A DNA stretch of 63,068 bases, filler included, from Rhabdomonas costata (lineage: Eukaryota), in NCBI GenBank assembly GCA_019059605.1. It is 42 parts of 42 records of this genome, joined end to end, with 100 filler letters (N's around TTAATTAATTAA, not from the genome) between each part and the next. Parts side by side here need not be neighbours in the genome. Positions count along the whole stretch, not along the records: positions 51,134 to 52,536 come from JAHMHO010016984.1; positions 52,637 to 54,047 come from JAHMHO010016985.1; 40 more parts are not named here. The stretch is one strand, 5' to 3'. Under the pieces are notes generated by a model. The model was not told the DNA's origin and made no database searches. It was given only the letters and a program-made list of their open reading frames with translations. Below are positions 1-63,068 of this stretch, piece after piece. The translations under genes were made by a program, and so were the position numbers. Each line of letters begins with the position of its first letter. Positions within the stretch are counted from its first letter, which is position 1.

Positions 1-1
1 G

Positions 2-1240
2 TTTCCACCTTCCACTGCCGAGAGCTTTTCCAGGGAGGCTGCCGAGGCTCCTGCACTGCTGGGGCTTCGAGTAGGCATCGCAAGCTCGTCAGTGAGCTTT
101 GGTAACTTGGGCAGCGATGTGGTGAAGAGGTTTGTTGTGGGGGGGGAGGCTGTGGGCCAGGCGGTTGCGTTGGAGAAGGTGGCGTGCAAGGCGCTTGGGG
201 TGCCTGTGCTGATCACGGAGACTGTCGCGAAGCAGGTAGGACTGCCGCAAGCACGGCTTTCCACTTGTGTCGTGAGGTTTCTGAGTGCTGAGGTTGTAGT
301 GACTTTAAGTTTCTAATACCCCGAAAGTAACTTTATGGATGCTCACCGGGTTTTTTCAGCTAGTTTCGTGTCCTGTATCCCGGGTGGTTTTTTTCGTTTG
401 TAGTGGATTGGTTTTCGGGTGCGGAGGGCGTTTGCTTTGCTTCTCGTCAGCTGTTCTTCTTCGACAGGTTGACTGCGAGGTCCAATGCCTCCCCGCTGCG
501 GTGCTGCGGTACGCCTCGGCAGATGTGTTGCCCGTCTACCGCCCCACCCGGGAGTTCCCGAACTCCGTAAAAGATCAGGTGCTGTTTGCCATTCGCTTTC
601 TTCGCCGACCTGCATGCCACTGAGACTTGAGACCACTGCTTCCGTGATCTCACTGACCCGTTGTGATGGTCTGCCGCGTCCGTTGAAGTGAACGTTGCCA
701 CTGGTCTTCTCTCACTATTTCCTTCGATCCCTTTTTTGTCGCGTCTCTTAAGCCGATGCAGCAATCTGCCCTACTCGTGGTGGATTCTCGAGTTCTGATA
801 AATGGAGGTTTAGGTCTACTGCGGACTCTGCAGCAAGGCAAGTGTCCAGTACCCTGTTCTCTTTCCATATTCTGCTTTACCGCACCAGGCGAAAACCGGT
901 CATACCATTTGTATAGGAATGGATGTACAGCCTCGCTGGGCGGCACACAAGCCCCCGCCGCGGCGATATCAGCCCCAGCCATGCCCTGTCCTGCTCAACC
1001 TCAAGCAGTGCGGCGTCTTGCCCGGCAACCCCGCTGGAGACCCTTTCTAAGCTCTTCACTGCGTACGTTCGGCAGCTCCGGGCAGGCGCCTCCTTGGCCT
1101 CCGAGGAGATCCCTTTGGAGGCGATGGTTGCCGAACCCGCGTCCAGCCCTGAGTCCAGAGATGTGGCCCAGGCTCTGTCCTCCTTAGCTCATGTGGTGCA
1201 GATGTATCCGAACGGCCTGGAGATTCCCTACAAGCCTTGA
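2..1240 (+). CDS. Class III adenylate/guanylate cyclase-like protein, 3' part; exons <2-235, 468-578, 917-1240
   Basis: GT-AG splicing gives LRVGIASSSVSFGNLGSDVVKRFVVGGEAVGQAVALEKVACKALGVPVLITETVAKQ|VDCEVQCLPAAV...KDQ|EWMYSL...stop. This has the cyclase GNLG-x-F-x-G motif and the EWMY motif of euglenozoan receptor cyclases. Confidence 0.8.
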
Positions 1241-1285
1241 GGGAAAAGGCAGAGGCGAGATATTGTGTATTTCTTTTGCTGGCAG

Positions 1286-1398
1286 TTGGTAGCTCAGACA
1301 GTGGTGCACCCCCCTCCCATTGCCGCCAGGGCTTCAATTGATGTCTGAACTTCACTGGGTGCAATGGGAGGGGGGTGCACCACTGTCTGAGCCACCAA
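1286..1398. repeat. Terminal inverted repeat (1286-1323 / 1361-1398), probable amplification fold-back
   Basis: 38-bp arms ending at the contig end, with one mismatch in the terminal A/C-only tail. Confidence 0.9.
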
Positions 1399-1648
1399 NN
1401 NNNNNNNNNNNNNNNNNNNNNNNNNNNNNNNNNNNNNNNNNNTTAATTAATTAANNNNNNNNNNNNNNNNNNNNNNNNNNNNNNNNNNNNNNNNNNNNTG
1501 TGGTGGGGATGATACTCAGCTCTTCAGTGGGGATGATGACGGAACGAAACTTGAGTGTCATTTCATTTATGACCGTGTAACCTCCGTTCCCCAAAATATG
1601 GAGTATGACCGCAGACTTTTTTATCTTCGATGGGCGCTCTCTCCAAAG

Positions 1649-2657
1649 GAAAAGGCGCGGTACGGTGGGCTGAAGGAAGCCGAGCACTACAAATGCCTGA
1701 ACCAAGGCAAGACCTTCACCCGCAAGGTGCCTTCTGGCTGTGCTTTTGTTGGTGGCGATGGGTGGGTAAGACAGCATGGTTGTTTTTCCGAGTGAGTTCT
1801 GTCAGGTCGTGGGTGGGTGAGGGGTATTGTTTCGACGCTTTCAGGTTTTTTTTTGAATGTTTGCATTTGCGCTGGCGGCTGTTCCCCGCCGGATCTTGGA
1901 AAGAACGCCTGTCTGTGCGCCCACAGAGTACCGATGGCACTCGCATCGAGGATGACGGCAAGGAGTTTGGGGTTCTCATTGGCGCCATGGAGCGGCTTGG
2001 GATTACCGCGGAGCAGAGGTATGTGCCTCTCCGTCTCCGTGTTTGCGAGAGTTTAAAAATGCATGTGTGAGAGACTGCTCTCACGATTATTTTCCATCAA
2101 GCTAGTATTTTGACATATGATGCCCACGGGGCCATGTCCCATTCCCCTCCTGCATTTTTCGTGTCATGGCTTCGATGTTGTGTTGCTTGCTTGTTATATG
2201 ATCTAATGCACTTCCGACCGCCTCGTTCTCTTTTGGACAGGCTCATTCCTGGCGACAACAAACAAGAAGCGGAGTGGAGTCACCAGCTCAGTGATGGGCC
2301 CCAAACTACTGTACCCTTGTGCTTTTGCGCCTCCGTTGCTACCGTGTGCATCCAACCCTTCGGCAGTTTGGGCCCCAAAAAGAAACGAAGGAAGATGAAA
2401 TTTGCTCTCTCCTCGATGTCCTCCTCGGCTTGCATCCTCTTCACAGGGAGCAGATCTTCACCGTTCTGGCGGCGATCCTGCACCTGCAGAATGTGGAGTT
2501 CGGCACGGAGCCCACCACGGGGAAGGCCAAGATCGACAACCCCGAGGTCTTGGCGACCGCGGCCTCCTTGCTGGGCGTGGATCCCGAGAAGCTCGGGAAG
2601 ACCTTCACCGTGAAGTCGCACACCCCGATCATGACCACCCTCTCTCTGAAGAATGAG
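1649..2657 (+). CDS. Myosin motor domain, internal exons 1649-1726, 1927-2018, 2447-2657
   Basis: Spliced: EKARYGGLKEAEHYKCLNQGKTFTRK|STDGTRIEDDGKEFGVLIGAMERLGITAEQR|EQIFTVLAAILHLQNVEF...AASLLGVDPEKL. It has the YxxLNQ, DDxxEF and LAAILHLxNVEF myosin motifs, and the GT-AG phases are consistent. Confidence 0.92.
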
Positions 2658-3007
2658 GTCACCTCTGTCCTTCAAAAGTTCAAACGTTAACACAGCTGAG
2701 GCAAGCTCTTATCGCTCGCGTTTTGTGGAGGGGTGGGACTACATCCCCGGTTGTGTGGACAACTCTGCACTATTTGGGTTTAGAAAAATAACGTGCCAAA
2801 TAACCCTCAGCTGGAAAACCGAGCGTTCGTAAAAAAAAAATGAAAACCAAAGCAGAATTGAAGCTCAGAATTGAATACCAAGACTGGTCTTTCTTTTTCT
2901 GNNNNNNNNNNNNNNNNNNNNNNNNNNNNNNNNNNNNNNNNNNNNTTAATTAATTAANNNNNNNNNNNNNNNNNNNNNNNNNNNNNNNNNNNNNNNNNNN
3001 NTTTGTT

Positions 3008-3234
3008 GTGGAGCCTACTATATGTTTATGTGTGTTATATTTGCAAATTGGTTCATTTTTCTATTCGCCCTTTGCGAATCACGTCCCACAGTGGCTCGCG
3101 ATAGATAATTGATGAAGACAAACGAGAAATTTAGGCAAATGCGGGCATCACTACGGCACGTGATTCGCAAAGGGCGAATAGAAAAATGAACCAATTTGCA
3201 AATATAACACACATAAACATATAGTAGGCTCCAC
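3008..3234. repeat. Terminal inverted repeat (3008-3084 / 3158-3234)
   Basis: 77-bp perfect arms with a 73-bp loop, starting at the contig start after a G/T-only tail. Confidence 0.92.
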
Positions 3235-3937
3235 CGTAAACTGAGACTTTCGTCGGAGCAGTTCAAGCACTGTGTTTAGGGCTGAGGGGCACTAAATCTG
3301 GGCAGTCAGTGTGTCGGCTGATGTTTGGCGTTGAAGGTGCACGCCGTCCACCCGAAACACGTCTATTTCATCTTCAAAACGACTGATCCTGAGGCCGAAA
3401 CTTCGCCTTTGCACTGTGTACCTAAAAGCCTGAAAGGACTGGAGATTTACTCCTAAAAATACCCGCGCCTTCGGCCCGCAAAGCTCCTTTCCATTACCGT
3501 ATTTTGCCTCCCAGGTCAAAACCTCGTCTACGGGCTGCGCTTATCTCCACGAACACTACATTTTTGAGACCAGCGGCATAAAAACAGGGTAAAAATACTT
3601 TTCGGAATGTTACAGACTAATCTCTCACTTTTCGGGTGGAGCTAGCCTTACAAACATATAGAGTGTCCCACTCACCCAAACCAAATCGCAAAATAAATGC
3701 AAAAGCTTCAGACTTCAGAGCTGGAAGCAAAATGGATGGACAGTGGAAGAGGCATTGACAATCATTAATGGAGTGAGCATGGGGTGATATTTTCGCCACA
3801 GATTTATGTCCGAAAAAAGTGCAACAATACAACGTCATCGGTTGGACTCGTGAGCAATTCAACCAGTTTATCCCCGCCAGGGGGTCCTGGTTTGCCTTTT
3901 GGGGGCCCATTGGAGAAGTATAAAAGATATGGCGCAC

Positions 3938-4405
3938 CGGGGTCCGTATCTCGTGACTCATCATGGCAAGGAAGGCGGCCTTCGCCTCGGCAGCTTGCTT
4001 GGCTTTCCCCTCCGCAATCCGGCAAGTCTCGGCCTGCAGCTGCAGCCCTCGCACTAAGCTCCACAGGCACAGAAACAGAAACAGCGTAAAGAAAATAGTC
4101 AAGGCCCCCGAGATGACCACCGTCCACTCGCGGCTGAGGGTGTAATAGTTGGGCAAGGTCCCGTTACACTCCAACCCGGCGAGAATCGCCACCACGGGGA
4201 GCGACAAAAAGAGCCACCGCGCAGGCACCACGTAGGTGTCATAAAACAACAGCCCAAAAAACATGTGAAAGAAGACGATGATGGACACCGCGGACCCGTG
4301 GTTGAAGCCCCCGTAGAAAATCACGGCCTCGGGAAGGTTCAGCCAACACACGGTGAGGCAGATTATCCGGGGCCATTCTATCCGGCGTGTTCGGAACAAC
4401 ACCAC
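3938..4405 (-). CDS. Membrane-bound sensor histidine kinase, internal exon (TM helices plus HisKA H-box)
   Basis: About four hydrophobic segments, then AEGKAKQAAEAKAAFLAMMSHEIRTP, then a GTGCGC donor. Confidence 0.88.
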
Positions 4406-4506
4406 NNNNNNNNNNNNNNNNNNNNNNNNNNNNNNNNNNNNNNNNNNNNTTAATTAATTAANNNNNNNNNNNNNNNNNNNNNNNNNNNNNNNNNNNNNNN
4501 NNNNNT

Positions 4507-4590
4507 GGGTGTTTTAACTCCACGCTCCTAACCTGCTCCTCCGCCTTGGGGATCGCAGGAGCAGGTTAGGAGCGTGGAGTTAAAACATCC
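4507..4590. repeat. Terminal inverted repeat (4507-4540 / 4557-4590)
   Basis: 34-bp arms at the contig start, with one mismatch in the G/T tail. Confidence 0.9.
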
Positions 4591-6008
4591 GCCCCTTTAC
4601 AAATGCAAAGCTGGCAGATTATTGGCATATTATGTTGTCCTCCGGGAAGAAGGAAGGCCTCGGCAGCATTTCGGGTGCTTTTTTGTGGTGCTTTTTTCCA
4701 CTTTAACTTTGTCTTCCAATAAAGACGGAAACGGTGTCTTGAACACCAACGGGCAAGGGAATTATATGGGTCAAGCAATGTGCCCGTAGGGTGATATCCC
4801 TAAACAGCACATTTCGTGAGTATAGGTTCGGGGTACGTGACTATTTGCTTTGACGACTGACGTGAAGCGTTCGCTCCATGAGCTCTGGCACGGGCTGCCG
4901 ACGAGTGCATGTACAAAACGTTCAAGGACTACCTCACTGCGTTTGGGCTGTACCGCTCCGGGAAGCCTGGAAGCTCGCCGAGGCCATGGCTCTGCTAGAT
5001 GCCTACCTGCAAACTCAGCCCATGACACTGATACCCGGAGCTCCGAAGAAGGCTGTAACTGGGGTACATTCTGAACACTTGTGTGTCTGTGTAATTATGG
5101 AAACGTCTTTGTATATTTCTTCCAAAACCACCCCTCTAGAGTGAGTGTGAGGAAACCGCTGGAAACGTCCACGTGCACGTTCACGTGTGGTTCGTATGCA
5201 CATCAGTCCTTTGTATGCTTGGATGGGCGTGAGGAGAGAGAGGTGCCTTTCTTTCACCTTATGCTGACGTGTGTGGTGCTGATTTTATGTCCGTGTCTAG
5301 CTCCCCCACCATTTGCCATTTACCCTCTGCTTCTCATTTTTAATTTCTTCGTATGGCTTCTGGAATCAGCCAGGCAGTGTTTTTTGGGAGCATCATCGTT
5401 ACTCTCTAGTCAGCGCGCTTGTGCAGACTCCCTTTTCTCTTTCCTCGGTGTAGCCTGCGCCCAAAGCCTCAGCCTCCAGACCTTCATCTGTTCTATTACT
5501 TCTGTTCGTACCACACATGCAATACTTCTATCTTACACCACGCCATGTCTTCCAAATTGCGCAAGAGGTCGTACCTGTGGCTGCGGCAGAGCCTTTAGGT
5601 TTTTAGAATGAGCAACGGACGGCTTACAACGGAAAGCGGGTGTACACGTGAATCAGAAGTTTGCGCGGTGTTTAAGCTTACCACGGGGCGGTGATTTCGG
5701 TCCGGGTACCATCGTTCGTTTCTTGTCACGCTCTTGTGGATTTAGAAGCCTTTTTATTATTTTATAACTCTAAACAGGTGCCAGTGGTACCCGTACCCCC
5801 CCCAGAAAAACATACACAAGTTTACAAGACCCCAGAGGCTGGCCACCAGCGACGGCTTAGTTTCAGGGCTTTAAACGGGTAGCAGTGGTACCCGTTGTCC
5901 CCACCCCCNNNNNNNNNNNNNNNNNNNNNNNNNNNNNNNNNNNNNNNNNNNNTTAATTAATTAANNNNNNNNNNNNNNNNNNNNNNNNNNNNNNNNNNNN
6001 NNNNNNNN

Positions 6009-6581
6009 GGGAACCGTCGCAAAGCATTGCGGACCAAAGTCTGGCCGAGTGCTCCCTTGCATTTGCAGCGGTGGTTCTGCGGGGTTCCATACTGACGCGG
6101 TGGGCTGTGAGACAGCGACCCACTGCTGCACAGCCTTGTCGGGGGCCACTCCAGAGGGTCCTGGGGGCGAGTGATGCTCACTCGGCAGAGCGGTGGGCGG
6201 GTGCGGGGCCCACACGACCTGCTTTGCAGGGCCGTTCTCGGTGCTCGTGTGGTAGTACCACCCAGAGGCCTGAGATTGACCTTCAACTTGGGGCTGAGGG
6301 AGCGATGGTACTACCGTGGTGGAGGAGGTCTCCAGAGAGAACGCAGTGGAGGGGCCATAAACGAACGGGCCCGAGGGGGCCAAAGATGCAGGGTAAGACA
6401 CAGGGATCCAATGTGCAGGAACAGGTTGAAGCTGGGGTTTGTGGTGAGGCACTGGGGCGCTGGCCGGAGGCCGCAGGCGGTGCTCTCGCAGCGTGGCTCC
6501 GCGGACGGGCCGGGGAGGCGGAAGGGGAGGGGGCAAAGGGAGAAGCCGAATCTCGGAAGAACCAGGGAAAACAGCAGCCAT
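6009..6581 (-). CDS. Proline-rich hypothetical protein, possible first exon (3' partial)
   Basis: GC-rich open frame MAAVFPGSSEIRLLPLPPPLPPPRP...GWYYHTSTENGPAKQVVWAPHPP running off the contig. No family recognised. Confidence 0.4.
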
Positions 6582-7515
6582 GGGGCGGCAGGCTACCCCA
6601 GTGAGCTCATGCAGAAGAACGTACAAGCACACATAGGCGGAAGGAGGAGAAATGATGGGTGCCTGAGGCAATGATATTAAGGACACAAGAAGACGAGATA
6701 CCCCTGTTCTTACTCCTCAATTCGAAACCGCAATCAGCCGTAGTAGCCTGAGTCCTGATATGCAGATGCATCCAGTTGGCATTGTAGTATATCAATGTGA
6801 TCCACCGCGGATCGCAAACTGTACATGGCGGGAAGCCATTACTGATCATTGAAGGACGTTGCCCACAACGACACAGCACATGCAGTGGTGCTCCTCTTGG
6901 AGCCTGTGGCCTGAACTAGTCGTCACAACAACTATCAGCCTTGCTTGGTAAGTAGAAGAGGGGGGGTCAAGAAGTCCTCGTTTTTGGGTCCCCCGTGGCA
7001 TGACTTTTCCAATAGCTTGCTTAGCCGAGCTAACAACAAAGGCAGGCAACAATTGTGATGTCCACCTCCGCCTTTCCACAATTTGAGGATCGGAGAGAAA
7101 TAGGCCGATTTGACCGATTTGAAATTTGACTGAGCTGATTTGATCTAAAACACGAGGATGATCTTGAAAACGCAAACGAACCACAAAAGTCAGCTTTTGC
7201 CGTATTCGCAGCTTCCAAGGCGAGGAAGTGTGAACAAAAAAGATCTCAGCTTAAACATGAACTCAGTCCACCGCCGAAAAAAGTACCATGGTTTCAGCAA
7301 ACACACAGAAGGCGCCTTTCGGCACACATCTCTCGCCATACGAAAAACAAACGGTGCAGCCAAAGAAATGGGAACGATAGTACCTCCGAGCCGAAGAAAA
7401 GAAGAGAACACNNNNNNNNNNNNNNNNNNNNNNNNNNNNNNNNNNNNNNNNNNNNTTAATTAATTAANNNNNNNNNNNNNNNNNNNNNNNNNNNNNNNNN
7501 NNNNNNNNNNNGTTT

Positions 7516-7595
<80 letters not shown>
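7516..7595. repeat. (GTT)n microsatellite, about 26 units
   Basis: Direct reading. It explains the poly-Q/T/N ORFs in the track. Confidence 0.97.
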
Positions 7596-7596
<1 letters not shown>

Positions 7597-7612
7597 TTGG
7601 AACGAAGCTGAG

Positions 7613-8840
7613 ATGGAAACCCCCGATTTGGCCGAAGTTTGTGTCCGCCACGAGACGAAGCGCCAGGTGGAAAGCCTGGACAGAGTCCCCGGGGTCCCCG
7701 AGCAGTGGGTGTGCACGGCAGGCGAGCAGTGCAAGATGAGCCTGAAACCCAATCAGCAGGTAAAAGAGTTGGTTGATGGGGTGCGCGCGGTTGCGTCGCC
7801 CCAGTCAACCAGAACAAGCCTGGGAGGATATTCGAATCCCTGTAGCCCCACCTTCGCCCCCCCGTCAAGCCTTCAGTTCAGTGAGCCTTTTCTCGACGAG
7901 TGCTCTCCAGTGCTCCCAACCACATCGCTGAGCACGTCGCCACTGACCCTAGAAGAGGTGGTCACGTCCTGGGCCGAGGAGGTGAATAGGGAGTATCCGT
8001 TGCCTCAGATTGAGCCGAGCTTCAGCTTGAGCTTGGAGATGGATGCTTGTGTGGATCCGCCAGCCCCATGCCCCGAGCTCCAGCAGAAGTCCGAAGAAGC
8101 CATGGAGGAAGACCCGCAAACCGCAGACCTTCTTTCGCGACTGAGCCGGCTGGAAGAGGAGCTCTCAGAGACGAAGCGCACGCTGGCCCTAGTAACGGCG
8201 AACACGGCCCGCGCCAGGCAAAACGGCACGGCCCTGGCGGCGTTGTTCCGTTGCATGCAAGCGGACCTGAACCAGATCAGGCCCGAGGGACTGGTTCGCT
8301 ACTCTCCCGCCCTCACAGTGGTATGGCGCACTGTTTTGTGACGTGCACCCTCTCTCTTTTTCCGTTAGCTTTTCCTGCTCCATTCGCGAAATGAAATTGC
8401 AATTGAACAGTATATGCTTGTTGGGAACAGGTATCGTCTCAAACGGCACATTAAAAACCCAGCAGTGGCATGGTTTTCTCTCATGGCACGCGCGTTTCAG
8501 CCTTTTTCGGACATTGAAATAACCTCATGAGTGTGATTACACCTCGCCTTTGAGGTGTCGTGGTCAGTTTTTCGCCGAACTTACGAGATGACCCGCGACA
8601 TAATCTGTCCTATTTCTAGCAGCCTCCAAAGGGATCGATTGAAAATCTTGGGGCGAAAAATCGTCAATGAGGTCACGGAATTTTTTTCTTTGTGGTCCCC
8701 GGGTTTTGCTTCTTTGCTCTTTTGAATTCTCAGGACGTCTCTGATGCCGAGATAACGCCCTTAGACGAGTCCCTGGGTACCTCGCTGTGCTCAGGCTGTT
8801 CGACGCCCTCCACCCTCACCTTGGACAGCCCGAGCACCAG
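7613..8840 (+). CDS. Hypothetical protein with N-terminal CxxH...WxCx5C motif and coiled coil; exons 7613-8320, 8734-8840
   Basis: METPDLAEVCVRHETKRQVESLDRVPGVPEQWVCTAGEQCK, coiled coil LLSRLSRLEEELSETKRTL, and a phase-0 GT-AG join to DVSDAEITPLDES. Confidence 0.65.
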
Positions 8841-11319
8841 GTTTGCTCCGCTACACAGGCTTTGCCGGTACCGCACGGCGAGCCTTCCTTTGGGCACCGA
8901 GGTTCTTGGAGGTCACCCTGCTTTCCCCTGGCACGCAAACAGGTGCGAGCTCAACCACCCCCNNNNNNNNNNNNNNNNNNNNNNNNNNNNNNNNNNNNNN
9001 NNNNNNTTAATTAATTAANNNNNNNNNNNNNNNNNNNNNNNNNNNNNNNNNNNNNNNNNNNNGTTTTGTGGGAAACTGCCCCGCAGAGGCATACGTCCGC
9101 CTCGAAATGACACCGCAGAAGTTGGTGGTGTACCTTCAGACTCTGGTCTGGTAGATGCCGCTGTTGTCAGCACGCCTCCTGAGTGCCGAAAGCAGTACTG
9201 TGAGATTCTGCTTCGCCAAGGGGTGCATTTTCTTGTGGATAAGCCCTTGACGGCACCTCAGCCCTTGACGGCACCTCGTGGCGTCAGTGTGAGTCCCTCA
9301 TGTGTTCAGCAGATCTTCGAAGATTACGTCCGCATCTCTACGGTCTTCTTTGAAGCCGCCCTGCTCTTTCGCGAGCGGGCGATATGATGGTTCAGTGGTC
9401 AGTGTTTCAGGGGGCGTTTCGTGGCCTGCTGGTGGTTGCGAAGGCGACGAAGTGCCCGTTGACTTTGCATGCTTCCGTGGAGATGGCCAGTTCCGGTTGC
9501 CCAAGAGATCCTCTTTGGCTCCGAACATCTTTGGCTCCGAACTATCTGTGGTGGAAGACGAAGAGTTGTGAGAAGAGCGGCCGGCGAAGTCGACGTTATC
9601 GCTATCGTCAGCTTGCAGCACAATATGGCACAATGCGCACCAAAACTGTTAGCCTTTTCCACAACAGTTTGCGGAGAGAGACTGGGAGGAGGACCTGTAC
9701 CGCGGCAGGAGCGCCACAAGCTTATCCAGGGGCCCTTCCCGTCCATTTTCATCGATAGCTTGCATGGCTGCAGCAAGAACTCTCTGGAGGGTACGGCGAC
9801 GGTTCCTGCTCACGAGACTGTAGAACCCATAGAGGTGAGAATCTTTCGTGCCCTCCTCGTCCTTGCACGGTTGCTGGCCGGTTCCTGTCTCCAGCGACTC
9901 AGGCGACTCACTCGCAAAGACCTGGCACCGCAGATGGCCAACCCCCAGGCCCACCTGAGCTATTCTCGGGAAGAATGCCTCCATGAGTTCCTGAGCAACT
10001 GCGCCGCCCGCGGGGCCACGGCACCGACCTCCAACCTGCTCTCCTGTGGCCACCAAGCTGCTGTCCCTGTGCTGCGAAAGCATTGCAATGGGTAAAGCGC
10101 CGCGGAGGGCTTCCTTGACAGGCATGGCAGACCTTCAGCGCTCAGACTGTCTCCAAGTAATTCGGAAGACGTCTGAGACCCTGCCCCATGGGCCGCCATT
10201 CCCCAGACTCTCAATTTTTGTATTCTGCCAATTGGCAATGGTGTGCCAATAAAGTACCACCGGCCCCTTTGCTTGCCTCCGCACACTACCGATGAGGTAG
10301 ATCTACACACCTGTTGGCAGCTCATCATAACCCTCTCCCCGAATATGGTTGGGGCTTCATTATAGCATCTTCTTTACTAGGGACGCTTTGCAGTACACCT
10401 TTGGTGATTTTTCTATGCCCTGAGTTTTGGGTGTGCGTCTGTGTGATGAGGGCATACAAAAAACANNNNNNNNNNNNNNNNNNNNNNNNNNNNNNNNNNN
10501 NNNNNNNNNTTAATTAATTAANNNNNNNNNNNNNNNNNNNNNNNNNNNNNNNNNNNNNNNNNNNNGGTGGTTGGGGAAAGAAAGCACACGAGAGCCAGAA
10601 GCACGCGATGATGAATGTACGGGCGGAGGAGGCAGAACGAACTACAGAAAATAAGGGACAATTGTATTTTGGGGAGGGGAAAACGTTTAACTGCGTTGAA
10701 CGGTGCGAAAAACGTTTAACTGCGTTTCGGACCTTGCGGATCGAATGGAAGAGCATTGTTTTGGGGCTGGAGGACAGCGGTGTCGCGGTTGAAGCAAACG
10801 GATGAGGCCGGCACGGGGGAGGGAAAGAGTAACAAATTCAGTTGGCTGTTTAACGGTGTTAAACAGTGTTCAAATAATTTTCCGAAAAACTTAATTTCCG
10901 GAGCCCACTGTGCGTTTCAGAAAAAGTCTCGACCGTTTAACGGCATTAAACGTTCACCCCCCCCCCCCCCACAGGTGCCCCGGAAGCAGTAGTTCCTCCG
11001 CAACTTACAGGATCACGCCAGACCTGCACACAGACCTACAACCTGACTCACGACAACGGCTTGAGCTAGGTTTCCTGGCTCACGCGCGTTCAGTCGGTTT
11101 GAGCAAAAAAAAACAGTGGTTGTGGCAGAAAGGACCAGTTTAAGGAGGCGTGCCTGCCTTCCCTCAAAAGATTTCCGATTGCAAGCAACGGTAATACTCA
11201 TCAGACCTCACACATATACGAACACCAACTGTCTGAGCCATGGTGCTGCTGCAAACAGCTGACCCCGAAAATGTCCCATGCGTCCATAACAAAGAAGAGC
11301 CCGCCCCGCATCCGCACAC

Positions 11320-11485
11320 CGGTGGCGGTCCGAGCTTCCATGGCTACCCCAATGTGGTGGAGAGGAGCCCCTCCGCGGCGGGCTTCGGCTGCGGCTGTGG
11401 CGACCGCTATGGTGGGTCGGGGCCGGCGGCGAGCGGTGCCGTGCCGGAGGCGGGCTTCCACTCGCAAAGATTTGCGAGCGACCCT
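11320..11485 (-). CDS. Arg/Ser/Pro-rich exon (SR-like low-complexity region)
   Basis: Poly-T acceptor (ttttttttctgctcag) and GTGTGC donor; frame RHRSPPAPTHHSGRHSRSRSPPRRGSSPP. Confidence 0.4.
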
Positions 11486-12670
11486 CTGAGCAGAAAAAAA
11501 ACGGTAGAGGCTGAAAGGCTTCCAACAGCGCGGTCAATTGCGGATAGTTTCGTGCACACTCAGCGCTTTCTGTAAAGCGGCCAGCTTAATGCGGGCACCT
11601 TTGGAAAAACTCCTTCCAACTGTATTCATCCAACCTTTCTCTGTGGTGACCCAGGCAAAGAGTGGTAAAACGCAATTGAAGGGCTCGTCGTGTCCGAGCC
11701 CAAACTGCACAGATGCGACGGAATAGCCGGAAAAAAGACATATAGAGAGCCAGCACGTAAACTAAGTGCGCAGGCTAACTCATGAGGCAAAATCGTTCCG
11801 CTTTCAACAACAAAGGAGGAATAACGCAAGACGACAATGAGGCCAGGGTCTACCGCTCACTGTTTTAGTTCGTTTACCTTCGCAAGTCGATTCGCAAATT
11901 CAAAGCTCCCACCAAGAAACCCTCACACGCATACACACATACACACACCCCCAACCACACCCACCACANNNNNNNNNNNNNNNNNNNNNNNNNNNNNNNN
12001 NNNNNNNNNNNNTTAATTAATTAANNNNNNNNNNNNNNNNNNNNNNNNNNNNNNNNNNNNNNNNNNNNGTTTGTGGTTGTGAGTCTTCGGCGTGTCTTGA
12101 TGTGTCTGTAGATGTCATTCATTGCTTTTCGGTGCCCGATCCAGGGGTTGATGCCATTCTTGGGTGGGTTTCATGGGTCTGCGTGTTTGCGTTGTGTCCT
12201 CGTTAGTTCTCCGGTTTTTGCGCTGAGCTTTGCGGCTCTGGTTTCATTCTTTATCGTTTCGTTGGGTATGGTGTTCCGTTGTCGCGTCCTGGTATTCGCA
12301 TCTGTTGCTCCTCATCTGGCTTTGCACTTCCAAGATAGGCCTGCGTTGTATGATGGCTCTTCTAGTTTCTTCTTTGACTTAGGGACATTGTGTGCGTATG
12401 TAGTGGGTGTTGGTTGTCGAGGTTCGATTTTGTTCACCTTTGCTGTTCATTTTCACTGTTTCCACTGCGCGGATGGTTGACTGCTGCGTGACCTTCCCTC
12501 CCTCCCGGCTTTTGTAAACGCATACTGCATTCAATACAACCTGCTTCCGAAATGGGCAAAGATGGGCGCGCTTCTCTCTCGCTCGCTCTCTCTCTCTCTC
12601 TCTCTACAAAAGCCAGCCGAAGCGACCTCTAAACAAACCCCTCAGTGAAATCGGTAGAACGCGCAGAAAC

Positions 12671-13122
12671 CTGTTCAACTAGCGCGGCGTTCTCTTCACT
12701 GTCCGTGGCGGTGCCACCAAGCCTTTTCTGCAACCTGAACAGTAAGTAGATATCCAAACTTGTACAGAGGTCTGTCCTTGTCAAGGACACGCGCAGCTTA
12801 ATAATGCACAGTGATGTCAGCTAGACAACTAGCTAGACAACAACAGTACCCACGAGGTCAGTTCAACCAAGCGGAAAACAAAAAGGGGGAAAGAGGAGAG
12901 GTTGTGGGGGAGAGAGAGAAGGACACAAACGAATGACTTTAGCGCAGATCCACAAAATAAATTGCTAACATGGTGTGAAAGCACAAGTCGGTATTCCCCC
13001 ACCCCAGTCGCGTAGCGAGTGCATACCGTTCGATCTCTTCCAACAGCTGTTGGATCTTCAGATCCTTCGGGTCCAAGTTCTTCACGGGCTTGTTCTGGAT
13101 CTGCTTCGCCCGGTCAGCAAAT
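12671..13122 (-). CDS. Kinesin motor end and neck (kinesin-2-like); exons 13122-13027, 12734-12671
   Basis: (R)FADRAKQIQNKPVKNLDPKDLKIQQLLEEIER|LQKRLGG matches the RAKxIxNKPxxNxDPKD neck linker. Phases are compatible. Confidence 0.88.
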
Positions 13123-13791
13123 CTGACCAAAATAGCAACAGAAAAAATGTTCCTCGGCGTGGGGACACCTAACAACAAAAACGTTTAAAGGAAAATTGAC
13201 TGAGAACTGAACTCAGCCTGACTCGTGAACTGCACAACATTACACAACGTTAAGGAGTCCAATGCCAGCAGAAACGTAATCCAGGGTTCCTTAGGGGTAG
13301 GGGGTACACAGCTCCGGCCCGAAAGCTCATCATGCCATCATCCCGAGGGGCACTGGCTTTTCGAAGCCCACAGGCCAAAAAGAAGCTTCAACGCCACCGC
13401 TCCGGGAGTGACCACGGGGGAGGTCGCACTGCGAACCGGATGACCTTTCGGACTGACAGAAGCAATCCTGGNNNNNNNNNNNNNNNNNNNNNNNNNNNNN
13501 NNNNNNNNNNNNNNNTTAATTAATTAANNNNNNNNNNNNNNNNNNNNNNNNNNNNNNNNNNNNNNNNNNNNGATATCCTTCAACCAGTCTCATGGAAGAG
13601 ACTAGCCTATCTTACTTCATTATCGCCCGCGGCTTTGACGCCCGAACCCCATCGAGACAATCGTCCTCACAAAATATGGGGGTTATGCCTTTTTCTGGTT
13701 GCATTGGTGTTATGGAATAAATTCGGTGCGTGTCTGCAATGATTTGCAATGCGGTATCCCGCCAGCTTCTTCCTCTCTCTTATTTTTGCAG

Positions 13792-13941
13792 CAGCAGAAG
13801 GCTCGGCGGCTGGAGCGGAATCTGAAGCGCCTGCGCACAGCTCTGCGCAAAGAAACCCTCCACGCCATGGTGGAGGCCGTGTCTGCCGCTTTAGGGGACG
13901 ACAGCAGCAGCAACTCTGGCTCGGAGTCAGAGTTTCCCAAG
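13792..13941 (+). CDS. Hypothetical coiled-coil protein, internal exon
   Basis: Pyrimidine tract with CAG acceptor, GTGTGC donor, 150 nt: QQKARRLERNLKRLRTALRKETLHAMVEAVSAALG. Confidence 0.55.
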
Positions 13942-15215
13942 GTGTGCGCTTTTCTCCCTCGGCGACCTGGAGCCAAGCCATTGCTAGTGGTGAGGAAGGA
14001 AGTTTTCTCGGGGATATGGGGCTTCCTATGCAGCTGAATATTGCTGACATGTTTAGAGTCGTGTCACTGCTCAAACAATATATCTCACACTTCCCCACCT
14101 CTCAAAAAATGGGTGTCAGGTGGGGAAATTCCACAACAAAAACCGCACTTTCTTCTGCCTGCAGTATTGCAAGCATTAAAGCGCAGAGGTGTCTTCGCAA
14201 GGACCCGGGGACCTGTGGAGCGTCTCACAGGTCTTGGTGATTAGCAGTGCTAGTCGTAATTACCTTCGCCCCCCCCCCGAACACAGGCACTTACGCAACA
14301 CGAGTGCAAAAGGCAGAGTATGACACAGCTCCCCCTCAGCCAATGCGCTAAGCTCATAACACACACAGGCGCGTGCACATATTGCTCGTCGTGGGCTTGG
14401 TGAGCACCAGGTAAACGTGGCAGTCGTGCAGCCAGAAGTTGTAGATCGTCGTGGTTGCCGTGGCGAACGTATGGCTCTGCGCTCTGCGCTCTGCGTTGCG
14501 CTCCCTGCGATGGACAGCCACTGTTTTACCGTCGTTTTACAGCTTCAGAAAGCACAGCACTATAGTCTTTGTTTTATTCTCCATGAGCTGAGTTTTCCAT
14601 GGTCGTGTTGCGGGTCAGGCCAACTTGCTTCCAACCTGCTTCCTGCAAACGTCCTTTTTGTCTTTTGGAGGGTTTCCTGTTTTTGTTTGGGGGGAGGGGG
14701 AGAAACGGAGAAATGAAGAAACTTACATCGCAAAATGCGAAAGTGTTTTTGGCGGCGCAAAGCAAAGCCACTGCACATTAGCAAATAAAGAGATCGACTC
14801 AGGAAGAAACAACAAAACTGCAAAACACGAGAGTCAAGCAATCAGCCGCAATGGAGAAAGAGGAGGAGCAGGGGTGGTGGTGAGTTGTTGTTGCCGAGAA
14901 ACGCAGCGTTATCTTATGGAGAGATCTTCTTCTCGAGGACACAGGAACCTCCCTTACCTCCCTTACCCCCCCACNNNNNNNNNNNNNNNNNNNNNNNNNN
15001 NNNNNNNNNNNNNNNNNNTTAATTAATTAANNNNNNNNNNNNNNNNNNNNNNNNNNNNNNNNNNNNNNNNNNNNGTTGGGGGTTTGAAGCCCGAAAATGG
15101 CCTCCAATAAGGGTGACATTCCCGTGCTCGGAAGGTGGTATCGGGTTGCCAGTCGAGCTATTACGAGGGAATAAATGGAGGCCGACACTAGGAGAGGGGG
15201 AAACACAAGGAGAGC

Positions 15216-15658
15216 CTGTTCAGGGGTCGTTTGAATTGCTCATAGAAGTTCTTAGGCAAGAAGTTCAGCAGGGTGTACTTGGAATTTGTCACCTGTTGAA
15301 ACAACCGCAAGGCGACGTGCTTGGGAGTAAAAAAAACAAGCCTGTGGTACGCGATAAAAAGCCAGCAGGTATAATCGACGAAAGAATGGAATAGATGCAG
15401 CGGGTGTGTGTGTTGTACGAGGTATTGTACGAAGGAACTTGTGAACCCTACAGCTGAACCACAACAACGCCATTGACCGCATTTGTGGTTTCAATGTGCC
15501 AAAGAGTGATACGTCGGGCGACACGAACCACCTGACATGAAAGCAAGGAGCCACGCACACAGGGGCTCACCTCATTGGTGCAGTATCCCGGGTCATCGGG
15601 GTGGTGGGGCTGGATTACTCGGAACGCAGCCGGCCTCCTCCGCGAAAAGGGACAACAC
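15216..15658 (-). CDS. P4-type ATPase (phospholipid flippase) N-terminal region; exons 15658-15571, 15292-15216
   Basis: RVIQPHHPDDPGYCTNE|VTNSKYTLLNFLPKNFYEQFKRPLN matches the NxVxxSKYTxxxFLPKNxxEQF signature. The second exon appears to end at a GC donor. Confidence 0.9.
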
Positions 15659-16640
15659 CTATGCGTGCACGAAACACTGGGCTGCACCCTTGCCCACATA
15701 CCTATTGCACGTGAGCCGCCAACGTTCACCTAATGCTCATCGCCGGTGACCCCGAAGAGTACGAGCTAAACCAGGGGCAAGGTGAAAAAATGAGGACGTA
15801 ACCCCAATCAAAACCCTTACTGGAGGGCAAGGAGACAGCAACCAAAAAAAATTTCCCGTACGCCCCCCCCCCGGCTCACTTCTTTTCTACCAAAGCCGAG
15901 AAAAAGTTTGGGGAGTATGGGGCGGAGGGCAGGGACTGCACTCGAAGGCCAACCGTGAGTGAGGCATCCAGGTGAAACATCAAAGGTGACCTACCCACAC
16001 AAAAATGGAAGCAGGGGTGCCGGATTCAAATTCACACTCTCCAGGAGAGAGCAAACGAATCAAACGAACGAGACAAAAAGCACCGAGCAAAGCTGAGCAC
16101 AAAAAGTAATTCAGATGCAGGACGGACACCAAAGCAAAGAGCGGTCATAGGGCAAGATAGAGGCCGCTCCTCTCTTCTCGGGAGTACTGCGCCGCAATGA
16201 GACGCCGCTCAGATACTAAATGAAGCGACTGGGAGCCAGTGTCTCACACAACTTGGCAATACTTCCACGAGAGTGGGAAAACAAGAGCGCTCGCAAGCTG
16301 TGCTCAAAAATATCCTGAGCGATCCAAACAATTTTCAGCCCATTTTTGAAATGGAAGGGACCCCATCAATGCGTCAACGATGGCAGCAAGCAAATGGAAC
16401 CTGAAACTGGTTCACCAAAAACAGCGAGCCGGGAGTAGCCAACTGTCTGCAACCCACAAACCACACACACCCACCACNNNNNNNNNNNNNNNNNNNNNNN
16501 NNNNNNNNNNNNNNNNNNNNNTTAATTAATTAANNNNNNNNNNNNNNNNNNNNNNNNNNNNNNNNNNNNNNNNNNNNGTTTTGGGTGGTGCTTGCACATT
16601 TCGTTTGATGAGTGAGAGAGTGCGGGTGGCTATGTCTTAG

Positions 16641-17700
16641 GAGACGGGCCCCACCCTCCGCCGCCACGGCGGCTTCATTGACAAGTTTCAGGGCAGTCGT
16701 ATCACTGCGATCTTCCCCGACCCCAACGATGCTGTGGACGCTGGCCTGGAGCTGCTGGTGTGCTTCTCGGCTTCTCGGAATTGTCTGTTGTCATGTGGCC
16801 TTGCGGGTGCAAGGTCTCCATTTACTCCACAGATCTTCGGCTTAGAAGGCAGCGAGTTCTAAGCGGGAGAAACTTTTCTGCGTGCCCTCTAGTACCCAGG
16901 CACCAGGACCGCGAAAGCGTAGCAATTTTATGTCATGGACCTTGCTGGTGAGAACAGGGCCCGATACTTTCAGGGTTGAGTATGCATTTTGCTGTGCAGT
17001 GGCGTGTTATGTGGGGGAAGGCTGTGTGGGTGTATGGGGTGCCTTGGGTTTGTAGGACGCTGCGGGGAGGCGCAACCAGGACGAGACATCTTCTTCCCTT
17101 ACAGTCGACCTCGGGATGGCCGTTCACACTGGGGACATTATGTTGGGCACAATCGGTGCGTGTCTCTCTTCATTAAAATAATTAAATCGACCTTTTCTTC
17201 TCCGCCAGTAATGTAGTGTAAAGCCCTAACAGGGGGTTATTTACGAATGACTTCCACCCCGGCCCATCGATGTATTCTTTGGTGGCTTCTTCACCACCAG
17301 TTTTTTTTTGGCTCCTGTTCCTTTTTGTATGTCTCTTTTTCAGGTGAAGAGGAGCGGATGGAGACTGTCATCATCTCTGAAGCTGTGGCGGTATTCACAC
17401 AGAGAGGGGGCGGAGAGGCATTGGATTAGGAACTCGCTGAGACCCATCTTCTATGTGTAGGCCGAGCATTTACCAACTCGCATCCCTGCTTAGCTGTCAG
17501 TTTGTAACTTAAATGGTATAGCGTGTGGGGAATGGCATGGTGACGGTGTGTCTGCCTTTCAAACAAAAAAAAGGTCGCGCAGAATGCCTGCAGCCTCACA
17601 GGCGTGTTTGAGGCCAGCTTCCTGATCACCCGCGAGACTTACATGCTGCTCAATGTCGATGGCCTGTCCGTGAGGAGCTTGGGAGAGATGGAGATCCATG
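16641..17700 (+). CDS. Class III nucleotide cyclase-like domain with degenerate active site; exons 16641-16757, 17056-17155, 17344-17390, 17574-~17700
   Basis: RRHGGFIDKFQGSRITAIF...|DLGMAVHTGDIMLGTIG|EEERMETVIISEAVA|VAQNACSLTGVFEASFLITRETY. Motif order and intron phases fit. The last boundary is uncertain. Confidence 0.87.
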
Positions 17701-17865
17701 GCCTGCACTTTCATCTGCGGGTTTTGCCCATGATGCTTTCTATCTTTTTTCTCACAGTTCTTGATGTATTGGGGTGTGGTGACATCCACTGGTCGTGCGA
17801 GGAAGCTGATAGAATTGAAGAGCAAAAGCAGCAGCACGCTGTTCAGAAAATTCAGAAGAGTTCTC

Positions 17866-17956
17866 TGTTTTTTACAAATGTCTTATGCAACGCAATTGCT
17901 CTGCCCTTGTGATCACCGCAGGTCAATTGCGTTGCATAAGACATTTGTAAAAAACA
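17866..17956. repeat. Near-terminal inverted repeat (17866-17898 / 17924-17956)
   Basis: 33-bp perfect arms followed by an A/C-rich tail to the contig end. Confidence 0.88.
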
Positions 17957-18414
17957 AAACAACCATACGCACCCAACACANNNNNNNNNNNNNNNNNNNN
18001 NNNNNNNNNNNNNNNNNNNNNNNNTTAATTAATTAANNNNNNNNNNNNNNNNNNNNNNNNNNNNNNNNNNNNNNNNNNNNGTGGTTGTGGAGCAACATTC
18101 GCAGCATCCGAGGGGGTCCGCGGTTGTCAGTCGCATTTCGGTCCACTTTAATGGGCGTCGGGAGGGCATGTGCGCAGGAGAAAATATAAAGTGACCTGCA
18201 CGCGGCGAGGAAAGAGTGGAGCATCGTCGCCACATACAGTTCGTCGCGTGGAGCACCGCTTTCGGTTTTTGTTTTGTTACACTCGTGGTGCTTTACCACG
18301 GAAGCTCGCTTGTGAGAAATGAGGTCCGAGGGATTGGGACAGCTGAAGGTTTCTCTTCGAAGCAGATTATGCTTTCCAGCAGGACCTGCGCCACAAGCAC
18401 ACGCCTTTGTGCAG

Positions 18415-19143
18415 GTTGATTCTATCCGCGAGGCGATGACCACCCCTGGCCCCAGGGCCGCGTTCATTTTCGTGTCCTTGCCTGCCGTGCAGCTGGAAGA
18501 GGCTATCTCGAGGCCCTTTGTCCCCTTTTCTCTGCGGTTCAATATCACTCCAGAACAGGTTTCTGGGCGCAATGCTGAGCCATTAAGAATGTAGTGAGGA
18601 TGCCTGTGCCTGACCCGCCCTCACAGGGAAGATCCGAAAGCAGGTTCTAACAGCAGGAAACATGAGCATCTACTGCAGCCATAAGAAGTGGAAAGGGGCA
18701 AATTGTAGCCCATAATAATGTAGGGGAAAGCAGATCGGATGGAAACAGATTGGGTGTCAGCAAATTCATGTTTTATTATGGATGCCCGTCATCCGAAGCT
18801 AATTCCTTGGAGCTTTGCACAGTTGTTTGCCATGTTTCTCTTCGCCTGCGATCGTGTGATTAAGATCAATGATGCCGCCATCGAGTGTCCTGTTTTGCGA
18901 TGCCGGGATTCCACCACTTCTTCACTTGTATCTGTGCCTCCCTTCTTGGAGGATTGGAGGATTCCTCTTTATTTCCGGGTTGGCGAGGGGTACTTTTGTG
19001 CCTTTTGCAGTTCCGCCGTGAGGTTCATTGGAGCAACAACCAGCGGGTGGCGGTGCTTAACGATCTGGCACTGCGAGTGGTCCGGGGCGCTGGCCTTCAT
19101 GCAGTGGACGCCTTTGCCCTCACCTACCCGCTGCTAGACAAAG
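18415..19143 (+). CDS. Possible SGNH/PC-esterase (NXPE/TBL-like) C-terminal region; exons 18415-~18519, 19011-19143
   Basis: AAFIFVSLPAV... and WSNNQRVAVLNDLALRVVRGAGLHAVDAFALTYPLLDK resemble the region before the DxxH motif. The motif itself is not in the contig. Confidence 0.45.
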
Positions 19144-20226
19144 GTGCCTCCATCCTTAGGAGCTTGCTGAGCTGCTAAACGATAACAGACTAAGCACCTT
19201 TTAAAGCCTTGCAAGGTTGTCGTGTGTGTGTGTGGGGGGGGCGTTCCGGAGATCTCAGCAAAAGGACAGGGACATCTATGTGTTTTTTGGGTGGGACAAT
19301 GACAGATTTTGACGCAGGCTTGTCCGCGGAGCGGCCCGATCAAAATTGACCTCCGTTTTTGCCCGCTTGAACCGTCTACCTAACCAGGGGTCATCACCCC
19401 GGCACCCCGTGGTAAACCTTTGCGAGTGATGTTGGATGTTTTCCATATGTTTCTTGAAGTGCTTGGTTGCGTGAACTCACAGGNNNNNNNNNNNNNNNNN
19501 NNNNNNNNNNNNNNNNNNNNNNNNNNNTTAATTAATTAANNNNNNNNNNNNNNNNNNNNNNNNNNNNNNNNNNNNNNNNNNNNGTTTTGGTGGTGATTAA
19601 TGGGGCGGCTGTTGTGTGCGCCGCGCCGGACTTTGAACACTGGACAATGAAGTGGAAGATGATGCGCACTTTTTTGCAGAGGGGTTGACTTTCTTGTAGT
19701 GTGTGTGTGTGGGGTGGGCACAACTGTTACCCTCCGCTGGTACCTGGCACGCATTTAACGTTAGATCAGCTTCGCAAGGGGTTAGCTTGGGATGCACGTG
19801 TCCCCTATGATTCGAATAGAAGCTTTTGCAGGGGGTTTTAGGAGGCGATGCCGGGAATCCAGGTGTCTTGGGCCGCGGAGCGCGGCGGAGATCAATGCTG
19901 TGATATTCAGAATAATGCGATATTTCTCTCTTTTCTTGTGGGCCGGGTGATTATTCGTCGCCGAGCAGCATAGCAGAAGTTCTGCAATGTGCCTTTTAAC
20001 TTTTAATCGGGTACCAGTGATTTCGGGTACCCCCCCCTTCAAACACACTACTATACAAAACCCTTCCTGTTCCTAGGCAAGCTCGGTTTTCATAAAACTG
20101 CTGCCTGCTGCTGTATCATGAGCCGATTCAAGACACCACGGAGGCCTGCCCTCCTCTCAATTTCGTACTTCAAGCAGTCGGTTCAATTCGGTGTGTGAGC
20201 GGTGGGTTTTCTCTTCGATCTGGCAG

Positions 20227-20349
20227 CGCGGACCTGCGCCACCGCTCCCACGGTGTTGTGTGGGGCGGGTCTGGTGCTGAAGTCGGACCTCAGCGGTTCC
20301 ACCTGTGCCTCTGCCACGAACTGCACGCAGAACGAGTGCTGCAAGCCAC
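20227..20349 (+). CDS. Cysteine-rich repeat exon of a probable surface or secreted protein
   Basis: 123-nt symmetric phase 1-1 exon RTCATAPTVLCGAGLVLKSDLSGSTCASATNCTQNECCKP, with CAG acceptor and GCATGC donor. Confidence 0.7.
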
Positions 20350-20648
20350 GCATGCCTCCCTTCCCCTACTCCCTCTGCTGTTTCTGGCCAACACATTTTC
20401 CGCAGCTATAATTGCGACCACCCTTGACTTGCGAGCTGCCGGTTGTTTTGGACTCAAGACAAGTGTGATGGGTATCTGTTGTTTTCCACTACTCTTCCTG
20501 CGTTGCCATTCTTCTCTGTCTGTCTGCCTGTCTGTCTGTTTGTCTGTCTATCCTCCTTTCCGCCAGCAGCGAAGGTGGAACAAAACACAGCACGGCAAGG
20601 CAAGGCACAACCACAGTGAACGGCGTCCATACAATTCTGGAGGTTATA

Positions 20649-20986
20649 TCATCCCGTCGGCGTTGAGCGCGACCAGGGATCCGCCTGGTTCACCGGACCT
20701 GGAACCCAGCGCACCGTGACCTCGATGCCGGAGAGTGTCTGCAGGATGGCCGCGGAAAGCAGCAGCGCTTGGTGCCTGGTAGGAGGCAGCCGCAGCCCCG
20801 AAAACCATCCCACGCAGGCGCTGCTATCCGTCAGCAGCAAGAGGTGTGTCCGCGATGCAGCAGCGCATGCAACCGCTAAGGTCACGCCGTACAGTTCCGC
20901 CGTCTGTTGGGCGTCATGAGCACGGGCGTAGCTTTCCAGGAGTTCAGGTGGAATGGCGGCGGTGAGCCGTCGCCTCCCAAAACAAA
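20649..20986 (-). mobile_element. RNase H domain of a tyrosine-recombinase retrotransposon (DIRS/Ngaro/TATE-like), 5' truncated by the contig end
   Basis: AQQTAELYGV...LLLLTDSSACVGW...VTVRWVPGPVNQADPWSR shows the E, TD and WVPxxxNxADxxSR motifs. Confidence 0.75.
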
Positions 20987-21420
20987 NNNNNNNNNNNNNN
21001 NNNNNNNNNNNNNNNNNNNNNNNNNNNNNNTTAATTAATTAANNNNNNNNNNNNNNNNNNNNNNNNNNNNNNNNNNNNNNNNNNNNGTTTGTGGGTTTGT
21101 GTTTGGTGGGTGTGGTGAGAATAAGGGCGCTTGGGCGTCGTGCCGTGTACCGCCGGGGCTGGGGCGGGGAGTAGGCCCCAACGGGGGCGGCAAAGACTCG
21201 GGTGCCTGACATCGATCGAACTGGAAAAAGGAAAATGGCTTGCGCCAAGGCTCTGCTGCAGGAAGCGACGGTTGGGTTTGGGTTGTAGGGAGGGTGCAGG
21301 CAAGCGGTAGGTTGCCCGGTGACGGGTGCATCGGTGAACTCCTCTCGCCCTCTCCCACGACACATGTTGCAGCCAGGCAAAAGTGCACATGCAACCCAAT
21401 ATGGCCGCAAGCGATTCCGC

Positions 21421-21427
21421 ACACACG

Positions 21428-21462
<35 letters not shown>
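21421..21462. repeat. Imperfect (CA)n microsatellite
   Basis: Direct reading. Confidence 0.9.
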
Positions 21463-22126
21463 TTAAAATCCTTACTTGCAACGGCTGGCTTCTCGCGGCT
21501 GCGTCTGAGTCTTCTGAGGAAAAGGTGTAGTGAAGTTCAGGTTTTTCTTTTGAGGGATCTGCGCAAGCCTATAAACTGCGTTCGCCACGTTCAAGGCCCT
21601 CCGGCAGAGGGTGGGGGTGCCACCAGTTGAGACAGTTGAGGTCGCCCTAACCTAGGCTGTCATCCAAAAACAAAACAAAGTGTGACGCTGAAGCTGTGGA
21701 ACTCAGAAACAGAAGCCATTTATCGAAATCGCGCAACACAAGAAGGCAGCTGACAATCAGCTTTGAATCAATTCCTGGAAAGGAATCTCATGCCGAACCC
21801 GTGCACAGGGATCTTTTCTGTCGCGTCCGTGGGTCTTTGAAACGGACAAATCTCCAACAGTTCTGAAACAGTTTTTTGCAGGGCTTTGACGGACAAGTGG
21901 AGTTTGCGGCAGTTGCCTTCGCCCCGACACTTAGAGTATGGTGGCCGAGACTGCAAATCCTCACACTACGTCGTCATACACAATACCAACATTATGCAGT
22001 TATACGGTTTAACACCCCCTTTCCCGATCAATAACGCAGAAGGGCCGCGTCCACGAACGCAGCAGGTCCACAATCGCAAACAAGCTGATGGTCCAACGGA
22101 GCTGCACAGAGGTGTACGATATATGC

Positions 22127-22178
22127 GGAAAGCAAATGGAAAGCAGATGGAAAGTAGATGGAAAGTAGATGGAAAGTA
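22127..22178. repeat. 11-bp tandem repeat GGAAAGYARAT, about 4.7 copies
   Basis: ggaaagcaaat ggaaagcagat ggaaagtagat ggaaagtagat ggaaagta. Confidence 0.9.
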
Positions 22179-22752
22179 ACCCACTGGACCTCCGCAGGGA
22201 CACATCCTCGGAATATACTCTACCAATTCAAAACGTGACTGTAACACAAATCCAAAGAAAAAGAAAAAAGAAAAGGAGGAGGAGGAGGAAGAGGAAGCAA
22301 ATGGAAATGCAGGGGGAGGAGGAGCCGCGTGAAGGATCTGAGCCCAATCACTTGAACATGTGGTGGCATGACGGCGCCACCTGCCCCCAAACGCGAGCAC
22401 GACCGACGACTTCTCCGAGGGAAAGGAAAAACACGGTGGAAGATAAAGCTGTGCCATGTTCTTCGGAACACCCCCCACCCTAACCCAACNNNNNNNNNNN
22501 NNNNNNNNNNNNNNNNNNNNNNNNNNNNNNNNNTTAATTAATTAANNNNNNNNNNNNNNNNNNNNNNNNNNNNNNNNNNNNNNNNNNNNTGTTTGTTGGC
22601 ACATGAGCGGCAGCTTCTGCCATTAAAACCTGTTCTTTTCCTTTTCCGGGGGACTCATCGCGTTGACGGTAGCTCTGTGTGGCTTTCGTTTCTTTACTTC
22701 CTTTTGCCGCCTGCATCACTTGAGGCTTCTGCTTCACCCCTCTTCTCCTCAG

Positions 22753-23692
22753 CGACGTTGCGGAGACCTGCACCGGGGCCAGCCCATACTGCCCCCCCGA
22801 CGAGGTGTGGTTCGCGGGCTACGTCTGCTCGGTCTCCACCGGGCTGTGCGACCCCGCAGAGGTTTGCTTCGCCTGTCGTCTACTCCTCATTTCGTCGCGA
22901 TTACGTTGCTGTGTTGCAAGTAGTATCTAAGATTCTAACTATGTTCAGCTTTCTGGTGGTGCATCGCCTCTCCCCCCCCTCCCTCCACGTTTCGAGACGT
23001 TTGGTTGCACTCAATGTCTGGTTGTTTCTCTTAGCTTTGCCTCCGCTGTGTATTTTTACGGATTTTTGGACGCCGGTTTTGGGAGGACGCCGGTTTGCAA
23101 CGTTGTTGGGAGACGGGCTAGCGGGAACCCACAGAATATCGGGGCTTTTTTATACAGGTCTGCGATGGGAACTCCACAAGCTGCCCCTTGAATGTTAAGC
23201 TTCCGCAAGGCACGGTTTGCCGCGAGGCCGTGGACGTCTGCGATGTGCCCGAGCAATGCGATGGGTATTCCAAGGACTGCCCAGTCGACGCGTTCCAACC
23301 CGTTAACCACCAGTGCGCCAATGCCACCGACCTGTGGTGTGTGGTGGGGCCCAACCCCTAACCTCAGCTCTTAACTTTGGGGTCGTTGCTGGTGTCCCGG
23401 CCCTAGTTTGGCGGGACGGTGGGGATGGCACGCGCCGCCACCATATGGGTGTGTTCTGAAGTGTACCTGAGAGCAGAGGGAGCGAGGTGCTGTCGCTCGC
23501 TACTGCCACTCCGATGCTCCGCCATCTATCTCTCGCAGCAGCTCACACCATATGTCCTCACAGTGTTTGCTTTCCTCGCGCAGTGATGTACCGAAATACT
23601 GTGATGGGACCACTGCATACTGCCCCACCAATGGAGTCGTCAACAAGGACGTACCCTGCCGTCCGAGCCAGGGCGGTTGTGACCTCGAGGAG
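22753..23692 (+). CDS. Protein of tandem disintegrin-like repeats; exons 22753-22861, 23158-23336, 23584-23692
   Basis: CDVAETCTGASPYCPPD...CSVSTGLCDPAE|VCDGNSTSCP...CREAVDVCDVPEQCDGYSKDCPVD...DLC|DVPKYCDGTTAYCP...CRPSQGGCDLEE. The CDxxExCxGxSxxCP unit repeats, and all GT-AG phases match. Confidence 0.88.
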
Positions 23693-24576
23693 GTATCAAA
23701 CATCCCGTTTTTTCCCACGCACACGCACGCACGCACGTACACACCCACGCACGTTCACGCCCAGACTCCAGACAGGTTCACAGCTCATCAGCGCAAACGG
23801 CAGGGGATCACCCAAGAAGCGAAACATGCGCTCCAGCACGCTATGTGCTCGGTAGGCTCACGTTTTTGTTATTGCTTTCCATGCGATCTTGTGTGACGCG
23901 GTGCTTGCCCCACTTCCGCCCGCGGACGGTCCAGCGCTTGGCAACTTTGCTATGGTGATTCCCTGTGACGGCTTGATGGATTGGGGAACCACCNNNNNNN
24001 NNNNNNNNNNNNNNNNNNNNNNNNNNNNNNNNNNNNNTTAATTAATTAANNNNNNNNNNNNNNNNNNNNNNNNNNNNNNNNNNNNNNNNNNNNTTGTTTG
24101 GGTAAGGGAGAAGCTGGTCGAACGATGTGGGGCATTGGGAGGGGGCGTCGGCGTCAGTCAACTGTGTGGGAAGTTTTTTTCAGGGCATTATATATATTCG
24201 TCTGGTTCAGATACACGCCCCACGTCTGGTTCAGGTCTGCAACGTTTTGAGGTTGAGGATTACCGAAAGGGACGGTGCATTGCAAATATCCGGTGTCCAA
24301 GAAATTATGGCGATCTCACTTTTTTTTTGAAATGAGAACTAACCGCTTGAAGGAAAATTCAGTTACTGCGATATTGGAGAATCAACGGACGCTGTGTTGA
24401 ATAGGTCTGTGCCTGCTTTATTGCTCGAGTCTTCCACGCTGATTCCCAGTCCCCTCTCCGAACCTCTAGCAGCCCTAAATTTTAAGAGCCCGCCATTCTT
24501 TACTGGACACCCCATATCCTGAACCCCTTTTCTTCGGTGCGCCTGTGCTTGTGTGGGGTGTCGGTGGTTTGTGCAG

Positions 24577-24650
24577 ATGTGTTCGACATCCAGAAGATCA
24601 GCAAGGCCCTAGGGCTGGGTGACTCCGAAGCGAAGGCTCCCAAGAACTAG
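24577..24650 (+). CDS. Terminal exon of an unidentified gene
   Basis: gtgcag acceptor, then GC3-rich VFDIQKISKALGLGDSEAKAPKN and TAG. Confidence 0.5.
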
Positions 24651-25933
24651 AGCATCCATCTATATATAGCCCCCTCGGGTTTTCCCGTAGCGGCTAAGCG
24701 CACGCGTTTCTCTGCTAAGTTAGTCCCTTTCTCTCAATCAGCATCGCCTCCGCCATTCCCTGCTGGACTGCTGGACGTTCGTGTCGAGTGGACCTGATGC
24801 TCCCCACAGTCGGTTGATGTTTTGGATTAAGAGGGACAAGGGAGGGTGGCCAGAACCCGACAGGCACCGGCATCGAATTCCCACCACATTTGCGTTGCGA
24901 AGTCCCCCTTGGTTTTCTTGCTTTCCCGGCGCACGCGTGTGGAAACTTGAGAACAATAACCAGGTTATAATGAGGGCGGCATACTCGGCTGAGAGGTCAC
25001 CTGAGTCCAAATGACTTAACTCATGCACACGTTAAAGGATGCACCATGTCTCATCGTGACTGTGCAAGTGCACATATTGTTGGGCGGTTCTAATTGCTGT
25101 TTCCTATTGTCTTCGCATTCCACTGAGCACTTCGCATAAATGATGCTGATGGGGCGCTGTGCCGGAATACAGCTCCTTTGCTTATTGAGAACTCCCCCCG
25201 CTCCGGCAGATTGGGCTCAGTTTGCAAACCTGCACAGGTTCTGAAGCTGCCTTCACAGCCCATCCTGTGGCATAAAGGCCCCATGAAGGCCTGGCCTTTA
25301 AGGCGAATTCGCCGATGAAATCAGGCTTCGCCTGTCTTCTTGCATCCTCAGAGGGGCTTTCCTTTGCTCGCGCGCTGGGGCCTTGGTCTCCTTGCCCCTT
25401 GCCCCCGTTTCTCTGTGTGTGCGCCATTGCATTTCCTGCCCCCACCCCATCCCTCATTTTTCCGAGTGAGCTATGGGTTTGCGTGGGATTGCCGTGNNNN
25501 NNNNNNNNNNNNNNNNNNNNNNNNNNNNNNNNNNNNNNNNTTAATTAATTAANNNNNNNNNNNNNNNNNNNNNNNNNNNNNNNNNNNNNNNNNNNNGGGT
25601 GTGGTGAGCATGCGGTGTTCGGGAGCTGTGGGAGTGGGCGTGTACGTGTGCGTTCCGGACGCGTTGCGCTCACCTCTTGTGCCTTTCTTCCCCTAGTTTT
25701 GTGTTGCGGGTGGCCCTCTCTTTCCCCCAACTTGCCGAGTATCCTTCCTGGACTTGGGTTAGGGGACATTGCCCACGCAGTTTTATGAGACTGTGTGTCT
25801 GTGTACTCTGTACAGGGGGCACGATGTGCCCCGGCGTTCGAATGGTTTTGCCCTCCTGCCACGGCGCGAAGGCAACTGAAGGGTGGTGTAGGATGCCCTT
25901 TTGAAATGAAACGCTGGGGATTGGATGTGTCAG

Positions 25934-26635
25934 CACCTGTAACTTCTCTGCTATCTTCCTATCCATTACCCTGCAGGGTAAGTGCCGCAGCAGCTCTTCT
26001 TTATCCACTTGTGCGTTTCCTGCCCTCCCGCTGTCGTCACCGTGCTTCTTTTCCTTTAGAACGTTTTGCCTTCGAGCTGAATCTTTGACGTTTCCCCTTA
26101 TTCCCCGTTTTTCTGTGTTTTCCTTCACACCCCTTCGCTCTGGTCCCAAGCACTCTTTGTTCTCTTTTTTCGATGCAATTGCTGCGCTGTTCCATGTTGC
26201 CGTCAGTCGTCCGGTGCCTGGTTGGCCCACAACCATTTCCATCCTGCAGAGATGGTCCTTGCCCACGGTGGTTCCTCACATCTGCTGCACTACATCCCAT
26301 GGTCACTGGAGCGGGTGCTCTCCTTTGGTGCCCTGGTCTGCCTGGGCAGCTTCCTTGACTTCACTGTTGGAGTGCCCGCCCGCCTCACCGCGGCCGCCTT
26401 CCGTGGACTTCTCCGCGCCCCTAGGGGACTATGGGGGGCAATTTCCTCGGAAGTGCCCAGCAGCTGCACCAGTAGCAGTAGTAGCAGCGTAGGGCCAGGG
26501 AGTGGGGATGAGAACCGCGGGGCGGCTGTGGAGGATGCGCTGAGGCTGGCCATGCTTGGGGTGGTAACTGCGCTGCTGTGGTGCATCCCTTGGACAGAGT
26601 ACTCTGTGATGTACCACTTCGTGCGCAATGAAAAT
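25934..26635 (+). CDS. TAPT1: TAPT1/Emp65/POD1 (DUF747) ER membrane protein; exons 25934-25977 (tentative), 26250-26635
   Basis: YIPWSLERVLSFGALVCLGSFLDFTVGVPARL...EDALRL...EYSVMYHFVRNEN matches PxxLExxxxFGxLVCLDSFL and SxxYHxIR. Confidence 0.8.
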
Positions 26636-27588
26636 GTATGCCTGTGTAGGCAGGGGCGGGTGACGACGGAATGCCATTGTAAACGCACCCCACACCAATA
26701 CAGCCGTTCACCTGTTTTAACACCCATCGCAACTCTCTATTATGTATGCCAATGTGTGGTGTATGTATGAGAACAGTGCTGGCACGGGTGGTAATCAGGA
26801 GTTTCAAAGTCTCAGTGGAGACTATACCCTTCTTCCAACGCAAAAGTTCCGTTGCCTTCCCCGCACCTTTTTCCATGGTTCTGTTAGTATACCATGTGAC
26901 ATCCACATGGGAACATCCTATAACGCGCATGAAGCAGAGATCTCACGCAGAACGGAACGCCAGAAGAGAGAAGAAGAAGCGGTTGTCGAGCAACAAACAN
27001 NNNNNNNNNNNNNNNNNNNNNNNNNNNNNNNNNNNNNNNNNNNTTAATTAATTAANNNNNNNNNNNNNNNNNNNNNNNNNNNNNNNNNNNNNNNNNNNNG
27101 GTGGTTGGGAGACCGGAGCATGGGGGTCGATTATGCGTGTGTGTGCTTTGCTTCTGTGGCGTGTGTTTGGTTTGCGTCTGCTTGCCCATGTGTGGGTAAG
27201 CGTGGGTGCCTTTGTTTTATGGTGTTATGGCGTAAGCCTGCTTTGGAGAAAAGTGGGTTCACACTGCGGAAGAGAGGAGATCAGAGGCGTGGGGCCTCGT
27301 TGAGCTTCGCGTGTCTGTCCTTAGTAGCACTTCTCTCGTGTTGCGGCACTTGTGACACTGTCTTGTTGTTCACCTGAGGAGAGGTAAACTTCGGACAGAC
27401 ACGTCTGTATTAAATACAGACTGGTTTCAATACAATCCTGGCAATGCTCGATGACAATCGATCACAGAATATTCCATTGCTCGTCTCTTTATGACTGCCT
27501 TTTGGCAGAAGCTGCTTTTTGCTTGAGCTCTGGTGATGAATATTCGGCATACCTACACTTATTCGCCCACGAGTCCGAAAGGCAAGTC

Positions 27589-28502
27589 ACTGAAAACAGC
27601 CATCCGCAGTACACTCCATTAGTGATAAAAAAAGATCAGAGTGGTCAGGGAGGTTCCAGCACCATTGAAACGCCTTCACAGGTGGTCAGCAGAGCATCCA
27701 CCTCGTGCCCTGAGGAAGTTTTTGAGGTTGCCCCAAGCGCCGTCAATACCCTGGGTCTACACCACCCTAAGATTGCCTTTTATCGTCTCCCGACGGGTAT
27801 ACTCCCCCTTGTTGTGATCCACCTGAGAGTTGAAGATGCCCAGTTCCTTGCAAACAGAGGTGTAAGCTCGGGCGCCATCCGTGAACAACAGAGTTCCAGG
27901 AAGCAGCCTTTCCACAAGCGGTCTCACATCATCAGCACTAGGAGGACCAAAACGGCGTTCATCGTCCTCCTTTCTCAGCTTATTTTAAGCCTCCACCAGA
28001 AGACGGCCACTGTGCCTCTCACACAAACCACGAAAATCGCCTTTAACCTGAGAATCTCTGCCATGCATCCCTTTCCTCTTTCTGCCGACTTCGCATTCAT
28101 CAGATTCGACCTCCAACAGCTTTCCACCGAAGGCATCTTGCTCAGAATGCCGCTTCTCCCAGTTCATAACACACACCCTGAACCGCTCAGACCAAGAAGC
28201 CACGGTGGCGGGAGAGAAGCCGAGCATATCCTGAGACCTCTCACTGTTGTGTGCCCAGAAGTAAGCCAAGTAGACCCATTGCTTTAGCGTCAAATGGCAT
28301 TTCTCCAAGATGCCATCACATTTGCCATAAACCCTGCGACGACAAGCGGTGCATCTCCTATAGGCACAGCCATGTTCATAGTACCACTTCGAGGACAAAT
28401 GAGCACCACGGCTGCAAGCCTTGAAGCCCTGAAGCACTCCTTATTTTGTTAGAAAAGCACGCAGATTGTCATTTTCAGAACACATAGTCTCCAAATCAAA
28501 AC
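27589..28502 (-). mobile_element. Merlin (IS1595/ISXO2-like) DNA transposase pseudogene
   Basis: Cys-rich N-terminus, HTH-like LGFSPATVASWSERFR, then EVESDECEVGRKRK, LFTDGARAY, VDHNKGEY and TQGIDGAWGNLK in one frame. In-frame stops at 27985-27987 and 27757-27759. Confidence 0.88.
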
Positions 28503-28602
28503 NNNNNNNNNNNNNNNNNNNNNNNNNNNNNNNNNNNNNNNNNNNNTTAATTAATTAANNNNNNNNNNNNNNNNNNNNNNNNNNNNNNNNNNNNNNNNNN
28601 NN

Positions 28603-30005
28603 TTGTGTTTGTGTTTCAGGACCGCAACAAACCAACGACGCTTCAGACACAGGCATCGGATCAGTTTTGTTACAGACTGATGACTCGAATATCCTTTTCA
28701 TGGTTGTGTGCACCTTTCAGAATTTGAATAAACATGAAGTTAACTACCTTACACACGAAAAGGAACTGCTGACTCTCGTAGACGCTTTCGATCGTTGGAA
28801 GCACTACTTTCATGGTGAAAATGTCTTCACCTAAAACACATACTTACAGCACATTCACACCATGGAAAAGCCGAGCCCACGCAAGATTAGTTGGCTACAT
28901 TCATTGCAGGAATTCGATTTGACCGTCACACACATTCCTGGTAAGTCAAATGTTGTTGCCGACGTTCTCTACATCATGCACGAGCAATAGGAGATGGGGA
29001 CACCTCCGCGCCGAAGCTCGTAAATAATGTAAATAATGTGTTCCGTTGTTTCGCTGGACCCTCTTGAATCTTGTTGGACGACTGGGTGGACGATTAACGA
29101 CAATATCCTGAAATCTTCGAATACATTTCGACTCCAACACCAACGAGCTTCACGGGGAAAAGCGGAAACACTACAAGTACTGTCGACTTTGGGCCGATGA
29201 CAAAATACTCGTTCCAAAGAATTGTGTAAATGAGATTATCACCGCGCACCACGATCCTATTGTCGCTGGTCACTATGAAATTCATCGGACAGTCAGCGCG
29301 GTCAAACTTCGGTTCTTCTTCTTCCAACGGATGCAAACACTGGTGTGCGAACGCACTGATTACTGCATAGTCTGTCAACATTTCAAAGCTGATCATCACA
29401 ATCATTGAGGACTGATGGAACGAGTTTCAATTCCAACGCAGAAATTGCAGTAAATTGGCGTGTACAGCATCGTCAAGCTACCGCAAATTAGGCGGGAGGT
29501 GAGGACCTACTACGCGGTGCTGACAGTCACAGACCGTGCTACAATGACTATCAGGAACACCGAGTGCAGCCACCAAGAAATGCAAATAAAAAGCGGACCA
29601 AACCGCAACCTCCGCAGGAGATCATCAAATACTTGATCAATGAAGATCGAGCGGGGCTCTTTCGGAAAGCCGAAGCCAGGTACCGTGCAGCACACAGGGA
29701 ACATCAGCGCAAGTACGGGTTACACAGTTTTCGGATTGGTATTCTCCTACTTTGACGCCAAAGAGCACGCTTGATTGTACGACTCGGTTTTTCGGATCGT
29801 CTGCATTGTACTTGACTATCGACCCACGATCGACTTGTTTTAAGATACCTGCACAGCCAAACTGCGGCGGTTTCTCAGTGCGCTCGAACGAGCTGAGACA
29901 AGTGGCGCCAATGCGTTCAACTACCTATGGGCCGGAGAGAGTGGGTATGAAAACCACCAACTCGCTTATCGGAGACTGAACTACAACAAGTCAAAGAAGA
30001 TACCT
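28603..30005 (+). mobile_element. Decayed Ty3/gypsy LTR-retrotransposon pol (RNase H and integrase remnants)
   Basis: NYLTHEKELLTLVDAFDRWKHYFHG, WLHSLQEFDLTVTHIPGKSNVVAD, the integrase zinc finger HDPIVAGH...CIVCQ, and AVLTVTDRAT. Many stops and frameshifts. Confidence 0.9.
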
Positions 30006-30674
30006 NNNNNNNNNNNNNNNNNNNNNNNNNNNNNNNNNNNNNNNNNNNNTTAATTAATTAANNNNNNNNNNNNNNNNNNNNNNNNNNNNNNNNNNNNNNN
30101 NNNNNGTTTGGTGGTAAGTGTAGGGTACCCTTTAGAAACGGAGAGTGTACGCTAAAAAACGGGTGTCGCTACTGCTGCTGCGACGGTATGTGCGTGGCAT
30201 GCATTGTTTCACAGCAATCTTTTATCTCCGTTGCGCTTTGTGTGATGATAATTTTTGTCCTACCCACTTTTAGCTGATTTACCAAAATGGTGGCCAGTCA
30301 CAACTGTCCGGGTTGTGCAGCTGTTGTGATTCGCCGCAGAAGCGCCGTGTGCCTTGGCCAGGGAGTAGGCGTAAAGCGCCTCCTGCTCACACCATCACCA
30401 CGTACACTATAGCAGTGCAAGCCCGAGTAGCCACAGTGAAGAGTTTATTCAAAAAAAAGTATTTTTATTGGGACACCCTCGGATACTACGTTTGTCCATT
30501 GAACGGACGGCAGCCACAAACCGGTGTTGCCAACAATACTTCCCACGGCAAGAGATCACACGGGTCAGAAGCTACCCTCTGCGAAAGTCCTTCGGTAATG
30601 GACGGCACACAGTATGGCGGGTCCTTCACGAACACAGAAACCGACGCAACAAAACGAAAAGATATCGGCCAAAC

Positions 30675-31217
30675 CTGACAGCGCTCTGTACGGAGAACTC
30701 TTGTCGGGCCGCATCCGGATCGCCACAATGCTGTCATCCACCTTTGCATGGATGTTATCATCGAAGAAAATCGAGTGCACCCCAGGAGCATCCTGAGAGG
30801 CAGTCACCCACATCGGCTTCCCAGAGCACGGGAGGTATCGGTTCCCCTTCCAGGCCTGGTAGTCATCCCTGACTCCAACGATTCGGCCCTGGCACTGCAC
30901 CAGGAAGGCTTCCATCTCACACTCTGGAATGCCCTCCCCCGTCGTGGCCCTGGATTCCAGCGCGTCCCCATGCACTGGGCCTTGCAGCTGCTCTACCGCG
31001 ATCGTGTTGGTGGCGGGGTTACTTGGGTCTTGCCGAGTGACGTAGAGCCATATTGGAGGATTGGTGGCAAGGGAGCTCAGAGCGGGGTAGTCTTTGGCCA
31101 CGGTAGGAAAGTCCGGATGGTACCCACCGGCGAAGGCTTGAACTGCTCGCACGGCGTCGGGGATGTCCCACCCCATGGAGCGGAACACCAGCGTGAACGG
31201 GAGAGCGCAACGCTCGC
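30675..31217 (-). CDS. Conserved uncharacterised protein with HAD-like motifs, 543-nt internal exon
   Basis: FTLVFRSMGWDI...HPDF...VRDDYQAW...GKPMWV...HSIFFDDNI...DSIVAIR. Phase 1-1 exon with GAG acceptor and GTTTGG donor. Confidence 0.7.
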
Positions 31218-31608
31218 CTCAGGCGACCGCCATCCACACGCATTTTGGCGCTATCGTTAATAAATGGTCACAGGACACCCAGGATGACGAGGTTGAGGAT
31301 TGGGGATTCGAGTTCGAGGTTAAGGTCCAAATAGTATGGCTTTAAGATTCCTTGTTGACATGATGTGGGGTAGAAAGAGGTCCCATGACTTCCTCACTTC
31401 ACCAATGCTCCCCTTCCCCCATACAATGGAAGCCGATCGTTGCACATAGGAATAAAAACCAGCACAGGTGACCAACCCAGGTTCCAGTTCCAGTTCATAA
31501 ATGCGGATNNNNNNNNNNNNNNNNNNNNNNNNNNNNNNNNNNNNNNNNNNNNTTAATTAATTAANNNNNNNNNNNNNNNNNNNNNNNNNNNNNNNNNNNN
31601 NNNNNNNN

Positions 31609-31870
31609 GATCAGCGGCGGGATGTGGCGTTTTTGGGGGCGGACTACCGCCCTCCGATGAACCTGCGGGAGTTCGTGAGGCATTTGGACAGGACACCTCG
31701 CATGGATTGTTCACGGTGTGTCTTCCTTCCTCATTTTACTGCCAAAAATATGCCAAATATTCTGTGAGAACCCGCGGATGGCGGATGGAGGCCATCCTTT
31801 GGGACCGGGTGCTGATGTACTGGATGTGTGGCGCTTGCACTTGCTCCCACGGACAGGTCTCTGCCTCCAG
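31609..31870 (+). CDS. Two small exons of an unidentified gene (<31609-~31674 and ~31769-31870)
   Basis: GC3-rich frames and a GTAGGC donor at 31871. The join is ambiguous because GTGAG occurs at both intron ends. Confidence 0.35.
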
Positions 31871-33298
31871 GTAGGCGAGGAAAGGAGGTGGCCAGCACAC
31901 GGCCACCACGCGTTGGGCCCATCTCTCTCTAGTGAGCTTTGGTTGTGAAGATCCCAATTCTATCACCTGTGCTTCTTTTTTTTTGGCTTAAGACCATCGA
32001 AAGTAGAGCTGGGGGTGGTACCCTGAAGAGGACCCCGTTGATGGTTGGAGTGAGAGTCTGGCTTTTTGGGTATTGAATTCGAAGCAAAGTGCTGGGCATT
32101 TGAGCATTGGTAGGGCACCTAGAAATGAAGCGTGTAGTGGAACTATTACTTCGGTTTGGTTCGCCCAAGCAACAGCCTGCCTTGACAGAGCTCATTCCAG
32201 TCCTGAAAAGCACTGACCCGATGTTAATGCTGTCACGCTGTCACTGCTGCTTCTGTTGCAGGGGCCCGTTGACTTCCTCTCCTTACCCGCGGACCTGCCG
32301 ACATCCCCTCCCTCTCCGAACGTTAGTCTTGTTCGCAGTGTGTTGCGCCCATTGGTCATAATGCCCTACCTTTCCACGTTGGGTTTTGCGTGTTCTTCTC
32401 TGCCAATTCCTTGGAGAGCTGTGGTACTATGTCTGTTTGATTGAACCCTTACCTATTGTGTAATCCCAATTTGCTGTTCGCTGGCCTTCCTTTGGGGTGG
32501 ACCGGAGCAAGTGAAGGCCGAAGCTTACGCACGATTTCAGTTTTGACTTTGTTTCCATAGCGAGTTTTGTGTTTAAGAATGTTTGGTCATCCGTCGCTTA
32601 TCCTCCCATTAAGCCCCCGCATATGGCGGGAGCTTGGTCCCTTGGGGCCATTGGGTAGGTTCTTGCCGTCGTCGAATTGCCTGGCTGGGGGATTTTGGAT
32701 TGTTGCGATGATGGGTCCACCGTGGCAGCGCGGTCCGGGGGCTTTAAACGGTATAACGCCGTTATACGGTATAACACCGTCATACATTATACGGTATCAC
32801 TGTGTTTTAAATCATTGGATAACATTCCTTCGTGGTCCGAGCATCAAGCATCTGGGATCAACTCCATGTGCTCTTCCCCTCTCCCTCCCTCCCTCTCTCT
32901 CTCTCTGCGGTTGTTTCCGTCAGGACTTTTCTTTTTTCGCTGTCGCCGTTGGCGGCGTATTTTCTCGAAGCTACTTTTTTGTTGACCGCTTCGATTATCG
33001 CCCACAAAAAANNNNNNNNNNNNNNNNNNNNNNNNNNNNNNNNNNNNNNNNNNNNTTAATTAATTAANNNNNNNNNNNNNNNNNNNNNNNNNNNNNNNNN
33101 NNNNNNNNNNNTGTTGGTTGGGTGACTGGTTGGCTGGTTGGTGGTGACCACTGGGGACTGACTGGCGCACGCGCTGTTGGCCACGGGTACTCGGGATGGT
33201 GCCGTTGGAGCGAACGGTGCCGTGCGGAACCGGGACAGTGTGTGGGGCGCATTGCGCGCTGGCGGTTGTTTTTGGAGACATATGTGTGTGGTGGGCAG

Positions 33299-34320
33299 TA
33301 CCGGAAGCTGTGGTGGAGGCTCCCGATGCGATCGAGGTAAAGGCAGAGGTCAGGCCAGAGCTCACCCCCGAACTACCATCTAAGTGCCCCAGAGCCGGTG
33401 GGGTGGGGTGGGATGGGATGGGGCAATGAAAGGAAAGGGCAACAGCCCCTCACTTCCCGCACACAGGAATTTCATTACTAGATGATAGATGGATATTTCG
33501 CGATGCTTCTTGAAAATGCTAGGAAATCCGACTGTCCCTGCGACGGCAAAACGTTTCATCTGACATTGAACCAAACACATGAGTAAATCGGGGGGTTCAA
33601 AAACCAGTCGGGGTTTGGTGGACCGTTGTGAAAACATTCTGTTGCGGGGGCACAATGCGAGGAAACCTTTGTGCCACAGATTACGTCAGAATAACTGCCT
33701 CAGCACCTTGAGTGCCCGCAAGCCAATGCAGCGCGGAGGGCACCCAAAGGACAGACCCACTGCGCAGACAAGGCCACAGGTGAAAACTAGGAAAGAAGGA
33801 CTGGAGGCAAGGGAGACTGGAGGGAGGGACCTCCGGAGGCAGCTGCGGAAACGCAGGGGTACTGCGCAGTGGTCAGCCCCGCACCTGATACAATCAGGTA
33901 CCAAATGTCAAGCCCCCGCCCCCAAGAACCCAAGAAGGAAGCAACTGAAGTAAGAGTCAATGGGAATGGGGTCACTTGACTATTCTGGGGTCAGTGCCAC
34001 ACATCAAATGCGAATGGTTTTAGCAGGCAGGAAAAAGCAGGAATACTAAAGCCAGGGACACAGGGAAAATCGAGCGGGAAGGGGGGACAGGGGACAGCAA
34101 AAATATTAAGAGCTGAGCTGGTTTTGGATGACAAGACCGAACAAGTCCCCTCAGGACACGACCCCGACAATTCGAAATTATCGGTGATTCGATGGAGTTT
34201 TCTCGGGTGTACGTTTTCTGTCTCGCTCTCTCCTCTCAGACTGTCGAGAAGATCGTGACCGTTACGGCGGAAAGCATCCGAGAGGTGCCCGTGGAACGCT
34301 TCGTGGACAAGCTTGTGACG
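33299..34320 (+). CDS. Articulin/epiplasmin-like VPV-repeat cortical protein; exons 33299-33336, 34240-34320
   Basis: VPEAVVEAPDAIE|TVEKIVTVTAESIREVPVERFVDKLVT, with clean GT-AG sites and a phase-0 join. Confidence 0.7.
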
Positions 34321-34943
34321 GTGTGTTTCGCGAAGTGAACCTGATATGGCAATCACTTATGGGAGTGGGGGTTCTGGTTTTTGACGTCTCTCGGGGCTGA
34401 GGGATGTGGCAGCAGCGAGGAAGGTGGGAGGGGTATTTACCCCAGGGGCCCTCCACAAGGTCAGCGACGACCAGAAAGAAGAGGCAACCAAGCCCAACCC
34501 CAGGTCCTCCGCGGNNNNNNNNNNNNNNNNNNNNNNNNNNNNNNNNNNNNNNNNNNNNTTAATTAATTAANNNNNNNNNNNNNNNNNNNNNNNNNNNNNN
34601 NNNNNNNNNNNNNNGTTGGTTTGTGACTTGTCGAAACAAAAAACAAAAATGCGGTTAAATGCCTTACGCGAATGCGTGTGTGGATGTTTGCATACGATTT
34701 TTAGTGGCCTGGTAATGTGTGAGAATGCACCAACACGAAACGCATCCTGGCTGTGTGGGTGCCATTTTGCACGAGACAGTACTAAGTACACCGTGTTTTT
34801 GGGAACCGGCAATCCCCCTTTGTGACCCTGTGCATCTGCGGGGCAAACCCGAAAATATCGAGGAGCTCAATCATTGGCCCTTCCTGGGCTTTGTCTCTGT
34901 AGGCTTCATAGCTTGACCCCGCTACCTCTGGAATCTTTCACAG

Positions 34944-35685
34944 CAACGCATGTCTGAGGGTCTGCCCCCGCTGGAGAGCTCCGAGGCGGAGCTCCAGAAG
35001 TCTCTGAGAGCCCAGGAGCAAAAGCAGGAGATGCTGGCCTCCCTGCGGCAAAAGTATTGCGCCCATCCTTGCTGCGAGCAGGCACTATGCCGCCCTGGGG
35101 CCCCCGAAATCCCATCCTGTGAACGTGCACGTGAGATGTGTGCAACTCATACGGCTAGAGTCATAGATTCCTCTGGATTCAAGACTTTGAAATAGAATTC
35201 CCGGCACTGAAATCCAGCTTCCAGCCCTTTTCCCCCTGTGTTCTTTACGGCACGCCCACAGCACAAATTAGGCGTTCCCCCGGCGGGTCATCGTTGGTTT
35301 TCTGCGGACATAATGAAAGGTTTTGTGTCTGTTTGAATTCGGGGATGGTGAGGCAGCGTCAATATGTCCATCTCCCGTCATTCTGAAAACTGAACGGCGC
35401 CCCATTCCCTCATAGAGGATCTCACCCTCGCCCCCCCCCACTTCCCTCAGTGCGCGCACACGCATTTTGCACGCGCACTCAAGGCGGCAGCTGGAGGCCT
35501 CGGAGCCCCCCTCGGGGCAGATCGTGCGGACGACCGCGGAGCAGCGCCCCAACGCGTACATCCCGGACCAGGCCCTGATGATTCCCAAGCCCTATGGCAG
35601 CCACCAGCCCTTCAAGCAAACCACCCTGGGCCACTCCGCCCACAAGTACTGCCGCAAGCCCGTGGCACAGCCCGTCCAGCTGTGA
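34944..35685 (+). CDS. CCDC146: CCDC146/MBO2 flagellar coiled-coil protein, last two exons 34944-35053, 35484-35685
   Basis: C-terminus RTTAEQRPNAYIPDQALMIPKPYGSHQPFK...RKPVAQPVQL-stop matches the TTAExRPNAYIP...PxPYGxxxPFK signature. Confidence 0.85.
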
Positions 35686-37378
35686 GACCTCCACTGACTG
35701 ACTGACTGAGCCCCGAGGGGGCTTTTTCGTGATTTTCGAAAGAGATGCGCCGTGCAGGGTGTGTATGTTTTACGTTCTCGTGAATGGAACAGTGCCCCCC
35801 TCAAGGGGCTCGGTGAACGCCTTGTCGGCCCGTGTCTGCTTCGCTTTATGCGCTGTGAATGTGAGGAGGCACACGTGCACTGCGCACGTCGTGTCTCCTG
35901 AAGAATTTGCTTTTGTAATATACTTTTTGCCTGTGGACTCAGTGTGGATGCAGGTTGTATAGCTGTGTGTGCAGTGCCTTCTCACTGATTGGACGGTAAA
36001 CTTCTTGCTTGGTGTGCNNNNNNNNNNNNNNNNNNNNNNNNNNNNNNNNNNNNNNNNNNNNTTAATTAATTAANNNNNNNNNNNNNNNNNNNNNNNNNNN
36101 NNNNNNNNNNNNNNNNNTGTGGTGGGTGTGGTTGGTTGTTTGTTGCTTTCGAGTTTCCACAAACACGTGCGCAAGCGAAAGGAAGAACAGCAATGTCCGC
36201 ATTGAGGCGCTAACGCTCCCCGATGCCCTGCTAGGGCCAGTAAAGACATCATGAACAACTGAGGTCTACACCCTCGACTCGGACACTCCGGTGTCCTTCC
36301 GTTCCCTTCGATTGAAAGAAAACGAAACCAATGACAGATGGGCAGCAGAAGGTCGGAGCCATGGTGTCCCCCCATACACAAACAGTGAACTTCTCCGAGC
36401 AAGGTGCACCCGCAGCTGGGGCAGCCCCCGCATGCAAAATGTCCTCCAGCCTCCCACAGAGAATGGGTCAGACGATGCAGCTGTCCATGAGGCTCTCGTG
36501 AGCCTCTTGGTTTGCCTCCAGAAAGTTCAGAAGCTTCTTCTTAGTGTTCGCATAGCACAGAGAGAACTGCGTCATGCAGGCGTCAAAGCATTCCTTTTCC
36601 TTCCTTCGCCGCTGAAGTTCCTTATAGTCTTTGTGGTGGTCAAGGCTGTCCTCGCCCCGCTGGAGCGTCCGCCAGTTCCCTCTTGAGCACTTCTCCAGGC
36701 AAATCTCTCCTCCTTTGAGACGCCCCACATTACACATGTGCCACAGTGCGTAAGCGCGGGTGCTTAACAGCCACCGAGCCAATATATTAACGAGCTTTAT
36801 ATTGATTAATGAGCAGCCAGTAGAAAATTTGCTTCACAAATCAAATAAAACATATAATGGGGCCGGAAAAAAAGAAAACTACACTTGAAAAACCACCGCT
36901 TAGCGATGTCAAAATATATGACGTATAAAAAATTGTGCATTGCAGCTGGTAATAATTTCCTTACTATATATAGCAGGCTACACCTAAATCGAGAGTTTGC
37001 TACGTTGCGTATTGATGAAGGGACGGCATATGCTGCCAATATGCCAGCGGCATAAATACAGGCTAAAAAGACTTCAGTTCGAAAGGTTACGGGCTAAGTT
37101 CTCAATTTTGGGGTGTAACTAGGCTTATATGTTATATACCATATATGGTGTTACGGGCTGCATAATACCATTATACGCTATAATATCAATCTCGTATTGC
37201 CCGTGCCACCATAAAATTATTAAATTAGGGTAAAAATTAAGGTAAGTTACATCCATACATTAGTTTCTCACGAGATTCCAGTTTAAGTCCTGAAAACGTC
37301 GTATAATCGCCCTTGGCCGGCATGTATGCACATGACATGTTTCAAACGTCTTCTAAGAAGCACGTGTGCTGAGTTAAC

Positions 37379-37514
37379 GGTGTAACGTGGCCAAATAAAA
37401 ATGTCCACCGCGATATAATAGTATAAGCCATGGTGACGGCTCCTGGTTGCGGGTCGTCACCATGGCTTATACTATTATATCGCGGTGGACATTTTTATTT
37501 GGCCACGTTACACC
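37379..37514. repeat. Terminal inverted repeat (37379-37438 / 37455-37514)
   Basis: 60-bp perfect arms, 16-bp loop, then an A/C-only tail. Confidence 0.92.
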
Positions 37515-38595
37515 CCCAACNNNNNNNNNNNNNNNNNNNNNNNNNNNNNNNNNNNNNNNNNNNNTTAATTAATTAANNNNNNNNNNNNNNNNNNNNNNNN
37601 NNNNNNNNNNNNNNNNNNNNGGTGTTGGGTTAGGCTGTAGTCACAACAGCTCCTTCCTCCCTCCGCTTCCTGCCCAAAGCCAATATAGAAATGAAACGTG
37701 GTAGATTACGCCGTGAATTCAGAACCCGCGCTTTTCAGCTCTGGCCACGCCGGAGCGAATGATAAAAAACGCGTGTCATGTCGAAGCCCTCCGGCATCTT
37801 GGTGCGTTCCCAGGACTTCAGTTAGAAACTTGTAGCAAATAAAACAGCTGAAGTTTTGGAGGTGTAACTTGTTTTATTCGGTTAGGGCAACATCCTTGTG
37901 CTGGATTCAGGGGGAAAGTCTGTCCTTAAAGGGGTCTGATCGCCGCCTCCCTTTTAGGTGCGGCAAGACAATGGGCTCGTGTTCGTTGATGCGTGAGGGA
38001 GGAAGGAGCTGTTGTGACCTCAGCCTAACCCAGCTCCCTTGTCAGACAGTCACTGAACACTCACGAGGTCCTGTTCCACAGAAACCTGAATCTTGGAGAT
38101 CTCTGGCAAAAAACTATGTCAAGTAAAGCCACGTCGTACTTTCTTGAATACACACACACTTTCTTGGGCACAAGCACGCACAGGAAACAGAGCTGGATGA
38201 TGGCCGTCTTGACCGATAAAAAACTAAACATAGGTACACCCCGACATCCAGAATTTACGCCGCTGTGCTTGGGTAGCGCCATGAACGCTAAAGGTTGCAA
38301 GCTCTATTATTTACTAACCGCGTAGCCTGCTATCGTTTAGGCAAAAGACCAATAAAATGGCAATAGATGTGCTGGACCCAGAGGGGACTCATGAGCTCAA
38401 GCCAGAATTAGAAGGCTGAAGGGGTGGGTTTTTACTTTTTATTTACTGCACGTGGTCACGTGGCTGACTGAACGAGAATGAGAAAGAATGATATCAAAAT
38501 AATGTGACGCAGTGTTGAGCACAAGCTTCCCACTTTAGACCAATCAGAAAGGCATTGCCAAGAGCATCACAAAACTCAAACCAGGCGTCAAGAAG

Positions 38596-38898
38596 TCAAA
38601 ACCCAGATCGTTTCTCCCATGCGAGAGTGGAGCGAAGTTTGCTTTTCGGGGCCCGCCCCGTTCCTTTGGGTTTCTGCTGCACTGGCGCCGACTGCGGAAT
38701 CTGCGGCTGCTTGCGAGCGGCAATGATGGCCTCCCGCTTCAGTGCACCCTTTGATTTCTGAGGCAGCCCCCGAGGCCGCTCTGGTGCTCCTTCGTCTGGA
38801 TCCTCTGTGGGTAACACTTTTGGTCCCCGGCTAGCGCGCTGGAATGCCGGAGTTGGTCCTTGATAGGTCCACCTGATTTGCGCCATTTGCGCCAGATC
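38596..38898 (-). CDS. Basic hypothetical protein, terminal exon
   Basis: ttttttag acceptor and a 303-nt open frame DLAQMAQIRWTYQGP...STLAWEKRSGF-stop. Confidence 0.45.
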   Translation of the reverse strand, partial: DLAQMAQIRWTYQGPTPAFQRASRGPKVLPTEDPDEGAPERPRGLPQKSKGALKREAIIAARKQPQIPQSAPVQQKPKGTGRAPKSKLRSTLAWEKRSGF

Positions 38899-39740
38899 CT
38901 AAAAAATCTCCTAATATAAAACGGGAGAAAAGTGAACGAATGCGCTGCTCAGAAGAACAAACGGAAAGTTGCAGTAGCAAGAACCATGTTCAGAGAATCC
39001 AAAGGCGTTAGAATAAACCAANNNNNNNNNNNNNNNNNNNNNNNNNNNNNNNNNNNNNNNNNNNNTTAATTAATTAANNNNNNNNNNNNNNNNNNNNNNN
39101 NNNNNNNNNNNNNNNNNNNNNGGTTGGGTGTGCTGCATCTGCTCCCCCTGCAAACCAGCATCCCCCACCACTCACAACTGGTACCAAAATGACCAGTTGC
39201 AGTGCCAAAGGCACTGAAAGTAACAGCAATTGGTAGCAAGGGGAACAGAGAAAGCACTGCTGTCCTTCACCCACAGGAACACACACGGAAGGAATCCAGC
39301 ACATAAAAGAAGACGCTGACAAAAGGATGACAAAAGGAAGTCCAGTCCACTGCACCAGCGTCCAAGCCGAGCGCGTCACAAGGAAGCGATTTCTTGGGTG
39401 GCCCCTGATCCATCGTACAGCCATTGGAAGATTCGAAGGGGAGCTCCAAATAAGACAAGAGATTCACAGGCATTCACAGGCGCCCGAAACGAGGACCTCG
39501 ACACACCTTCAATGCGGTTTGAACACCCGGTGTGCTGGCTTCTGCTTCAAGAAAACATGTGCACCAACAACATGTGCACCTTCGGCTGTCTGCTGTGGCA
39601 CGTCAGCGATTGAATGAGCAAACCCAGTTGAAATTCCCAACGATAACATTTGCGACCATAAAATCAACGACCATCTGGAGCCGCTTTTGGGAAAACTGAG
39701 CCGACGAGCCAACCAGTGTGGCAACACTGGAAAAGCCTAC

Positions 39741-39895
39741 CTTGCTCAGGTCGACCTCGACGAGGTGGTGGTTCACGTTGCCCTCGAGCAGCAGCATCTG
39801 CACCGCACTGCACGTCAGAGACGCGGTGTTGGTGTACAGCCGCACGCTGGCCGGGGCTCCTCCCGCACCTGCGGCCGCCGAGGGGCTGCCCCCAT
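39741..39895 (-). CDS. Glutathione S-transferase N-terminal-like domain exon
   Basis: VRLYTNTASLTCSAVQMLLLEGNVNHHLVEVDLSK followed by a GTAGGC donor. Confidence 0.65.
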
Positions 39896-40761
39896 CTGTG
39901 TGGACCCAAGAGATGCACATGCAATACTTGCTCCGAGGTAACGAGGGCATTCTTTTCATTGGGTCGACTTCTGTGCAGGTTCGTAGGAAACCTCACTGCT
40001 GCAACCAGCCTCGTTGCGCTCGTCCATCACTACTCATCACGATTACATCACGATTCGCTGCATAACTTGGCTGCTTTTTCTGCCTGGGATCCTCAGACCT
40101 TCGGCTTCTAGCCAGGGCACAATTTCTGGCACTACCTGTATTGTATTTTGGGGACAGGAAACTGTTGGATTGTTGTATTCTCAAAAGATAGCGAATAATT
40201 TCAAAACTTTCTGGCACTCCTTTCCCGAAGGCTCTTTTTGATCCTAAGGCACAGTCCCCCTAAAATTCCTTCTTGCACCATGACCTTCTGTTGTACGCTT
40301 GTGAAGTCTGCAAAGTCCCCAAAGTCAAAGACCTAAATGACCAAAATAACAAAATTTATGCAAAAAAAAAAGCCCATTATAGGCAAAACATACGCAAAAT
40401 CAGGCAAATTCTACGAGACATTCACCCACGAGAGGAAGAGGGGACAAAGACGCAGAATTATTTGCCGTAGGATGGTTTTTATTTTGAGTTTTGTCATGTT
40501 TTGAATACCAGGACTCCACACAANNNNNNNNNNNNNNNNNNNNNNNNNNNNNNNNNNNNNNNNNNNNTTAATTAATTAANNNNNNNNNNNNNNNNNNNNN
40601 NNNNNNNNNNNNNNNNNNNNNNNTGTGTGGGGGTGTTTGGTGTGGGGGTAAATAAAGTCCCTGCCGTTGCCTAGCTTGTCAGCATTTTCAAATCTTACAA
40701 CCGCGTAACCACAAGGCAGCAGAGCGTGGTGTGGGAAGCAGAGCTTCCCATGAGGGTGGAC

Positions 40762-41321
40762 CTCGCGCAGGAACCGCCCAGGGCTGCTCGGCGATGACAT
40801 AGCGGGTTTGTCTTTGGGCACCCCCAGAGGAGGGACCAGCCTCGCGAAGTCGCTCGAGAAAATCTTCGGGTTCATACTCCTTCGCCCCCCAACCCCCCGA
40901 GCAAGGGTAGAAAAGTGGGGTGAAAACTGTAGGTATGAAAAGGCCAGGTGAAAAAGGTAATCAGCCAAACGGAGCAACATGTCAACAACTAAAGCTCCAC
41001 TTTTACTCACAACTATCATAATTACATCTCTTTAGTTACATATTTGACTATTCACTAGTGTGCAACGGCAGGGCTCATCGAGAGAACTTGAATGGTGATG
41101 ACCCCCCACCGATGGTGCACAACTTTGCCGTGTAAAATCGGAAACAAAAGAGGGTCGTGAGGAAGATGCAAAGCCAAAAGAAGGAACATCAAACCTCTTC
41201 CTTAAAAATGACGGCCGAGGATGTGGCGACGGGGTTAGGGCAGCTCAGGGCGCAGAATTCTCGCCAAGTGATGTAGTTCATCAGCCGCACCACGCCATCC
41301 ACACCACCAATAGCCAGCAAC
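40762..41321 (-). CDS. WRAP73: WRAP73/WDR8 WD40 basal-body protein; exons 41321-41195, 40879-40762
   Basis: LLAIGGVDGVVRLMNYITWREF...AVIFKEE|...TRYVIAEQPWAVP resembles LAIGSxDxxVRxLNHxTW...VVYKE...YxI. Confidence 0.72.
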
Positions 41322-42725
41322 CTGACAGAGACATGGTCAGATGTTGTGCCCCTGTCCTTGGGGTGGAGCACTTCAATATGCCGTCACCTCGTGTGCTGGC
41401 ATTTGTACACAGAAAGGTCGTTAGGTCCGCATCTTTACCGAGGTTCTCTCGCTCGTTGACCGATTTCGTTCATCTATCGATTCGAGAAATAAATTCACGG
41501 CGGGAGTTCGAAGCTGCCCTGATGCCCTGAGCAATCAAGGTACCTCCAGCAAATGAAGGCCACGTACGTACTTTTCCTTTGTGCAGTTTTGCTTGAGTCT
41601 CGCTCAAGTAAAAATTAGGATAAGATTCCCGCAGCGAAACAAAAAGCTGAAGATGCCCCCCCTCCCTAATTCAATAGTTTGAATTTTAGGAACTGAACTG
41701 AGAAATACGCACAAGAACTGTACACAGTGCCTGCGTAGTTTGCTTCATCATATGCACTGGTTTGCCGTTCTTGGTTTCCTCTTACCTGTAATAAAACTTG
41801 ATGTTGCAACTTCGGACAATGGCACACCGCAGGCATGCACTTGTACCATTGTCAATACGCATTAGGTGCATTGAATAAGATCACCTTGGAATTCATCGAA
41901 ACCAAAGAGTAGCACCAGGGGCAAACGCTTTTCGTGTAAAGGCATTCTTGGATCATTGAAAGCTGCTAGAGTGCGCGGTCATTAGGATCAAAAACTTTCG
42001 GACCTGCTGTCGCGGCTCCACTCCGNNNNNNNNNNNNNNNNNNNNNNNNNNNNNNNNNNNNNNNNNNNNTTAATTAATTAANNNNNNNNNNNNNNNNNNN
42101 NNNNNNNNNNNNNNNNNNNNNNNNNTGTGTGTGGGTACTCCTCGAGTCACGCAAAAAGAAAATTTCATGTTGGTTGTCAGCGTGTCCACAGCTTATTTAC
42201 TTGTACATTGAATTCGTTGTCCTTTTTGCCATTGTGCGGTCTTTGGGGAGTACCCATCTATCTTCCTGTGCCGATCACCGGACCTGGAAACCCCCGTGGG
42301 GCTGGAGCCGAATGGACTCCACCGCAAAAGCAACTTGAGCGAGACTGGCCCGTGAACGGGACCATTGGTGGCATATTAGTACTGTTGAGTTAAGTTTACC
42401 GTGAGCTTTCCCAGTCTCTGGCTGCATCTGTTTGCCTCCAGTGCGCTGGGGAAAGAATTGGTCCACTTTAAAAAGAATGAGCCGCTAAGGGGCACGGTTG
42501 GGTGAAAGGACCGTTCACACGGCGTTTCGGGAGGTCCACTTTGCATTAAAAACAACCCGCGCTCTGATTCGGCTTTGCCCTCATCAGCTTCTGGTTTCTT
42601 TACGCCATCTATGGCATCTTGAAGGGTTGAATTCGGGGCCTTTTAAGGGCTTTTCAACTTTCGCCGCATTTCCAAAGTTCTGGGCTCCTCTGCTCTTTGA
42701 GTGTGCTTGTCCTGCCACCGCCCAG

Positions 42726-43351
42726 GGCCACGGAGACTGTGGTGTGGGGTCAGAAGAACGCCAAGCCGCCGGTCAACGGGAAGCAGCAATCCACTGGAGG
42801 AATCCGCAAGTGCAATGCCCCGCAGGTCGAGGCTTGGACGCGGCGGCGGCGGGAAGTGTGGCAGTTCTAAATCTGACCCACCGTGTGTGGGAGGTTCCAT
42901 CTGGAAGGCCATTTGTGTTTCTCTATTTTCTCTTTTGTCGCATTGTGTTTCAGTGCATGCCTGGAAGAACCACCGCCGCCCCAACCCCCATTTCCGTCCA
43001 TGTTCTTTCTTTTGCCCATTTTCTTTTTCCATACTTCCATTTCCTTGCTAGAGCAAATCATCTGGTGCCCCCTGCCCGATGAGCCAATGTGTTTTGTGAG
43101 CCTCCCCTTGCTTTCTCTGTCCGCTTCCACTGCGATCCGTTGCTGCCGTTGCTGCTCCTGCACCTGCACTGCTGCTGAAGGGGTATCCCCCTTTTGCCTT
43201 CTTCGGTACCTCTTTTCCCCCAGCCCTCCATTCCCTCGGAAGTTACGATTTTCGAATTCCGACCGTACATGCATGCTCATCCCCCTCTCAATCACCGGAG
43301 CTACCTGGGGCTCTTCCTCGACGTGTCCACTTCTACAGCGCCTCTACTTCC
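42726..43351 (+). CDS. Hypothetical protein; exons 42726-42855 and possibly 43301-43351
   Basis: AG/GT-bounded GC3-rich frame ATETVVWGQKNAKPPVNGKQQSTGGIRKCNAPQVEAWTRRRRE. No family recognised. Confidence 0.4.
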
Positions 43352-43635
43352 GTACAGAGTGGTCCATGCGTGTGTGGCCGCACAAGATCCTTCAGACATG
43401 ACGTTGGCGTCGTTTAGATGAACGTGAGGAGTCTGATCAAAGCAGTAGGAAGAGTTGCTGCGGAAATGTCCCCAGACCTAGAACCCACTGCCCCTCTGAA
43501 GTATGCTGAAACCTGCAAAAACCACCCNNNNNNNNNNNNNNNNNNNNNNNNNNNNNNNNNNNNNNNNNNNNTTAATTAATTAANNNNNNNNNNNNNNNNN
43601 NNNNNNNNNNNNNNNNNNNNNNNNNNNGGTGTTTG

Positions 43636-43789
43636 GTGACACGATGAGAACGATGAGAACACGCTGTTGGGAAATGATCTTCCCCTTTTAAAGAAAAGAA
43701 CGTTTTGTGAGAACCCGCAAAACGTTCTTTTCTTTAAAAGGGGAAGATCATTTCCCAACAGCGTGTTCTCATCGTTCTCATCGTGTCAC
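43636..43789. repeat. Terminal inverted repeat (43636-43707 / 43718-43789)
   Basis: 72-bp perfect arms and a 10-bp loop at the contig start. Confidence 0.93.
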
Positions 43790-43969
43790 AAAACATACCA
43801 GGGCACAACACAGACCGAGGGCAGCAACATCTGTGCTCAGGAAACAACACGAACAACTTCAAAACTAAACCACACCAATCACGCCCTCGGAACATGTCAC
43901 TGTATATCCGGCGGGGCGGATGGGAGTACAGAATTGAGGGTAGAGGGTGCGTTTCGGAGTGAGTGGTGC

Positions 43970-44875
43970 CTGCGCTGAAGCTGTGCGAGCTTTGCGGAGG
44001 CCCTCTGCACTCTCTGATGGGCCTGCTGCTCCACGGCCGTGGCATGCTCCATGGCCTCGGTCATGGCCCAGTCCGTCTTCTGCGCCTAAGTGCACAGCAG
44101 CAGTGGAGTGGAGGCATGTGGTGACTGAAGCAGGGTCTTGCACCTGACTATGAGAGTGTACAGAAGAAACAGCGATGCAAAAAGTGCCGCGTCGATAACA
44201 AAACAAAAAGAAGTTCCGATGGTGGTCTGTGGGACGCTAAATTCTTCATTTCATCGCTTAATTGTTGCTCCAACCCTGTGAATTATTGTATACAAAAGGT
44301 GTCCCGGCTTTCCCCCCGGATCCGTTGTTCCCGGCAGTTTTCGGTCTTTCCCCCGCCCCCGCCAACGCCTAAGACGACACACATCACACCGACCCATAAT
44401 ACATAACTGCATAGAAAACCACATCCTGCTTTCCGATTTTCTCGAGTCTTACTTCTCTTATTTGTCGTGGGCAGTGGTTAGTTAATAGCTCAGTTGCTGT
44501 ACCTTTAGTGCACCTTTCTGCTCGCAAAAAACCTCCTTTCAAGGCGGCGCAACATTTTTATCGAAACGGAAGAGCACATTTTGCACTCTCCTTTGCGTTT
44601 TTATTTCTAGTTGCAACAGCAGCCGGTCTTGGGGGGCAGTAAGGGGCACAGAGGATCAGGGAGAATTTCAGGGGAAATTTTCTGTAGCGTCCACGAGTGG
44701 ACGGGAGGGATACGGCGGCCTTCTACAATGCACTTTTCTGGAAGATCTGGTCGCTTATCCATAGCCACGGAGCGCGGCTGTGATTGCGGTGGTCGTGGGG
44801 AGGCGGAGGGGTGCACCGATTCGCGAAGGAGCTGGATCAACTCCTGGTCGTCTCGCTTCTCTTGGCTGAGGCGCT
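43970..44875 (-). CDS. Coiled-coil hypothetical protein; exons 44875-44817, 44085-43970
   Basis: RLSQEKRDDQELIQLLRES|AQKTDWAMTEAMEHATAVEQQAHQRVQRASAKLAQLQR with a phase-0 join. The second exon ends at a probable GC donor. Confidence 0.6.
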
Positions 44876-45502
44876 CTGAACAAAATTCACATCACGCGCT
44901 AAAACGGGAAGCGGCTCACTCCCCCCCCCCGAGAATAAAGAAAAGACAGCACAGCGCAGACACCACACACGCAGGCGCAGGCAAAGAGCAACGTTCCAAG
45001 CAGTTCCCAAAACAAAACACAAAAACCNNNNNNNNNNNNNNNNNNNNNNNNNNNNNNNNNNNNNNNNNNNNTTAATTAATTAANNNNNNNNNNNNNNNNN
45101 NNNNNNNNNNNNNNNNNNNNNNNNNNNGGGTTTGTGTCTGTTGCATCTGTTGGGGTGCGCGACGGCGGATGCCAAGCAAAACGGCGCGAAAGGACGTAGC
45201 GGAAAGAGCTAGTGAGAGGTAAGGAGAAGGAGAAGGGAAGGTGTAGACATATTGAAAGGGTATCCCTAGCAGCACAGATTCCCGTGAATCTTGTCGGAAG
45301 ACTTCCGCACAGAAGCATTGCCTATGCAGCATATGCAACATCCATGGACGAGTCCAAGTTGCCAGGGTACCCCTGAAGGGAAATTACGTCTCTGCAACTG
45401 CTATCGCGGGATTTTCACATACGGCTCGAAGCTGACGGATCCTGAAAGAGAAACAAAACAGGCAGCGGCAGCCACAACCCCCCGTGATCCTGCATGTACA
45501 AC

Positions 45503-46062
45503 CTTTGCCGCCTGCACCTCGACCAAGAACTCCGTAACGAACGGCTGCTGCTCATCTGGAAGCCCAGAGGCCTCTGTGAAAACGGTCCACAAATTTCTCT
45601 CTCTTCACGACCGTTTTGCCACCCCCATGCATGCCTGCAGTGTATCCCTATGCATCGGGCAGCACGTACCAGGACATAATCTAACCATTATCAACACCAA
45701 ATTTGCGTCCCTAAGATGGCATTAACGCTGCTCAAGGTCAGGACATCTTTTGCTAGTGCACAGAACGGAATCTTCGGAACTTGAGCACTGATGGGTCAAT
45801 GGGTAGGAACGGGGGGGGGGCGATTCTGGCGTAGCGATATCCGAATGCATTCGAATTTACCAAGCCTCCCACGTCCTCCATTGTAGCGGACCAAACCGTT
45901 GTCAGGGGCCTCCACCTCCAGCAGGCGGGTGCGCAGCCCGCCCACGACGGCCTCCGCGAGGGTGGGGTCGGAGCACAGTTGCTCCAGGCACACACGGCTC
46001 GAGCTGCGCAGGAAGCAGCGGCCGCTGCTCTGCAGCAGCGTAGCCTGCCCATACCGAGTGGC
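45503..46062 (-). CDS. Hypothetical protein; exons 46062-45861, 45573-45503
   Basis: GC3-rich, GT-AG, phase-1 join: ...LAEAVVGGLRTRLLEVEAPDNGLVRYNGGRGRL|EASGLPDEQQPFVTEFLVEVQAAK. Confidence 0.6.
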
Positions 46063-46637
46063 CTGTTCCCACGAACGCCAGCACGCGTGCATGCATGCAG
46101 TTTAGACATACACGGACAGCGGTCACGAAAGAAGTTGCTTTCGTCGGTGAGACATCATTTTCTGCACCCCTTTGGGGTTGTGAGATCACCCCAAAAAATC
46201 GGTGGAATCCTTCTATTTTAAGGCAGCCCCCCGATTCCATTTGATTCAATCTGACTTGAGTTTCGAGTTTCAAACTTTGAACTTTGACCCATGTCTGACT
46301 CTACAGCTGGGTTTTTGACGACGCCCCGTCTGCATTGGCGGGGACATATTCTCTGCCTCGACTCCCTGAGGTTCATTTACCCTTTGTGCCTGTTGTTTGT
46401 GCCGGAATGTAACTACCGCGCAGCAATCACAGTTGGATAAATCGGGGCCTTCCAAAAACGCTTTAGCAGTTTCACATTACTAATGTTTCAAGCCCACTAG
46501 ACCTCAAGGCCTGGAAAAGGGATCCGCACNNNNNNNNNNNNNNNNNNNNNNNNNNNNNNNNNNNNNNNNNNNNTTAATTAATTAANNNNNNNNNNNNNNN
46601 NNNNNNNNNNNNNNNNNNNNNNNNNNNNNGTTGTGTT

Positions 46638-46801
46638 GTGAGTGCTGGTTGCCCCTCCTCCTTCCCCGATCTTCCTCCCACGCAATTTATTTTGGTGTTT
46701 GGTGGGAACACGAACGAGGCACCGAATCCAATCACACCAAACACCAAAATAAATTGCGTGGGAGGAAGATCAGGGAAGGAGGAGGGGCAACCACCACTCA
46801 C
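46638..46801. repeat. Terminal inverted repeat (46638-46704 / 46735-46801)
   Basis: 67-bp arms with two internal mismatches, at the contig start. Confidence 0.9.
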
Positions 46802-47010
46802 CTCACACAGAGGGAAGACGAGGCTGGGAACACACGAACCCGTGTCCGTGCCACCGTCCGGTCCCGGGCTAATTTATATTGAAAGAGAAGGGCAATTTCG
46901 TTTCGCTGTGTCGTCTAAATGAGTTGATTCGGGTTTTAGCGGTTGATCGGTGGTGGTGGCCATGCAGACCTGCTGCGTTTGGACGTCCTCTCCTTGATTT
47001 GGTTTCTCAG

Positions 47011-47797
47011 GAAGATTTGACGGACAGCCCACACAGGGTCGAGAAGAAGCTCAAGGCAGAGGATGTGCAGGTGCAATATATGTGTGTTTGTGTTCGAAAA
47101 TTCTGGGGCACTTGCGCACGCTCAAGCTCCTTCTTTTGGACTCGCTCCCTTTCCTGCTCAGATGCTCATCGACCTGCTGCAGAATGCCGAGGACCCTTGT
47201 GTCACTCCCGAAGCTGACACCGAGCTTGAAGAGATGCTTGAGCGCCACGTTTGTGCCCCCCCCTATCGTGTGCTCCCAACTTTCCCTTTGCTCTCCTCTC
47301 GTACCTCGGTCACCTCTGTCGTGACTCTGACAATGTGTCGCCTACTTTCCGAGATGGTGCCTATGATTGTACCGAGCTTGGTTGTCTTTTGATGTTGGAT
47401 CGACTTTTTTTGAATACACTCGGTTTGGTTCATTGTTATGAAGAACACTCACCCACTCCTAAGCGTTGCTGCATAATGCTGCAGGGTGTTCCCATGGATG
47501 GCAGCTCCCGAGGGGAGAGACGGACCAGCCTCAGCGGAGGGGCCACCGCCGCTGCCACGGCGGCCAAGATGTCCCCTATCACCTCCTCAATCTCTGCAGC
47601 GGTGGAGGCCCAGCTTGCCGCAATGGCGGCGATGCTGCAGCGGCAGCAGGAGGAGCTCAGCGCGCTGCAGGCCACCCTTAGCTCGGGCTTCGCGAAGGGC
47701 CGGGCTGAGCTCACCGAGAGGCTGCACCAGCAGGCCAGCAACCTCAGTTCTCAGCTGACGGCACTGGGGCTGCCGGTGTCCCTGGAGGAGGCCCTGG
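47011..47797 (+). CDS. Coiled-coil hypothetical protein; exons 47011-47070, 47162-47248, 47485-~47797
   Basis: Three phase-0 GT-AG-joined exons, including AAVEAQLAAMAAMLQRQQEELSALQATL. The last donor is uncertain. Confidence 0.62.
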
Positions 47798-49437
47798 GTC
47801 TGCGCCCCTGTGTGTCGAGCGGAGGGGAGCGGTGTGGGTGTGGGTGTATGGACTGGCATTGGGGACTGTACCCGGGGTGCAAAAGCCAAGGAAACGCCCT
47901 CTGGTTTTGTACCATGAGCAAACGCTCCAAGCAAGTTGTCCTTCCTACCGATCTGATGTTCAAGCGTGGCATAACAGGGGACCGGTCCCGATGGACCCGA
48001 TGTTTTGGCATTCTTTACTGGCCCGCTTTGGNNNNNNNNNNNNNNNNNNNNNNNNNNNNNNNNNNNNNNNNNNNNTTAATTAATTAANNNNNNNNNNNNN
48101 NNNNNNNNNNNNNNNNNNNNNNNNNNNNNNNTGTGTTGGTGTTTGGGTTTTTTTTTCCTCCTGAAGACGAGTGGTCGGATGCTGTCGGATGGTTATTGCA
48201 CAACCTCCAGTTTCCGGCACGGGAAAGAATCTTCTTATCTCACCTTGCCTTTGGTATGCGGTTGCAAGAGTTAAAAACAAAGCATCTTCGGAAGGTGTAA
48301 TCGGCATTGCTTACCTGCGCATGCCTCGTGGAAAATGTCATAAGGTGCTTTGGTTTGCACAGTACTTCCACGGGGATACCTTGCGCATGCTCCACCATCT
48401 CGGACTTCACCAACAACCTGATGCAGAGCAACACTGTTCCTGACGCCTCGTGGCTGACGGTACTTTTTGCACGAATGTTGTTTTGACTTTCTGTGTTGAA
48501 CCGTTTCCCGGCCCTACCTTTGAGGTCTCTTTTGATGGACCTGCCCGAAGCCATCTCCTCTTAAGCCGTCGCCCCTCGTGCAGCGGCGTGGGTTTCTAAG
48601 GGCTGACCGAGTGGCAGCAGCAGCGCTGGTGGTCTTCCCAGGTGGACCAACTCCGAGTGGCAGCATGGCGGCGACTGGCGCCTCCCCGCCGATCGCTCTT
48701 TAGCGGCGCACACTTCAGCGATTTTCTCTGGGTCATCCGGCTCGCCTCCGGGTGGGTATTCCTTTCCTGAAGCTCCCACCGAATGTCCCTGCTGTCACAA
48801 GACTCAGGATCCTTTCAGTGCCCACACGCTCTTTTGCACCAAGAGCGGAATTCACTTCCGCCAGATCCTCATTAGAGACTGTCTCCGCGGTGTCCTCTAG
48901 CTTTGCGGTAGTCATGTTCTCCTTGGGGAACCCAAGGAGTCGGCCGACAAGGAATACCGTGCCCACCTCGAGCTCGTTACCTCGGACCAAGCAAGTCCTG
49001 GACATCTCGGCTTCTCACTCCCTGCAACCCTCGCTCGCCAATGCGGAGCCTTCCCGTTAGCTGGCTAAGCGGGCAGCGTTGAAGGTCATGAGGTACGGTT
49101 CGGACTGCGTGGCCTCCGGGAAGAAGTTCACTCCCATTGTCGCCCTTATAACCAGCCAGTGGTCCTCCAGCACTTCCGCGCTTATCTATCGAGCGTCTCG
49201 TCGCCGGAGCGTGGCCTCCGGTTGGTAACAGGGGGACTGTGGGCCCGCTTAGGGTTGGCGCTGAAGTAAGGGTGCGGCCAGCAGCTGGTCCGCTGCTTCT
49301 CCCCAGGCCCGGCGGACTCCGCAGCTGAGCCAGGGGCTCGCCCTTTCGTGGTGGACAGTGACGAGTTTTTTCTCTGTTGGTAGGTGTACGTCAGTTTGCC
49401 CACTGTGGTTTGTATCTATTCCCTTCTTTTTGTTTTG

Positions 49438-49533
49438 GGTGTCACTCCCCCTGGCGGGTTCGATGTGCAGTCACCTTCCTGCTCGTTATGTTCTTGTTTG
49501 CACCCCCCTCCCCCCGCCAGGGGGAGTGACACC
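49438..49533. repeat. Terminal inverted repeat (49438-49458 / 49513-49533)
   Basis: 21-bp perfect arms ending at the contig end. Confidence 0.85.
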
Positions 49534-50079
49534 NNNNNNNNNNNNNNNNNNNNNNNNNNNNNNNNNNNNNNNNNNNNTTAATTAATTAANNNNNNNNNNN
49601 NNNNNNNNNNNNNNNNNNNNNNNNNNNNNNNNNTTCTGGCAGGCTGACGCGGTTGGCCGTGTTGTCGCCGGGTCTCTTCTCGCTCTGTCTTTCTCTGTTA
49701 GCTCGATCGCTCGTTTGCTCGCTCGTTGGGCAACAACCGATGATTGTTTCTTGCATTTTTTAGTCCGGGTCCAGCTGACATTCTAACCCACCTCACTGGC
49801 GGACAGAAATAATGTTCCAACTTTGTCCCTCAACACTCAGTGGCCAGCCAGTTTATTGGCTGCACTAGAATTCACAGCTTCCGGCCTGCGCCGGACCATT
49901 GGGCGCGGCTTACATTCCACCTCAAATTTCTCAAATCCTCTTTTTTTCGTTCCCTGACTACTGAAAACCCGTGGTTCTCCATAACTGCTGTTCCGTTGCT
50001 CAAAATCTGCAGCCTGTTTTCCCCTGAAAAAATGGAAAGAGTTGGGGGGCGGGCGGGGGTGTCAGGCTGGCGCTGGCAG

Positions 50080-51033
50080 CGGTGCTGATCTTGAATGCTG
50101 CGATGGTGGTGTACGTGCGGAGGACGCTCAACGCGGAGACCAGGCGGCTGCAGCTGGCTAACTCCAAGCAGCTGGCGGACAACATGCTTGCCTCCGAGAT
50201 TGCGAAGCGGATTGCGGCACGTTTCTTTGGATGGGCGGGTTATTCTTATTCCTTTTTTTCCGTGGTTCTTGTGTGAACGGGGTTTGGGAACTCCATTCCA
50301 TTTGTAGAGTCAATTGCATCCCGCCACCCTCGTGCTATTGCTGCTGTGTTGGGTCTTTCTACGGTAACATGGTTTAGATGGGAGATAAAGGAGTTTGGTT
50401 TTAACCCCACTTTGCTGCGCCCTGAGATCCAGCTGACTGGCTCTTTCACGGTTCGCTTACAGAGGAATGACCCTCCTCTTCCCAACAGGTGATGCGCCTG
50501 GATGACATTGACAAGCTGTTCGTCAACGAACGTAGCCCGCTGGTCGGGGTGCTGCAGGTCTTCACCCATCATCTCTCCGTTGACGACTGCACTCCCATTT
50601 CTGCTCTCCAGCATTCATGCCTGGCAGTGGCAGCCACACGAGTGGGTGCCTAAACCGTGCACCTCTCCCATGCGGATTTGCCAGTCCACCTAACTCAAGC
50701 CCAACCCCCGTTGGCTTCACGCAGGGAGCTGCAGTGTTTCCGCGGGACGCTGCAGCTCTGGGAAGCACGGCTTCAGGGGCGCATAAAAAGCAACCAGTGA
50801 AGTGAAGAGTTTGCAAAGGGTGTAGGGAATAGATCTGGGGACGTGTGCCGAAGCAGGCTCACTGGCTTCGGGGGCAAGAGGCCACGCCCTTTCTTCCGGC
50901 CCTCCTGAGGTCGTTTGCCTCCGAGCGCTTACTTTTTCCCTCGCTCAGGAGATCGTCGACAACCTGAAAATTTACCTGCCGTATCTCCCAGAGTCCCTGC
51001 TGGCGCTGGTCCGTGGGGAGGAAGCTGAAGGGG
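50080..51033 (+). CDS. Receptor-type nucleotide cyclase, TM and pre-catalytic helical region; exons 50080-50216, 50489-50557, 50949->51033
   Basis: VLILNAAMVVYVRR...ASEIAKRIA|VMRLDDIDKLFVNERSPLVGVLQ|EIVDNLKIYLPYLPESLL. IVxNLxxYxPYLPxSL precedes the cyclase domain in euglenozoan cyclases. The first intron must be GC-AG. Confidence 0.78.
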
Positions 51034-51347
51034 NNNNNNNNNNNNNNNNNNNNNNNNNNNNNNNNNNNNNNNNNNNNTTAATTAATTAANNNNNNNNNNN
51101 NNNNNNNNNNNNNNNNNNNNNNNNNNNNNNNNNATCTAAGGCTAAGCGTAGGAGTAACGCTGAAGTTGAAGGCCTGATGCTTCGAAGCTGAGGGTTAGAG
51201 ACAGAGGCAGAATCCCACCGCTGATGCCGATGCCTTAAAGGTGATGCTAGGATGATGCTAGGGTGCAATGCCTATGCTGATTCCTGCCGCTAGATGGGAG
51301 TTGGATGTCGGGATGTCTACGCCATCCCTCCTAGATGCGTGGTTCAG

Positions 51348-51860
51348 TCGTTCCACCACCCTAAGGTGCTTCCACTCCTTCACTCCGAACTCAGAACTCA
51401 GCATGACGGTCAGGATGCTCAGGTGTTCGCATCCTTCCCTCACGTGTGGTTCACTCCGCCGCTACCCGGCTACGTTCACGGTTCGTCACTCGCTACACGC
51501 TCGTTCCTCTCGACGTCAGCATTCTCGGTGCCTCCTATGCTTCCTCTGTTGATGGCTCGCTCCACCGCTTCACGGTTACGCTCACAAGACCAGGATATTC
51601 TGCTTGTCGTGATGCTCGGTACCTCGCATCCCTACATCTTCTAGTCAGGATTCTCGGTGCCTCGAATCCTTCCATCTTCCTGTCGGCATTCACTGCGTTC
51701 CTGCCTCCTATCCCCATTCGCTATCCGCTCAGTACCGAGCATGCGACATCATGGCATTACCCTGGTCGTCACTCCCCACCATAAGGCGGTTCGTTCCTCC
51801 ACCCTTCAACAGCCCTACGTGTCTCTTCACTCGTTCCACCACCCTAAGGTGCTTCCACTC
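51348..51860. repeat. 30-bp perfect direct repeat TCGTTCCACCACCCTAAGGTGCTTCCACTC at 51348-51377 and 51831-51860
   Basis: Direct reading. The two copies enclose 453 bp. Confidence 0.95.
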
Positions 51861-53444
51861 GTTCCGTCCGGGCGTAGCCACAGGAAGAGAACTCAGGGTT
51901 AAGGTTACGCTTACCCTTAGACACGAAGGATGGGTGTGTAGCGATCCATCCGTAGTAGGATGCAACGAAGGAGGGTTGAGGCATGATGGTTCTTGGCTTC
52001 TACAGTCATGCTGAGTTACTGCATTCTTCACTCATAGTCATGCTGATACCCTGAATGCCTCACGAACCCCTCACACCTCAACCCCCAACATCCTGACACA
52101 AAGCCCCAAGAACCCACACAGCAAGAACACACACAAGACCACACTACAGCCCTTGACACCAACAGCACCACGAACCACGACACCAGCCCCTCCGAAACGC
52201 AAGACACCATGACGTCAACACAACAAGCCCTAAACCTACGCACAATAACAACAGTAGCACTAACCCTACGCGTAACAACAACAGTAACAGTAACACGAAG
52301 CATAAGGACAACAACACCGGATTAGCCAAGCACACGAACCCTAACACACCAACCACCACGAACCCTAACACACCCTAAGCCAACATCCTACGCACAAGAT
52401 TAGCCCAACGCACCAACACCCTACCATAGTCACGCTAACCCACACACTCTCTACTACAAGGGTAAACCACGCCTTGGTTGAAGAGGTGATGCCAACATGC
52501 CCTACGCTACGATGCCAACACCCTACTACACATACANNNNNNNNNNNNNNNNNNNNNNNNNNNNNNNNNNNNNNNNNNNNTTAATTAATTAANNNNNNNN
52601 NNNNNNNNNNNNNNNNNNNNNNNNNNNNNNNNNNNNTCCGAACTTCCGTTTGTCCCGGAGTAGTAAAGAAACAACCACAGGCACGAGTGTGCCGTGCGCA
52701 GCCAAGGCAGTACTCACAGGGTTTCTATGACTCACATTTCGTGGGGAGGGCGGCAGGTATACGTGTGTAAATGGTGTGGTGGAATGCCAATGCGTTAAAT
52801 GCGTTAAACGGTAGGAGTCGGAATGTTGCAGTGTGTGGTTCGGATTTCTAGGTGCGTAAGGAACCGGGGTCAGCATGCGAGTTTGGGTATAAGCGTCCTG
52901 CATCGTGTCAACGGGCTGCGAGGGGTGGCCGGACGACATTGACCTCTGACCTCCCTTGTACCATCCTTGAAGGAAAATAGGTTATAGCAAAGAAACCTGT
53001 TTTTTGTCTATATGAAAACTTTTACAGCCCTGCCTCCTCTGCTTCTACGTCTTCGTTGGGTGGCGAGTGTAGACTGCACGGAATATCATGTGAGCCCGGC
53101 TCTCCTCTTTTGCTTCTGGTTCTTCCGGCTTTGGGTAAAATGTGCACTTATTAAAGGTTGGGGAAAGTGGGAAATGTTTTTTGAACTCCACCTTTGTGGT
53201 TTTTACTTGCTGCTTTTTACTTTTGGCTTTTATGCTGTGAAACGTGCTGTGTACATTTCTGTTTCGTTTCCACACTTACCATAAGCCCAAACCCATACAA
53301 AGGTAAATATCTGGGTGGCCAATCGAGTCCAACATAGAACTCCGGTTCATGCGTCCACTGGGTCCGGTTTGCTTTCTGGCGTGAGATGGCGCCAGAAATT
53401 CCCCATAACTTTCCCTCTGCCCCTCTTTTCGCCCTCACCCTCAG

Positions 53445-53610
53445 AACTTGGAGGCTGTCGTGACGGACTTGGTCAAGCTCAATGCCTCCCTGTTCTCTCA
53501 GCTTGCCAATTTGCAAGCTCAACCACCTCCGCAGCCGTCACCTGCGATGCAGCCACCACCGCCACAACCGCAGTCCTCCCCACTGCAGCAGCCACCCCTT
53601 CCACAGCCCG

Positions 53611-53641
<31 letters not shown>

Positions 53642-53695
53642 TACGCAGCCGCTGCAAGGCCAAGCGGTGCATGGTTGGCCGAGGGAGCTCGCAGC
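53445..53695 (+). CDS. Gln/Pro-rich exon with a poly-Q (CAG) tract
   Basis: Long pyrimidine tract with CAG acceptor; NLEAVVTDLVKLNASLFSQLANLQAQPPPQP...Q9. The donor is at 53696 or 53667. Confidence 0.55.
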
Positions 53696-54147
53696 GTACA
53701 TGCCTCCAACTCCTCATTTTGCAGTTCTTCACGCGGATTCAGAAAAGACCGCAAAAAGGGTTGCCCCCACCCCACCCTGCTGAAATGCCGGAACTGCTCG
53801 CAGAACCTTTCAGAAAGCAGCTCCTCAGCGCAGCTGCTCTCCCGCTCAGGAGCTGCTTTCGAGGCCGATAGTATCGGGACTGAGTACTTTTGCTTCCAAA
53901 TGCACTGCACCGGCACTACCGCTGTGCAGACGCAAGCCGAAGGGCTTTGCTAAGTTGTGAATGACGCCTGTCATTTGCTCTGCTTCGCCTTGTAAAAATG
54001 GAAAGTTGAGGCATAGTCACTGTCACCAAAAACGATTCCCCACAAACNNNNNNNNNNNNNNNNNNNNNNNNNNNNNNNNNNNNNNNNNNNNTTAATTAAT
54101 TAANNNNNNNNNNNNNNNNNNNNNNNNNNNNNNNNNNNNNNNNNNNN

Positions 54148-55370
54148 GGGGGTGGGGAGGAGTGGTGCAGCCGGTGCAGCTCGGCAAACACCGCGCGGGC
54201 CTGCGCCTGGGATCCCTCGCGGAGATGGGCGACCCCGGCAGAAAACTGCTCCTTGAAGTGGCTCCCTGAGGGCTGCAGTATGGAGTACATCCTGTTTAGG
54301 AGGCGAGAACGAAACCTTCCTGACATGCATGCGTGCGTGAGTGCATGTGTGTCAGGGGTCAACCATTCATTCCTCGGGTACGAATGACAGCCGACATGGC
54401 ACACACGACAAGTGACAGCGGTAAGGACCGACTTAAGCACAGACCAGCATTGGAGCGGTGAAAGGGCGACAGGATGTAAGGGCACTGCAAAGCTCCAGCT
54501 TAAATTCATTGTTCGAATGCTCTGAAGCCTACGTTGAAGCGCAGCTAAGGGGTTAACTCGATGGGGCGTGCCTTCCCCAGTCGCTCGCTGTCAACACACG
54601 GCACGTGCACTCTTCATACAGCTCGCGATTTCCTTTGCACCTAGCGCACACGGAGGTCTTTCCATCGGCTCTCAGTCTTCGTCGCAGTGTGATCTTTGTG
54701 CTTTGGCCTGATGAGCTCGCCTCCATCCATCGCAGTGGTGTCTCCCCCTCCGGCGCCCACGTCTATGTTGCGGTTTCGTTTTCTTTTGTGTTATTTAATG
54801 CGGAAATAGAGATGGTCATGGCGGTTGGTGGGTTTTCCTCCTTGTCCGTTTCTGTTAGGGTCCGCCCGGCTTTCTGTGCCTCATACCATTCTTCGTGGTG
54901 TTCGTTGGGGGCAATGCGGAGAAGCTCTATGACGACCTCGGCGTCACCCAGGGAAAGACCAGTTGCCACGTCCACGGGAAGAACATCACAGCAAAACTCC
55001 ACCTGGGCACAGCAATGGTGTATGGTATGTGGCACGTAGAAGGAGGAGGGGGAGGAGACAAGTCTTCTCATGAATGCGCTTTGTATCGCTGCTTTGGGCA
55101 GTTAAATTAAGGGAAACAACGGCTGATGCTAGAAATTCACCGGAGCCAGCCCAGAATCCAGTTTATTCCGTGATTTTGGGGAGTTTGCTTGCAATGAGAA
55201 AACCAATTGAAACCCGAGCGAGGCCTCCAGATAGGAGGTTCCAGGGCGTGCACATATAGGACTACCAGAAAATCTATTACATTCTATACCATAACGAAAA
55301 GGGCACCTGGGTGCTCACCGCAGTGTCGATGAGGACGCGGCCTCTGATCAACTCACACAGCGACAGCAAC
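54148..55370 (-). CDS. Class III cyclase-like protein, C-terminal region; exons 55370-55307, 55002-54887, 54291-<54148
   Basis: LLSLCELIRGRVLIDTAVSTQ|VEFCCDVLPVDV...NEHHEEW|MYSIL...FSAGVAHLREG. Splicing rebuilds EEWMY, and the sequence aligns with the contig-1 cyclase. Confidence 0.75.
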
Positions 55371-55715
55371 CTGTGAACCTTCTCCTGCGACAGAAAAAGT
55401 CATTGGAAACACACGCACACAGCAGACAGTTCTTTGTTTTCCTTGTAGGGGCAAACAAAGAGGGTTCCAACATGCAAAAACGCTAAGAAAGTCCAAATTC
55501 CAAGTTCCAACTCAGCCACATTCTGCCCCGCTTCCTTAGCCACCACCCCNNNNNNNNNNNNNNNNNNNNNNNNNNNNNNNNNNNNNNNNNNNNTTAATTA
55601 ATTAANNNNNNNNNNNNNNNNNNNNNNNNNNNNNNNNNNNNNNNNNNNNTGTTTTTGATTTCCCGTGCCCACTGGTTTCTCATTGTCTGCTACTGGCACG
55701 TGTTTGTGCGAGTTT

Positions 55716-55717
<2 letters not shown>

Positions 55718-55754
<37 letters not shown>
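55718..55754. repeat. (GT)n microsatellite, about 18 units
   Basis: Direct reading. Confidence 0.95.
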
Positions 55755-55755
<1 letters not shown>

Positions 55756-55985
55756 AGTGGGCGCCTCGCCTCCTGCCTGCCTGAAATTGATCTTCAGTCA
55801 TCACGCTTAGTTCTTTCCTTTCTTCCTTCTGCTTCCACTGTAATCTTCCAGGATAGTGGTCCGACCATGGAACTGGAGCTGCAACCATGGGATTGGTGCT
55901 ACTTCTGGACTCTGCAGCCCCAGCTCTTCCTTCCTTCCTTCCAAGATTCCACTGTTTTGCCTGAAATAAGATGCTCGCTCAATAC

Positions 55986-56806
55986 CGCAGCGGGAATCCC
56001 GGTGACGCTCTGGATGATCTGCTTAAACTGCGCCTGTGTCATCGCCGAGCAGTCCTGAAGCAGAGCAGTACAGAAAAACCTGTGCGTCAAGCGCATTTCC
56101 AGGCAGGCTGGGAGCAGGTAATATGAAATTAAAAAACCATCAGGTGGGGAGAGAACTTTCACAAACCATGATAAAACCTATGATGACAAAACAGGGAATG
56201 CTTTCCAGCCACTCAATCGGCCAAAAATAAGCACACCGACACAAAGCTCAGTGTGTGCTCATTCACTTTGATGGGTGAACAGCTCTTGAGGCTTTCATGC
56301 TTCTGGGAGTGTGTGTGTGGGGGGGGCAATCAAGGGCATGCCAGGTTCATGGTAAGCGAGAGGTATTTGCTGGCTCGTGAGTTCAGCGGCCCGGAGATGG
56401 TCAGGGAGAGGGCGCAGGCATCCTTGGAGGGGGCGGTGGAGATCAGCATGCAAAGGTACGCCCCCACAGAGGCCAGGGCGGGCTCTGCAGGGTAGGAGGA
56501 AGGAAAGAAAAGAAAAGAAAAACGCCCCCTTCCCAGCTCTGGGTGGGACTCCACACACACAAGTTGGAGTGAGCATCTCAATAGAGCGGGTGCGGGACTG
56601 TGGAAACTGGGCTAAATCGACCACTTGATGATCCCCAAGTGAAGGCATCAGGTCATCATGGGCACACGGAGGGAGCAAGCAAAAAGGATAACAACCGGAG
56701 GGGCAGTTGGTGACAGTCAGGTTCACTGCAGTGAAGTCCGGGCAGGATCCTGTCGCGGTTAGGAGCGAGAAGGACTGCACGGACAGCGGATCGGGAACGT
56801 AGCTTG
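55986..56806 (-). CDS. Probable extracellular or surface protein; exons 56806-56696, 56484-56342, 56054-55986
   Basis: SYVPDPLSVQSFSLLTATGSCPDFTAVNLTVTNCPS|EPALAS...KYLSLTMNL|DCSAMTQAQFKQIIQSVTGIPAA. The middle exon ends at a GC donor. Confidence 0.62.
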
Positions 56807-57160
56807 CTGTGAAAGAAATACAAGACAACACATTCCGTCACCTGCACAATAAAAAATGCTTCGAATTAACAGCATCAAAGCCAGAGCGCGGTTTCGATTG
56901 TATCAGAAATCGCGCAGGAAAGGCTTCCGCAACATTCGCCGTTGGTCATGCCCCCCTCCAAAAAAAACAATCCGGCTTGCTGACACCAACTGCGGCTGGT
57001 TGAGCACCCTGAGTTTGCGGGGGAGACCCCCCCCCCTCCACATCCTCTGCATGAGAATTCNNNNNNNNNNNNNNNNNNNNNNNNNNNNNNNNNNNNNNNN
57101 NNNNTTAATTAATTAANNNNNNNNNNNNNNNNNNNNNNNNNNNNNNNNNNNNNNNNNNNN

Positions 57161-58184
57161 GGGGTGGTGGAGGGCTGGGTGGAGGAGCATGGGGAGCCCC
57201 CGTCCAGGGGAAAGTCCGCCAAGGTGTGCACGGGGAAGGCACCCTTGCGGCTCACTCGGGCGGCCAGGCTGAGCTCTGGGGAGTCCCGGGTTTCCCACTG
57301 GCTGCAGTTCTGAAACCCCCAGCGCACCGCGGCATGGCCGACATCCAAACAAAGATAGTTCGACACAAAGACCACTTCCACAGACAGGCCCAGGAACGCT
57401 GGAAAAACTCAACTGTGAAATCTACGCTCCGGGTCTAAGTCAAGGTTTCCGGGAAAGAATTTTCGCGATGTGGCTGTTTTTGCGTTCCTACGCGGCGAGT
57501 ATTTTAACACAAACGCTGTCCTTCATTCTTCTAAGGTGGGTTCCCATTTCGCATCCCTGCCAATAATATGGACAGCGTCATCTCAAAAGATGAGAGACGA
57601 CAGTAGAAGGTCCAAAATCAGCTTGAAAAACAAGCACAACCGATACACACTGGAACCCAGTTTTTTCATCACTGTTATAGCTTCCAAGTCCTAAAATGCC
57701 TGATTTAGTGCACACTTCTGTAAGTTGTGACGTTTTGAAATGACGGGGACAATCATATGCAATACCAATGGTTCGGTACGGTGCTGCAGGTTCTAACCTT
57801 CGATCTTCCTTTTTCGGCAGAACTGTGACTATTTTTGGGCGCTGACTCTAAGCTTATCTGGAGTACCCTTGTCTATCAAGTGTTACCTTGCATAGGGAGC
57901 ACAGGGCCACAGGTCACTCACTTACACACACACACACACTCACTCACTCACTCACACCATTGCACATTTCATATTTCACTCCAATATCCAACCGATCCTC
58001 CACTCCTCGCCACACAACTTACGGGCTCCCTTTAATTTGGCAACGCGGCGATCGGGGCGAAGAAGGGGGGGGGAAAGGCACTCACTGCAGTGACGAGGAG
58101 GTCTCTCTCCAGGGGTTGCACGGCGAGCCGGCGCCCCCTTCGAGACAACAGAGTTGTCTTCGCAAGGGACAGCTCTTCCATGGC
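57161..58184 (-). CDS. Hypothetical protein; exons 58184-58086 and probably 57309-<57161
   Basis: Poly-T acceptor and consensus GTGAGT donor around AMEELSLAKTTLLSRRGRRLAVQPLERDLLVTA. Confidence 0.5.
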
Positions 58185-58455
58185 CTGAGGCACACAAAAA
58201 ACGAAGAAAAAAAGCCTGGATTGATTCAGTGCAAAGCCTTCAGGCAAAGGACCACAAGACCGTCCTTGCACAACACAGACTGATGTTGGAAACGTGGCAG
58301 CTCTTCCACTCTCCAGAGACTCAGCGATCATTTACTTGGTGACCTTGTTCTAACTCTTTGATTCATTGCTGATGCTCCACCGTTTCTCTTTTCAGAAAGA
58401 TTATAATTCAACCGACCCAGAGTTAACAGGGTAACCTTTTCGCTGTGGGAGTTGT

Positions 58456-58562
58456 GGGTCTACAAAAACCAAGTGTACATGGCAAGAGTGCGGCTCGACC
58501 TTATGCAGGTCACAGGATGAAGAGGAGCACTCTTGCCATGTACACTTGGTTTTTGTAAACCC
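58456..58562. repeat. Terminal inverted repeat (58456-58491 / 58527-58562)
   Basis: 36-bp arms, with one mismatch in the terminal A/C tail. Confidence 0.9.
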
Positions 58563-58771
58563 NNNNNNNNNNNNNNNNNNNNNNNNNNNNNNNNNNNNNN
58601 NNNNNNTTAATTAATTAANNNNNNNNNNNNNNNNNNNNNNNNNNNNNNNNNNNNNNNNNNNNACTTTTTGCTCATAGGAAACATCTGCACATGAAGGCAA
58701 AAAAGAGTGCGTGCGTCGTTAAGGTCGTTAAGGTAGCACCATGAACCGGACATGGGGGATTCAGCAACCAC

Positions 58772-58940
58772 CTTGCAGTGAAGTATCTAAGCCTGACGTC
58801 GTTGTGACGGCCTCGTCATGTTCCTCAGGTAAGGGCACAGGTGGCAAGATGTGAGAAGACGTCGTCTGGTCCTCTTCCATCAAGCGCTTCAACCGTTCTT
58901 GAAAATAGGCCACATTCGATATCTGCTTCTTGGATGCCAT
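58772..58940 (-). CDS. Possible first coding exon of a hypothetical protein (too short for the ORF track)
   Basis: MASKKQISNVAYFQERLKRLMEEDQTTSSHILPPVPLPEE... followed by a GTGGTT donor. Confidence 0.38.
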
Positions 58941-60165
58941 ATTCAGTGTTCAAAAAGTAACTTGGGTGCGAGTGAGGGCAGCTGTGTGCACGGTGGTTAC
59001 AATTTCCAATAGGAGTGACATAAACAGGATTGCTTACTCCCAAGTTGTGAACTTTGCCAGGATGGACGATATCGAGGGACAAGAGAACAAACGACCAAAA
59101 CACCAAAAAAAAACTTCAAACTCAAAACGCAGAACGCAGAACAAGTCACGTGTGTGGGAACTGTTGAAATGAAATGAGGAATGGAAACGAAGTCACCTCA
59201 CCTACCGAGGCGACGTGTTTCCAAATGAATTTCCAAATGAACTCAACACAGTGGCACTCGGAGGCTGCTCTTTCCAATTTTTGATTCGGAATGGGCAAAC
59301 TTGAAGTTCTGTGTTTGACGCCGTTCGGGAATCACATCTTTTTCACGCTTTTCGAAATAAAATCGCACGGCGCAGACCCGATTCACACGTTGTGGATGGT
59401 AATGTCAGGTGCCGCATACGCGTGAGTGAGGAGTGGGCATTTTTTTTAAAGCCCAAGTAATTCCCACACAGGTTGCCTTTCATCAGATGCACTGTCAAAC
59501 GCTTCCTCTTCAGACAGAATGCAACAACCACTCCGCAATTTTTGCAACCAGCGTTCAAGTTCAAGTTGCAACTGACAATACACCAAAGGCAGTGACCTGG
59601 AACAAAAATGAACGTTCGCACAGAGCACAAGTCAGCAATGTCAACAGTCACTATGGCATTTTATGTTTTGTTTTCACTCTTTGGTTCCGCCTTTGCTTCT
59701 TTTTCATCTGCAGGCGACGCCTGCCGTTCTTCAGACGTTAAATCCGCCTGAGCAAAAACGACAGAGGAGCGACCACAGAAACAACAAAAGAACACGACAA
59801 AAAACGAGCTGACTGCCCCTCGCGCGACTCGCCCTTGAGGGTCTCGCACAACTAAACAAAGAGCTAAACAAAGAGCAAACCTGGCCAGCCAAGAGAGCGT
59901 CTCGGGCGTTGGCGACCACCCTTTGAATGTACGGAGACCCTCCCTCTCCTTTTTCATCCGGCGCATTGATTTCATACATGATTCGGTAACGCCCCAATCG
60001 GGGTTCCCAAGGTTCCGCGTTCACTGATCGAAGGTCAATATGGGGTATGCCAACCCTGCGTGACNNNNNNNNNNNNNNNNNNNNNNNNNNNNNNNNNNNN
60101 NNNNNNNNTTAATTAATTAANNNNNNNNNNNNNNNNNNNNNNNNNNNNNNNNNNNNNNNNNNNNT

Positions 60166-60375
60166 GTGGGGTCTCAGTGCATGTATGATGGTCCAATGTC
60201 CATCTCTCTTGCATCTCTCATTCAGCACCCTCCTACCCCTCCTACCCTCAGAATCACATAAGACCACCATACATGCACCTCATGTGATTCTGAGGGTAGG
60301 AGGGGTAGGAGGGTGCTGAATGAGAGATGCAAGAGAGATGGACATTGGACCATCATACATGCACTGAGACCCCAC
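60166..60375. repeat. Terminal inverted repeat (60166-60259 / 60282-60375)
   Basis: 94-bp perfect arms and a 22-bp loop at the contig start. Confidence 0.94.
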
Positions 60376-61497
60376 TCATGCTTCCTGGGGCCCCTGGTTC
60401 TTTGCTGGTCGTATTTTCGCATACGCTCACATGCTCCCTAAATGTGATGGTTCGTGCATTCCACCCCCCTAAGGGGCTTCCATGCACTCACCAGTATTCG
60501 TGATCGAGAGAAAGCGTAAAGGCCCCCGCAGGGTACAGGCTGCGTCTCACTCGTGACCGACAGAAAGCACTCAGAACCACCACCCGAATGCCAAGAGTGT
60601 AGTTGAAAGGTAGTCATTGAAAGGGCAAACCCAGCTGGGACAAGTCACTTGCCAGAATTGCCCGGCGGTTGGGTGAGATCATTTCCTTTGCATAAGACTC
60701 ACGGAGACCAAAACGCTGAGCTCGCGTCATTGACGTTAAAAACAAAACTCTTTGGAGAAGATAGAATGAGTAACAACCAGCAGAGTAGGTTATAATGTGC
60801 AGGGGTGCTGCCAGCATGGTGGTGACCTTGCGGGTGGGACCAGCATGTCAGCAAGCTCTGGGCGAGTAGCGCGATGTCCTGAGGTGCGCCTGGAGCAGAA
60901 CATCCAGTACAATGAATGAGAATTCACAACTATTCAGAATAAAAATTAACTAAGCAACCAGGAAAACCATGAACAAAACCCCTCGCATCTGTTTTTTAGG
61001 CCAACACCAAAAACCACGCAAATTTCATCACGTTCGCTGTGATATCCAGGGCTGGGAAAATGCAAATTAGCGAGATCGAAAATGCGATGCGAAAAAGGGT
61101 ACAAAAAAGTACCAGAAAGTACACTTCAAGCCAGATTTTCGCCTCGGGTCTACATCACAAAACCGTATTACAAGGGCGAATGAGACAAAACAGAAAGGAT
61201 TTCGTCTGCTTCAGAAGCAGGCAGGGATTAAATCAAAATTTGGACGAAAGTATTGATTAAATCGTTTATTTATTTCGTTTATTTATTATTTTTTGATATA
61301 AATTTGAATTACAATGAAGTGCTTGTTTTTCGTGCAGGTTGGCCCCTATCGAGGCACGGACAAGGTATCCTAGCCCGACAGCACCTCATTATTGGCAGGA
61401 AGTAGAAATGGGCGACTCAAAAGCCCAGTGATAAGAGTCACAGAAGATCTAAGAACACAGCCGCAGGACGACAGAGAGGGATTAAATCAAAAAATAT

Positions 61498-61566
61498 GTT
61501 TTTCGGGCAGATTAAATCATGATTTAAACACCTTGTTTGAATCATGATTTAATCTGCCCAAAAAAC
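61498..61566. repeat. Terminal inverted repeat (61498-61530 / 61534-61566)
   Basis: 33-bp arms with two mismatches, ending at the contig end. Confidence 0.88.
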
Positions 61567-62147
61567 NNNNNNNNNNNNNNNNNNNNNNNNNNNNNNNNNN
61601 NNNNNNNNNNTTAATTAATTAANNNNNNNNNNNNNNNNNNNNNNNNNNNNNNNNNNNNNNNNNNNNGTGGTGGGTGTGTTTGGGGTGTGGTGGGGGGGAG
61701 TTGTGTCTGAACGATTTCCTGGAGGGTTGGTGTCGTTTTGATGGGCGAATGCACAAACTGAAAAGAAAGGTAGGTAGGTAGGAAGGAAGGAAGAAATGAC
61801 AATACGAAATCAAAAACGTCTGAGACCCGTCTAAGATCCGTCTGAAATCTGAGGGCTGGTTTCTTTCTCGTGTTGGTTGCGGGTTCATAGCAGCCCTGCA
61901 GCATACCCATTGACTGTCATCGCTCTTGTTGTTCTGTATTCTGGGGTCGACCCATTCTCGCTGCCCTGCTGTGACGTTCAGCCCTCAAATGCAGAAACTC
62001 CGTCGCTGCGTGCGTCCATAAAAAGGAAAGGAAACGAGAGAGGGTGATGGGTATTTTGGTCGTGTGTGGGCGCCCAGGACCGCCTGCCATGTCTTCTCTG
62101 GGAATCTCCTGAACGAGTGTTTGTGTGTGTGTGGGGGGTTGCTTCAG

Positions 62148-63068
62148 ATGTATTGGCAGATCCATACCCCAGGCCAGGTCTACCCCCGGGCCTTCGCCCA
62201 CGAGCTGGCCGGGGTTGTATGGGACCGCATGGTGGAGTACCAGAGCTTTTTGGGGCGCCAGCCCTTCTTCGTGATCGGCACCCAGGCCCGCCCCGTTACC
62301 CCGGCGCTGGCCCTCCACCTTCACCACAAGTCCGTGTGACTTTCTCACTTCAGTGAGCTGTAGTGTCAGGTCCTACTTCAAGCTTTTGGTTGGTCATCTT
62401 TGGTCTGTCCCTGTGATTGGAGGATCCGGAAGGAGCAATAAGCAGGACTTTACGCACGAGGATGGGGGGGGGGCAAAGTGGCGTGTTGATTGGTTGAGTT
62501 GCCAGGCGGTTTTGGTCACGTCTGCCGTCCCCGCCCGTTCCCGCACGCAGGCCCTGGCTGAAGGCTGCCGCGGAGAGGATGGCTCTGTCCTGCGGAGGCT
62601 CGGAGCTGTGCCTGGAGAGTGGCTTTGTCGTGCACCTGCATGTGCTGAGCTCCCTTCTGGACAAGGAGGCCGCATGGTGTGTTGTCCCCACACGTCACCA
62701 GATCGGATGCACCAACCCCCAATTCACGTCGTTGTCGTTACCGTGGAACTTGCAGAACGATTTCGCGGTTTCGAATCATAGCGGCCCCGGCGCTCTTTGC
62801 AAACGTTTTTGTTTGCAACAAGCACATGCGCCTGTGAAAGCAAGAAAAACAAAGTGGGACGATTCATCGAACACCAATCGTGCACAGGACAGAAACACTA
62901 CCCAGTCACGAGCCTGATCCTTAGATAATTTGCTGGCAGCATTATTTGTCTTCGCAGCGACAATAAGCTCTCCGTTCACACGTCACCTCAGGAACAAGGC
63001 CCAGAGTCTCCCCGACTCGGCCTTCAGCCTGGCGTGCCCCAGCTGCAGCGGCAACAGCCACACCACCC
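62148..63068 (+). CDS. GH81 endo-beta-1,3-glucanase, C-terminal region; exons 62148-62329, 62551-62676, 62992->63068
   Basis: MYWQI...YPRAF...AGVVWDRMVEYQSFLG...VIGTQARPVTP...K|PWL...LDKEAAW|NKAQSLPDSAF...GNSHT matches GH81 YW...GxxW...YxTxFG...GIQxLPxTP...DxxxAW. Both joins are phase 2. Confidence 0.8.

Follow-up and report, generated by a model that had tools for sequence, protein, structure and literature searches.

What kind of molecule gives rise to a contig that has no recognizable gene and not a single TTT? The question is raised by positions 51134–52536 (G000:C16984) of the window, the 63,068-nucleotide stretch of the Rhabdomonas costata assembly that was analysed, in which 42 unrelated contigs of about 1.4 kb each are joined. 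This contig contains no TTT, five AAA, and no AAAA, whereas the 41 other contigs of the window have 14–55 TTT and 6–68 AAA. GATGC/GCATC occurs 13 times, versus 0–7 times in the others. Local shuffles of the contig (1000) lead one to expect 17.3 TTT (minimum 5), 32.2 AAA (minimum 15), and 2.2 GATGC/GCATC (maximum 8). The contig is divided into skewed blocks, as follows: G accounts for 0.33 of the bases up to 51320, C+T for 0.65 up to 51870, and A+C for 0.77 from 52051. A perfect 30-mer is found at 51348 and again at 51831, with 453 bp between the copies.

The original prediction had named all of these features from the sequence. Its TTT and AAA counts are exact and lie far below those of the 1000 shuffles, the GATGC/GCATC excess that it claimed lies above the shuffle maximum, the block boundaries and skews are as it described them, the direct repeat around a 453-bp segment was recovered, and four further short words that it listed do occur twice each in the contig. 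It had also seen no recognizable ORF. In agreement, a Pfam search with the two longest ORFs (table 4, TAG = Tyr) matched no family, and an Rfam search with the contig matched none either. The tetranucleotide comparison that it had proposed places the contig closer to seven mitochondrial gene contigs (4-mer correlation 0.41–0.56) than to any of the 41 other contigs of the window (at most 0.34). When the assembly was searched with the contig, 40 of 357 candidates were scored and gave 64 matches, all partial save the self-match. Thus, the contig is a member of a large multi-copy family. We consider it likely that it is a variant of the noncoding arm that follows euglenid mitochondrial genes, that it is truly mitochondrial, and that such arms are the common control region of gene-sized, recombining chromosomes. 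The genes are considered next.

Profile searches of the assembly returned 46 matches to cox1, 37 to cob, 18 to cox2, 13 to nad1, and 19 to nad4/nad5, mostly G+T-rich fragments with in-frame TAG; the genes are known here as partial stretches in the assembly, as DNA only. With TAG read as Tyr, a piece of cox1 has as its best PDB match chain 8iuf_C1 (E 2e-93; runner-up 1.6e-60), which over the portion displayed reads as E. gracilis protein P0023. Eight of the nine cox1 TAG codons stand opposite Tyr in the alignment, and, in the aligned part, residues 1–253 are collinear with the Euglena protein without editing. The cox1 coding strand has G at 0.36 and T at 0.39. The 1,278 codons of eight gene stretches include 27 TAG, a combined 15 TAT and TAC, and not one TAA. 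A divergent frame at L080:600-1340 has a match to ATP synthase subunit a (6tdu_F, E 2.9e-15) and is mitochondrial atp6; the residues so matched are also matched by PDB chain 8iuf_N1, named ND1. The code with UGA = Trp and UAG = Tyr in mitochondria of this euglenid has already been published (Soukal et al. 2021, PMC8219788). The TGA = Trp reading suggested by the original prediction is insufficient by itself, TAG = Tyr being needed too. That code is known; the new point is the gene flanks.

A search of the assembly for cox3 turned up no copy that is both rich in G+T and bears TAG. L273 (G000:C27469), L152 (C65586), and L153 (C39239) give strong matches of cox3 and nad type, which lack both TAG and the G+T skew and probably come from another organism in the sample. 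A weak cox3-like match (L274, G000:C31520:848-985, E 2.1e-5) lies within nuclear-type DNA. Copies of cox1 in L032, L034, L044, L081, L087, and L291 differ from L031 mostly at third codon positions (in L034, by 7, 6, and 29), so that either selection acted on several versions as they diverged or earlier states are preserved in old nuclear copies. A scan for relatives of cox1 elsewhere gave 80 loci at 37–52% identity; the 3′, 5′, and first-hairpin motifs described below are absent from all of them.

The genes share their flanks. A 3′ motif of about 40 bp, a 21-mer of which has 29 exact matches in the assembly, is located at the ends of cox1, cox2, atp6, nad1, and nad4, and a 5′ motif with 20 exact matches lies upstream of cox1, cox2, cob, and nad1. 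In L300, L301, L302, and L306, some 100 bases resembling the start of cox1 come after the 5′ motif and give way to other sequence, which is cob-like in L302 and L306; these are mosaic gene starts.

When 24 gene ends were traced from the beginning of the 3′ motif, no in-frame TAA was met in the first 15 codons. The closest one lies 15 codons on, in a single contig that flips strand there; elsewhere it is at least 66 codons away or absent. In L079, L080, L085, L092, L096, and L168, cox1, cox2, atp6, nad4, and nad1 run into the motif with TAG and TGA as sense codons and no in-frame TAA. The motif is entered in the same frame by cox1 (3 of 5), cox2 (9 of 10), atp6 (3 of 4), and nad4 (the frame of which is taken from the translation of L168), and in another frame by nad1 (3 of 3). 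Five genes without a genomic stop codon, in a code in which TAG and TGA are read as sense, pose a puzzle: on the evidence of the reading frames, termination would require a stop that is created on the RNA, or one that is recognized by its context. We suggest that the 3′ motif may be a transcript-processing site, the stop codon being completed after cleavage. Inspection found no single cut site yielding TAA in both frames of the motif. The cox1 mRNA of E. gracilis, as described in PMC4806707, is without polyadenylation.

Behind the 3′ motif comes a fixed series of elements, which the contig carries on its minus strand. At 52411–52536 (minus strand) is the tail of a conserved noncoding block of about 550 bp that in other contigs immediately follows cox1 and its 3′ motif. 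This tail is 84–99% identical to L079, L081, L108, L173, L017, L022, and L023, and 83% identical to L106. The order cox1, 3′ motif, block is found in L079, L081, L093, and L192; in L108, L113, and L173, the block precedes the spacer and the core. Since the contig, read on the minus strand, begins with the tail of a block found behind cox1, the A/C-rich block of the original prediction is the reverse of a G+T-rich 3′ spacer (52050–52410, minus strand), skewed as is the coding strand of the mitochondrial genes.

The block itself is found at L079:345-900 and in about 30 other contigs, with copies 70–97% identical, and also stands behind an unassigned frame in L176. What we took to be rRNA words had suggested LSU rRNA. 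An alignment to domain V of E. coli 23S rRNA scored below shuffles (z −1.5), Rfam gave only two weak, unrelated matches for the block, and this candidate was rejected; both partners have changed in 16 of 120 predicted pairs, but the covariation term is unfavourable. A protein was rejected as well: the block is without the third-position bias that the cox1 copies display, and its PDB and Pfam matches are unconvincing.

The spacer ends at the most conserved part of the arm, a 46-bp core (52004–52049, minus strand) in which an 11-mer occurs twice, at a distance of 32 bp. The core 17-mer has 65 exact matches in the assembly, against none for the reversed control. Among 232 unique loci there are 56 core copies with 0–4 mismatches, most of these copies having been fetched with the 17-mer itself; outside that 17-mer, 25 of the remaining 29 positions are at least 95% conserved. 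The copy in our contig is the exact family consensus. All 49 core copies that have 100 nt upstream have G+T of at least 0.71 there. Searches of metagenome, viral, and prokaryote collections with the core pattern returned no match.

The 3′ motif and the core occur together on six contigs. In five of them, L005 and L106 (with cox1), L016 (with nad1), L071, and L072, the two are on the same strand and 501–650 bp apart; in L134, they are on opposite strands. Gene, 3′ motif, and core are thus joined on single contigs in L005, L106, and L016, and L106 alone has cox1, the 3′ motif, the 3′ tail of our contig (83%), the spacer, and the core.

Beyond the core lie hairpin modules, delimited by eye from fetched loci. 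Close to the core the order of modules is fixed, with positions about 117, 141, and 205 bp from it (31, 34, and 19 copies, respectively); farther on, the order varies and both orientations occur. The first hairpin module, at 51923–51958 (minus strand), has a 6-bp stem and lies a median 117–141 bp from the core. Its stem is perfect in 34 of 41 copies, which fall into four compensated variants, whereas re-paired arms would give 10.6 (maximum 19), a covariation count that is inflated by related copies. The second fixed module, B, is at 51864–51881 (minus strand); its 19 copies lie a median 205 bp after the core in the same orientation.

The next module is the 30-bp repeat. Its copy 2 (51831–51860, minus strand) is a mini-hairpin with a 4-bp stem and a TTAG or TTAT loop, variants of which occur in other loci: seven distinct perfect G+C stems are found around one loop type, plus two single A+T-rich stems. 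Copy 1, a perfect repeat, is at 51348–51377 (minus strand). The 30-bp repeat is a duplicated module. The conserved element of the family is not this repeat but the core at 52004–52049. Between the two copies, 51378–51830 (minus strand) is a shuffled array of shared modules, 415 of its 453 bases lying in 12-mers of other loci. Three hairpins of the form stem-GA-N6-GA-stem are found in this segment (51412-51435, 51611-51630, and 51647-51670), compared with one in 57,565 bp of the other window contigs; the 55 core loci have 12, compared with 0.23 in shuffles. These hairpins supply four of the 13 GATGC/GCATC words, and five more lie in the left block. The H module of the inner segment is opposite to that of most relatives (31 reverse and 3 forward after the core). 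The G-rich end of the module region, 51134–51347, is 96–100% shared with other contigs (L002, L007, and L012) and continues into further modules in inverted order. Folding models, which score standard pairs only, gave a whole-strand energy for the contig no lower than that of shuffles (z −0.96), and none of five short folds was better than shuffles.

What, then, of the unique cassette? The original prediction envisaged a molecule of diplonemid or kinetoplastid type, in which 30-bp repeats bound a unique gene module or guide-RNA cassette. The repeat is perfect, and the DNA is indeed linked to euglenozoan mitochondrial genes. A blastp search with the six frames of the contig against 14 gene contigs, however, found no match, and DNA comparison with the same 14 found one 19-bp spacer word only, outside the inner segment. 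Because 415 of the 453 bases are shared with other loci and a gene piece is absent, the segment is not a unique cassette. In addition, 253 residues of cox1 can be aligned with the Euglena protein with no need for editing. We regard this model as the least probable of those considered. The mitochondrial part of the original prediction holds, in that the family is linked on single contigs to euglenid mitochondrial genes; the cassette part fails.

A nuclear satellite-like or non-autonomous repeat, or foreign DNA, joined to mitochondrial genes by chimeric assembly alone, would account for a contig that has no gene in an assembly where chimeras are common. Random chimeras would not be expected to put motif and core on the same strand at a spacing of 501–650 bp in five of six contigs, to polarise 49 of 49 cores, or to end five genes with one motif, and the collections of metagenome, viral, and prokaryote contigs lack the core pattern. 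This explanation is very improbable. A better case can be made that the arm type is mitochondrial while this particular contig arose as a recent nuclear copy (NUMT) or as an amplification chimera, so that its inner arrangement may be absent from the organelle. In many members of the family, the sequence passes into nuclear-type DNA or the gene copies are decayed, and the contig differs from the dominant letters of the sequencing runs at 16 places; consequently, this exact copy may be nuclear. Just 20–27% of the sampled words of the contig are present in the runs, and for parts of the inner segment the only run contigs that match have a depth of about 8. The reversed H module points the same way. 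So do fold-back junctions, i.e., perfect inverted repeats of at least 25 bases, which are found in 9 of the 41 window contigs and 26 of the 232 loci. Fold-back inverted repeats are typical of amplified DNA. Being both common and typical in this way, they make any single inverted join suspect. On the other hand, the contig has no nuclear flank, its core is exactly consensus, and its avoidance of TTT and AAA is intact.

Depth bears on the same issue. Across three runs of one sample, where depths compare parts of the contig only, the core has a summed depth of 2,464–41,562, the highest of the contig; 51134–51321 has 149–1,670, and parts of the inner segment have 16–79. Nearly every relative has its own arrangement of modules, so a low depth per variant is to be expected anyway. 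Shuffling of modules by recombination would leave the core in very high copy number and each of many arrangements in low copy number. We think a nuclear or chimeric origin of the contig unlikely, if well worth keeping in mind, and continue with the reading of a mitochondrial arm.

The ends of the arrays bear on the form of the chromosomes. Modules abut the 3′ spacer and, inverted, a 5′-type spacer (L299 and L312), as could be the case in circular molecules or in linear ones whose ends are inverted. In L312, inverted modules lead into the 5′-type spacer, and L299 goes further, on to the 5′ motif and cox2. L299, the best link from modules to a gene start, has a nuclear-type flank. The point at which its nuclear-type DNA meets the module array recurs in L310 (98% across 192 bases of what the two have in common), and, judged from this match, is likely a real nuclear insertion. 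L010, with two 3′ arms tail to tail, and L121, with a 5′-type spacer joined the other way round, do not fit one simple circle. The contigs, 0.2–4.4 kb long and with fold-backs, do not span a whole chromosome in any case.

The arm has a fixed plan of gene, shared 3′ motif, G+T-rich spacer, 46-bp core, and hairpin modules, and for its workings we propose the following. Each gene may lie on its own small chromosome, as is described for E. gracilis (PMC4700960). The core, together with the first hairpins, may be a protein-bound origin or promoter, a role suggested by analogy with conserved blocks in the minicircular organelle genomes described in PMC6868439, PMC7049700, and PMC10250338. Recombination between molecules would shuffle the modules. 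The most specific version, in which each gene is whole and stop-less on its own circle with a 5′ motif, a 3′ processing motif, an origin core, and a recombining array of DNA hairpins with G·A pairs, is put forward tentatively, as a possibility that we hold to be less probable than its negation. If true, the cassette-plus-control-region design of diplonemids and kinetoplastids would exist in a third euglenozoan lineage, without gene fragmentation or editing.

Our picture of euglenid mitochondrial architecture rests on E. gracilis, for which linear pieces in a pool without order are described, together with a single-cell genome (PMC4700960, PMC8130358). In the R. costata pool, a grammar can now be seen: one motif before genes, one motif after them, one core, and ordered hairpins. 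The arm provides defined targets for origin mapping, binding assays, and mapping of mRNA ends, and a PCR route to whole chromosomes. The reading of a mitochondrial arm would also place a large hairpin-repeat family of the assembly in the mitochondrion.

How does this organization compare with known systems? Spencer and Gray reportedly described terminal repeats of E. gracilis mitochondrial DNA in 2011. In its account of noncoding repeats, Dobakova et al. (2015, PMC4700960) only mention terminal repeats, and the form that they describe is linear. The E. gracilis DNA described there resembles that of R. costata in its collinear, unedited genes, mostly one per contig, its scattered gene fragments, and a recombination-prone pool that does not assemble into one molecule. 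Unlike E. gracilis as so described, R. costata has a 3′ motif common to five genes, a 5′ motif common to four, a core, and ordered hairpin modules. Our results agree with the account of R. costata by Soukal et al. (PMC8219788) in that UGA = Trp, UAG = Tyr, there is no sign of editing, and genes are on separate short contigs. That account describes gene contigs only; the noncoding arm, the shared motifs, atp6, and the missing stops are added here. In the literature covered by the search, which included PMC8130358 and PMC8061765, shared gene-flanking motifs, a conserved core, and a hairpin array are not described for euglenid mtDNA.

Like the cassette and constant-region circles of diplonemids, as described in PMC7049700, the arms suggest that many chromosomes have noncoding sequence in common around the part that bears the gene. 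The genes examined here are whole, collinear reading frames, in contrast to the small, trans-spliced modules described there. Arms of different genes share about 40–60 bp at 84–100% or 100–270 bp at 79–85%, and, among 36 pairwise comparisons, no pair of arms from different genes had a constant region of more than 90% identity over more than 100 bp. The nearest diplonemid parallel in PMC7049700 is the motif-only class X of Namystynia.

The core is also akin to the conserved region of kinetoplast minicircles, with CSB-3 (as presented in PMC6868439), and to the one-gene minicircles of red algae (as presented in PMC10250338). In each, a short, strongly conserved, polarised block is common to many variable molecules. 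In contrast to these minicircle systems, the R. costata arm probably has no guide-RNA cassette, and it has no near-identical constant region; its repeats are direct, whereas guide-RNA genes lie between inverted repeats in kinetoplast minicircles. A CSB-3-like word (at most 2 edits) adjoins 19 of 41 cores, versus 7 of 123 windows further upstream; since these 19 are for the most part a single related class, the resemblance is weak. Finally, two rarer junction motifs, with two copies each, are found at the usual position of the core between spacer and modules (L010:-111, L287:-653, L059:-1356, and L079:1406).
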